Shown here piece after piece: positions 1 through 64,000 of a DNA stretch of 64,000 nucleotides. The stretch's first letter is position 1; every line of letters starts with the position of its first letter. The notes beneath the pieces were generated by a model. The model worked only from the letters and a program-made list of their open reading frames with translations. It did not search any database and was not told where the DNA came from. This stretch comes from Chiloscyllium plagiosum. Taxonomy: Eukaryota. Where the stretch lies: assembly GCF_004010195.1 (NCBI RefSeq), contig NC_057718.1:65043548-65107547 (forward strand), read 5' to 3'. The position numbers and the translations under genes were made by a program.

Positions 1-2804
1 GGGGAACAATTTTCCTTGTCAAATACCTTAGTATCCAGAACTCATTAAGTTAAAATCATTTACTGAAGAATTAGAACGAAATGGGGAGCAGTTCCTTCAC
101 ACAAGGGATTGTTACGATCTGAAGTGGTGATGGAATCAAATTAGATTCCACAGGAACTGCTAAAGTTACACTATTAATAAAATGCTATTTCCTGTTTAAG
201 TTATAACTTTTGTATTTGACATCTGTTACTCTTAAGGTCTGGTTAGGAACAGTTGGCAAAATTTAAGGGTCACTGAATATTTCAGTTTCATTGTGTTGGG
301 AATCCAGTGATAGCCAGGCTGATTTAATTTGGCTTGCTGTCCCAACCTCATAACATTTTGTGTTGTAAAATAAGTTATATCAGTAATTTAATCAAATATC
401 TCACCTACTCTTAAAAATTCACATGATTTAAACTTCACTCACTAACTCAATCAGTCCACAGGCCCATAGTTTGTTGCGAAAAAAAGTCTTGCTACATAAT
501 TTCCAACCATTTTCTTATTTAACTCTAACCCAAGTTCACCTAATGACCTTCATTGCACTAGAATTTAATCATGGTCAGCAATAGCTTCTTCCATTGTGTC
601 TCTGCATAAACTAGCATATCATATTCCATAACTTTAACTTTAGGAAGATCAGTAACCATCTCAGGTTGTCTGTGTTGGTGTTTTTCTGGATCAGTGGATA
701 TGTCAAACTGCACGCTAAACCATCTGTATCTCCTGAAATGCATCCAAAATGTGGTTAGAAAACTGTTCTTTCATCCAACTTCACCTGCCAGTAAAACCAT
801 CTTTTACATCTGGCATAGTGAAGATTTTTGCAAGTTGTGACAAAATTCCTTTGATGATTGCTATGGGGTAATGAGATTTCATCAAAGCATATTCTCAGCT
901 TTCCAGAATATTTCACTGTTACCTTGCTGCAGGTCCATTCTGTAGGAGTTATAACTTTTTTGATTGCTCCTTTCTTTTCCAGCTCTCATATCTTGTCTTT
1001 CAGCTGGAGCTTTCCTCGGCAAATGCTGAGGTTTTATATTCTCATCTACTTTGAGATGTTATGCTCCTGGAAGATGTCCTAATCTGGTTAACCTATCATT
1101 TTACCCCTCTAGGATCTGTTCCATGGTCAATGATGTAGTGCACTGTAACTTGTTACAACTCTCTTGTCACATTCATGGCTAACAACCCAAGCTTTAGACT
1201 TGTCCTGGCTGAGATGAGTGACATTTGCTTTCCATCTGTAATTTGGAAATCCAGATCCTTGTTCATGTCATTGCATTGGATTCACAGGACAATCTGTCCT
1301 CTCGGCGCATGTGTGGTGATATCATTGTTGTATGGTGTGGAGTAATTCATTAGAAACTTCAGCCAATATCACTCCAGTGACCACATGAACCTGCTTACTG
1401 TATTTCCTTCTAGGCATACCCCTGTATGCACGTAATTCATCAGAAAACTCTGCTTTCTCCACACTAGATATGCCTTCCTCATCTTTCTACAATGACCTCT
1501 GCAGTATTTGCATTATTGTTCTGCCTTTTGTGTCTGAACAAGCTGTCAGCACAATGCAAGACCTGGTCAATTCTATCATGTTCTGTGCTGTATTGTTCTA
1601 TGTTCTATGAATATGCGAAGCTGTTTAGGCCCAGCTCAATAAATCTATTGCTATTTCATAATTCTACCACTGTGCTGAAAGAAATATCAGTTTTGCTTCG
1701 TATCTCCTGTCCTTTGCAGTTGGTAGGGGTAAAGCAGCAGCTATTTTGTTTGAACGAATGTTTTGACTGTGGCTTGCTTCATTGATCTTTGATTTTATTT
1801 GTGCTACAGACAGCTCACAGCTCTGCATGTATCTGTGTCTCCCTATCAGTAGCTCTGCTTTCTTACAGCTCAGCAACACTCACTTCAGTGCCTATTCTGA
1901 CGTCATGTTTCACTGTGTTCAACACAAGGACTTTATTGAAGTAAAGATATCTGCCAACAGTCCATGTGCCCCATGATAGAGGTCACATGGCTACAACAAA
2001 CTAGGAGGAGCATTTGTACATGATTGCATTTTAACCCAAACAACTTCTACCTCACGTACCTAATAACCTACCCACGTATCCACCTATCCGGCCTACCCAC
2101 TTTCTCACCCTACCCACTTACCCAGCTACCAACTTTCCCACCTATCCATTCATTCACTCAGCCACTCACCAACATTCTCACCAGACATCTAAATTTACTA
2201 AATGTCAGCTAGTGCTGTAAAAGGGGGGTATTTCCTATCTTTCTCCGACTCTATTCCATTCTTACAAAGATCCTCCTGCATAATTCTGTGACAGATCCTG
2301 GAAGCAATATGAAACATGATTGGATCCTGAGAATTTTATTTGGAGCAGCAATCTGCTCATTGTTTGTTGCTGTGGTGGGGGGAGGGGGTGTGGTGTGGGG
2401 AGGGGGTGTGGTGTGGTGGGGTTGATCTACAGGAAATTAGCGCTCCCTCTGCTGACTGAAAAGCAAAATTGTAGGCCCATCTGGATCAGACGGACTGCAA
2501 CAGTTCAAGAAGGTGACTAAAATATTGGCTGCCAATTCCTCCAGCAAAAAAAAGATAAAGCTCTCTAACATAAATGCAAAAGCCCATCGGCTTGAGCTGA
2601 GATAACTAACCTCAGCCATCTGTGCTAATTCCTTGATATAATTGTCCATTATATCCAACATTTCAGTTTATTCTGCATAATCTTGCAAGTTAGTCCTCTT
2701 TAAGCACACAGCTAATTTTTTAGTCATGTGATGTCACCATTTACCTTCCAGGATTTTATGAGGTGGGGAATGGTAAGACTACATGCCGCACATGATCAAT
2801 TTAA

Positions 2805-3478
2805 CGGCCATTTAGCTATGAAGCGGGAAATCAGGAAAGCAAAAATTGGACATGAGATTAATTGACAAATGGAGTTAAGGGGAATCCAAACAGATTCTAA
2901 AAATACGTGAAGGGAAAAGAGTAATTTGGGAGAGAATAGAGCATCTTTAAAGATCAAGAAGGCTGTCTATGTGTAGAGCCACAGGAGATGAGTGAGATAT
3001 AAAGAGCATTCCGCATGAGTATCTATTGTGGAGATAGATATGGAAGCTAGAGAACTTGGAGAAATAAATACTGATATCTTGAAAACAGTTCATATTATAG
3101 AAGAGGGGGGTGCTAGCTGTCTTAAAATATATAAAGGTAGATAAAGCCAGGCACCGGTGTATTCCAGAGATTTGCGGGAGGCTAGGGAAGAGATTGCTGG
3201 ACCCTTTGCTGAAATATTGTTATCATCAGTAGTCATGGGTGAGGTGCAGGATAACTGGAGGTTGGCTAAAGTCGTGCCGTTATTTAAGAAAGGCCATATG
3301 AAAAGACTAGGGAACTATAGACCAGTCAGCCTAATGTCAGTGATGGGTAAGTTGTTGGAGGGGTTCTGAGGGATAGGATTTACATACATTGGGAAAGGCA
3401 AGGAGTGATTGGGGAGAGTCAACATGACTTTGTGTGTGGGAAATCGTGTCTCACTAACTTAATTTAATTTTTGGAAGA
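2805..3478 (+). mobile_element. CR1-clade LINE ORF2 fragment (pre-RT/RT N-terminus), decayed
   Basis: ORF 3157-3369 WRLAKVVPLFKKG...GNYRPVSLMSVMGKLLE is the CR1 ORF2 motif; frameshifts and stops around it. Confidence 0.9.
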
Positions 3479-3479
3479 A

Positions 3480-4385
3480 ACTTCTGAGTATTCCAAAATG
3501 GAGGTTGGGAAAAATTGTGGCTGTAAGATCTGTTCCTTTCTTAGGGTATTTTAGGTGCTGGAGGTGATTTCCTCGAATTCCAGGAGTAGTAATTATTGTT
3601 TCATAAGCTGTTGCATTGCTTTGGAAATTTGGGGGAAAAGAGAACAAAATAATAACACTTTAAAAGGAGAAAGAGAACAAAGGCAGGGACCACATGATCA
3701 GTGTGTGTGTGAGAGAGAGAGAGAGAGAAAAAGAAACCTACATTGCTGACACATCAGTGAATCTGCACAGCTACTGCCTTTGCTGTTTGAGCTCCAAGTA
3801 TTTCTGGATGTCTGGACATCAGAGTGCATCTGAGAAAAATGAATAAACAGTGAAATTCACAGCTGATCTTGGAGGAACCTGTGTGGGAGAGCTTACAGCA
3901 TGGGAACAGTTAAGTGCATGGTTTTAAGTGCAACTTTGTGGTCTTTTTTTAATAGTGAGCAGGGTGGGTTGTTTTTGCTTATAACTTTTATTGAAATCTG
4001 TCTCTTGATTAAAATTTAAGAATATAAAACATAGATAAGAAGTTAGCTTGGAGCAGTGTTTTTAGAGCAGTAAGACTATGCTATTTTAGATTACTTACAG
4101 TGTGGAAACAGGCCCTTCGGCCCAACAAGTCCACACCAACCCTTCGAAGTGCAACCCACCCAGAACCATTCCCCTAAACCTACGGGCAATTTAGCATGGC
4201 CAATTCACCTAACCTGCACATCTTTTGGACTGTAGGAGGAAACCCACGCAGACACGGGGAGAACGTGCAAACTTCACACAAAGAGGCCGGGAATTGAACC
4301 TGGGTCTCTGGCGCTGTAAGGCAGCAGTGCTAACCACTGTGCCGATTCTGTAGATTCTTAAGGTGCAAAGATAGTCTTCAGATAG
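3480..4385 (+). mobile_element. Probable 5' UTR of the downstream CR1 element (most of ORF1 absent), interrupted by a SINE
   Basis: Directly upstream of the CR1 endonuclease; resembles recalled shark CR1 5' UTR; contains (GT)n(GA)n at about 3701-3727; assignment from memory only. Confidence 0.4.
4087..4343 (-). mobile_element. HE1-type tRNA-derived V-SINE
   Basis: Minus strand GGCACAGTGGTTAGCACTGCTGCC (A box) ... GGTTCAATTCCC (B box), V-domain, tail GGGCCTGTTTCCACACTGTAAGTAATCTA. Confidence 0.9.
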
Positions 4386-4772
4386 TGAGGGAAGAGATCA
4401 GTCTGAGACTGGTACAGTTAGGAAAAGGAGCAAGTCAAACAGTCAAGGCAGGCAGGAACAAAGCAGAGAATGAGGTAAATTAAACTGCATTTATTTCAAT
4501 GCAAGAGGTCTAACAGGGAAGGCAGATGAATTCAGGACATGGTTAGGAACATGGGACTGGGATATCATAGCAATTACAGAGACATGACTCAGGGGTGGAC
4601 AGGACTGGCAGCTTAATGTTCCAGGATACAAATGCTACAGAAAGGATAGAAAGGGAGGCATGAGAGGAGGGGGAGAGGCGTTTTTGATAAGGGATAGTAT
4701 TACTGCTGTACTTAGGGAGGATATTCCTGGGAATATGTTCAGGGCAGTTATTTGGGTGGAACTGAAAAATAA

Positions 4773-5006
4773 NNNNNNNNNNNNNNNNNNNNNNNNNNNN
4801 NNNNNNNNNNNNNNNNNNNNNNNNNNNNNNNNNNNNNNNNNNNNNNNNNNNNNNNNNNNNNNNNNNNNNNNNNNNNNNNNNNNNNNNNNNNNNNNNNNNN
4901 NNNNNNNNNNNNNNNNNNNNNNNNNNNNNNNNNNNNNNNNNNNNNNNNNNNNNNNNNNNNNNNNNNNNNNNNNNNNNNNNNNNNNNNNNNNNNNNNNNNN
5001 NNNNNN
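4773..5006. other. Assembly gap (N run)
   Basis: Ns in sequence. Confidence 1.
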
Positions 5007-5086
5007 TCGCCTGAGTCGGGAATTGAACCCGGGTCTCTGGCGCTGTGAGGCAGCAGTGCTAACCACTGTGCCACCGTGCCGCCCAC
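5007..5086 (-). mobile_element. HE1-type SINE head inserted in CR1 (remainder in gap)
   Basis: Minus strand GGCGGCACGGTGGCACAGTGGTTAGCACTGCTGCCTCACAGCGCCAGAGACCCGGGTTCAATTCCC. Confidence 0.88.
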
Positions 5087-6110
5087 CAAGTGTGTACAAG
5101 GAAAAATTCTGATTCAGTATGTGAATGTACCTACTAGAGAAGGTGCAAAACCTGACCTACTCTTGGGAAATAAGGCAGGGCAGGTGTCTGAGGTGTCAGT
5201 GGGGGAGCACTTTGAGGCCAGCAACCATAATTCTATTAGTTTTAAAATAATGATGGATAAGGATAGACCGGACCTAAAAGTTGAAGGTATAAATTGGAGG
5301 AAAGTCAACTTTGACGATATCTGTTTCCATGCTGTACATCTCTATGACTCTATGACTATAACTTTCAAAAGTTGATTGACAGTGGATGTTCGAAGGACAG
5401 CTGCAAAATTGGGAAGCCTTCAGAAATAAGATAACGAGAGTCCAGAGACTGTATGTTCCTGTTAGGGTGAAAGGAAAGACTGGTAGGTGTAGGGAATATT
5501 GGATGACGAGAGAAATTGAGGTTTTGGTCAAGGAGAGACTGAATGAATTCTTAGTAGAGAATAAAGGCAGTAGAAGTATACTTAAGAGAGAAATCAAGAG
5601 AGCAAAAAGAGGACATGAGGTAGCTTTGGCAAATATGGTTACGGAGAATTCAAATGGATTTTATGAATATATTAAGGATTAAAGGTTAACTGGGGAGAAA
5701 ATAGGGTCCCTCAAAGATGAGCAAGGCGGCCTTTGTGTGGAGCCGTAGGAGATGGGAGAGATATTAAACAAGTATTTTGCATCAGTGTATATTGTGGAGA
5801 AGGACATGGAAGACAGAGAATGTGAGGAAAGAGATGGTGACATCTTGAAAAATGTCCATATTACAGAGGAGGAGGTGCTGGATGTCTTAAAATGCATAAA
5901 GGTGATACATCTCCAGGATCTGATCAGGTGTACCCTAGAACTCGGTGGGAAGGTAGAGTCGAGATTGCTGGGCCTCTTGCTGAGATATTTGGATCATCCA
6001 TAGTCTCAGGTGAGGTGCCAGGTGACTGGAGGTTGGCTAACGTGGTGGTAAGGAAAATCCAGGGAACTATGGACTGGTGAGCCTGACATCAGTGGTGGAC
6101 AAATGTTTTT

Positions 6111-6727
6111 TAGATTAGATTCGTTACAACGTGGGAACAGGCCCTTTGGCCCAACAAGTCCATATTAACCCTCTGAAGAATAACACACCCATTCCTCTAC
6201 CCTATATTTATCCCTGACTAATGCACCTGACACTATGGGCAATTCACCTGACCTGCACATCTTTGGATTGTAGGAGATTAGATTACTTACAGAGTGGAAA
6301 CAGTCCCTTCAGCCCAACAACTCCACACCGACCCGCCGAAGCATAACCCACCCAGACCCATTCCCCTACATTTACCCCTTCACCTACCCCTACGGACAAT
6401 TTAGCATGGCCAATTCACCTAACCTGCACATTTTTGGATTGTGGGAGGAAACCGGAGCACCCAGAGGAAACTCACGCAGACACGGGGAGAATGTGCAAAC
6501 TCCACACAGAGAGTTGCCTGAGGCGGGAATTGAACCCGGGTCTCTGGCGCTGTGAGGCAGCAATGCTAATCACTGTGCCACCATGCCACCCACCAGAGGA
6601 AACCAGAGCACCCGGAGGAAACTCGCGCAGAGGGAAAACGTGCAAACTCTATGCAGGCTGGAATCGAACCTTGGGTTCATGGTGCTGTGAGGCAGCAGTG
6701 CTAACCAATGAGCCACCATGCCGCCCC
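6111..6727 (-). mobile_element. Older HE1-type SINE (6111-6275 plus 6596-6727), split by a second SINE
   Basis: Halves join collinearly at ...TGTAGGAG/GAAACC...; CR1 resumes at about 6730. Confidence 0.85.
6276..6593 (-). mobile_element. Full-length HE1-type SINE nested in another SINE
   Basis: Complete head, V-domain and tail, closely matching the copy at 42311-42639. Confidence 0.9.
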
Positions 6728-8050
6728 AAGATGTTGGAGAAAATCCTGAGGGACAGGACTTAAATGCATTTGGAAAGGCAAGGACGGTTTAGGGATAGTC
6801 AGCATGGCTTTGTGTATGGGAAATCATATGTCATGAACTTGATTGAGTTTTTTGAAGAAGTAACAAAGAGGGTTGATGAGGGCAGAGCAGTAGATGTGAT
6901 CTAAACGGACTTCAGTAAGGCGTTTAACAAGGTTCTCCATGAGAGACTGGTTAGCAAGGTTAGATCACATGGAATATAGCCATTTGGATACAGAACTAAC
7001 TCAAGAGTAGAAGACAGAGGGTGTTGGTGGAGGGTTGCTTTTCAGACTGAAGGTCTGTGACCAGTGGGGTTCCACAAGGATTGGTGCTCGGTTCACTGTA
7101 TTTTGTCATTTACATAAATGATTTGAATGTGAACATAGGAGGTATGGTTAATAAGTTTGCAGATGACATCAAAATTGGAGGTGTAGTGGACAGCAAACAA
7201 GGTTACCTTAGAGTACAATGGGATCTTGATCAGATTGGAGTGGCAGATGGAGGTTAATTTACATAAATGTGAGGTGCTGCAGTTTGGAAAGGCAAATCAG
7301 GGCAGGGCGTATACACTTAATAGTGAGGTCCTGGGGGGGTATTGCCGAATAAAGAGACCTTGGAATGCGGGTTCATAGATCCTTGAAAGTGGAGTCTCAA
7401 GTAGATAGGATAGTGAAGAAGGCGTTTGGTATGCTTTCCTTTATTGGTCAGAGTACTGAGTACAGGAGTTGGGAGGTCATGTTGTGGCTGTACAGGATAT
7501 TGGTTAGGCCACTTTTGGAATATTGTGTGCAATTCTAGTCTCCCGCCTATTGGAAGGATGTTGTGAAACTTCAGAAAAGATTCACAATGATGTTGCCAGG
7601 ATTGGAGGGTTTGAACTATAGGGAGAGGCTGAATAGTCTGGGGCTGTTTTCCCTTGAGCTTTACAGGGTGAGAAGTGACCTTACAGAGGTTTATAAAATC
7701 ATAAGGGACATGGATAAGGTAAATAGACAAGGTCTTTTTCCTGGGTGGGGAGTCCAGATCGAGAGGACATAAGCTTAGGGTGAGAGGGGAAAGATTTAAA
7801 AGGGACCTAAGGGGCAACTTTTTCACACAGATGGTAGTACATGTATGGAATGAGCTGCCTGAGGAAATATTGGAGACTGATATAATTACAACATTTGAAA
7901 GGCATCTGGATGCGTATATGAATAGGAAGGGTTTAGAGGGATATGGGCCGGGTGCTGGCAAATGGGACTAGATGAATTTAGGATATCTGGTCAGTATGGA
8001 TGAGTTGGATTTAAGGATCTCTTCCATGCTGTTCATCTCTATGACTTACA

Positions 8051-9240
8051 TGACAAGAAGGTTGATGAAGGCAGAGCAATAGATATTGTCTATATGAACT
8101 TAAGCAAGGCATTCAAAAAGGTTCTGCATGGTAGACTGATTAGCAAGGTTAGATCACATGGAATCCAGGCAGAGCTATTCAATTGGATACAAAATTGCCT
8201 TGAAGATAGAAGACAGAAGGTGATGATGGACAGTTGTTTTTCAGACTGGAGGTCTGTGACCAATGCTGCACCACAAGGGTCAATGCTGGGTCCATTAGTT
8301 TTGATCATTTATATAAGTGATTTGGATATGAATATAGAATGTATGGTTAGTAAGTTTTCAAATGACACCAAAATTGGTGGTGTAGTGGACAGTGAAGAAG
8401 GTTACCTCAGACCACAGCAGGACTTTGATCAAATGGGCCACTGAGTGGCAGATGGAGTTAATTTAGATAAGTGTGATGTGTTGTGCTTTCATAAGCAAAA
8501 TCAGGACAGGACTTATACTGTTGATGGCATAGCCCTGGGGAATATTGCCGAGCAAAGGTGCATAGTTCTTTGAAAGTGGGGTCACAGGCACACAAGGTGA
8601 TGAAGAAGGCATTTGGCATGCATGCCTTCATTGGTCAGTGCATTGAGTATAAGCTATGGGAGGTCATGCTGCAGTGTACAGGACACTGGTTAGGGCATTT
8701 TTAGAACACTGCATTCAATTTTGGTATCCCTGGTATAGGAAAGATGTTGTTAAACTTGAAAGAGTTCAGAAAAGATTTCAAAGATGTTGCTGGAATTGGA
8801 GGGTTTGAGCTATCGGAAGAGGGTGAATAGGCTCGGGCTTTTTCCTTGGAGCACTGGAGCATGAGGGGTGACCATATAGAGGTTTATAAAATCATGAGGG
8901 GCATGGATAGAGTGAATAGCCAAGGTGTTTTTCCCAGGGGAGTGGAGTCCAAAAGTAGAGGGCATAAGATGAGAGGGACAAGATATAAAAGGGACCTAAG
9001 GGGCAACATTTTTATGCAGACAATGGTGCATGTATGAAATGAGCTGCCAGAGGAAGTGGTGGAGGATGGTACAGTTGCAACATTTAGAAGGCATCTGGGT
9101 GGGTGTATGAATAGGAAGGGTTTAGAGGGATATGGGTCAGGCGCTGGCATTGGGACTAGGTCAGGTTAGGATATCTGATCAGCGTGGAGAAGTTGGACTG
9201 AAGGGTCTGCATCCGAGCTATGTAACTCTGTGACTCTATA
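8051..9240 (+). mobile_element. 5'-truncated CR1 LINE (RT to 3' tail)
   Basis: ORF 8094-8444 NLSKAFKKV...PQGSMLGP...KFSNDTK; tail CTCTGTGACTCTAT. Confidence 0.92.
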
Positions 9241-9411
9241 TAAGAGTAGCCAATTAGAGCCCTCAAGCTTACTCTGTTATTCAATAAGATGATGGCTGTT
9301 TTTTTTTGTGGCCTCAATTTCACTTTCCTGTTCATCACCTTCCCCACCCACCCTCATGACTCTTGACTTTTCCCAGTGAAAGATATGTCTAACTTTGCCT
9401 TGAATATATTC

Positions 9412-9700
9412 CACAACACCAGGTTCTAGTCCAACACATTTATATGGAAGTACAAGCTTTCAGAGTGTTGCTCCTTCATTAGGTAGCTCCTGGAGCAGGA
9501 TATTAGGACACAGAATTTATAGCAAAAGATCATAGTGTCATACAACTGATGTGGTATATTGAACAAACCTAGATTGCTGTTATGTCTTTCATTTTTTAGA
9601 ATAGGTTGCAGGTTTCAATTCATTAATATGCAAATCTCAGAACTTCTTTCAAGTCACATTTATGAGATAACGTTTTATAATAAAAGGTGGCACCTCCACA
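9412..9700 (-). mobile_element. Penelope-like element 3' end (family 2) with degenerate hammerhead motif at about 9450-9486
   Basis: CAACACCAGGTTCTAGTCCAAC homologous to 42795 and 46676; minus strand UAC-CUAAUGA-A-GGAGC-AAC-ACUCU-GAAAGCUU-GUA. Confidence 0.7.
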
Positions 9701-10250
9701 TCTTGAATATATTCGATTTCCCAACCTCCTAGAAAATTCCACAAACAAATAAAAGAAACATTTTCCTCATCTCATTGTTAAATGGGAGACTCCACATTTT
9801 TAAACTGTGTCCCTGTGCCATAAACTCCCCCAAAAAGGGGAAATATTCTCTCAGCCTTTACACATCAATTTTCCTCAGGATCTTGTATGTTTCAATATGA
9901 TAAGTTCTCATTCTTCTAACTCCAATGAGTGTAGGCCAAACTAGCTCAAACATACTTCAAAATAACCTTTTCATCCCAGAGTCAGTTCTTCGAACCTTCC
10001 TTGAACGCTTTCATATGCAGTTATATCATTTAAATATGACCAAAATTGTACATGGCATTTTAAATATATTATAACCAAGGTCCTATATAGCTAGTATAAC
10101 ATTTTGCAACTTTTACAGTCAATTTCTCTTCTGAAAACAACATTCTATATACCTGTCTAATCAGCTGAAGTACATGAGTGCTAGCACTTTGTGGTTCACT
10201 TCCCAGATGTAAGGATTTCTTTGTACTGCAGTTCTATACTGCAGTTCTGT

Positions 10251-10450
10251 GCACGGTGGCACAGTGGTTAGCACTGCTGCCTCANNNNNNNNNNNNNNNN
10301 NNNNNNNNNNNCCTCCCACAGTCCAAAGATGTGCAGGTCAGGTGAATTGGCCATGCTAAATTGCCCGTAGTGTTAGGTTAGGGGTATGGGTGGGTTGTAC
10401 TTCGGCGGGGCGGTGTGGACTTGTTTCCACACTGTAAGTGATCTAATCTA
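10251..10450 (+). mobile_element. HE1-type SINE spanning a small gap (10285-10311)
   Basis: GCACGGTGGCACAGTGGTTAGCACTGCTGCCTCA head; GTTTCCACACTGTAAGTGATCTAATCTA tail. Confidence 0.9.
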
Positions 10451-10624
10451 TAATCATTTCCCATGTAAATAATATGCTACTTTTCTATTCTCCCTGTTAA
10501 AGTGAACAAGGTCACATTTTCTGATATTGTACTCAATCTGTCAGACTTTTCCCATGTATTTAATCTGTCTAAATCCTTTAACAGGCTCCTTACATCCTCT
10601 TCACAACTTGCTTTCCTGCCTCTT

Positions 10625-11110
10625 CAGAGGAAGTACGGAAGACCAGGAAGTGGTTTCTCCAGGTAGGTTGCTGGGAGCTAATGGCCCCCCATTGGATGTA
10701 TTCAATTTTGGAAGAATTAACGTTGCTGGGGAAATCAAGGATCTCCTCTATTTAATCTATAATCAAGGCATGATGTCACAAGGCTGCAAGATTGCTCCCA
10801 TCACTCATCTCTGCAACAGAGAAGGAGCAATTCCTTTTTGTGACAATCATTGTGGAATATCACTTTTTATCAGGAAAGGTTCCTGCGAGGGTTATTCTTA
10901 GTCAGATAGTCACTCACCTCCTTGACTCCACGTACCTCGACTGGCTTCCTTGCAGGTTGTGAAATAGTAAACATGATCCTTGGAGCACATCAAATGCAAG
11001 AAGTGCCTTCCAAACAGAATAAGGAGCTCTATGTGATATTCACTGATCTGACCAAAGTTTCTGACACAGAAAACCGGAAGGTCTGTGTGCATGATGCAAA
11101 GTAGTATGTC
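10625..11110 (+). mobile_element. RTE-clade LINE RT fragment, highly decayed
   Basis: CDNHCGISLF (cf. CGNYRGISLL); GFLAGCEIVNMILGAHQMQEVPSKQNKELYVIFTDLTKVSDT (cf. GFR..RSTVDMIF..RQLQEKCREQ...LY..F.DLTKAFD). Confidence 0.75.
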
Positions 11111-12159
11111 ATCAGATGCTTTTCCTGTCATCAACATTACCAAGAAAAGCTGTGTGTTTGCTACAGTTCTGTTTGTCATATGCTTTCTGGCCAAGCTCCA
11201 TTATTCACTCAAAGAACCAACAATTGGAGTACACATTTAATTCAAGACAGCCAGCAAACATTTCAAGTAGCAAAGGTTCACGGCTTATCCAAATGGCTCA
11301 AGCGAGGCTTTCCAGGCTGTGTTTTTGATGTGAGCCTCTCCTGCTGCAGGAAAAACCACAGCAAAAATGGATAGAAGCCTTTAAAGAACCACTTAAGGGC
11401 CTCAATTGATCCACAGGCAGGTTGGCCTATTGATGTTCTTCCCCCACCACTGGTAACATTGTGGTGGCACAGGGAAGGCAGGTAGGTATTGAAAATGGCA
11501 TGATGCCCAACTTTATGATCCACCCCAATTGCCCACCTACCTTTTGGCCCAGAAAGCTATAAAATCCAATTCATTTTTCATCAGTCCAAATGACAGTGGA
11601 TCACATAACCTCAAAAAATACTTCTGGATTTCTCTTATACAGGTTGGGTATCCTGAGCTTGGGAGTTGTTATTAGTGGATTTGTGCCATCAACTGCTGTG
11701 TAGAAAGTGATCTGTCAACAAACAAAGAGAGAAGCAAAGAATATGGGAAAGAAGAAACCATTCCCTCATGACAGGTGACACCCCGAATCAGCAGCTAGTG
11801 TCAAACCTCATGGAAAATGTCAGAATGATTCTGCTTAAATATTTTGTAGACTAACTACTGGTCTTTTTATTTAAAATTGGAACTCAATGAGGTGGTTGTT
11901 TCTCATACAGCTGCACTGTTATGAGAATTTAATATTGCTGAACGCACAAGTTGTTGGACATAGTACTCACGATAGGATCTTCAAAACGCATTCCATTCCC
12001 ACCTACCTGCTCCCATTTCCCAAACCCCACATTAAGCCTTGTCCCATTTTGGCAAATTGCTGTTCATTCAGGGGTAGTAGTAAAATATTGGAACTGGCCT
12101 CCGTATCTCATGAAGAAGGAAAGGAAAAATAAGCTATTATTTCTACTAAAACCAATTTG

Positions 12160-12425
12160 TGCACAGTAAAGTTCCACAAAAAGCAATAATAGGGGTTATT
12201 TCCTTTAGGCGTTGGTTGAGAGATAATTGAACAGGACATTTGAGGTGCTCCTTATGTTTTTCCAAATAACTTCAGGGAAATTTATACTTGACAGAGCACA
12301 TGTGACTTTTAATGTCACCACTGGAAGTTAGCATTTCCAACAGTGAAGTGTCAGTGGGATAGTGTAGTGGGACTTGATTTAACAATCTCAGTGAACTGTG
12401 CTACCAATGAACTAAAACTGACATT
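12160..12425 (-). mobile_element. Degenerate Deu-domain SINE (SacSINE1-like)
   Basis: Patchy antisense similarity to 40515-40920. Confidence 0.5.
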
Positions 12426-12961
12426 GTTCTTTCCTCTCTGTTAGTTGTGTATAAAGTAAAAACTGGCATTTACTAATTATCCAGGGTTGTTAGGATCCGA
12501 TGTATATGGCTTTGAATTCCTCTGTTTTGATAGGTTACAAGCAAACCCTGGAAAACGCTAAAATATGTGTTTGAGATTTGTAATAAACTGAAACTTCAAT
12601 GTTATTTTATAATTTGGATACTGGACTGAAGTTATTATTAAATTTTATTTCTGCCATTAAAATGCATTCTTATTCTTGTATTTGTTTAGGATGTTAAATG
12701 TCAAGCCTTGACATTTATTAAGTACAGCATGATATAATGTAGGATTTGAGCCAGGAGGCTAGAGTTGAAATCCCATCATTTCCAGAGGTGATTAATAACA
12801 TCTCTGAACAGATTGATTAGAAAATCTCTGGAATTATGTAGAGTTTCAGCACAACAAAGGTCCTTTGGCCAAACAGGTATATACTGGTGTAATGTTTCAC
12901 ATAAACCTCCTTCCATCTTTCTTCATACTGCCTTATCAATGTTGCCCTCTCTATCATTTGC

Positions 12962-13007
<46 letters not shown>
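12962..13007. repeat. (AT)n microsatellite
   Basis: TATATA run with two interruptions. Confidence 0.95.
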
Positions 13008-13008
<1 letters not shown>

Positions 13009-13039
13009 TCTTCTTAAATGTATTTTTATTATTTGCCTC

Positions 13040-15698
13040 AGTGGTGCCATTATTTAAGAAAGGTGGTAAGAAAAAACTAGGGAACTATTGGCCGGTGAGC
13101 CTGACATCAGTAGTGGGCAAGTTGTTGGAGGGACTCCTGAGGGACAGGGTGTACATCTATATGGAAAGACAAGGACTGATCAGGGATAGTCAACATGGCT
13201 TTGTGCATGGGAAATCATGTCTCAACATCTTGATTGAATATTTTGAAGAAGGAACGAAGGTGATTGATGAGGGCAGAGCAGTGGATATGATCTATGTGGA
13301 CTTAAGCATGGTGTTCGACAAGGTTCGACATGGTAGACTGATTAACAAGGTTCAATCACATGGAATAAAGACAGATTTGGGTACAGAACTGGTTCAAAAG
13401 TAGAAGACAGAAGGTGGTGGTGGAAGGTTGCTTTTCAGACTGGAAATCTGTGAACAGCAGTTTGCCACAAGGATCGATACTGAGTCCACTGTTTTTTGTC
13501 ACTTATATAAATGATTTGGATGTGAACAGAGGAGATATGCTTAGTAAGTTTGCAGGTGACACCAAAATTGGAGGTGTATTGGACAGTGAAGAAGGTTACC
13601 TCAGATTACAACGGGATCTTGATCAGACAGGACAATGGGCTGAGGAGTGGCAGATGGAGTTTAATTTATGTAACTGTGAGGTGCTGCATTTTGGAAAGGC
13701 AAATCAGGGCAGGACTTATATACTTAATGGTGAAGTCTTGGTGAGTGTTGTTGAACAAAGAGACCTTGGAATGCAGGTTCATAGTGGAGTCTCAAATAGA
13801 TAGGATAATGAAGAAGATGTTTGCCTTTATTGATCAGTGCATTGAGTATCGAAGTTGAGAGGTCATATTGCATCTGTACAGGACATTGGTTATTGGAATA
13901 TTGTGTGCAATTTTGGTCTCCCTGTTATTGAAAGGATGTTCTGAAACTTTGAGAGGCAGACCATGCCTCACAAATCTTATTGAGTTCTTTAAGGAGGTCA
14001 CGAGACAGGTCGGCGAAGGTCAAGCAGTGGATGTGGTGTATATGGACTTCATCAAGGCATTGGATAAGGTTCCTCACAGTAGGCTCATTCATAAAGTCAG
14101 GCGATATAGGATACAGGGAGATTTGGCTATCTGGATTCAGAATTGGTTGGCTGACAGAAGGCAGAGACCAACTGTAAATGGAAAGTATTCTGCCTGGAGG
14201 TCAGTGGTGAGTGGTGTCCCACAGGGCTCTGTTCTTGGGTCTCTGCTTTTTGCAGTTTTTATAAATGACTTGGATGAGGAGGTTGAGTGATAGATTAGTA
14301 AATTTGTCGATGACACAAAGGTTGGAGGCACCGTTGATAGTATGGAGGGCTATTGCAGGCTGCAGCTCAACTTAGACTGGATGCAGAGTTGGGCTGAGAT
14401 ATGGCAGATGGAGTTCAACCTGGATAAGTGCAAAGTGATGCATTTTGGAAGGTTGGACTTGAATTCTGAATATGGATTAAAGACAGGATTCTTGGCAATG
14501 TGAAGGTTTAGAGGGATCTTGGTATTCAAGTGCATAGATCCCTCAAAATTGTCACCCAAGTGGATAGGGTTGTTAAGAAAGCATATGGTGTTTTGCCTTT
14601 TATTAACAGAGGGATCGAGTTTAAGAGCCGTGGGTTTTGCTGCAGCTCTACAAAACCCTGGTGAGACCACACGTGGAATATTGGGTCCAGTTTTGGTTGC
14701 CCTATTATAGGAGAGATACGGAGGCTTTGGAGCGGGTGCAAAGAAGGTTCTCCAGGATGCTGCCTGGACTGGAGGGCTTGTCTTACGAAGAGAGGTTGAC
14801 TAAGCTCAGACTTTTCTCTCTGGAGAGAAGGAGGAAGAGAGGTGACCTGATCGCGGCGTACAAAGTAATGAGAGGCATGGATAGAATAGATAGCCAAATA
14901 CCTTTCCCCAGGGCAGGATTGACTGCCATGAGGAGTCATAGTTTTAAGGTATTAGGAGGAATGTATCGAGGAGACGTCAAAGGTAGGTTCTTTACACAGA
15001 GAGCTGTGAATGCATGGAATGCGTTTCCAGTGGTGGTGGTGGAAACAGAGTCATTAGGGACATTTAAGCTACTGCTGGACATGCAAATGGACAGCAGTGA
15101 ATTGCAGGGTGTGTAGGTTAGGTTATTTTATTTTCTATTAGGAATAATCCTCGGCACAGCATCTTGGGCTGAAGGGCCTGCTCTGTGCTCTACTTTACTA
15201 ACTTGAAACAGGTCAGAAAAGATTTACAAGGATGTTGCCAGGGTTGGAGGGTTTGTGCTGTAGTGAGAGGCTGAATAGACTGGAGCTGTTTTCCCTGGAG
15301 TGTTGGAGGCTGAGGGGTGACCTTATATAGGTATATAAAATCATGAGGGGATGGATAAGGTAAATAGACAAGGTCATTACCCTGGGGTGGGGGAGTCCAG
15401 AACTAGAGGGCATAGGTTTAGGGTGAGAGGGGAAAAATTTAAAGAGAACCTAAGGGGCAACTTTTTCACACAGAGGGTGATGCGTGTATGGAATGAGCTG
15501 CCAGAGGAAGTGGTGGAGGCTGGTACAGTTACAGCATTCATAAGACATCTAGATGGGTATATGAATGCAAGGGGTTTAGAGGGATATGGGCCAAATGCTG
15601 GCAGATGGGACTGGATTTATTTAGGATATCTGGTTGGCATGGATGAGTTTGACTGAAGAAATTGTTTCTGTGCTGTACATCTCTATGACTCTATGACT
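13040..15698 (+). mobile_element. CR1 LINE 3' portion (13040-13949 plus 15200-15698), split by another CR1
   Basis: VVPLFKKG...NYWPVSLTSVVGK, LPQGSILSP, KFAGDTK; resumes at 15200; tail CTCTATGACTCTATGAC. Confidence 0.92.
13950..15199 (+). mobile_element. CR1 of a different subfamily nested in CR1
   Basis: [20 protein letters not shown]; distinct 3' tail GGGCTGAAGGGCCTGCTCTGTGCTCTAC; AACTT duplicated at 13945-13949 and 15200-15204. Confidence 0.9.
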
Positions 15699-16384
15699 TG
15701 TGGTACCCATTCTAAAACACTTTGTTCAAATGACATAAATTGATGATGAAACACTGAGACTGTTAATGGATGAATAGTAATTAATAAAGTATTATTTTTG
15801 TGTATTACACAGTAAAAACTCTTGCTCCTAGTTATGTACTGTCTTGAACATTAAACTGTGCCACTGTCAGAGTGAAGTTAATGTATTGTTTTGCTGGATG
15901 TGTTTACATATTTGCCATGTTTCAATTCATTAATTAGACCTGCCCGCTTTGTGACAAATGCATCACAACCAATTCCAGTAGTAATAGATTACCACAGCAA
16001 CAAAGAATCTCTTCCCCTCAATCAATGAGTTAACTCAACAAACAGAATGATGCAGCTTGGTTTTCAATGAAATAATCTGTGTTTCTACTCTTTCACAAAC
16101 ATGAATATTGGTTTGCTTTCAAGCTGCACTATGTATGAGCAATGAAACAAAACATTTCAACAGATTCATCAGCAGGCACAGAGGCTGCGATGCATAGTTA
16201 TCGCAAAGCCCAGTCAAGGTAATAAGGGCAACATTGCAAACCTTCTGCTGCCTGTTTACTTCAATTTTTAGTGTGCAGCCCAGTGCTGAATGTGCTGATG
16301 ACAGGTGTTGATCAAGGAGTCAGGTATGTGGCTTATAAAGGGGAGGTGCATCAAATTGTCTGAGCTGATGGAATATGTTTTATT

Positions 16385-17460
16385 ATTAGTTCATCAGATG
16401 TGAGCATTGCCAGTATATATTGTTCTAGAGAAGATAGTAGTGTGTTTTGCCCGTTTGAAACATTGTAGGGACTCTCACAATGTTGTTAGAGAAGGAGGTA
16501 GAGGATTTTGACCCAGTGACAGTGAAGGACCAGTGTTACATTTATATGTCAGGATGATAAACCTTCAAGTGCCCCACGCATCTGCTGCCCTTAGCTTTTA
16601 GGTGGTAGAGTTTGGGGATTTGGAAAGTGCTGTTGAATAAGCATTTGTGAGTTACTGCAGTGCAACTTGTAGATGGTACACACTGTCATTGTGCATCAGT
16701 GGTGAAGGGAGTGATTGTTGAAAGTGGTAGATGAGATTCCAATCAAGCAAGATGCTTTGTCACGGATGATGTCAAACGTCATATCGGAGTTGTACTCATC
16801 CAGCCAAATGGGAAGTATTCCAATACATTCCTAATGTCTACCTTGAAGATGGTAGACAGGCTTTGGGGAGTCAGAAAATGAATAACCCTCTACAGGAGTT
16901 ATAGCCACTGACCTGCTCTTCGAGTCACTATATTAATGCGGCTGGTCCAGTTTAGTTTTTGGTCAATGGTAACCCCCAGGATGTTGGTTGTAGGAGATTC
17001 AGTAATTGTAAGACTATTGAATGTCAAAGGGAAATGTTTGGATTCTCTCTTGTTGGAGATGATAATTGCTTGGAACTTATGTAACACAACTGATACTTTC
17101 CACTTATTAGCCATGGTCCAAGTCTTGCTGCAAGCAAACTCAGGCTGTTGCAATATTTAAGTTGCTCTGAATAGTGCTGAATGTTGTGTAATCTTCAGTG
17201 AAAAACTGCAATGCTGGCCTTATGATGGAGAGAAGATCGCTGATGAAACATCTGGAGATGATTGGGCCTGGGCACTAACCTGAGGAAGTCCTGTACTGAT
17301 GTCCTTGAACTGAGATGACTGACCTCCACTAACCACAACCATCTTTCTTTGTGCTAAGTGTGACCCCAATAGCAAGGGGCTTTCCTCATGATTCCCATTA
17401 ACTCCATATTTGCCAGAGCTCTTTGGTGCCAGCCTCTGACAAATGCAGCCTTAAAGTCAA
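16385..17460 (-). mobile_element. Old CR1/L2-group LINE 3' portion (separate family)
   Basis: ORF 16899-17153 KWKVS...NILGVTIDQKLNWTS...RAGQ (RT C-terminus); same-family pieces at 17550-17616 (-) and 19005-19130 (+). Confidence 0.75.
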
Positions 17461-18600
17461 GTATGTAGTCCTATGTTGTACCCATGAAGAAGAGTACATC
17501 CAAGATGCCTTATGCACTTTCCCGAATCCCACATCATCCTTATTCCTCTTTCTAATTCACTCATGGGATGTGGGCATTGCTGACTGGGCCAGCATTTATT
17601 GCCCATCCCTAGTTGCATTTAATGCACCCAATCACTATTCCTCTATTCAACCCCCTACTCGTGCAGTTATGCTTTCATATGCCTGAACCCCAGACAGGAC
17701 AACCTCATAGTCAACAGCACCAGCAACAGCATGCATCTGATAAAGAAACATCATGACTTGATTTGATCAGTTCAGATACTCAAACTGCATGTATTTTAAA
17801 GGATGGAATAGAAATGGAATTTGTATCTGCTAAGCTACTGGAGATAAGTAGGCTTCAGGTATCATATATGCCAGCATTCAGAAGGGTAGGTCACTGATGA
17901 GAACATTAATGGGGTGACATACAAGGGATGCACAAAGAGATATTTGGCCACTCACTTCTTGTCAGTGTCTGTGGAGGAGCCCAGCTCCATTGCGGTACAG
18001 GACTTTATGAAGATCTTCGAATCCATTTTTTTCAGATTGTGATTGGTGGCTAGCGATTGTGGATCATGCTATGATGCATTCTTTAGAATAGGGATGGGAT
18101 CTGCTAAGTCACTGGATACAAGTAGGCTGCAGGCATCATTTGTTCTAGCACCCAGAAGGGTAAAGTGACTGATGAGTTCTATTGCAGAGGATTCAGGGTA
18201 AGGACATTAGTGGGGTTACAACAGGGGAACACTGATGGGCATAGGTGTGGTAATTCATCAGCCTCCACTGGAGTGGATTAAAGAATACCTCTATTTTAAA
18301 AATACCTACTGAGCATGAGTGAAAGCTGTTGTCTCAGAGTGACATCAGATCACATAGAACTACAGCCTGAGTTTTAGGATTCCAGAACATGTCCTCTCTT
18401 ACCATGCCTTGTAGTTAATTATATTTATTAAAGTTTGTTAATGTTCACTCACAATATCAGATGCATGCTGTTGCTGGTGCTGTTGACTATGAGGTTGTCC
18501 TGTCTGGGGAGAAAGTGAGGTCTGCAGATGCTGGAGATCAAAGTTGAAACTTTATTGCTGGAACAGCACAGCAGGTCAGGCAGCATCCAGGGAACAGGAG

Positions 18601-18636
18601 ATTCGACGTTTCGGGCACAGGCCCTTCTTCAGGAAT
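18601..18636 (-). ncRNA. Minimal type I hammerhead ribozyme motif, intact core
   Basis: AUUC-CUGAAGA-A-GGGC-CUGU-GCCC-GAAAC-GUC/GAAU; predicted cleavage between 18605 and 18604. Confidence 0.8.
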
Positions 18637-18874
18637 GTGGCTGAAGAGCTTCTGTGCAGAGGAGATGACCTGGGGTGTGCAGTGAGAGAGGGACTCACTG
18701 AAATCTTTGTAGAGAGAGGCAGAGAGCTTCTTCAAGGAAGGCATCCTTGTAAGAGGATTCGCAGTAGGTTGAAATCTTCGAGGAGAAAGTGAGGTCTGCA
18801 GATGCTGGAGATCAAAGTTGAAACTTTATTGCTGGAACAGCACAGCAGGTCAGGCAGCATCCAGGGAACAGGAG

Positions 18875-18909
18875 ATTCGACGTTTCGGGCACAGGCCCTT
18901 CTTCAGGAA
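18875..18909 (-). ncRNA. Minimal type I hammerhead ribozyme motif, intact core
   Basis: UUC-CUGAAGA-A-GGGC-CUGU-GCCC-GAAAC-GUC/GAAU; predicted cleavage between 18879 and 18878. Confidence 0.78.
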
Positions 18910-19499
18910 GGGCCTGGGGTTCAGGCTTATGAAAGCATAAATGCAGGAGTAGGGGGTTGAATAAAGGAATAGTGATTGGGTGGAAAGTCAGTATTCCATA
19001 ATCACACCATCTATAGTCTGCATTTGCAAACCACAACTACTGCCATCTCGAAGGACAAAAGCAGCAGATACATGGGAAGACCATCACTTGCAAGTTCCCC
19101 TCTAAGCCACTCACCACCATCCTACCTTGGATGCTAGAAGTCATCCAAGTCTCAGGTTCGCAGGGGAAGCCTGGACTGTGGTTATGTTATGTAGGTTCAA
19201 ACTGTTGTCATGAATTCTGAGGTAGTGGAGATCAAGCTAGGCCTCAAAGGCCCACAACTGGTCAAAGAAGTCCTGCATGGCCACTTGCAGTCTCCAGCCT
19301 TAAAAGACATCAATTTTTGAAGAGGCAAGCTGCAATCACTAGTGTAACACTGCATTAGAGCATAAAGTCTGGAAAACATCCCATAACACAGGCACAATGG
19401 TGACATACAGAGATGATTGTTCCATTTTGTATTGGAATTGTTGATCAATATACTTGTCATTAAAAGATTGTATATTTGTTTTAGTTTTAGAATTTTCAC

Positions 19500-20030
19500 C
19501 AAGGAATATGCTGTGTTAGTCCACAGTGCTGTAGTGCATAAATGGGGATAAGTTTACGAAAACTAGAGTCTAGTCTGATTAACTGTCATGCAAATTGATA
19601 GTGTCCTCGATGTCTCCTCTCCATATCTTTCTGAGGCATGCACCAATAGCCTTACAGCCCACATACTATGTGTGCAGATTGTGTGCATATGTCCGAATGA
19701 GATGAGTCCTGAACCATATGTGGAGTGAGTAATCCTTGACACCAAGCAATGAGTCTTATCTTGGCTGGAACAACAAGCTGACTGTCCCAGAATGGAAGCA
19801 TTATGACTGCTCCCAGGATACTGGGCTTTTGCCATTATGGTCACACCATAACTGCAGGTTTATCAAGTGGCATCCCTTGCACTTTTGCAGCTTTCCTCTT
19901 TGCGCTGTGAAGCCTGAAAGGCCACATGCTACCATGGTAATGCCAGGTACCTGCTCCTTCTGCTTCACAAGCTCCTTCCTTGATACAGGGTCTCTGTTAC
20001 CTTCCTGATGTAGCACCAAATGAAAAACTA
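19500..20030 (-). mobile_element. PIF/Harbinger transposase remnant
   Basis: KGCHLINLQLWCDH (cf. KGFHSINVQLVCD) followed in another frame by AQYPGSSHNASILGQS (cf. ARYPGS.HDAFILRQS). Confidence 0.65.
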
Positions 20031-20170
20031 TCAAATATTGAAAATGCTGTCAGCTCCAGCCTGGAAGAGATCTAGGTGCACAGAAATCTTGGACCAAAGT
20101 GATTTCACAATGCTTGCTTTGCTGTGCATTTACCACTGTGGTTGGAGGAGGTGGCGCAGTTCAGAGATTA

Positions 20171-20326
20171 GGAGACAGTGAGGTCTGCACTTGCTGGAGA
20201 TCAGAGTTGAGAGTGTGTTGTTGGAAAAGCACAGCAGGTCAGGCAGGAGGAGAAGGAAAGCAGGAGCAGGAAAATCGGTGTTTCGGGCCGGAGCCCTTTA
20301 TCAGGAATGAGTCCTCACTCTCAACA
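20171..20326 (-). mobile_element. Solo PLE terminal repeat (family 1) with degenerate hammerhead
   Basis: Homologous to 18508-18635; 14-bp TSD CAGTTCAGAGATTA at 20157-20170 and 20327-20340; core mutated (CUGAUAA, GAAACACC). Confidence 0.85.
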
Positions 20327-20419
20327 CAGTTCAGAGATTATCTCCTTGGTTAACCATAGCTACCTCAAACACTGCTCCTAGCTGAGGGAAAAGGATGCCT
20401 AACTCCACACAACTGCCTT

Positions 20420-20630
20420 TGGCCTACATCCCTTAATACTTGTGCTGAACAAAAAATTATCTATTTCAGATTTAATGTTAACTACTGATCCAGTATCCAC
20501 TGCCATTTGTGGAAGAGAGTTTGAAACATCTACCATCTTTTGTGTGTGGAAGTGCTTCCTAACATCTCTCTTGAACAGTCTGGCCCTAAGTCTCAGATTA
20601 TGTCCCCATGTTCTAGAATGCCCAAACTGA
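20420..20630 (-). mobile_element. Old CR1-group 3' fragment
   Basis: Antisense of GAGATGTTAGGAAGCACTTCCACACACAAAAGATGGTAGATGTTT, the usual RT C-terminus/3' UTR pattern. Confidence 0.6.
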
Positions 20631-21374
20631 CAATCTCCCAGGCCAACAGATATAACTCGTAAATGTAGACTATGATGCCCAGTTGAAGATTAATGTCAGC
20701 AAACTATATAACTATGAAGGTGATGTGTCCTTTCCAGCCAATCAGGCAGAGAAGCTCTAGTTGTTTAATTTCCTCTTATTAATTGAAGTCCTGTGGTTAG
20801 TACATACAGAAAGAGGACAAATTGAAACTGAGGCTCCTTTATGGACATGCCTAAGTTCTAGCACTGGAAGTGTAAATCAACAGCTAAATCCTATTTGTGG
20901 GTGCAGTGGCAGTGTCCCTGTGACTAGGTCCGAAGGTCTTATGTGGCCATTAAACATTCTGAATAGGCTGATTTAAAAAAAAGTCATTGATAAATGCAAC
21001 ACAACACAGCCAAATGAGGCAGTTGAGCTGGGGCTTTTCTGGTGTGCCTGATTTGATTTAACAGCAGGCAAGACTGCAAATGAACAACCAAGCCACTGCA
21101 GTCAATATGATGTAACTATGACCTTGGTAAATTTAAGTGCACAAACAGGGTTGAAGGTTTCCAATTAAATCTCAGATGGGCCATCCCTGGCTGCAGCATG
21201 AACACAATAGGGACTTTCATTGTCTTGGGTCATAGCTGAAGAATGCCCATTGAATTAGTTACTAGAGGATGATCAACACATTTAGAAGTTGTACCTTAAT
21301 GCAAGTCACTTATTGAAGAAGAATAACAGTTAGAAGTGGCAGAACTTTTGAAAAGATCCCCAAAGAATGTTAGT

Positions 21375-22376
21375 TTCGCAAAATTCAATGACATGGTACA
21401 GGAGGTAATATCTTGGCATGGATAAAGTGTTAACTAACAGAGAGATAACACACAGAGATTGGGAAGAAATGGGTCTTTCTCATGTTGGCAGGCTGTGAAT
21501 AGTGCGGTACTAAATGGATCAGTACTTGGATTTCAGCTGTTCAAATATATCAATGATTTTGAGCTGGGGACCTAATGTAATATTTGCAGATGATACAATG
21601 CTTAGCAAGAACGATTGTTGTGAGAAAGATGTAAATATTTCCAGGACGATTTGATTAGCTTAGTGATTCACCGGGAACTTGTCAGTTAGCATATAATGTG
21701 AGGGAAAAATATGAGGTTATCCATTTTGGTAGGATGAACAGATAGATTTGCATGGTATTTCTCAAATGATAAGAGGGTGAAACGTATTAATGTACAGAGG
21801 GACATTTACATAAATGTTTTTGTTGATAAGACACTGGTTCAGTAAGCTATTAGGAAGGATCGAATACAGGAATGCAAGGATCTTATTTCAATTGTATCAT
21901 GGCTTAGTTAGATTGTACCTACAGTACTGTGTGCAGTTTTGATCTCTATCTCAGAAAATATTGCCATAGATGCTCACCAAGTTTGTTCACAAGGTGCTGG
22001 GACTGTCCTATGAAGAGAGATTGTTTAAACTGGGCCTACATTCTTTAGAGTTTAAAAAAAAAGGTGACCTCATTGAAACCTCCAAAATATTTAAAGAGAT
22101 AGAAAGGGCAAATGCAGGTAAGATGTTTCCTCTGATTTGCAAGCATAGGGCCAGGGGCACAATATAAAAATAAGGGGGATGCCATTTTGGACTGAAATGA
22201 GGAACAAGAGTTTTACTCAAAAGGTGATGAATCTTTAGAGTTCTGTACTCCAGGGAGCTGTGGCAGCTCAGTCTATATGCATAATTAGAAACTGCTAAAC
22301 ATTTGATTATCAACGGTGTAAAGAGTTGTGGGGATAGTGTGGGTAAAAGGCATTTAAGTGTTAAATCAGCCATGAT
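21375..22376 (+). mobile_element. Old, heavily decayed CR1 RT to 3' end
   Basis: TTTGCAGATGATAC (FADD) at about 21583; GLSYEERLFKLGLHSLE...GDLIET. Confidence 0.8.
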
Positions 22377-23800
22377 TGCGTAAAGAAGTGGGCCAGGCTC
22401 TTGTTACCATGTTCCTATTTCACAAGCAGAGGAACAAAACATTCCTCAGTAGTAATAGTTTGGACTTTCGCAATGAAGTGAACAGTTATTGTTTGCTTCC
22501 ATCACTGTTTCAGGGTATAATAATTGCTGAGCAAATATATTCAAATACACCAGAAAATATCAATAATGATATCAATAGGCAAATTGTGAGTACAGATGGA
22601 GATAGATTACTAAATGAAGGTGTTGCATATTGATGGAAAAAAGTGTTGATTGATACTTTTGGGAGGAAGCAAAATATGAAACACAGAAAAAATAAAGGAA
22701 ATGACTGCCTTTATTTCTCTACATTTGCCATACGAATTGTGACATCTGAACTGTAACATTTCAAGTGTGATAGACTCATACTGGATCAAATTTATACCAT
22801 AGATCACACACAATAGAATACTGATCTTTTGAAATTATTGAATACCAAAGCACGCGTGTATCAGGATAATTGAGCTGCCAATTACTGTTTTTGAAACCAA
22901 TTACACCTTTCTGCTGGAGAACTCCTAGATAGTGTCCTTGAATTTCATGGATATTTGATGTCAGTTTTTCAGGTCTTTGATTTCCCAGTTCGATCCATTT
23001 AGACTACGGTGACCCATTGAACAGTCTAGCTACTTCAAAAAACCCCCACAGTTGTTATTTACAAAATGCATAACCCAGTGCAGAATGTTCAGGCAGTTCC
23101 ATTCATGGTGAAATTACTTTACGTATTATGGTGGGCATCAGATTTGTTCTTGTGAAATTAAGTTAAATCAATTCAAGTTTTACTTCAAAGTCATGTTGTG
23201 AGAAAGCAGAATTGCTTCAACACAAGTTTTATGAGGAGACTGCTGAAAAATTAGCTATTGCAATATTGTCATTATAATAAAAAGTGTTTATTCATACGAT
23301 AAATTAACAAAATACAGGGTGAAATTTAATGGTCTCCCTTTAGTGTGTTTGAAGGCAGGGGTTTCTTAAAATGCAACATGTGACCTAGCTGTCTCCCATT
23401 TTAGACATTTTCCTAATCATCCTGTTCAGGGTTGATATTACACACCTTTAGGACAGGTAGGATTTGAACTCAGGACTTGTGACTCTATAGTATGGACACT
23501 ACCACTGTACCACAAGAATACTCCACCCACCTCATCTCCTATTTTACTGTCCTTAGACTTAATTAGATTTTTAAGTGTCCCAATCAATGGCCATTTAAGT
23601 TCCTCATTCCCATTGTCCACTGCAAGGGAAGGACTACACCAAACAGTGAGGGAAGCAGGGTATGCTGATTGTTAAACTCCAAAACATAACTGTATTTAAA
23701 CAGAATTCAAATCCATGCTTTTATGTGAGAACTTTGTTTCAGTTAGTTACACTCCATAAAATTTCAACTCCACAGGTTACTAGCTCTGCATATTTATACA

Positions 23801-23928
23801 ATAGACAATAGACAATAGGTGCAGGAGTAGGCCATTCTGCCCTTCGAGCCTGCACCACCATTCATTATGATCATGGCTGATCATCCTCAATCAGTATTCT
23901 GTTCCTGTCTTATTTCCATAACCCTTGA
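23801..23928 (-). mobile_element. Short CR1-group 3' tail
   Basis: (ATAGACA)2 tail repeat, then GGTGCAGGAGTAGGCCATTCTGCCCTTCGAGCCTGC. Confidence 0.75.
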
Positions 23929-24406
23929 CAAGCAAATCAAATCCATCACCTATTCCCTCCTTTCATTCAGTCGCCGGTATTTCTTCAGTACATAATAGAT
24001 AATACCACGAGGCAAAGGATAATGGGGACGACTTGGAGGATGGACAACCTCCTTTGCAGCTCCTCTGTCCATCCTCTGTTGCAAATACTTAACAAAAAAA
24101 TCAACTGTTGTTACTAAGTGAACTTTGCAACTTTTGCTGCTGTACTGTACACAAAATATTTGACTTGCTTTTAAGAAAATAAAATACCCCATGACAACTT
24201 GTGGGGAGCAATCTTACTGCTGAATACACAAACTATCTGTACTTTTGATGAATGTCTATGGGATCTCAGGTCATTTGTTCCCCTGAAAATGATATTATAA
24301 TTATGCATCATACATTTTTGGAAGTTTTAACAACAATTAATAGATTTTGCCAAAAAAATTAAAGCTGACGATGTTTACAAAATACAATGAGTAACATGTT
24401 AATTGT

Positions 24407-25718
24407 GAGAAAGTGAAGACTGCAGATGCTAGAGATCAGAGTCGAGAGTGTAATGCTGGAAAAGCACAGCAGGTATGGACTTCAGTAAGGCGTTCGACAA
24501 GGTTCCCCATGGTAGACTGATTAGCAAGGTTAGATCTCATGGAATACAGGGAGAACTAGACATTTGGATACAGAACTGGCTCAAAGGTAGAAGACAGAGG
24601 GTGGTGGTGGAGGGTTGTTTTTCAGACTGGAGGCCTGTGACCAGTGGAGTGCCACAAGAATCGGTGATGCGTCCTCTACTTTTTGTCATTTACATAGATG
24701 ATTTGAATGCAAGCATAAGAGGTACAGTTAATAAGTTTGCAGATGACACCAAAATTGGAGGTGTAGTGGACAGCGAAAAGGGTTACCTCAGATTACAACA
24801 GGATCTGGACCAGATGGGCCAATGGGCTGAGAAGTGGCAGATGGAGTTTAATTCCGATAAATGCGAGGTGCTGCATTTTGGGAAAGCAAATCTGAGCAGG
24901 ACTTATACACTTAATGGCAAGGTCCTAGGGAGTGTTGCTGAACAAAGAGACTTTGGAGTGCAGGTTTATAGCTCCTTGAAAGTGGAGTCGCAGGTAGATA
25001 GGATAGTGAAGAAGGCATTTGGTATGCTTTCCTTTATTGGTCAGAGTATGGAGTACAGGAGTTGGGAGGTCATGTTGTGGCTATACAGGACATTGGTTCG
25101 GCCACTGTCGGAATATTGCGTGCAATTCTGGTCTCCTTCCTATCGGAAAGATGTTGTGAAACTTGAAAGGGTTCAGAAAAGATTTACAAGGATGTTGCCA
25201 GGGTTGGAGGATTTGAGCTATGAGGAGGGGCTGAACAGGCTGGGACGGTTTACCCTGGAGCGTCGGAGGCTGAGGGGTGACCTTATAGAGGTTTACAAAA
25301 TTATGAGGGGCACGGATAGGATAAATAGACAAAGTCTTTTCCCTGAGGTTGGGGAGTCCAGAATTAGAGGGCATAAGTTTACGGTGAGAGGGAAAGATAT
25401 AAAAGAGACCAAAGGGGCAACTTTTTCATGCAGAGGGTAGTACGTGTATGGAATGAGCTGCCAGAGGATGTGATGGAGGTTGGTACAATTGCAACATTTA
25501 AGAGGCATTTGGATGGGTATATGAATAGGAAGGGTTTGGAGAGATATGGGCCGGGTGCTGGCAGGTGGGACTAAATTGGGTTGGGATATCTGGTCGGCAT
25601 GGATGGGTTGGACCGAAGGGTCTGTTTCCATGCTGTATATCTCTATGACTCTATGAGCAGGTCAGGCAGTATCAGAGGAGCAGGAGAATCAACGTTTCGG
25701 GCATAAGCCCTTCATCAG
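24407..25718 (-). mobile_element. Solo PLE terminal repeat (24407-24474 plus 25656-25718), split by CR1; hammerhead core at 25687-25718
   Basis: Halves collinear with family 1; minus strand CUGAUGA-A-GGGC-UUAU-GCCC-GAAAC-GUU, stem I 5' strand missing. Confidence 0.85.
24475..25655 (+). mobile_element. Young 5'-truncated CR1 with a 321-aa open RT segment
   Basis: ORF 24475-25440 MDFSKAFDKV...SGVPQ...KFADDTK; TSD AGCAGGT at 24468-24474 and 25656-25662. Confidence 0.95.
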
Positions 25719-26574
25719 CAAAATGCTGCAACTTTGACATCAACAATCATGTACTACCAAGATTCAAGGAAAAACCAAATGAAACACCACACCAAGCAGT
25801 TGTAATCAGTATTCTGTATATTAGAATGTAAGTATAGAGTTTACAGGACCAGGAAAATGAGGGAGAATTACTCTTAGAATAAGACATATAGCTGACTCAT
25901 TGCTGGAATGGTCTAGCTAGGTCAGTCTCAAGAATAGAGTACAGATATTCAAATCCCAGAGACCTCCATGGTGATCAGAATCCATGAGGGATAGTGTTGC
26001 ATGCTTCAATTCATGGAAATTGCTGAGACCACGGATTTAGCAATATCAACACAAATGAATTCAGATTTTCCACAACCTCAATGCTCATATTTACATATTA
26101 AACCCTCCCACCCTGGTTCACAGACACAATAATCCATCCAACTTCACATCCTTTCATAGAAACACTATATCCCATCATAGCATGTGGTGAGGGAGCAAAT
26201 AGACCCCAGATGGTCATAGACAGATTATGTGATAAGAACCTGGGTAACCTTGTATGGAGAAAGTTAACATACAGGTACAACAAGCTGTTAAGAAAGTAAT
26301 AATGTGTTAAATTTGAAACTAATGGATTGAAGTGCAAGGCCCAGAATTTCACTATCAAGGCAGGTGATTCCTTTACTTGCTGGATATGCTTATGCAGGAA
26401 GGCCCCCAATTACCAATTAATATCCTTCAAAAATCTGCAACGAGTTTCCATCTATTTCCCACCCAAATATCACTGCATTCTGGGCAAATGAAATGGTGTG
26501 AAAGATTGCAAAATATAATGTAAAATTTAGTTCTGCCCATAATTATCCATGTTTGAAATTCTGCAATGTTTTAT

Positions 26575-26930
26575 CTTTTTTTTCTCTTTTTTTTTTCTTG
26601 GAGAGAGAAATAATACTACCTGTTTATTTTTTTTTATTTTTTTTTAACTCCTGTTTGTTTTTTTCCCCCACACTACCACCTAAGTGCAGTAGTGCTTATT
26701 TTATCTCCAGCACCCATGGTGTGTGTGTGCAGGTGTGAGACACAGTGAAAGACACAAAATGCACAAATCTTTATTCAATTTCCACCACCAGGAAGATAGG
26801 AAAACACCCGGGTGGCCAGTGACAAACAATGCCCTTCACATCAAAGGGCAGTGCTGTGTGATCAAAACAGTGAAGGGGAGGGTAGGGACTAAATCAAAAT
26901 AGAATTGGAGGGAGAAATGATGCACTCCAC
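26575..26930 (-). mobile_element. L1/Tx1-type LINE 3' end with A-rich tail
   Basis: 15-bp TSD TCTGCAATGTTTTAT at 26560-26574 and 26931-26945; T-rich tract on left; minus strand begins VECIISPSNSILI*. Confidence 0.75.
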
Positions 26931-28769
26931 TCTGCAATGTTTTATATTCGTATATGTCAAATTGTGTGAAACAGTCCCTATCCACAAAACTAACCCTGTG
27001 TCAATGTTATAATTCATCATTAATGATCTGCAGTTATAGTGACCTGCATTCAATTGAAGTCTCACTCAGCTCTGTTTTTCCTACTGATGCAACTGCAATT
27101 GCTTTGAATGTAGTTTAAATTAGATCAAAATGCAGCCAATTGGTCTGCACTTGCTAAATAAGTATGTGACTGCCAGTCAATTGAAACCACTGATCGATCT
27201 GGTTTATCAGTTGAAGCAATTATTGAAACACAATTTCTATTTAAATTAGTTCAACTCTATAACTTTGAGGTCCTATTGGCTGTGTTCCATTCAATAATCA
27301 ATTGCAATAATTAAACTGCTTGATTGTGCTGGTTCTTGGAATATTTTGTCTTTGGGTTGATATAAATTAATTTTACAGGAACATTTATCATTTCACCTCA
27401 ATTTCCATCACATTTTGAGTGCATTTTCCTGACCTTGCTACTTTCTGGAAACTTGGTTCTGATCTGTAGTCTCTAAATATTTTTTAAACAGCCATTTTTT
27501 TCCAAACTATCAATATCCTGACTTGAATAAAAGATGTTGTTCTAGTCATGACCATTCAATCCCATTCTTCATCGCTCAACCAGGTTTTAGGTTAATTAAT
27601 GAAATTGCAACTGATAAAAGTCATTTCCTTCCCACAATATAAATGAAAATGCACTGTGCCAGTACCTATTTGACATTGTATGTTAAGCAAATCCTTTTAT
27701 GTCAGTGGAGCAGCTGTTCAGTTCTAAGTGCTGACCATGCAGAGAGAAACAGATGTTAACTTGTGTAATGTTGCTGGCTTACTGAATCTAAATGAAGTGT
27801 GGTGACCTGAATGGCAGGAAAGCTGAAAATAGACTTCTTAAATAGAAGTACTGAGTCATTGTTAATAAAACAAACCTTTAAACCTGGTCAGGGTCATTGT
27901 TGTTATCGCTGTTACTTTACAAGGCATGCCATGACTAATGCTCAATGGAAAGGGCATATTACTACATACAGCACATGAATATTTGTGTGTGTATTTATAC
28001 ACCCAACATAAATAAGTTATGGTGCAACATTCTGCTGTCTTCGTTTTTCTTTCAGACATAATTTGACAGTGTATGTTCATCATTTTAAAATTTTATTTTT
28101 AAAACATTATCAATCATGATCAGAGGTTCAGATAAGAAGGCAACATTGTGTTGGTATGGGTCAAGCTGAAATTGGTGGAGATACAGTCACTTCTCAGTTC
28201 AGAAGAGGTCCATAAACATGTGCTGCTACATTTTGTACAATGTATATAATTTGAATGGGGGAAGTTTGGGTGTTCGGGATTTGCTGTTTGGGTTCACAAC
28301 CCATTAAAAGCAGCATCTTAAGTGAAGAAAGACCATAAAAAGAGAACTTGAGGTTTTATGGTAACTATAGAAGTCAAGATGTATTGATGAATCTTTATAA
28401 AAAGGTGTGAATGCCAAATGTTGCTTCTGTGCTTGATGCTATAGGAATGATATTGAGGCAGTAGAACGAGTCCAATGCAGAAACCATTCATTATGAGGAA
28501 ACGCAATTACAAATAAAGAATTGAAAAAATTAGCTCTTTTCGTTGAACAAGAAGATATTTTGAGACAAGAAGAGGTGAATGAAACATTTCGTGTAAGAGA
28601 TTTAAGAGAGTGAGCAGAAATACCTTTTACAACTCAAGAGTTCTGAGTTGTGGAAATCTATTATAGAATTAGTGATTATGAAGAAGTAAGTACAGGTCTT
28701 GTAGAAGATTGAAGAGGGAACAAACTGGCATCAGATGCATTGGAATATTACCACTGCAAATTCCTCTTA

Positions 28770-29048
28770 GGGTGACACAGTGACTGCTTCGCAGCCAGGG
28801 ACCTAGGTTTGATTCCACCCTCGGAAAATTGTCTGTGTGGAGTTTGCACATTCTCCACGTGCCTGTATGGGTTTCATAAGGGTGCTCCGTTTTCCTTCCA
28901 CAGTAAACAATGAGCAGGTTAGGTGGATTGGCCACACGACATGCAGGATTACAGGGAAATGGGAGGAGGAGTGGTTCTGAGTGGTTTGCTCTTCAGAGGG
29001 TCGGCATGGATTCAATGGGCTGAATGGCTTGATTCCACGACTCTGAGG
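28770..29048 (+). mobile_element. Older V-SINE
   Basis: Degenerate tRNA head, then TGTGTGGAGTTTGCACATTCTCC...GGGTGCTCCGTTTTCCTTCCACAG. Confidence 0.8.
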
Positions 29049-29052
29049 TATT

Positions 29053-29675
29053 AAGAACATAAGAACTAGGAGCAAGAGTAGGAGATCCTGCCCTTTGAGC
29101 CTGTTCTGTTATTTTAAATTCAACCGTACTGTGATTATTCCTACCAAGAGGATCCTTTACTATGAGGTCATTAATTATTCCTGTTTCATTACGCAGGACC
29201 AGATCTAGGATAGCTTGCTCCCTCGTCATTTCCATTACACACTGTCCAAGAAAGCTATCATAGATTCACTCAACACACTCCTCCTCAAGGCTACCCTGAC
29301 CAAGCTGGTTCGCCCAATTTACATGTAGATTAAAATCCCCATGATAATAGCCGTACCATTTTTACAGGCATTAGTTATTTCTTTGTTTATTGCCATCCCA
29401 CTGTGATGTTATTATTTGGTGGCCTATAGACTACGCCTATCAGTGACTTTTTCTTCTTAGAATTTCTAATTTCCACCCAAATGGATTCAACCTCATTCTC
29501 CATAGAACCTATTATCATCTCTCAGCACTGCCCTGATGTCGTCCTTGAATGCCATAGCTACACCACTCCCAATATTCCTGGCTGTCCTTGCAAATATTCT
29601 GGTACCACTGGATATTTAACTCTCAGTCATGACCATTCTGTAACCATGTCTCCATAATGGCTACCAAATCATACT
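29053..29675 (-). mobile_element. CR1-group pieces: short 3' tail abutting an endonuclease-domain fragment
   Basis: ORF 28993-29235 TREQAILDLVLRNETGIINDLIVKDPLGRNNHSTVEF (APE C-terminus). Confidence 0.8.
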
Positions 29676-30364
29676 GTAGAACTTGGCTAAGGTGGTTTCG
29701 TTTGTCCCCTTTCTCTGGACTGCCTCCTGGTATCCCCACACTCTTGGCCCTTTCTTGGCCTTTGCGATTTAGGATTTTATATCTTGAACCCTGTTTAAAC
29801 TGATCAACTCTGATTTACCCTCTTAAACTCCAATAACTTTCTCACTATTTTGTTTATGGACTGTCAACCTTTTTCAGAAGGTCAGGACCTCTCCAACTAT
29901 GGGTAGGTAAGTGCAAACTTCCTTGTGTACATCTGCTTTTTGAGTCTTCTGGGACTGTTCTGGATTCTCAACACATAGTGCCTCAGGTCTTACCAAGCCA
30001 TTGCCTTGCAATGGAACTAACACCCTTTGCTCCATTTTTATTTGCACTACAACATTTGTTGAAAAACGCATTCTCTCTCTCCCACTCTCTCTTTCATTTT
30101 ACTCTGTTTCTTAAGACCCTCTTTCACTTTCTCTCCTCTGAAACTCTTGAAATAGTTTCCTCATTTCCAGCTTTAAAGCAGTTTTTCAACTTGGTTAATT
30201 ATTTTGGGTACAGGACTCCAATTAGTTTTCAAGTCTGGCTCTTGATGTGGACTAAAATCTAACTGCTGAAAAATATCTTTTGGAGAACCTCCGCTCTCTT
30301 TGCCTCAGCAGGTACTTTCATCCATTTCAATGGTCCCAGGCTTAGAGAAATGAACAACTTCCAA

Positions 30365-31206
30365 GAGCTTGATTAGATGGGCCAATGGGCTGAATGGCAG
30401 ATGGAGTTTAATTTAGATAAATGTGAGGTGCTGCATTTTGGAAAGGCAAATCAAATCAGACTTGTGCACTTAATGATAAGGTCCTGGGGAGTGTTGCTGA
30501 AGAAAGAGACCTTGGAGTGCAGGTTCATAGTTTCTTGCAAGTGGAGTCGCAGGTAGATAGGATAGTGAAAAAGGCATTTAATATGCTTTCCTTTATTGGT
30601 CAGAGCATTGAGTATAGGAGGTGGGAGATCATTTTGCGGCTGTACAGGACATTGGTTAGGCCACTTTTAGAATATTGTGTGCAATTCTGGTCTCCCTACT
30701 ACTGGAAGGATGTTGTAAAAGGGTTCAGAAAAGATTTAGCAGGATGTTGCTAGAGCTAGAGGGTTTGAACTATAGGGAGCGGCTGAATAGGCTGGGGCTG
30801 TTTTCCCCACAATATTAGAAGCTGAGGGGTGACGTTATAGAGATTAATAAAATCATGAGGGTCGTGGATAGAGTATATAGACAAAGTCTTTTCCCTGGGA
30901 TGAAGGAGTTCCGAATTAAAGGCATAGGTTTGGGGTGAGAGGGGAAAAATTTAAAAGGGACCTAAGGGACAACCTTTTCACACAGAGGGTGGTGCGTGTA
31001 TGGAATGAGCTGCCAGAGGAAGTGGTGGAGACTGGTACAATTACAACATTTAAAAGGCATCTGGATTGTATATGAATAGGAGGGGTTTAGAGGGACATGG
31101 GCCAAGTTCTGACAAATGGGACTAGATTAGTTTTGGATATCTGGTCGGCATGGACTGAGTTGGACCGAAGGATCTGTTTCCATGCTGTACATTTCTATAA
31201 CTCTAT
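30365..31206 (+). mobile_element. 5'-truncated CR1
   Basis: [19 protein letters not shown]; tail CTATAACTCTAT. Confidence 0.92.
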
Positions 31207-32459
31207 AAGTTAGTGTTTCTTTTGGGACACCATTTACCATGTTGATCTAATGTTAGATAAACAGAATTTTCTCTGGTCCTATTATTTGTTAAAGATAATT
31301 TCAGCCACTGAATTTTACCTCTTTGCTGGCAATTGATTATTTTTAATAACCGATTCAGGCTCACTTCAACATTTGTATTCTGCTCAGATCTTTGTACATT
31401 TTGGTCACATTTTTGGCTCCTTTCATTCAATCCAACCATTGATATGAGATCTCAATTTCTATCATGGCCAAGAACAAGACAGGAACTGATTATTGTTTTT
31501 GTTCTTCTCTTCTTCCATAATAGGGATAATTTTAAAAGGAATAAGAAAATAAATTTTAAAATTAAGTGGTGGTATGCTTCCCAAACCCTGTTTTGCAAAG
31601 TGCAACTTAAAGGGATCCATAGCAAAAAAAGCAAAATAGGTGTATTATTGCATTCAACACCTAAAGGAGTGGATTATATATAGTACAGGTACACACTTGC
31701 CTGATTGACCATTTAGCCCTGAGCAGACAAACCACTCTGTGCCAGTTTGTGTAGTGTCCTTATATCAGTTATTAAGTTATGTTATTTTCCATGCTGCTTC
31801 CCAATAGAAAACATCTGCCTTTGTTCTCTTCTCTTTTAAAACAAGCTGCCGTTCAAAGTTCAAACTTCAGCTCCCTATTCTGAAAGAATAAAATAAAAAG
31901 CAAAGAAAAATAGTGATGGTCTCTAGCCATTCAAAATCACACTCTCACCCTGGCCACAACTCACCCACATCCAATACGCACTCACATTGACTCACTCACT
32001 CCAACACACTCATCCCTACCCACACGCACCCCATCCATCCACGAACTAGCCACACCCCCTACCTGCAGACATTCATCTACCATTCCCAGAAAAGAAGTGA
32101 AGGTACCAAGAAAAAGAGCTGCCAATGCATTGAGAGGTGAGGAACAAGAAAGCTACTCAATGGTTGGGACACTGTTAAATAAGAAAGAGTAAAGAGGCTT
32201 GAGCATTGAATAGAAAACCAGAGAGAATGTAAGAGAATGAACAAGAACGGAAAGAACACATCTTTAAGGCAGAAGACTGAACACAACTAGTTTCTCCTTC
32301 AGCAGAACTTAAGTTGGAATCAAATTCTGGTGGCACGACAGCAAAATCCAGTTTCATTTTTAAAGAAATGAACAGCAAATTAATAAGAAATAGATTCAGC
32401 TACCAGAAAATGCCAATGATTATCACTTCAGTAATTTTTTTTTGCGTTTCAAGTCATTC

Positions 32460-32760
32460 AGTCATAGAGGTAGACAGCAAGGAAACAGACCTGTTCATGC
32501 CAAACAGATATCCCGACCTAATCTAGTCCTACTTGCCAGAACTTGGCCCATTTCCCTCTAAACCATTCCTATTCATATACCCAACCTGATGACTTTTAAA
32601 TGTTGTAATTGTACTAGCCTCTACCACTTCCTCGGGCAGTTCATTCCATACATGCACCACCCTCTGCGTGAAAAAAGTTGCACCTTAGGTCCCTTTTAAA
32701 TTTTTCCCCTCTCACCCTAAACCTTTGCCTTCTCGTTCTGGAATCCTTCACCCCAGGGGA
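32460..32760 (-). mobile_element. CR1 3' end
   Basis: GTCATAGAG...GGAAACAGACC is the antisense of the CR1 tail. Confidence 0.88.
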
Positions 32761-33899
32761 AAAGTTTAATTGGTTGAAGTTACACGATTTAGCTCATAAA
32801 ATATACTGAAATATGTGTTCCTATCTATCCAAGCATGCAACATGAGAATGAGTATTAGCACGTTTCCTGTTCATCTCAACCTGTGTGCTCATTCCTGTGT
32901 GAGCATTAAGAATTACTAGAGGCAGCAGCACTCAATTACTTTCAAGAATTGATCAATAAAGCGATATTACTACATAACATTGTTTTATTTAGTTGTTTGG
33001 TTTAGCAGTACTGTTTCACTTAACCAGCACATACTTCAGTTTAACTGGAAAACAGTTAAAGAACACAATGAATAAGCTCTTATAGCAGCCTGAACAATGT
33101 GGGCAACGGTGAGATTTGTGGCAGAATAACGTGAGAGGTCCAGTTTGGCCTATCTCTAACATTAGGACTTAATCACTGCACCTTGCATGCATTTGCTGAT
33201 AAATGAGTAGACTTTGTTGCTAGTCCGCAGTGAGTTGTCAATTAAGGGTGATTATAGCTTGTTAAATGCCCTATTAATCATGCATCTCACTTCATTAATA
33301 TTTAGTACCTTATCTTACAAAATACACCAAGCTACCTAGATATTGAGAATTCTTGACACAGAGGTCAGGATAGGAATCTATCGATTTCAGTTGATCACTT
33401 GCTCCAAAGGTTAGATACCAGGTGCCAAAATCTTAGGACATGCATCACAGGCAACCAGCATTCAGGGAATTTGGTATCTGGTATGTGGCAGTCTCTGACA
33501 AACCTCATGGCACATCGCCCATCCACATACAGCACTGATGTGTTTCTGCACATTAGTGCTGTACCTCGGATGCAATAATATCTATCATTATGATGCCACT
33601 GCTCATGGACACACACTCAGCTCATGGATTGAACCAGGCTACAGCTCTGTGATCTTCGCTCAGTGTCATAGTGCACAATTGTGCCAAGCATACCTGGATA
33701 CTCACAGCATTGAGTATCTTATAATCTCTTACATTTCCTTTCAGTCAGAGATACCAGGCTCATAGTACTATTGTATCACCTTGCCAGATACAAAGGAAGG
33801 AAGCTTGTCTTAGTAGTCAGCGCTCCTCAGTCAGGTCAAGGGAGGTCAGAAGATCCCAGCACAGTACATCAAGAGCAGGCACCAATACCAGACACAGAC

Positions 33900-34330
33900 T
33901 GTCAGCCACTTGAGGTGGTCAGAGTCATAATCCTCTCCTTATAAGGAATAAAGAACAAAATGTCAGGTAGCCTACCACTCTTTTGAATCTTTTATGGACT
34001 ATTTTCTTTCTGGAGTGAGATAGGGCAGGTATTACATGAGATGAAAGCAGGTGGCAGAGCTGTTAATTTTATTGCACTTGGGCAAATGCCCTGAGTGTGT
34101 TAGTAGGCAGCGCAGAGGACATGCAGGGTTAGTGGTGTCAGGGGGTGACAGTAAGTGAGGGAAGATGTTGCTGGCATCAGCGACAGTGTTAGATGGTATA
34201 GCATGAATAACTCTTGGAGTAGTCTCCCATGAGAGGCTTGTCAGGCTTGTTATTTATGTGGCAGTTTTTACATCTTTTTGGCTGCCACAGTGACAGTCCT
34301 GCCTCCCCATATGCTGGCAACAGGGCATAT
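33900..34330 (-). mobile_element. Possible Harbinger Myb/SANT accessory-gene remnant
   Basis: Minus strand CTCCAG acceptor, then KIVHK..KSGRLPDILFFIPYKERIM, similar to 49921-50000. Confidence 0.4.
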
Positions 34331-34624
34331 TACCCTTGGGTGTAGTTAACTGAGAAGAATCACAGGGTGACTGTCCATCTGCATGGATCAAGACACCAAG
34401 CTTTACAAAGATTCAACACAAAAAAATAAAGATATCAACCCTCTACAGTCCAGTTGGGATGCATCCTGGTCAAACAACCACCCCACAGTTGTGTCTGTAG
34501 CAGTTCTCTGTGTGAAATTTTGATTCTACATAAATTCCAGCTCTCCTACAAGGTTTGATAAATGTTCCACCACCACTGAGATCAAGGATAGGCATAAGGC
34601 ACTCAACTGACCTACTTGGACCTA

Positions 34625-35964
34625 GAGTCGGGATGGACCAGGTAACCTGGTAGACTGTGAGTCTGACATGGTGGTGGGTAAGTTATTGGAGGTGATTCTG
34701 AAAGATAAGATTTAGATGCATTTGAAGAGACAAGGAATGATTAAGGATAGTCAGCATGGTTTTGCGCATGAGGGAAATCGTGTCTCACAAATCTGATGAG
34801 TGTTTTGAGGAAGTAACCAAAAAGATTGATGAGGACAGAGTGGTAGATATTTTTAATTTGGACTTCAGGAAAGCCTTTGAAAAGGTTCCTCATGATAGAC
34901 TATTTAGTAAAGTTGGATCACATGGAATTCAGGGAGAGCTTGCCACTGGATACAAAATTGGCTTTGCTGTAGAAGACAGAGGATGTTGTTTCTCAAATGG
35001 AAGCAGTGTTCCCACAGGGATCGGTACTGGGTCCACTTTTATTTGTCATTTATCTAAATGATTTGGATGAAAATATTGAAGGCATAGTTAGTACATTTAG
35101 CGAATGACACCAAAATTTGTGGTATAGTGTGGACAATGAAGAAGGTTATCTAAGATTACAAAGAGATCTTGATCAATTGGGTCAATGGGCTGAAGAGTGG
35201 CTGATGGAGTTTAGTTTGGATAAGTATGAGGTACTGTATTTTACTGAAAAAAGGGCATAAATTATACAATTAATGGTAGGGCCCTGGGTAGTGTTGTAGT
35301 AGTGTTGATAGACCTTGTGGTTCAGGTATATAATTCTTTGAAATTTGCATCACAGATAGACAGGGTGGTTAAGAAGGCATTTTGCACACTTTCCTTCATT
35401 GCTTAGACTTTTGAGTACAGGAGTTAGGATGTAACTTTGAGGTTGTACATTGAGGATGTTGGTGAGGCCTCTTCTGGAGTACTGTGTGCAGTTCTGATCG
35501 TCATGTTATAGGAAAGAATTATTATACTGGAAAGGATTCAAAGAAGATTTATCAGGATGTTGCCAGGAATGGAGGACTTTTTTCACTTGAGCATTGGAGG
35601 TTGAGGGGTCACCTTATAAAGGTTTATAACATCATGGAGGGGCATAGATAAAGTGAATGGAAAAGGTCTTTTGCCTAGGGTGGGGGAGTTCAAAACAAGG
35701 GGATATATTTTTAAGGTGAGAGGAGAAAGATTTAAAAAGGACATGAGGGGCAACCTTTTGACACAGAGAATGGTTCATATGTGGAATGAACTGGCCAGGC
35801 GAAGTGGTGAATGCAGGTACAGTTACAACATTTAACAGACATTTAGAAAGACTTGGAGGGATATGGGTGAAATGCAGACAGGTGGGACGAGTGTAGTTTG
35901 AGAACATGGTTGCCATGGACTAGTTGGATCAAAGGGTCTGTTTCCATGCTGTATGACTCTATGA
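34625..35964 (+). mobile_element. Decayed CR1 RT to 3' tail
   Basis: LDFRKAFEKVPHDRL; tail GTATGACTCTATGAC. Confidence 0.9.
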
Positions 35965-38014
35965 CGCGATAATTTATCTCCTATAGAAGATACTGAGGGT
36001 GGCCCATCCTATGGATGAAACACCCGGTGTGGTAACACCAACTTTCTATAATAAGAAGTATAAAGATGCTAACACCTTGGGACCTGAACATTTGTCCAAT
36101 AGGAGTGGAGTATTACCTAAGAGCGAATCACCTGATGCTGTACCCAACAATTTAACCCTCCCCCAAGGTCAACCCTATATGATGAAAAGATGCAAGTCAT
36201 CGGCAGACATCTATAGGTGGTGCCATTTTATTTAGAACACTAGAATAAAGGGTCATAACAAGATCTTGGCACCACTGCAGGAACATATTTCTAAGTACGC
36301 TGGACATCATACTTAGAACCCAGACTGAAAGATAAGGACAGGAAACTCTGGAAACCCAACATTCTCTTCAAGAAAGAGTGATCAGTTTTGGTGGTGGATG
36401 TGAGACTGTGGTATGATGATGACAACAAGACATTAGAGAAAGGCTGAGAGGAGAAAAAGGTGGAAATATCAAACCTTTGGCCAAGAAATAAAATAACTGA
36501 CAGAGAGCTCTGAGCCAGTATGCTTCAGATTTGTAATGCGCGAACGAGCAAAATGGCTCAAGAACGACCAGTTCCTTATGAGGTTCCTGGGCATTCGACG
36601 ATATAAATCCTTCACCCAACAAACATCAAGACTTACCATTTCCCTGACACTCAAACTTCTACAAAAATTCAGCAACAGGTAAGAAGACTGAAGAAGCCGC
36701 CCAGCTGAAACCTGGAGATGACCCACACCAAGCCCAAGCTGCTAATGTTCAGTGTACAGCCCAAGAAAATTTGGTATTGGCACCTGCCCGAGGTATGAAA
36801 ATGGTGGTGAGAAAAGCTTTTCCACTGTTGCCATGATCTGGCACCATCTTGAATTGTTTTAAGAATACAAAATAAAAGGAAGGTATAACTTAAAGAGAGT
36901 CCATCAGTCCTGGCCAGCTCATCATCGACGTTGCCTGTGCTCCCATCACTCCACCACCGCTTCACTGCCATCTACACCAAACGCAACTAACACTGAAGTT
37001 GCCATGATTCAGACATCATCCTTCACGTCTGGGCCAATTCTCCTCTGCCACTGCCTCTCCATCATCTGCACCAGAATCGCCAGTATCAGAGTCGCAACTC
37101 TTGCCACTGGGCCCACCTCACTGATGTCACTGTGATACCCTTCCACCACCACTTCACCATTGCCAGTGCCACACCCAACCAGTGACAAAGTCACTGATGT
37201 CCAGGTGTCATCTTTTGCCACTGGGCCTACGTCACCTTTGCTGATGTAGCAGCCGTCAATTCCAATGCCAGGTCCTGTGCTTGCCCCAGAAAGTTAATGG
37301 CTTACTCACTGCCACCACAAGGTGTGTACTGGACCCACTTGGGTCCCTGCTCAGGCTCCTTGCCATCCACGCTCAAGACAAGAGAAAAGTACAGAGAAAA
37401 GAAAAGCGTTGAAGCAGCCAAGTCCCAGCTCAGAGCCCTACTCTGCCGCCATCTTGGTAGCTATCTTGATTATAAATATTTGTAAAAGTTAATAATTAAA
37501 TTAAATACCTTAAAATACATAAAAGTTAATTAAAATTATGTCATAGTAATGGTTATGGATAGGTAGAAGAGAGCAATTCATGGGTACATAAAATGTGGTG
37601 ATGATTTGTATTTGTAACAAAAAGCTCATTACATGATGTAACTTCCTTTGACAACTAACCAAAATAGACTTGCTTGGCTCCCAGTTTCCCTTGTTTTTAG
37701 GGAGATCTGACTTGGTGAACTGGCCCAGCCCTTCAGTGTATTCCTCAAGACAAGTCCTCTTTCAGATCAGGGGTTGTGATTTTGCTACTTAGAGGTTTCA
37801 AAAACATTGACAAGTAACATTAAGACTTGAATAAGGCACCCTTTGGGTGTACTAAAAAAAAGGGATGGAGTGCGTGTGAGGTATCTGTAACGAGAAGATG
37901 GTAGCAGTTATGCTGGTGGAGTGAAGGAGGTATTGATTTACATAAATCACCATACACTCCTCCAGGTGGCCGAGACTGCACCGATCTCAGACTAGGCTGG
38001 CATGGTCTGGTGGC

Positions 38015-38143
38015 AAAAGTGAGAACTGCAGATGCTGAAAATCAGAGTCTACATTAGAGTGGTGCCGGAAAAGCACAGCCGATCAGGCAGCATCTGAGGA
38101 GCAGGAAAATCGACGTTTCAGGCAAAACCCTTCATCAGGAATG
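38015..38143 (-). mobile_element. Solo PLE terminal repeat (family 1) with intact hammerhead core at 38108-38142
   Basis: Minus strand AUUC-CUGAUGA-A-GGGU-UUU-GCCU-GAAAC-GUC-GAUU. Confidence 0.82.
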
Positions 38144-40514
38144 AAGATAGGGAGCCTCTGGAGTAGCAAGTTGTCTGGTGTTATGATCTCCTCTGCACCA
38201 CCCCTTCCACCAGTTCCTCCATATGCCTGGCCACAAAGCGAGGTGCCAATTTTCCCCTCTCTGTCATTTCTGGGGCAAATGTTAGGAAACATGCAGAGGC
38301 AGCTCCAGGTTGCCACTGCTTGTCTGGATGCATATAACTTTTTAAAGGTGGCTCCAATGCCAAGGAATGCTAGTCAATTCTGGGAAATTCTGGCAATAGT
38401 GATTGGTTTCAAGTTTGGCAGATTGGTAGAGTTGGGCTAGAATCAGGAAAGAGGGATGATATGGGGTGGGGTAAGTAGTTGATGAGACAAGTTTCATAAG
38501 ATGTATTAAAAGATATTGCTAGGTCTCAGGCAGAAACCCTCTATAAAACCTGATACAATTGAAACTTAGCCAACAAAAGTAAGTTTGTTGAATCTTAAAA
38601 TTTTTAACTTAATGAGTGCTTTTTGTTGAAAAGTAGAGCAATTGTCAAGGATATGTATTTGAATAGTATTTATTGGTAAGAGTCTACACTGGCACCCATC
38701 ATTAAAACGTTCACAGAAACATTGTTTCTTTTATGCATCTAGAAATTATTTTGAAAACAACTGGATTTCTCAGGAGAGCTATTATATATTTTCTGCAGTC
38801 TAATTGTGCTGATAGATCTGCTGTGTTGTTAAATTATATTGTGTAAAACTGAAGTTACACCTCCAGCTCTGAGAGCTTTTCAATTCTCTAATCAATTTGC
38901 CAAGCCTTGCAAGTTAGCAAAGGTCAAACTTTGTTCATTTTGAAATTCATCAGCAATTTTCTTTGAACAACACTGACACTGGTAGCTCTCAGTATATGTC
39001 CTCAACATCTGAACATTGACAAGTCACCCACAGACTTGGCAGCTTAAATAATGTTACAGGTTACATGTAATAACTACAGCAAAGCCTTATTGTCATGGAA
39101 TATCATATAATTATGTTTACTGGGGGAATAAAATAAAGTGCCCATGCATTTATACGATAGCCCAAGGAATGACAATATTGCTCCAGTGAAATGAATGCAT
39201 TTTTGCACCATTGCAGATTGATAGAAAGAAGTATCTGGCATTTACATAATATTAGAATCACTTTTGTGTAAATAAAGTGAAGTCTTCTGATTTCAGGATT
39301 AATAAGACAATGTCCTGAAGGAAATTGTAAAATTCACAAACACCAATATTTGCCTTGTACAACAGTTAGCTGTGGTTCAGAAAGTCTGTGTTTTCAATCT
39401 TCATTTCAGAAATTAAAACACAAAAGTAGCCTGACAATGACATCTAAACCATTAATGACTATCCAAGAGGTACAGGTCTTTCTGCTGTTACATGACAGTT
39501 GCATTCCTCTGCAACCCCATGTTATAGAAAATTGGACTGTAGAAGGTCAATATAGAAAATCACTATATCCATTCAGTAGAAGGTTCGCATTACCTAATCA
39601 TCAATTTGTCAATCGTATTATAGCCAATTCATGTTGATGAAACGCACATTATAGCAGAACAACCTGTAGTTTAAAAGCAGCTATGATTATAGACCTCATG
39701 ACGCATGATGACAAAGTTCTAGACTGAAAGTACATGGACTGCAATGACAAATACTGCAGGTATACACAACAATTGATTGTTTTATTGCACAGAGAAGCAC
39801 GCAGAAATACAGCTTGTGATGATGAATTTAGGAAGTAGGATACAAGGTCTGAATCATGCAATTTTATGATAGAATTTAGAATTTATTACTTTCAGCACAC
39901 AGCTCCACACCACATCAAAGTATATCAAGATTACTTTAATAGAGGATAGCATGTCTATATAATTTTGCATTGTTCATTTTGAATGGATGGAAATTAATAT
40001 GGCACACTGACCTCAGAACATGATGTATTCTGTCACACACCTCTGTGCTGGGTTCTCTAATTTGTCAAATCTATCCCTTATTTACTAATGGGCATCTGGC
40101 AAGGGCTCCCTCTCTCTTCCTCTTGATTTTTTTTTATCGTTTATTTGATAGAATATCTTGGATTTCTGAGTCACATTTGTTATGAAAAAAGACTTAAACT
40201 ATTTTATCTCTGAAAAATAAAAAAAAAAGCAGAGATGGCTGTAGAGAGGTTGAACTGGGATGAATAACGCTAATGAATAAACTGATTCACCGATCTGTAT
40301 CTGAGACCAAACGGGGGGTGCAGGGTCAAGTTGGTTTTATTCAGTTATGAGGATATGTTGACTTAGTATTCAAAAAAAATTATTTTGTATAGCTTAGAGA
40401 GGGACATATGGGGTGAATAAAGGTCATTCAGTCTGATATAACAAAAGTTAAATATTTGGAGCCAAATTCTGATGCAAGGTCACTCTTTAGTATTAATCTG
40501 TCTTTTCCGTTTTG

Positions 40515-40920
40515 GCCAGATGTGTTTAAGGCCCACTCGAAGAACTGAGCACAAAAATGTAGGTTGACACTGCAGTATATTACTGAGGGAGTGCTGCACT
40601 TTTAGAGGTCCCATCTTTTCAATGAGATATTAAACTGCAACTCTGCCTGTCTCTTCAGCTGGTTATGAAACATCTCTTTTCTCTTTTTGGAACAACACCA
40701 GAGGAATTATCCCCGTGTCTGATACTTATCTCTCAATTGTCATCATAAAAACAGATGATCTGATCATTTTCACATTGTTGTTCCAGGAACTTTGTTTTGA
40801 TTAAATTGACTGCATTTCCTACAATAGTGGCTGTATTTAAGAAATATGTAATTGTTGGTAAAGCACTTGGGGATGATTTATGGTTGTGAATGGAGTGACG
40901 TAAATTCAGGTCTTTCTTAC
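40515..40920 (+). mobile_element. Deu-domain SINE (SacSINE1/AmnSINE1-related)
   Basis: ACTGAGGGAGTGCTGCAC...GAGATATTAAAC...AAAACAGATGATCTGATCATT...TAAAGCACTTGGG...TCTTTC follows the recalled DeuSINE consensus. Confidence 0.75.
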
Positions 40921-40999
40921 TTTTTCAACTTTAAAACCTTAGTACAGAAATTATATGTTAACAATAGATGAATGTTTTACTTATCCATTTTATTATTAA

Positions 41000-41340
41000 C
41001 ATCCTTTCATGGAATGTGGGCATAACTAGTAAGGTCAGCATTTGATGCCAGACTAAACTGTCCTTGAATGAACTGACTCAACTTGTTGTGGATCTAGAAT
41101 CATATGTAGACCAAGTAAAGATGAAAAATTTTCTTCCCTAAATGACAGGACCAATAGGTGTCACAGCCACACAATAGCTTTATGATCTCTATTACTGAGA
41201 CAAACATTGAATTTGAGATCGTATTGATTCAATTCTTATTAATTCAAAACCAGCTGCCCTGGTGGGATTTGACCATTGCCCTGAGAGAATTACCCTAGGT
41301 TTCTAGCTTTTCTCAGCCAGTGACATTACCATTCTGTCAT
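41000..41340 (-). mobile_element. Old tRNA-type SINE sharing its tail with the LINE family at 17550-17616
   Basis: CATGGAATGTGGGCAT...CAGCATTTGATGCC tail; GGTGGGATTTGACC antisense B-box-like. Confidence 0.55.
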
Positions 41341-42310
41341 TACCTCCTACTGGTCTCACTGTAAGCATTAGCCTGTTTAAAACTGTCCTGCTTTTGAAAA
41401 GCATGGGAGCAAACGTGGCTCAAGAAACTACAGACCAGTGGCATGATGCTGGATTTCCAAAGCCTAATGGAAATGGGAATGGAGGCATATAGGCCCAAAT
41501 GTTCCTGCTGCTGGCTGGCAGCTTGTTGATAAACCCCCATCCAGTGCCATTTTCAAGAAAGATGGGTCAGGTATGGAACAGGTACCTGCCTGTGAGGGAA
41601 ATCTTCCAGTTGGCAAGCAGGCCTCGTTGGGTATTCAAAGCCTTGGCAGTGAGCAGGTCAGGCAGCTAGTGCTCCTCCTATTGGAAAGGAGCACAGTTAC
41701 AGCCATTGTCAGCATAAGGATCAGCTAGCAGCTGTAATCTCTTGTTAATTTTCTAATGTAAAAGTGTGTTCTCTTTTTTCTCACTTTCTCCTACATACCT
41801 ATACCTACAGCCGCAGATGACTGAGCTCTGTGAGTTTGGGCCAAAGGACCTCCTGTTTGATGATAACCCCTGTCCTCTGGCCCTTATATTCTTGCACTTT
41901 AAAATTGTATCGGGAAACTATTTCAGACTGAATGCAGAATCAAAGGTTCTGCCGCAGTTAGTTTTCTGACCTCATAATATATAGGCATAATATTATTCAT
42001 TAAAGATGGCAATTTCCAAACAGGTTCAAGTCTTATGCTGTCATCTTTGTGCAGGTCGCACAGTTACTCCACAAACATCCTGCCACGAAACATAATTACT
42101 TTGATTCTAAGCAGGATTTTCAGATTAGGTGCTGTGGAGATAGGGTGTGCCAGAAGTGAGAGGCCCGAAGACTATTGGGTATTTATGTAAGAGAAGTTGT
42201 TCTTCCATAGGATGCTCACCTAATGAGAAAGTTTGCCTTCAATCTGCCTGCCCTTCCCTCAGAAACCCTCAGGTATGTGGTAGCAAGCAATTTAGTGAGC
42301 CATTACTGAA

Positions 42311-42639
42311 TTAGATTAGATTAGATTACATTACATTACATTACAATGCGGAAACAGGCCCTTCGGCCCAACAAGTCCACACCGACCCGCCGAAGCGCAA
42401 CCCACCCAGACCCCTACATGTACCCCTTACCTAACACTACGGGCAATTTAGCATGGCCAATTCACCTGACCTGCACATCTTTGGACTGTGGGAGGAAACC
42501 GGAGCACCCGGAGGAAACCCACGCAGACACGGGGAGAATGTGCAAACTCCACACAGTCAGTCGCCTGAAGTGGGAATTGAACCCGGGTCTCAGGCGCTGT
42601 GAGGCAGCAGTGCTAACTGCTGTGTCACCGTGCCGCCCA
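42311..42639 (-). mobile_element. Full-length young HE1-type SINE
   Basis: Complete head and V-domain; (TTAGA)n(TTACA)n tail. Confidence 0.93.
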
Positions 42640-42832
42640 CTAGGAAGCACTTGGAAGGAAGCGCTCTTGTTCTTCAGCTCCAAAATGTTTATTTACCATA
42701 AGCTAAATAAAATGATCATCCTGTTCATCAACAACAAACTTTCTAGAGTCTCTTTTCAGCAGCCACTTATCAAAAGACAAGGTCAGAGGTCACACAACAC
42801 CAGGTTTTAGTTCAATAGGTTTATTTTAATCA

Positions 42833-42864
42833 CAAACTTTCAGAGCGTTGCTCTTTCATCAGAT
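42833..42864 (-). ncRNA. Hammerhead-like motif in PLE family 2 terminus
   Basis: CUGAUGA-A-AGAGC-AAC-GCUCU-GAAAG-UUU; stem I weak. Confidence 0.55.
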
Positions 42865-42954
42865 AAAGTGGAGGGAGGCGCACAGGCAAAGAATATTTGG
42901 GTGGAGAGATAATGGCAACATAATTCCAAGTAATTAAGAGAGTGTCAACAGATG

Positions 42955-43790
42955 GGTTGTTTTTCAGACTGGAGGCCTGTGACCAGTGGAGTGCCACAAG
43001 GATCGATCCTGAGTCCTTTACTTTTTGTCATTTACATAAATGATTTGGATGCCAGCATAAGAGGTACAGTTAGTAAGTTTGCAGATGACCCCAATATTGG
43101 AGGTGTAGTGGACAGTGAAGAAGGTTACCTCAGATTACAACAGGACCTTGACCAGATGGACCAATGGTCTGAGAAGTGGCAGATGGAGTTTAATTCAGAT
43201 AAATGCGAGATGCTGCATTTTGGGAAAGTAAATCTTAGCAGGACTTATACACTTCATGGTAGGGTCCTCGGGAGTGTTGCTGAACAAAGATACCTTGGAG
43301 TGCAGGTTTATAGCTCCTTGAAATTGGAGTCGCAGGTAGATAGGATAGTGAAGAAGGCATTTGATATTGAGTACAGGAGTTGGGAGGTCTGCTGCGGCTG
43401 TACAGGAGTTGGGAGGGGGTGACCTTATAGAGGTTTAGAAAATTATGAGGGGCATGGATAGGATAAATAGACAAATGGGATCGGGGAGTCCAGAACTAGA
43501 GGGCATAGGTTTAGGGTGAGAGGGGAAAGATATAAAAGAGACCAAAGGGGCAACGTTTTCATGCGGAGGGTGGTACGTGTATGGAATGAGCTGCCAGAGG
43601 ATGTGGTAGAGGCTGGTACAGTTGCAACCTTTAAGAGGCATTTGGATGGGTATATGAATAGGAAGGGTTTAGAGGGATATGGGCCGGGTTTTGGCAGATG
43701 GGACTAGATTGAGTTGTGATATCTGGTCAGCATGGATGAGTTGGATCGAAGGGTCTGTTTCCATGCTGCATATCTCTATGACTCTATGAC
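42955..43790 (+). mobile_element. CR1 nested in PLE, internally deleted
   Basis: SGVPQGSILSP, KFADDP; tail at 43775-43790; flanks TCAACAGATG/TCAATAAATG. Confidence 0.92.
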
Positions 43791-46624
43791 TCAATAAATG
43801 TCTGGAATAATATGAGTAGGTATCAGCGTAGCAGGATGAGGGTCTAACCAAAGTAACAAGTAATTAAAAATTGTACAAACTAATTAAGATAGATAAATAA
43901 TAATAAGTAATTAAGGGAATAGTGTCAAAAGAGAACAGTCAGGAAGATTTTACAAACATAGAACAGTATGATGGGGTTACATGTAGTGTGACATGAACCC
44001 AAGATCATGGTTGAGGCTGTTCTAATTAGTATGGAATTTGGTTATCAGTTTCTGCTTGGCAATCCTGCATTCTCGTGTATCTTGAAGACCGCCTTGAAGG
44101 ATGCTTAACCGAAGATTGGAGGCAGAATTTTCTTGATGCTAAGGTGTTTCATGACTGGAAGGGAATGCTCCTGTCTTGCGATTGTTGAACGGGATCCGTT
44201 CATCTGCTGTTGTAGTGCCTGCATGGTCTCACCAATATACCATGCCATCAATATACATCCTTTCCTGCAGCATGTGAGGTAGACAGCATTGGCTGAGTTG
44301 CATGAATACGTCCTGTGTACCTGTTGGGTGGTGTTCCCCACGTGAATGTAGTATCCATGTCGATGATTTGACATGTCCTGCAGAGGTTGCTGTGGCAGGT
44401 TTGTGTAGTGTGCTAATCACTGTTCTCCTGCAGGCTGGTAGTTTGCTAAGAACGATAGTTTGAGGTTAGGTGACTGTTTGAAGGTGAGTGGTGGAGGCAT
44501 GTTCATCATATCAATGACATGCTGAAGGCTGCAAAGGGCATGGCATAGTTTCTCCTCTCCAGGGAAGTACTGGATGACAAAGGATACTCTATCGGTCATG
44601 TCCCGTGTCTGTCAATCAGGCAACGAGACTCTGTGTGAGAATCTCTCTAGCTATGTCAAGGGCATCTTGAAGTCCACTGTACAAGGAACCCCCAACTTCT
44701 GTTGTAACACTGCAGCTTTCTTACAGAAACTCGTCACCCATTGACCAGTCAAACAGGAACAGTCATCATCATGATGGACATTACAGCAGTCTATACTAGC
44801 GTCCCTGACAACAACCATATCGCTACAACAGCCTCAGTACGCAACACCAACAGCTGCCAATTTCCAGACACTATACTACAATTCATCTGCTACATTCTTG
44901 GCCACAATGTCTTCACACAACCAGCTCATCAGTCAACCACATGGAACACCCAAGCAACCAAATTTGTACCCCAACATTTTCACGCACAATTTTAAGAAAG
45001 ATTTCTTTGCTGCACAGGACCTCCAATCAGCACTATACACCAGATACATCAATGATATTTTCTTCATTTAGACTCATGGTGAAGAATCACTGAATTGATT
45101 ACATGATGATATCAACAAGTTTCATCTTACCATCAGACTTCAGAATCTGTTTCATTAATCGTCAACACACGCATCCTCATCAAGGACAGACATTTCAGTA
45201 CTTCACTCATCTGCAAACCCAAGGATAACTTCATGTTGCTTCACTTCTCTAGCTTGCACCTTGCACATATTAAAGAAGGCATTCCTTTCGGATAAGCCTT
45301 GTGTATACACAGGATCTGTTCAGACAAGGACGAATGCAGCTGACACCTACAGATGCGCTCATAAGAATGGGATATGATGCTCAACTCATCGATTGACAGT
45401 TCTGACATGCCACAGCGAAGACATTTGTCCACCCCAGTCCAACACTGGCATCTCCACATCATGGTTACCAAAAGTCTTTAGTAGTTAGTCCAATGTCTGA
45501 GCAAGTTGAGCATGGACTATCCCACTGTTGACATGATATGCTATGCATCCTTTTTAGATATAAAATAAAATAGATGATACCCAGACCAATTTCTAAGTTT
45601 TGAGTGTGAAGAGAAAACTTTGTAGAATCTTTACTTAGCCATTAAAACAGATCGCATAAAATCCATGCTGGAATAGACTGAACCAGACCTTTGAATTGCC
45701 ATACATTTGAAAGTAGATACTGTACAGATGCAGAGCCTATGTGGATGGCAATGAAAGCACTGAAAAACACAATCATGCTCTGAAGCTGTTAGGAAACTGA
45801 CTCAATATTTAACAATCGAGAATTTCATTTTAACATCTAACATATGAGAAAGGTTAATTTTGAAATAAGCTCTTAACAAGCACAGACATCCCTCATATTA
45901 CTTCACAATCTAACACTCAAACGCTGGTCAAAATATAACGGCATGAGTCATACAAACCAGTGTCCACTGTCAGAGTGTGTTATACCTTTATGTCGAATAA
46001 ACATACTACGATGTGGTATATGCAAGTAACTTGCTTATAAATGGCATGGCACCAGATGTATTATAATTGTTTTTGAATCAACAGGTCAATAGAAAAGGAG
46101 AATTATCACGATTGTGAGAACCAGACACCTTTTTTCTGGGAGTATAGGGAGTGCAATGACCTTTGTTATTATTAAGGAAACCATTGTCTCAAGCAATAAC
46201 TGAAAACTTGGGCACCAAGTTGTAGCGTAAAGTATAGTTTTCCTGGGTCAGATGCAGCAATAACAAACAGAGAAAAGCTCCTGTTCTTTGCCTTTAGAGC
46301 GCAGAGGAGCGGTCTGGAAGTGCCAGTGCTCCATATGATTTCTGCTGCAGTACCCTGTGCAGCAGATTCTAATTTGCATTTAATTTTCAGCAGCTAGTGC
46401 TACAGGCTCACACGCATTAGGACCTTCTCCACATACTTCGAAGCCCTTTTAAGAGATAGAAAACTTGCACTTGATCACTTCGTCAGCTTGCAATGGATTC
46501 AGACTAAAACCAAACTAAGGCTGTTACCTCAGTTTCAGTAGACAACCCCACAACAGATTTGCTTAAACTGCTGCATAAACTGAGAGTATCAACACCGTGT
46601 CACCAAGGCCGATGGGTTCTATAA

Positions 46625-46750
46625 ATGATTTGGAGCTGCCAGAGTTGGACTGGGGTGGACAAAGTCAGAAGTCACACAATACGAGGTTATAGTCCAACAG
46701 ATTTATTTGAAATCACAAGCTTTTGGAGTGTTGCTCCGTCATCAGGTGAA
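46625..46750 (-). mobile_element. Solo PLE terminal repeat (family 2), hammerhead with G12 mutated; partial plus-strand copy at about 46797-46850
   Basis: Minus strand UCAC-CUGAUGA-C-GGAGC-AAC-ACUCC-AAAAG-CUU-GUGA. Confidence 0.8.
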
Positions 46751-47519
46751 GTGCCAGACCATTCATAAATGCTGTCAGCAAAGTTTAATTAAAAAACCCC
46801 TTCACTTGATGAAGGAGCAACCTGGTTTCATGCAACTTCTGATTTCAGTAAAACACATTTCAATTTTCATCCAGATCACATTATACTCAGATCAGTTGTT
46901 TGTAAAATGTGTTTAAAGGGCATCTTTTTAAATTATAAATAATCAAAATCTATATCCCACAAAATCAGATTAATCTGTGCTAATGATGTTTGGCTGCAAC
47001 AGAACAAAAATCACAAAATAACATTCAGCTCATCTTTTTCACTTTTATACAGGTTTAACTTTACCAATTTGAAGCCATTAATTTGTCACATGTAGTATGA
47101 AGAGAACAGACTGCAAAAATCTATGGGATAAGAATTATCTCCCTCATGGATGGCTGGTTACAACCGATCTGACAACATTGACAACCAGGTCACAGCCTGA
47201 CCAGTAGGATATAAATCATATGGTAACTTTAATTGATCCTTTCTGCACTGTTCTGAAATGCTGGATAGGTCAAATGAAGGAGCAAACTGCCACACTACAC
47301 AGTCTGTTGTTTGTTATTACTATATTAAATAAACTCCCCATTATCTGGTACCCTGTTAACAGAACTTTCATGCAACCAGTAGAAGCAGGTTTCCTTGCTT
47401 TGGGAACTGATCATTTGGTTACCTCCCTCTGCTTTTAATTAAATCTTGGCGACAGTATTTATGAGTGGTCTGGCCGCAACCACCACATTCATATAACCAG
47501 CAGACCCCTTTCCCTAGAA

Positions 47520-47830
47520 ACCCTACAGTATGCCCATTGAGTCTACAGCAACCCTCCAAACCCATCCCACCCAGACACAATCCCCCACCCTATCCCCATA
47601 GCCATGCTTTAGCCATGGCTAATCCATCTTGCCTGCACATCACTGGATACTACACAACTTAGCAAGGTCAATTCACCTAACCTGCATATCTTTAGACTAT
47701 GGGAGGAAACCGGAGCACCTGACAGAAACTCACGCAGACATGGGGAGAATGTGCGAACTCCACACAGACAGTGACCTAAGGCTGGAATTGAACCTGGTTC
47801 CTGATGCTGTAGGGCAGCAATACTAACCAA
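47520..47830 (-). mobile_element. Older V-SINE
   Basis: GGGAGGAAACCGGAGCACC...GGGGAGAATGTGCGAACTCCACACAGAC. Confidence 0.85.
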
Positions 47831-48099
47831 CGTTTTACTGTAGTTGCTTTCCAGTCTACTATTCATACAGGAAATGTGAAAATGAACATGCTAATGAGAG
47901 GAATATAGGAATAAAAGTACACTTCTTAGCTACTTGTGCCTGTTTTGTGATGTCATGTTATATCTGCTGTGTAATTCTTTCTCCATATTCTGAAATACCT
48001 TTGTTTAATATAAATCTATAAAACCCAAACAAAAAGTTAACAATTAATCTGACATTGTCATTTGTGGAATAGAGCACTAAATTTGTACCATTGTTTATT

Positions 48100-49120
48100 T
48101 TGAAAACTCCTTCCTAACTCTCTTAAATGTTTATACTATGACCCATAGTCTGAGACTCCTTACCAGGCAGAAATAGTTTCTATTGTCCCAGTTGTTTCTC
48201 TAAATATTTTGAAAGTTTGATCAAATCACCATGTAATGTATCAATGTCTCTACACAAAATTATGCTCCAGCTACACTGTGAGAATCTTTATCATCGACAA
48301 AGTTGCATGTGTGACTTTGTGTCCCATCAGCTTAACAGTTTATATCCGAATAAAGGGCCTTCAAGTACACCACTGGTCATACTGTGCAAAACAGACCAGC
48401 ATCAATTTCCTGTTTTTTTGCCACTCAGCCAATTTCCTAACCAGGTTAGTAATCTGTCTTCAGCATCATGAATTGAACTTTAGTTAACAATCTCTTATGA
48501 GGGATTTCATCCAATTCCAACTGGAAGTCCACGTAAGCAATTTTCTTAAACATTTCCCTGTCCACTACACTAGCCACCTCTATAAAATAATTAATTAAGT
48601 TTGTCAGGCCTGACCTATCCTTTACAAAACAATACTGGCTCTAATTATTCTGTGAGATTTTAACAGAGTGACTTGTGCAAATTTCCATTCCAACTTTTCA
48701 GATAACTTCAGAAAATTTCAAAACGGTTTCTGAATTGAGAGATCTTTGGTGGATTATAATTTGCGAATCAGCAATGTTCTCATGTACTTCCTCTAAAATC
48801 CTGGAATAGAAATCATCTGGTCCCAAGGATTTGTCGATTTTCAGTGAGTTTTTTTTAAAATTGTTGTTATTGTGAATTTTGATGAGTCTCTGATTCGATG
48901 TTAGCTTTTTTTTTAGATGGCTAGTATACTGACTTTTACTGCAAACACTGGTGCAAAGAAACAATTCAACTTGTTCACCATTTCTTTATTTTCATCAACA
49001 ATATCTTAAGGGAACAACACTATTCTTAGTCACTATCATTCCCCTGTGTAAATGCAAAAGATTTCTTTAGAGTTTGACATCCCTTGCAAGTTCTTTTCAT
49101 TTTTCCTATTGTAACTCTTA
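48100..49120 (-). mobile_element. Old CR1 ORF2 remnant
   Basis: LKIDKSLGPDDFYSRILEEV in ORF 48698-48964. Confidence 0.7.
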
Positions 49121-49139
49121 AAATCTGCTGTGTTGGTCT

Positions 49140-50870
49140 GAATCTAAGGATTTTTGGCTAAGTTGCATTGTTACTTGGAGGGTAATTCACCGTGAGTTTA
49201 GCAAGATTTCTTACCACACTTATCAAACCTGCCTAACTAGACACCTACACTACCCCAAGGTACCCCTCACATCCAAAATTCCAGTCCCATCTTCCCACCT
49301 TTCCATTCCTGGAACAATTCTCCATTGTTGTGACACCCAGAATCAACTTGTATCCTTTGGATCAACACCATTTTAAAAAGCATATTGTGCACCGGAGCAA
49401 GCAGTGTCAGCCTGGAGCTCCTGCCATTTGCCTCAGACAGGGTAAATGGGGAAATTGGCATTCTGTTTTGCAGTCAGGAAACTAGAGATCCAGGTGGACA
49501 GGGTGATGCACTCTGACCCCCCAGAACCAGCACTGGAGGCTATGTCACCAAACTATGCCAACTTGGTCTGAGGTTGCTAACTGTGTGACAGCAGACTCAG
49601 CCATCTTGAAGGAGTGCCCAGCAATACAGGAAGAAGGTCACTGACTCTGGTAGCATATGTGCCGCCATCTTCTCTCCAGTGCCTCACATTCACTCTATCT
49701 CTGCTTCTGTACCCATCTCCTATGAAGGGTCACGCTCTACCACTCTCACTACTGCCTGCAACACCTTTCCTCACTTTTAGCCTCCCCAACCCCTGACACC
49801 ACTAACTCTGCATACCCTGTACGTTGCCTACCCACTCACTTGGAGCATAGCCCCATCTGCATGAAAAGATACATCCACTTGTATCTATTATAATACCTCT
49901 CTCTCTCTCTCTCATTCCAGGAGGAAAACAACCCATAAAAGGACAACATGAGTTAAGATGGATGTCCCATATTCAGTTCCTTGCCAATTATGAGGATATA
50001 ATTCTGAATCTTGACTCCCCCAAGCAGCTGACTAACCATCTCCAAACCGCTGGACTGGTATCAGAGACTTATTGTGCCAGGAACCCCTGACTTGAAGGCT
50101 TGATTTAGCTGAGGACATCTGGTCATCAAGACAAGTTTCCTTCCTTTGTGTCTGTACTAAATGGCAAGGCAAAAAGGAAAATTAGTATGAGTCTAGTAGT
50201 GCTGGCTCAGGGATAAGGCACAAAAAAATAGTGCAAGACAGGGATGCTCTGAGCATCCAGTTAGACTCAGAGTGACCGAGTGCTATGAGTGAAAGTGAGA
50301 AGCTCAAAGATACAGCGTGGTTCAGCCCATAAGCCGGATGCATGTCTCTGAGTCCTTGCTGCAGCATTACAATGATATTGCTGCACCTCAAACTGCATCA
50401 GCAAATGGAATGCTGAAGTGTCCTGTAATGGATTAGAGATGTGCCATAAGGGTGTTTAGGCGCTGGCACATATCCACAGATATGACGTTGTGTGACCAGT
50501 TCCCATGGAGCATGCTCTGAAATTTTGGTTTTTATTGTTTGACGTGGAGGAGCTTTAGAAATGCCGAGCTGAAGTTACCACGTACTCACTCTGATTTCCA
50601 TGTGAATAATTCTCGATGTCGAGCTTGCTAAGATCTGAAGCTGAACATTAATATGGCAAGTACACCATTAATAAGGTGTTCAACAAGCAACAATCCCCCC
50701 TAATTGGCAGCTCACTGCTGCCTGGCATTAAAGATTCCTTGCTTCTTGGCAAATGCAAAGAGGATACAGCAGGTTGCGCCCATCATCGAAATCGGCTGCG
50801 TAGGATTTCTCACATGATCCAACCATAGCTCTCACTATGGTCCACATTGTTTAGGCCCCAATAAGATTCA
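49140..50870 (+). mobile_element. Probable non-autonomous Harbinger element with Myb/SANT (trihelix) gene remnant
   Basis: 49552-49650 TMPTWSEVANCVTA..AQQYRKKVTD, GT..AG intron to 49920, then KTTHKR..IQFLANYED; ends GAATCT/AGATTC give a weak TIR. Confidence 0.5.
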
Positions 50871-51059
50871 ATCTATTGTTTTAATTACCTGTTTTACTTC
50901 CAATTAAACTGAAATACATGCTGATTAAATGAAACAGCATTGTTAAACCAAACTAAATAAAGCACTTCATGATATTATACGGACAGCATGAACAATGCAT
51001 GGATAAACGTTCACATTTTGAACTGAACATGCAAGAAATAGGGAAAGCGTGGTGAGACC

Positions 51060-52450
51060 ACGGTTACCTGAAATCCCAATACTGGTACATACTTGCTAAG
51101 TCATAACTGCACCACCAATCCTGGTTTTGCATAGATTTCTCCTCCAATCCTGTTAGCCTGACTGCCTATTTCCACACTGACACAATTTTATATATCTCAA
51201 TTAAATCTCCCCTCAGTCTCTTCCATTCTAATGAGAACAACACTTGCCCATCCAATCTTTCCTCAGAGCCACACTTTTCCAGTCCTGAAGAAGGGCTTAT
51301 GTCCGAAACATCGATTCTCCTGTTCCCTGGATGCTGCCTGACCTGCTGCGCTTTTCCAGCAACACATTTTCAGTCCTGGCTACACCCTCATAAATCTTCT
51401 CCGCACCCTGTCGAGTGCAATTATGTCTTTGTTGTAATGAGAAAAGCAGTACTGAACACAGTACTCAAATTATGGCCTAACTAGTTATTTATACAATTCT
51501 TGGATAACCTCCTTTCTCTTATATTAAATACCTCAGGTAATGAAGAAAAGGATTCAAATATGTCTTTTTAACTACTGTGACCTGTCCTGTTACCTTCAGG
51601 GATCTTTGGACTTTTTCTATATCTCTCATTCATTTTGTATTCCTTTGCCTTATTTCACCTCCCCAAATGAATTACCTTACAGTTCTCCAGGTTGAATTCC
51701 ATTTATCAATTTTTTGCCCACCTGAACAGTCCAGCTTCTTAAAACTAGCCTCCTCACTATCAACCACAAAGTTAATGTTGTACAATCTACAAATATCCTG
51801 ATCTTCCCAGTACATTTACATCCAAATTTTTTATATGCACCACAAAAACCAGAGGACATGCACGAAGTCCTGTAGAATTCCATTGTAAACAGCCTTCTTG
51901 TTGTAAATCAACCATTAATCATTACCCACTGCTTCTTGCCCACCAAGTCAGTGTTGTATCCACTGGATCTCACTTGTTCTCAACCAGTCTGCCATATGGG
52001 ATCTTGTCAAATGCCTTGTGTTCCATGTAAACCACATCCACTACACTACCTTCCTCAATCCTCCTTGTTATACCCAAAAAAATTCAATCAAGTTAGTCAG
52101 GCATAATCTTCCCTTAGGAAGTCCATGCAAACCAGCCTTGAATGATCTATGCCTTCCTAAGAGCCCATTTATCCTGTCCCTCAGAATTGATTCCATTAAT
52201 TTTCCCATTTCTGAGGTTAGATTGACTGGCCTGTATTTGTTCAGTTTACCCATTCCTTATTTTGGACAAGATACAAAGTTCGCAGTCTTCCCATCCTCTG
52301 GCACTATATCTATACCTAGTGAGGATTGGAAAATATTTTCAAGTATTTTTCACCTTCCTTACTGGCTTTTTTAAAACAGCCCTGGGGTTCATTGCAAGTG
52401 ACACTGTTTCTTTGTCCACTTTAAAGAATGTTAATCTCATCAATACTTCC
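51060..52450 (-). mobile_element. Old CR1 RT to 3' end
   Basis: KYRPVNLTSEMGKLMESILRD...[17 protein letters not shown] (52068-52253). Confidence 0.85.
51284..51372 (+). mobile_element. Solo PLE terminal repeat (family 1) in CR1, degenerate hammerhead
   Basis: CUGAAGA-A-GGGC-UUAU-GUCC-GAAAC-AUC; CAGTCCTG on both sides. Confidence 0.8.
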
Positions 52451-53186
52451 TCTTCTCCTAATATTCTTCTAAATGTGTTGTGTTCAGAAACTGTGCAGAA
52501 TATCTATGGCATAGTCTAACTGTGACTTTGCATAGCTGAAGCATGAAATTCTACACATTTGTATTTGATTCTTTAGCTTGAAAGAACAGCATTCCATTAG
52601 GCTTTTTGATTACTTTCTGTACCTGAAGCTGGTCACCAACATTTAAGGACATGCTCCTGTGGCACCAGCCACCTGCTCCCCATGTCCATAGACATTAGCA
52701 TCTGCCATATACTGGTTTCTAATTCATGGGAAGTCTCCAATCCATTTACAGAATGCTGATGAACCTCAGGCTGTACCAGAACTATCATTCTAATGTTGCA
52801 GCAAAGACACTTTGTGTTCTGGCACTGAGCTCATGGACTGCACCAGGTTGCAACTTTGGCTCTTTGTTCAGCACTCACTCTGAACTTCCCTGGATGTTTG
52901 GTACCTTGAATAATGTCTATTTAAATGCAGATGAGAGGGTAGGGGATGGGGGAAGTAGTAAACGAATAGGTGGGGATAGAGCCCAAAGAGAACAGTTGGA
53001 CAGACAAAGGAGTGGATAACGATCTGGCTAGGAGGGTGAATAGCAATTAATGGAGACAGTTAGTGGCGCACAATCGATTGTGTGTAATAACAGACTATGT
53101 GATAGCAAGGAGCTGAATGACGGGGTAGGGGCAAATACATGGGCGAGTTCATGCCCTAAAGTTATTGAACTCAATATTGAATCATA

Positions 53187-53525
53187 TTGATTCCATACAG
53201 TGTGGAAACAGGCCATTTGGCCCAACAAGTCCACACTGACCCTCTGAAGAGTAACCCACTCAGACTCATTCCCCTGTCCTATTACTCTACATTTCCCCAA
53301 ACTAATGCATCTAACTTACGTATCCCTGAAGACTACGGGCAATTTAGCATTGCTAATTGACCTAACCCACACATCTTTGGACTGTGGGAGGAAACTGGAG
53401 CACCCAGAGGAAACACATTCAGACACTAGGAGAATGTGCAAACTCCGTGCAGACAGTCGTCTGAAGCTGGAATCAAACCTAGGACCCTAGTGCTGTGGCA
53501 CAGCAGTGCTAGCCACTGAGCCACC
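53187..53525 (-). mobile_element. HE1-type SINE nested in PLE
   Basis: ACAGTGTGGAAACAGGCC tail through GCCACTGAGCCACC head. Confidence 0.88.
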
Positions 53526-55721
53526 AAGTCCAGAGAGCTGCAGGGTTCTCAAATGGAAAATGAGGTGTTGTTCATCCTGTTTGTGCTGAGCTTCGCTGGA
53601 GCACTGCACAAGCCTGAGGCAGAGTTTTTAGCCACGGAAGAGTGGTGTGTTGAAGTGGCAGGCAACTGGAATCTCAGGGTCTTTTTTGTCGGCAGAATAT
53701 AGGCGTTCTGCAAAATGATTATCCAGTTTGTGTTTTGTTGCCCCATTGTAGAGGGGACCACATTGTGAGCAGTGAATGCAGCAGGCTAGATTGTGTGAAG
53801 TGCACGTAGAGCACTGTAAAGCGCAGCAGACCTATTCATTGCGAACTGTCAACGTGACCTTGGTAATCTCAGTTTCTCTGTCCGCCTCACCCATTCCATC
53901 CTTTCCTTCCAGGAACTGACTGCACTCTGTGCGCTTAAATCCAACCCTGACTATGTCATTAAGCCTGTTGATAAGGATGGTGTAGTCTGGTGGACTGACC
54001 TCTAGGTTGTAGAGGCTGAGTGCCTGCTCTCTGACACCATCTTCCACCTCCCCCAGACCATGGCCCCACAATGGAACATCAGGCCATTGTGTCAACTATG
54101 CTCACCAACCTCATTTCATCTGGTAATCTCCTCACTGCTGCCTCCATCCTCATATTCTCCTAACTCCACACAGCTTGCTTCTACCCCCTTCCCAAAATCC
54201 ATAGGCAGGTCTATTGCTTCTGCCCACTCCTGCCCCACAGAACTCATTCTTCCTACCTTGACTCAATCTTTTCTCCCAAGGTCCAGTCCCTGCTCACTTA
54301 CAGCCAGGATTCCTCTGATGCTTTACAGCAGTTTTGACATTTCCAGTTAGCGCATTCCAGTTGCCTCCTCATTACCATGGATGTTTAATCCTTTTACCAG
54401 TCCATCCCCCACCAGGATGGTCTCAGGATCCTCTGCTTCTTCCTGGAATAGAGGCCTGAACCGTTCATACTCATCACCATCCTCCTCTGCCTAGCTGAGC
54501 TCATCCTCACCCTGAACAACTTCTCTTTTAACTTCTCCCATTTTCTTCATGTCAGATGGGTGGCCATGGGTACCTGCATGGGCCCCAGTTATGTTTATCT
54601 CTTCATGGGGTATGAGAAACACTCCTTGATTTCGTCCTTTTGCGGCTCCGACCCACCACTCTTCTCCAATATATCGAGGGAAGCATTGGTACTGCTTCCC
54701 TCTCTCGTCTAGAATTGGAAAAGCTTTTCAATTTTGCCTCCAATCTCCGCCCTGCTCTTACTTTCACCTGATCTATCTCTAACTTCTCCCTTCCCTTCCT
54801 TGACATCCCTGTTCCCAATTTTGGGGACAGACTGCCCACCAATATCCACAATAAACCCACTGACTCCCTTGACTCTACATTCTCACACCCCGCTTCCTGT
54901 AAAGATTCTATTCCATTCTCGCAGTTACTCTGTCTCCATCACATCTGTTCCGATGATGTCGACTTCGACAAGGGAGCCTCCAAAATGTCCACTTTCTTCC
55001 TCAATTGAAGATTCTCCAGCATTGTTGCTGACAGAGCCCTCAACCGGGTCTGCCCCATCCCCCACAATTCAGCCCTCACCCCCTCTCTTCCCTCCCGCAA
55101 CAGTGATAGGGTCCTTTTTGTCCCACCACCTGCATCCATATCCAGAGGATCATTAGCCGCCATTTCTGCCACTTCCAGCAAGATGCCATCACCAGCCACA
55201 TATTCCCCTCCCTTCCCTTGTCCACCCTCCACAGGGATTGTTCACTCTGGGACACCCTGTCCACTCTTCTTTCATTCCCTACACTCCCCCACAGTCTCAC
55301 AGCAACCACAGAAGTGCAACACTTGCCCAATTACATCCTCCCTTCTCAGTATCCGAGGGTCCAAACACACCTTCCAGGTGAAGCAGCGCTTTATGTACAC
55401 TTCACACAATCTAGCCTACTGCATTTGCTGCTCACAATGTGATCTCCTCTACAATGGGGAAACAAAACATAGACTGGGTGACCATTTCGCAGAACACCTA
55501 CGTCTGCTCGCAAAAGAAAACCTTGAGATTCCAGACGTCTGTCACTTGAACACACCACCCAGTTCCCTGGTCAATGCCTCCTGTCTCAAGCTTGTGGCAG
55601 TGTTCTGGTGACATTCAGTGTTCTGTGTCCTTCAGCACAAGCTGGAGGAACAATGCCTCATCTTCCGTTTGGGAAACCCTGAAGCTCTCTGGACTCTCCT
55701 GTGTATTTTCTCCTACCCCCA

Positions 55722-56370
55722 GGTAGGGAGGGTTTAGAGGGCTATGGGTCAAATGCTGGCAAATGGGACTAGATTAGGTTAGGATATCTGGTCAAAATGG
55801 ACAAGTTGGACTAAAGGGTCCGTTTCTGTGCTGTACATCTCTATGACTTATACACTTAATGATAAGGTCCTAGGGAGTGTTGCTGAACAAAGAGACCTTG
55901 GAGTGCAGATTCATAGCTCCTTGAAAGTGGAGTCGCAGGTCGATAGGATAGAGAAGAAGGCATTTGGTATGCTTTCCTTTACTGGTCAGAGTATTGAGTA
56001 CAGGAGTTGGGAGGGGCATGGATAGGATAAATAGACAAAGTCTTTTCCCTGGGGTCGGGGAATCCAGAACTAGAGGGCATAGGCTTAGGGTGAGATGGGA
56101 AAGATATAAAAGACACCTAAGGGGCAACCTTTTCATGCAGAAGGTGGTGCGTGTATGGAATGTGCTGCCAGAGGAAGTGGAGGAGGCTGGTACAATTGCG
56201 ACATGTAAGAGGCATTTGGATAGGTATATGAATAGGAAGGGTTTGGAGGGATATGGGCCGGGTGCTGGCAGGTGGGACTAGATTGTGTTGGGATATCTGG
56301 TCGGCATGGACGGGTTGGACCGAAAAGTCTGTTTCCATGCTGTACACCTTTATGACTATGACTCTATGAC
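55722..56370 (+). mobile_element. Two tandem CR1 3' fragments nested in PLE
   Basis: First tail ends CTCTATGACT at about 55848; second ends ATGACTATGACTCTATGAC at 56370. Confidence 0.9.
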
Positions 56371-56714
56371 TCCTTGACTAGGCCTTGTTTTCACATAGTC
56401 TATTACACACAACCCACTGTTAGCCACTAAAAATTCCCATGAAGAGTTATTCGCCCTCCTAGCCAGATTGTTATCCACTCCCTTGTCTGTCCAACTGTTT
56501 TTCTCTCTCTTTGAGCTCTATCCTCACCTTTCATTTACTCCTTACCCCCTTTCCCCAACCCTAACTTATGCATTTAAACCAACATTTTCCTAGGTATCAT
56601 CAGTTCTAATGAAGGGGCACTGGACCCAAAATATTAACTCTGATTTCTCTCCATGGGTGCTGTCAGACCTGCCGAGCTTTGCCTGCAATTTCTGTTTTTG
56701 TTTCTAATAATTGA

Positions 56715-57085
56715 GGGGATCTTATTGAAATAAACAAGGTACAGAGAGGACCTGGCAGGGTGGATACGAAAAGGTTGCATGCTCTGTGGGGGACAGAGTT
56801 TCAAAATGATGGGTCTCCCATTTGAACCTGGGGTGAAATGTTTTTTCTTTCAGAGAGTATTTGTTAAATTTTGTTTTCCAGTGAGCACTAGAGGCTGAGC
56901 TACTGAATATAGTCAAAGGATGGACAGAGAGATAGACAGGCACAGATAGATAATTTAGAGATGTCAAGGGTTAATGCACGGAAGAGCAAGGAAGACAAAT
57001 GGAACTGAGACAGCAATCAGATCAACTATGAATTCTTTGCATATGAGAGAAGGCGTAAGGGGACTGAGTGGCCTATTCCTTCTCA
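56715..57085 (+). mobile_element. Old CR1-group 3' fragment
   Basis: GGGGATCTTATTGAAA (GDLIE) and tail GAGTGGCCTATTCCT. Confidence 0.6.
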
Positions 57086-58025
57086 GGTTTGAGTGTTATT
57101 TGCAATACTGTTTAAAACATTTTGAAAGATTTTCTTTCTGTTTTAGTGATACATGGAGCTACATATTTCATCTTGTTCAGTGTGACTTAATCTAAAAATC
57201 TTTAAAATTGTGTTAAGATGGAACAATCAGCTGCATGTGTCAATGAGAGATACTCAGATTTTCAGCCAACCACTTATGGAGAAGCACATACCTCTTAATG
57301 ATTTTGCTGCTTGCAAGTGTTCCAAAATTCTTCTGGGAATTTTACTCCATATTACATGACAGTGCAGGCAAATACTCCATTTCACCTCCTATTATACTTG
57401 AATTTTTCATTTGATATTGCATTTAAGCTTGATATTGCTGATGCCTTTTCTGAGGGGATCGCCTACTCACTGTGAATTTCATCTGCTCAACATCTGGATC
57501 AACATTCGCAATATCCAAAGATTTAATGTTTGCCAATGGAGACTGGCCTACTTGAATATGTAACATGTTCTTTTTGTCTCAAGTCTGCAAATTGTGCCTA
57601 CTCTTTCAGATGGAGCCTTAGGTTACAAACCAACTGATGACGATTTTAACACCGAATTTCAAACTCAGCAGTATTTGGTTAATTATGGTACACAGTGCAG
57701 CAATTATGAACTGATTTGTCCTTTAGCTTTCTTTCAACACATATGGAACCTTTAAAGTTAATGGTCACTGTTTACACGGCACAGTTACTGGTTCTGAAGC
57801 ATGGTTTAGACTGATCAACAACCTTGTGTCCCAGTTGGATGCTCATTAGAAGCTTTGAATGAAAACATTGTGCCCAAATGATAGTCATTACCTCTCCTGG
57901 TCCTTCAGCATCCAATGGAAAATTTTCATTATGCTTTTTTTAATTAATTCAAATCCTTGCACATTCTTATCTCTGTAACCTCCACCAAACACCGAGCAAA
58001 ACAAAATCTCCATTTCTTTAACTAT

Positions 58026-58126
58026 GAGTCAAGATCAGAGTGGTGCTGGAAAAGCATAGCAAGTCAGGCAACATCCGAGGAGCAGGAAAATCAATGTTTC
58101 AGGCAGGAGCCCTTCATCAGAAATGA
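58026..58126 (-). mobile_element. Solo PLE terminal repeat (family 1), degenerate hammerhead
   Basis: Minus strand CUGAUGA-A-GGGC-UCCU-GCCU-GAAAC-AUU. Confidence 0.8.
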
Positions 58127-60425
58127 GGCCCTTGCAGCTTTTGATCCATTATTGGTGACCATATCACTAGTTGTGCAGCTTCCTTCCAAAACTCCATCCC
58201 TTCCTTTTCAACCCTCCTTAAACTCATTCATCACAGATTCAACGATCTAATGCATCCTTTACTGTCTTGCCATTCATTTTTGTCTGATTACAAATCTGTC
58301 AGCATTTTTCAATGGGTTTCCACTTTCAAGGTGCTGCATGAATGCAGATTGTTGTTATTTTTCTTCCTTCCAGCTATAAACCAGACACGATGTTCATTGC
58401 CAACATCACCATTATGTGCTACGGTGACCACACACCTGTAGAAATACAAGTTCTGAACAGCATAGAAAGACCCTCAGTACCTGACCTGCTACCTCACTCA
58501 TTGCCCCATTCCCTGAGCAAAGTGATGAGCTATACAGTAAGGGATGTGGCAGCAGTTTGGTGGGGGTGGGTGGGGGCGATGTGCAGTAGAGCCAGTGGCT
58601 AGCAGCAAGAGGGGTAAGAGACCAGCAGTATCATCAGAAAGGAAGGTAGGTAATAGAAGCTAGCAAGCCATGGGGACTGGTGAACAGCAACTAGTGGAGT
58701 GCGAGAAAGCGGCCTGCAGGAACACACATTCTGATAAGCCAAGATCAACACTCCAACACAGCCTGGATCTTGGAGCTACACCAGGTAACATGAGGCACTT
58801 GGTTTAGCTTGCAATTATTTTCCAGTAATTTAAAAAAAAACAAAAGGTCTTTTCAACAGAATCTCATTGATGAGTCAGTAATCAATCGATATCAGCATAG
58901 TAACCTCTTCCTTGTTTGACAGGAACCAATTCAATTACACATAATGAATGTTGACCTTGCTGAATGAAATGTGTCTCTCTATACCTTGCATGAGCAGCTA
59001 ATAAATCACAATATTTATCCTTTATGTGTTCATGATAATTAATAATAGACTAGTGAAAAAGAAAATAATCAATAAACTAACATGGAGAGAAAGCTTTATA
59101 TTTTGTCACAAACTCCATTTGATTTTGAAACATATCAGAGGAAAAACCAATAATGAATATGATAGTCATCCTGGAACACCATCTTGATGTATGCAAGGCA
59201 AATCAGCCAGCATGTGTCATCAGTGAGTTTTTACCGGCTGCTTTGGAAATAAATTGATTTCTGGAGCTAGTTTATTTCCCCTCGAACCATTCTTCATGAA
59301 GCATAACTGGCAGAACTTTCCCACTTCTCATAAACGTGTTGGAAGGATCTGCAGGTTGATAATCAATGTGTTTGGCACAGTATAAAAGTACCTTCGATGG
59401 CCAAATGCTGGAGTGGGGTCGAACCCAGAGATTTTAGTTCATAAGCACGGACACTACTCACAGCACTGTGAGACCTCCTCTATGGTGCTGTTTGGTACTT
59501 CATGGGAATTGTGCTACATGCAGGATATTTACAATGGAGTAGGTAGGAAATGCAGACAAGTGAAGTTTAGAATCTGTCACAAAGGCTAAAAGTTTATAAT
59601 AGTCAATGATGTGAAGATTTTAAAATGCCTTGGATCATTATCTTTAAATTATATTTTTGTACAGAAACGTTCATAGGGAAATGAGGAATAACAATATTAT
59701 TCACTGCAGGAGGAAGTCTTTGACAATTCCCTTAAATATTATTTTTCATACGTTAGGTGTTCCAAATTCCAAATTAAAGAATTTTCTTTATTTTTTATGT
59801 TAGTATCCTCCACATTGACAGTGGTAAGTATTATGAACAATGAGACATGGTGACGTTACTACTGTTCCACTGCCAACACTAAAGGTGCTCAGTTTTACAT
59901 GGGATCTCCTTCATTCCCCTGACGTCCTCATGACAGAAATCAGATGGTGTTGACTTCAAGCAAAATGCTTCATCTGCTGAAAGGCAAACAGCTGTCAAGT
60001 TGGGTAACAAAGGCATAATTAGATAATGAGCATTCACAGTGATTTTCTTCCGGCTGTTACACACAGCAATCTTATGTTCATGTATGTGTGGGTGAGCCAT
60101 GGTACTTATCTTACAATGATGGCATCTGAGATCACCCTGATACAAACAACGAAACTGTCAATGTAAGCAACCTGGTAAAATTGATCGGAACTGAAGAACA
60201 GCTTTCTGTCTGCACTTTGCGAGGTTAAGTGCAATCAAGTGCAAACGTTGCTGCAAGTGCCATTAGCATTTCTCCTCTTTTCTTCTCATTGCAGAGATAC
60301 AAAACCCCAGCCAGAAAGTTAAAAGCTGCATTTATCCTGCACTTAGAAGGATTCATGGGTCATTTGGTGGATCTTATCCATTCAGGAGTACTTTATGAGC
60401 ATTGTCAGGGCAGGTGGGAGGGACT

Positions 60426-60576
60426 GAAGAGTGTGGTGCTGGAAAAGCACAGCAGATCAGGCAGCATCCAAGGGGCAGGAGGATTGATGTTTCGGGCATT
60501 AGCTCTTTGTCAGAAATATTCCAATACCACACTCTTCGACTCTGATCTCTGGCATCTGTAGTCCTCACTTTCTCCA
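60426..60576 (-). mobile_element. PLE terminal repeat (family 1) with its extreme 3' part inverted
   Basis: Minus copy 60426-60516, plus copy 60519-60575; TSD GTGGGAGGGA/GTAGGAGGGA at 60414-60423 and 60578-60587. Confidence 0.8.
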
Positions 60577-62629
60577 AGTAGGAGGGATCTTCAACCTCAC
60601 CATGGCACCAGGTTGGAAACATACTGCCAGGGTTTGTACCCACCTGATGTGGCTACTCAAGGGTCCTAGTGGGTAGGCAGTCCTCAAATCATTCTACCTC
60701 AGACGTAATCATAGTTGAAAGTCAGTACTGTACAAGGGTCTACACAAATACATTATGCCTTTTTAAAGGGGTCCTCCCACCATCTAGTTAATTCCTTGAG
60801 GGGAGAATTAAATTCTTCCCTTTTTTCTTATAGTTCAGGTGGAACAGAATTAAACCTACCCACTGCTCAACTTTTTTAACATTTTGGTCAAGTTTGTGAA
60901 TATGTTTCAGGCGAGTGGATTGTGTAGTCTGTAAATGTGGGGAGTCATTGAACGTACAGATGACCATGTGTGCAGAAAGTGCTCACAGCTGCAGAAATTT
61001 GAGCTCTGAAGAGGGCAGAAAGAAAAAATCAGGAATAGTAACGAGAGGGAATTTATATAGTTAGGGGAACAGACAGGCCTCTGCATCTGTCAAAGTGACT
61101 CCAGGATCGTATGAAGCCTTGCCAGTGTCAGGGGCAAAGATGTCACAGCACATTTTTGCAGGAAGAGTGCACTGTCAGAGATTGTGGTCCATGTTGGTAC
61201 AAATGGTTTAGGTAGGAAGGGAGATATTGTCCTGCAAGTAGCGTTTAGAAAACAGAATCACAAATGTAATTTTGGATTATTCACAGTGCTAGGGTGCAAA
61301 CGAATATAGAAGCAGGAAGGTAAGGCAGATAAATATATGTCTATAAAGATAGTGCAGAAGGGAGAACTTTATTTCCTGGGACACTGAAACTGGCTGTAGG
61401 GAAGATAGCACCTGTATAAGCTGGATAGGTTGCACTTGACAGAGCTGGGACTAGATTCCTTGTGGGACATTTGTAGTGCCATTTAGACAGCTTTAACCTA
61501 ACTTGACTATCCCCATGGTATGGCCAATTAAGAGTATCAAATGGCCTCTCAGTGGGTAGACTGTCCTTGACTCTCTGCCTTAGATTTAATGTGGGAAGCA
61601 AAAGAAAATAGGAGAGGGATATACTAGGGCTTGCAAAGTATTTAGCAGTACAGCTGGCATTAGCATAGAGTATAGTAGGTTAATAGGGAAAATTAGAGTA
61701 GGGGAGAAAAAAAGAAGTCCAAAACAGAATTAACATGTATGTAAATACATGAAATACAGAAAATAAGGTTGGCAAGTTACAGACGGAGATTGCAATGTGG
61801 AATTATGATGTTATTGCAAAGATATGGCTTAAGGAAGGGCAAGAACATGTGTTAAATATTCCTGGATATAAGATATATAAGTCAGGAAAGATAGACAAGG
61901 AAGGGAAGGAAGACAGTTGGCAGTTTTGGTTAAAGAAGCATTGCAGTCCTAAAGAAGGAAGATGTCTCAAAGTGTCCAAGAACAAAGCCAATTTGGCTAG
62001 AGCTACAGGATAAAAATAATATAATTACATTGCTCAGTGTAGTCTACAGAACACTAACAAGTGGAAAGGATGTACAGGAACAAATCTGCAAGACAATTAC
62101 AGAAATACTAATGTATAAAGTAGTTATAATGGGGACTTCAATTTCCAAATATAGACTGGAACACAGGCACAGTAAAGGACAGCGAGTGTTTCTAGAAGAA
62201 TTCAGGACAGTTTCCTACAGCATTATGTGTCTAGTTCAACAAGCAAAGATGCATTATTGGACGTTGTCCTTGGAAATGAAGTGGGCTAAATGAATCAAAT
62301 GTCAGCGAGGGAACAGGATACAGTAATTATTGTACCACATATTCAAGAATGTTGTTAGAAAATGACATGTTATAATCTAGAGTAAGAAAATTCTGTTGAG
62401 GAGTTGACTTTAATGGGGCAAGGTCAGAACTGAGCAGGAACGATTGGAATAAGAGGTTGGCGGGATAAACAGGAACCAAACAATGGGCTACCTTCAAAGT
62501 GCGGAATGATGTGACCACAGTGGAAGTATATGGAAAAACATAGGAAAAACAAATCCAGAGTTCCTTGGATAACAAAGGAGGTAGAAATTAATATTAAAAA
62601 GAAATGTATGCTTATTACAGAGGTAAGAG

Positions 62630-62854
62630 ACAAAAACAAAACTGCAGATGCTGGAATCCAAAGTAGACAGGCAGGAGGCTGGAAGAACACAGCAAGCCAT
62701 GCAGCATCAGGAAGAGTAGCCATCGTCTCGGGTATAACCCTTCTTCAGGATTGGGCGTGTGTGTGAGGGTAACTACAGGTAAAGGGGGTGGTGGGTGTAG
62801 GGTGGTGAAGTGGGGATAGATGAAAACAGGTACAGCGTACGACCTGGTTGGTCA
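62630..62854 (-). mobile_element. PLE 3' end nested in CR1, truncated by gap; degenerate hammerhead
   Basis: ACTGCAGATGCTGGAATC; minus strand CUGAAGA-A-GGGU-UAU-ACCC-GAGAC-GAU. Confidence 0.7.
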
Positions 62855-63354
62855 NNNNNNNNNNNNNNNNNNNNNNNNNNNNNNNNNNNNNNNNNNNNNN
62901 NNNNNNNNNNNNNNNNNNNNNNNNNNNNNNNNNNNNNNNNNNNNNNNNNNNNNNNNNNNNNNNNNNNNNNNNNNNNNNNNNNNNNNNNNNNNNNNNNNNN
63001 NNNNNNNNNNNNNNNNNNNNNNNNNNNNNNNNNNNNNNNNNNNNNNNNNNNNNNNNNNNNNNNNNNNNNNNNNNNNNNNNNNNNNNNNNNNNNNNNNNNN
63101 NNNNNNNNNNNNNNNNNNNNNNNNNNNNNNNNNNNNNNNNNNNNNNNNNNNNNNNNNNNNNNNNNNNNNNNNNNNNNNNNNNNNNNNNNNNNNNNNNNNN
63201 NNNNNNNNNNNNNNNNNNNNNNNNNNNNNNNNNNNNNNNNNNNNNNNNNNNNNNNNNNNNNNNNNNNNNNNNNNNNNNNNNNNNNNNNNNNNNNNNNNNN
63301 NNNNNNNNNNNNNNNNNNNNNNNNNNNNNNNNNNNNNNNNNNNNNNNNNNNNNN
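62855..63354. other. Assembly gap (500 N)
   Basis: Ns in sequence. Confidence 1.
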
Positions 63355-64000
63355 GTGGTGAATTAATCAGGATAGAAATAATAGTTAAATGGAAAAAGGT
63401 GGGTTGATTTGGAAGAGGCAACATGGGTTTCAAAAGGGGAAATCATGTTTAACTAACTTTCTGGAGTCTTTGAAGAGGTAACAGAAAGACCCAATTAAGG
63501 TAATGCTCTTGAGGTGCATACATTTTCTAAAGCCATGATCATAATGAATGGCACACAGGCTTGAAAAGCCAAATGGCCTACTCCTGCTTCTAGTTCCGAT
63601 GTTTCAGGAGACATTTGATACAGTGCTCTACATCAGACTTGTGAGGAAAGTTTAGAGGTTATGGAATAAAAGGGTCAGCAACAACATAGATACAAAATTG
63701 AATGATAGGAAATACAGACTAAAAGTCAATGGATGTTTTCAAGCTGGAGGATAATTCATAGTGGAGTTCCCCAGGAATTGGTATTGGGACTCTTGCTTTT
63801 GCTGATTAATGATCTGGATATTGGTGCGCAGGGGACAATCTCAAAGTTTGCCAATGACACCAGATTTGAAAGTATTGCAAGGAGGACAGTGTGGAACTTC
63901 AAAAGGACATTGACAAATTGATGGTGGGGGTGGATAAAGTTCAATATAGAGACATGTGAAGTGATGTAGTTTGATCAGAAGAACACTGAAAGACAACATA

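What the first reader, a model, noticed from the sequence alone, without database searches (positions are those of the whole stretch)
18508..18913. Tandem double-hammerhead mini-element: candidate 274-nt retrozyme/circular RNA unit
Seen: two identical 128-bp repeats 274 nt apart, each carrying on the minus strand (A)UUC-CUGAAGA-A-GGGC-CUGU-GCCC-GAAAC-GUC-GAAU, a complete hammerhead core with 4-bp stem II, 3-4-bp stem I and a GUC triplet. Stem III is the loopless palindrome ACGU, which cannot close within one motif but can pair between two. Established: Penelope-like elements carry such minimal type I hammerheads, and tandem hammerhead repeats of a few hundred nt in animals (non-LTR retrozymes) yield circular RNAs. 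Inference: a minus-strand transcript could fold as an intramolecular dimer, cleave at 18879/18878 and 18605/18604, and release a 274-nt monomer with no RT, mobilised in trans by a PLE. Identical repeats and the CTGGGG target duplication indicate a recent insertion.
Basis: partly seen in the sequence, partly recalled or inferred. Interest (0 to 1): 0.85.

Follow-up and report, generated by a model that had tools for sequence, protein, structure and literature searches.

The report
Short Penelope tandem with hammerhead pair
The two hammerhead ribozyme motifs are real, but they are the end repeats of a common Penelope-like jumping gene in a shark genome, joined by a short piece of that gene's own coding start, so this looks like a one-off truncated copy rather than a self-propagating circular-RNA element.

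Summary
Observation confirmed: two identical 128-bp repeats 274 nt apart, each with a minimal type I hammerhead, and a 6-bp CTGGGG duplication (empty site preserved in a nearby inverted paralogue). Interpretation mostly not supported. The repeat is the pseudo-LTR of a young RT+GIY-YIG (Neptune-type) Penelope-like element in a carpet-shark genome (12,020 exact hammerhead copies). The 146-nt spacer is that element's ORF start. The exact 274 junction occurs at 4 loci, but the other 3 carry different subfamily sequences, so they arose independently at a CATTC microhomology. Sister loci show a continuum of periods (274-666 nt among the 30 best spacer matches). Element 5' boundaries pile up 31 nt upstream of the cleavage site (2,259) and not at it (137; control position 150), often with an extra G, as expected for capped, uncleaved template RNA. 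Best model: reverse transcription starts in the pLTR tail, runs to the cap, then jumps into the ORF start. No RNA evidence for a circle (weak test). A different, 224-nt junction is truly amplified (40 matches). The scan noted this family and its 5' pile-up before, elsewhere in this genome.

The parts
18782..18909 (-). Upstream pLTR copy (128 nt) with minimal hammerhead 1 (core from 18906; predicted cut 18879/18878); lacks the +1 A of the putative start site
   Evidence: same sequence follows the GIY-YIG ORF and 3'UTR in 12 of 12 loci
18636..18781 (-). Native continuation of the pLTR: 37 nt of leader, ATG at 18744-18742 and the first 36 codons of the PLE ORF (MPSLKKLSASLYKD...)
   Evidence: ORF runs on in sister loci; residues 1-126 of the sister N-terminus align to residues 1-125 of a 904-aa RT-bearing protein, E 1e-14 in a 120-sequence search
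18633..18637 (-). Non-native junction, CATTC microhomology between ORF codons 36-37 and the putative start site (A at 18636)
18508..18635 (-). Downstream pLTR copy (128 nt) with minimal hammerhead 2 (predicted cut 18605/18604); ends at the family's long 'tail' end
   Evidence: 3' ends cluster at nt 91-104 (65) and 126-137 (53) of 161 ends scored
18892..18916 (-). 5' fold-back hairpin (10-bp stem) overlapping the core and stem II of hammerhead 1
18504..18509 (+). Target-site duplication CTGGGG, left copy (last 2 nt shared with the element's 3' end)
18914..18919 (+). Target-site duplication CTGGGG, right copy
17625..17742 (.). 118-bp inverted paralogue of the target, preserving the empty site (arms 100% over 55 nt and 94% over 69 nt)

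Best explanation
A single, recent, abortive insertion of a young Neptune-type Penelope-like element (PLE), made in trans by the family's RT/GIY-YIG protein. Shown: it is pLTR + first 146 nt after the pLTR + pLTR, ending at the family's tail site, flanked by a short duplication and a 5' fold-back. Inferred: the target nick primed RT at the tail site (2-nt CC/GG microhomology) on a capped, uncleaved transcript. RT copied 128 nt to the RNA's 5' end, re-annealed through CATTC(TGAAG) to the ORF start, copied to the 5' end again, folded back and was joined to the target. An internal skip from the 3' pLTR to the ORF start gives the same product and cannot be told apart at this locus. The hammerheads are passengers of the pLTR; the 274-nt period is an accident of where RT landed, and the copy has not spread.
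For: 12,020 exact copies of the 33-nt motif. The repeat follows the GIY-YIG ORF in 12 of 12 loci. Homologues of the RT fragment carry RVT_1 and GIY-YIG; a CX4CXXC linker precedes the GIY-YIG. The spacer is the ORF N-terminus. Only the window's own locus has period 274 among the 30 best spacer matches. Exact junction at 4 loci; the other 3 have both pLTRs from other subfamilies, 88-92% identical. 61 spacer-to-pLTR junction matches in a 55-nt range leave the ORF at many points; 45 of 61 land within -3..+4 nt of one base; 13 have an untemplated G before it against 1 with A or T (counted by eye). Genome-wide boundaries: 2,259 at that base, 137 at the cleavage site, 150 at a control position. First 100 listed of the 2,259: 43 G, 46 A (18 from overlapping head-to-head pairs), 11 T (by eye; G vs T p~2e-8). 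Two 3' end clusters about 35 nt apart match the two internal RT start sites and unprocessed template reported for the anole PLE (PMC11167929).
Against: The start site and cap are inferred from DNA junctions; no 5'-end RNA data (one search listed no pile-up of ends, from a poly(A) single-cell library unsuited to the question). RT terminal-transferase activity could also add the extra base. The window's junction has no extra G and is microhomology-only. Its 6-bp duplication is shorter than the 10-17 bp seen in 34 of 60 sister loci. No gap-free full-length element was recovered. A sister 224-nt junction did amplify, so such dimers are not always dead ends.
Confidence: 0.75

Rival explanations
1. 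Incipient non-autonomous PLE: the copy keeps the pLTR promoter region and tail, is transcribed as a linear RNA, and is or will be re-transposed in trans, as the 224-nt lineage was. Hammerhead cleavage is not needed.
For: A different ORF-less junction has 40 exact matches, and nested junction sets are inherited across chromosomes: one three-pLTR layout at 5 of the 20 loci fetched, plus a sixth partly gapped and a seventh on an unplaced contig. pLTR sequences suffice for mobilisation in trans in rotifers (PMC3846280, passages).
Against: No second copy in this subfamily. The upstream pLTR has lost the +1 A context. No read-through on the unique flank in the 2% of run X20 that was read.
Confidence: 0.13
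2. One reading: the transcript folds as a double hammerhead, releases a 274-nt monomer, is circularised and is mobilised as a non-LTR retrozyme.
For: Both cores are intact and the dimer pairing is nested. It meets the purely operational definition of Li et al. 2026 (two consecutive complete motifs), who report such elements in one chondrichthyan, mean consensus 363 bp. Across 254 motifs in the loci held, stem II is nearly invariant while its loop varies. The same junction arose 4 times.
Against: Only a dimer, no array, no family. No 5'-end excess at the cleavage site (137 vs 150). The active fold lies 14-26 kcal/mol above the ensemble in nearest-neighbour terms, worst when the fold-back arm is present (uncalibrated, the core is not modelled). 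The monomer is not unusually stable (z -1.37). Minimal PLE hammerheads cleave poorly even as dimers (PMC4209133), the anole one needs protein (PMC11167929), and 8 of 9 predicted frog dimers did not cleave. The 5 reads with the '18781 to 18508' joint are the native pLTR-ORF adjacency of any family copy, not a circle.
Confidence: 0.07
3. Post-insertion DNA deletion: a longer element inserted and the ORF was later removed by microhomology-mediated repair between the ORF start and the 3' pLTR.
For: 5-nt microhomology, no untemplated base at this junction. 16 of 61 junction matches land upstream in the 3'UTR, as deletions would.
Against: Deletion does not explain why 45 of 61 land at one position or the extra G. 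Both pLTRs and the spacer are identical to young copies, leaving little time.
Confidence: 0.05

Closest known systems
EN+ Penelope-like element insertions with pLTR, tail and inverted 5' copy (Neptune clade; PMC8557442, PMC3846280, passages read)
   Same: Partial tandem of pLTRs, pLTR/tail running into the ORF start, two 3' ends 30-40 bp apart, 5' palindrome, Zn-finger-like linker before GIY-YIG.
   Different: Almost the whole ORF is missing, so the pLTRs are 274 nt apart; the duplication is only 6 bp.
[quoted passage not shown]
   Same: No helix III, palindromic 15.2-16.2, extra nucleotide between 9 and 10.1, G10.1-C11.1 pair, very many solo copies.
   Different: Stem II only 4 bp and stem I 3-4 bp; same-strand pair a few hundred nt apart rather than about 3 kb.
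Non-LTR retrozymes of animals (PMC7229834, abstract passages and part 2 of 6; Li, Clavereau, Pollet 2026, 10.64898/2026.07.22.740005, parts 1-3 of 5)
   Same: Type I motif in tandem at 150-450 nt, no protein, related to PLE pLTRs.
   Different: Those have canonical type I motifs, multicopy units up to long arrays and shown circRNAs. Here the motif is minimal, the unit is single-copy in its subfamily and contains ORF sequence, and no RNA circle is shown.
Poseidon_Ac of the green anole in vitro (Frangieh et al. 2024, PMC11167929, parts 1-2 of 4 read)
   Same: Two internal RT start sites giving the tail; uncleaved RNA as main template; no reads at the hammerhead cut.
   Different: Other clade; there the ORF starts inside the hammerhead, here about 160 nt after it; no jump from the RNA 5' end was described in the parts read.

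Membership tests
EN+ Penelope-like element (derivative) | Repeat is the terminal pLTR of an RT + C-terminal GIY-YIG ORF | tested here: met
   GIY-YIG E~1e-4, at the cut-off; homologues with RVT_1, GIY-YIG; no gap-free full copy
EN+ Penelope-like element (derivative) | pLTR continues into the ORF N-terminus | tested here: met
EN+ Penelope-like element (derivative) | Optional 30-40 bp tail (two 3' ends) | tested here: met
   peaks at nt 93-94 and 128-130
Neptune clade | CX2-5CXXC linker before GIY-YIG | tested here: met
   CNRRRCNTC; Nematis shares the motif and no RT tree was built
PLE minimal hammerhead | Core boxes, extra base at 9/10.1, G10.1-C11.1, palindromic loopless helix III | tested here: met
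   against PMC4209133
PLE minimal hammerhead | Self-cleavage as a dimer | not testable with these tools
   folding only; genomic ends show no excess at the cut
Non-LTR retrozyme | Two or more consecutive units with a complete type I motif (operational definition, Li et al. 2026) | tested here: met
   their -5 kcal/mol filter was not applied here
Non-LTR retrozyme | Unit is multicopy (dispersed copies or arrays with the same junction) | tested here: not met
Non-LTR retrozyme | Canonical type I motif with helix III and loop 1/loop 2 contacts | tested here: not met
   minimal motif; no Rfam hammerhead hit
Non-LTR retrozyme | Stable, highly self-paired monomer | tested here: not met
   z -1.37, 15 of 200 shuffles as stable (folded as a linear strand)
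Non-LTR retrozyme | Abundant linear and circular monomer RNA | tested here: inconclusive
   poly(A) single-cell reads, spacer depth 1-13 against 200-360 on the pLTR; 97% of laid reads run on into other sequence

The most novel reading that the evidence does not exclude
The locus is a footprint of a step in PLE replication that I did not find described: RT starts internally in the 5' pLTR of a capped transcript, makes a 90-130 nt 'strong-stop'-like cDNA, and then either inserts it (solo pLTRs with duplications) or jumps back onto the RNA. Jumps near the ORF start mass-produce short hammerhead dimers, a few of which (the 224-nt junction, 40 matches) become ORF-less lineages. This would be a concrete route by which PLEs give birth to animal retrozymes, and it could also explain how pLTR partial tandems form.
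Probability: 0.4. Interest if true: 0.55.

Novelty: new member of a known kind. Interest (0 to 1): 0.24.

Why it matters
The locus itself is ordinary: one of about 12,000 near-identical hammerhead-bearing ends. Its value is as a sample of the family's junctions, which say that the copied RNA starts just before the hammerhead and is uncut, that RT jumps from that end, and that ORF-less derivatives can spread. That makes the open questions of how PLE tandems form and where animal retrozymes come from testable in one very young, very large family. The 224-nt lineage is the better candidate for a retrozyme precursor than this 274-nt copy.

Tried and rejected
Rfam at gathering score and at E<=10: no hammerhead model matches. 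One search used the wrong coordinates and hit an unrelated repeat; ignored. One search compared two non-overlapping ORF parts and is uninformative. No solved structure matched the RT/EN fragment. Pfam gave no RT hit on the short fragment; RT identity rests on visible motifs and on homologues. Eleven extended regions gave no gap-free full-length element. Sequencing-run search: no RNA holder listed on record; run X21 laid 0 reads, no test. The joint 'goes back 274' was rejected as evidence of a circle because it is the native pLTR-ORF adjacency. A splice-acceptor reading of the fixed 5' boundary was rejected: no AG upstream and the upstream sequence varies. About 30 of the first 100 'cleavage-site' boundaries are inverted junctions using a GGAAT microhomology, so 137 overstates true ends there. 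The second 274-nt spacing at 17825/18099 (81%, unrelated sequence) was treated as coincidence. In one search the value 189 for L002 is an offset artefact (true 305) and L004 (389) was missed. Literature searches for a cap-jump or strong-stop step in PLEs found nothing relevant, nor for shark PLE hammerheads; the library lacks most subscription papers, and the supplements of the bioRxiv preprint, which may list shark retrozyme families, were not seen.

Full report
Observation. The window is G000:C9:65043548-65107547 of a 3.56-Gb genome; the closest named proteins to the family's ORF are from carpet sharks. The exact direct repeat is 18508-18635 / 18782-18909 (128 bp, period 274). The motif descriptor hits 5 times in the window and 0 times in 60 Markov windows. 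Rfam does not recognise it. CTGGGG flanks the insert, and a 118-bp inverted paralogue at 17625-17742 holds the same site uninterrupted, which confirms the duplication. [quoted passage not shown]

What it is. I call the repeat R and the spacer S. The 33-nt hammerhead motif has 12,020 exact copies. R follows a GIY-YIG ORF and its 3'UTR in 12 of 12 loci fetched with the endonuclease region. That ORF shows RT motifs in one locus, its homologues carry RVT_1 and GIY-YIG, and a CX4CXXC linker precedes the nuclease, a mark of Neptune and Nematis elements (PMC8557442, passages). S is what natively follows R: it holds an ATG at 18744 and runs on as a long ORF in sister loci. That N-terminus aligns from residue 1 with residue 1 of 904-aa RT-bearing proteins. 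So the insert is pLTR, ORF start, pLTR. No gap-free full-length element was recovered from 11 extended regions.

Is 274 a unit? Among the 30 best S matches fetched (of 44 listed, 1,947 candidates), 23 have a second pLTR within about 700 nt, with periods from 274 to 666, and only the window's own locus has 274. The exact 28-nt junction occurs at 4 loci, 7 with one mismatch. In the 3 other exact loci both pLTRs belong to other subfamilies (88-92% identity, different loop II), so they are independent events at a CATTC microhomology, which extends to TGAAG with one bulge. This fails the multicopy criterion for a retrozyme family.

How it was made. A gapped pattern found 61 S-to-R junction matches (two loci counted twice as inverted pairs). 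Counted by eye, departure from the ORF is spread over the whole range, 45 land within -3..+4 nt of the A of ATTCCTGA and 16 land upstream in the 3'UTR; 13 have an untemplated G directly before that A, against 1 with A or T. That pattern requires the core to be present, so I repeated it with an anchor beyond the cleavage site: 25 of 31 still land at or before the start of the motif and 1 near the cut. Genome-wide, 2,259 copies have a non-native base directly before that A, against 137 boundaries at the predicted cut and 150 at a control position 8 nt further on. The last two patterns exclude two positions rather than one, which does not close a 15-fold gap. Of the first 100 listed, 43 have G, 46 A and 11 T; 18 of the A cases are overlapping head-to-head pairs. 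In the 30 loci inspected, solo copies join the target mostly by microhomology, and one shows a clean duplication plus a single extra G. The native context CTC-A-TTCC resembles an initiator (recalled, no call), and an extra G at full-length LINE-1 5' junctions is attributed to the mRNA cap (PMC11702581, one passage). I infer that this A is the capped start of the RNA and that the template was uncut. 3' ends fall in two clusters, nt 91-104 (65) and 126-137 (53) of 161 ends into host DNA; 20 more at nt 81 reflect where older subfamilies diverge from my ruler. These are the PLE tail, which in the anole element equals two internal RT start sites on unprocessed RNA (PMC11167929). The simplest path for this locus is priming at the long tail site, copying 128 nt to the RNA 5' end, re-annealing at CATTC in the ORF start, copying to the 5' end again, fold-back and joining. 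The anatomy is shown; the order of steps is inferred, and an internal skip from a 3' pLTR gives the same sequence here. The 6-bp duplication is short for the family (10-17 bp in 34 of 60 loci; shorter matches in that test cannot be told from chance).

Could it still cleave and circularise? The dimer pairing is nested and possible, but costs 14-26 kcal/mol against the ensemble, most when the fold-back arm is included (the model ignores core contacts and was not calibrated on a known dimer). The 274-nt monomer folds no better than shuffles (z -1.37). In print, minimal PLE hammerheads cleave weakly as dimers (PMC4209133), the anole motif cleaves only with protein, and 1 of 9 predicted frog dimers cleaved. 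RNA reads: in about 2% of one poly(A) single-cell run, 708 reads lay on 18420-18781, on both strands, 97% running on into other sequence, with none on the unique flank and little depth on S. Five reads join 18781 to 18508; this is the native R-S adjacency of any family copy and not a circle. The test is weak and does not exclude a non-polyadenylated circle.

Results against my reading. A different junction (R plus 79 nt of S, period 224) has 40 exact matches across many chromosomes. Of 20 such loci fetched, several share whole nested layouts, one adjacent pair shows two 224 units in a row, and one locus has six pLTRs with periods 224, 194, 194, 224 and 559. So ORF-less dimers of this family can be re-transposed, and short arrays exist. 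The window's copy meets the operational retrozyme definition of Li et al. 2026 (two consecutive complete motifs), whose survey includes one chondrichthyan; their supplements were not seen. Stem II is conserved while its loop varies across 254 motifs in the loci held (redundant loci not removed), so the motif is under some constraint in the family.

Comparison and verdict. It is a member of the PLE pLTR derivatives with a minimal hammerhead, already described in kind. It works like a truncated PLE tandem, and it is not shown to be a retrozyme: multicopy unit, canonical motif and stable monomer were tested and not met, and circular RNA is untested in practice. Earlier notes of this scan describe the same family and the 5' pile-up elsewhere in this genome; I reached the pile-up before reading them and tested it here. 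Searches for a cap-jump or strong-stop step in PLEs found nothing relevant. Interest 0.24 for the locus; the family-level mechanism is the part worth following.

Noticed in passing
G000, loci L083-L102 (e.g. L084, L086, L094, L100, L102): A 224-nt ORF-less hammerhead dimer junction has 40 exact matches genome-wide, with nested layouts inherited between chromosomes; one locus has six pLTRs in tandem. A better non-autonomous PLE or proto-retrozyme candidate than the 274-nt copy.
   Followed up: partly
G000 genome-wide; L103-L132: 2,259 young pLTR copies begin at one base just upstream of the hammerhead, often after an extra G; many are solo 91-130 nt inserts with their own duplications or head-to-head pairs.
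   Followed up: yes
window 17625-17742 vs 18455-18509 and 18914-18982: 118-bp inverted duplication about 710 nt apart; all 4 mismatches lie on one side of the insertion. Origin unknown; no flanking duplication seen.
   Followed up: partly
window 18454-18506, run X15: One contig joins 18454, the edge of the inverted-repeat arm, to pLTR sequence at 18506, beside a contig with the assembled junction; possibly another allele, unresolved.
   Followed up: no
window 17825-17901 and 18099-18175: An unrelated, 81% identical repeat pair also spaced 274 nt; treated as coincidence.
   Followed up: partly
L033 (G000:C9:72501314-72504341): A 274-period copy of another subfamily whose first pLTR starts at the predicted cleavage site, but at a TCGAA microhomology, so not evidence of cleavage.
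   Followed up: partly
window 20157-20340, 24407-24474, 25656-25721, 38005-38143, 51280-51372, 58044-58129, 60437-60575, 62642-62753: Older copies of the same pLTR (72-89% identity); the one at 20171-20309 has a 14-bp duplication. A decayed GIY-YIG-type frame lies at about 55009-55611, and many LINE-like RT fragments are scattered through the window.
   Followed up: partly
L025, L020, L038; proteins P0001, P0002, P0004: The family's ORF carries a 36-bp tandem repeat after the N-terminal domain, near which the assembly often has gaps. Shark databases annotate this N-terminus as 'mucin-2-like' or fuse it to a host gene model.
   Followed up: no
one search list, e.g. G000:C1:1863518/1863774, 18072180/18072431, 25850400/25850651, 26033232/26033488: Head-to-head hammerhead pairs recur at 251-256 nt spacing, suggesting a preferred fold-back point in the 3'UTR or another derived lineage.
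   Followed up: no
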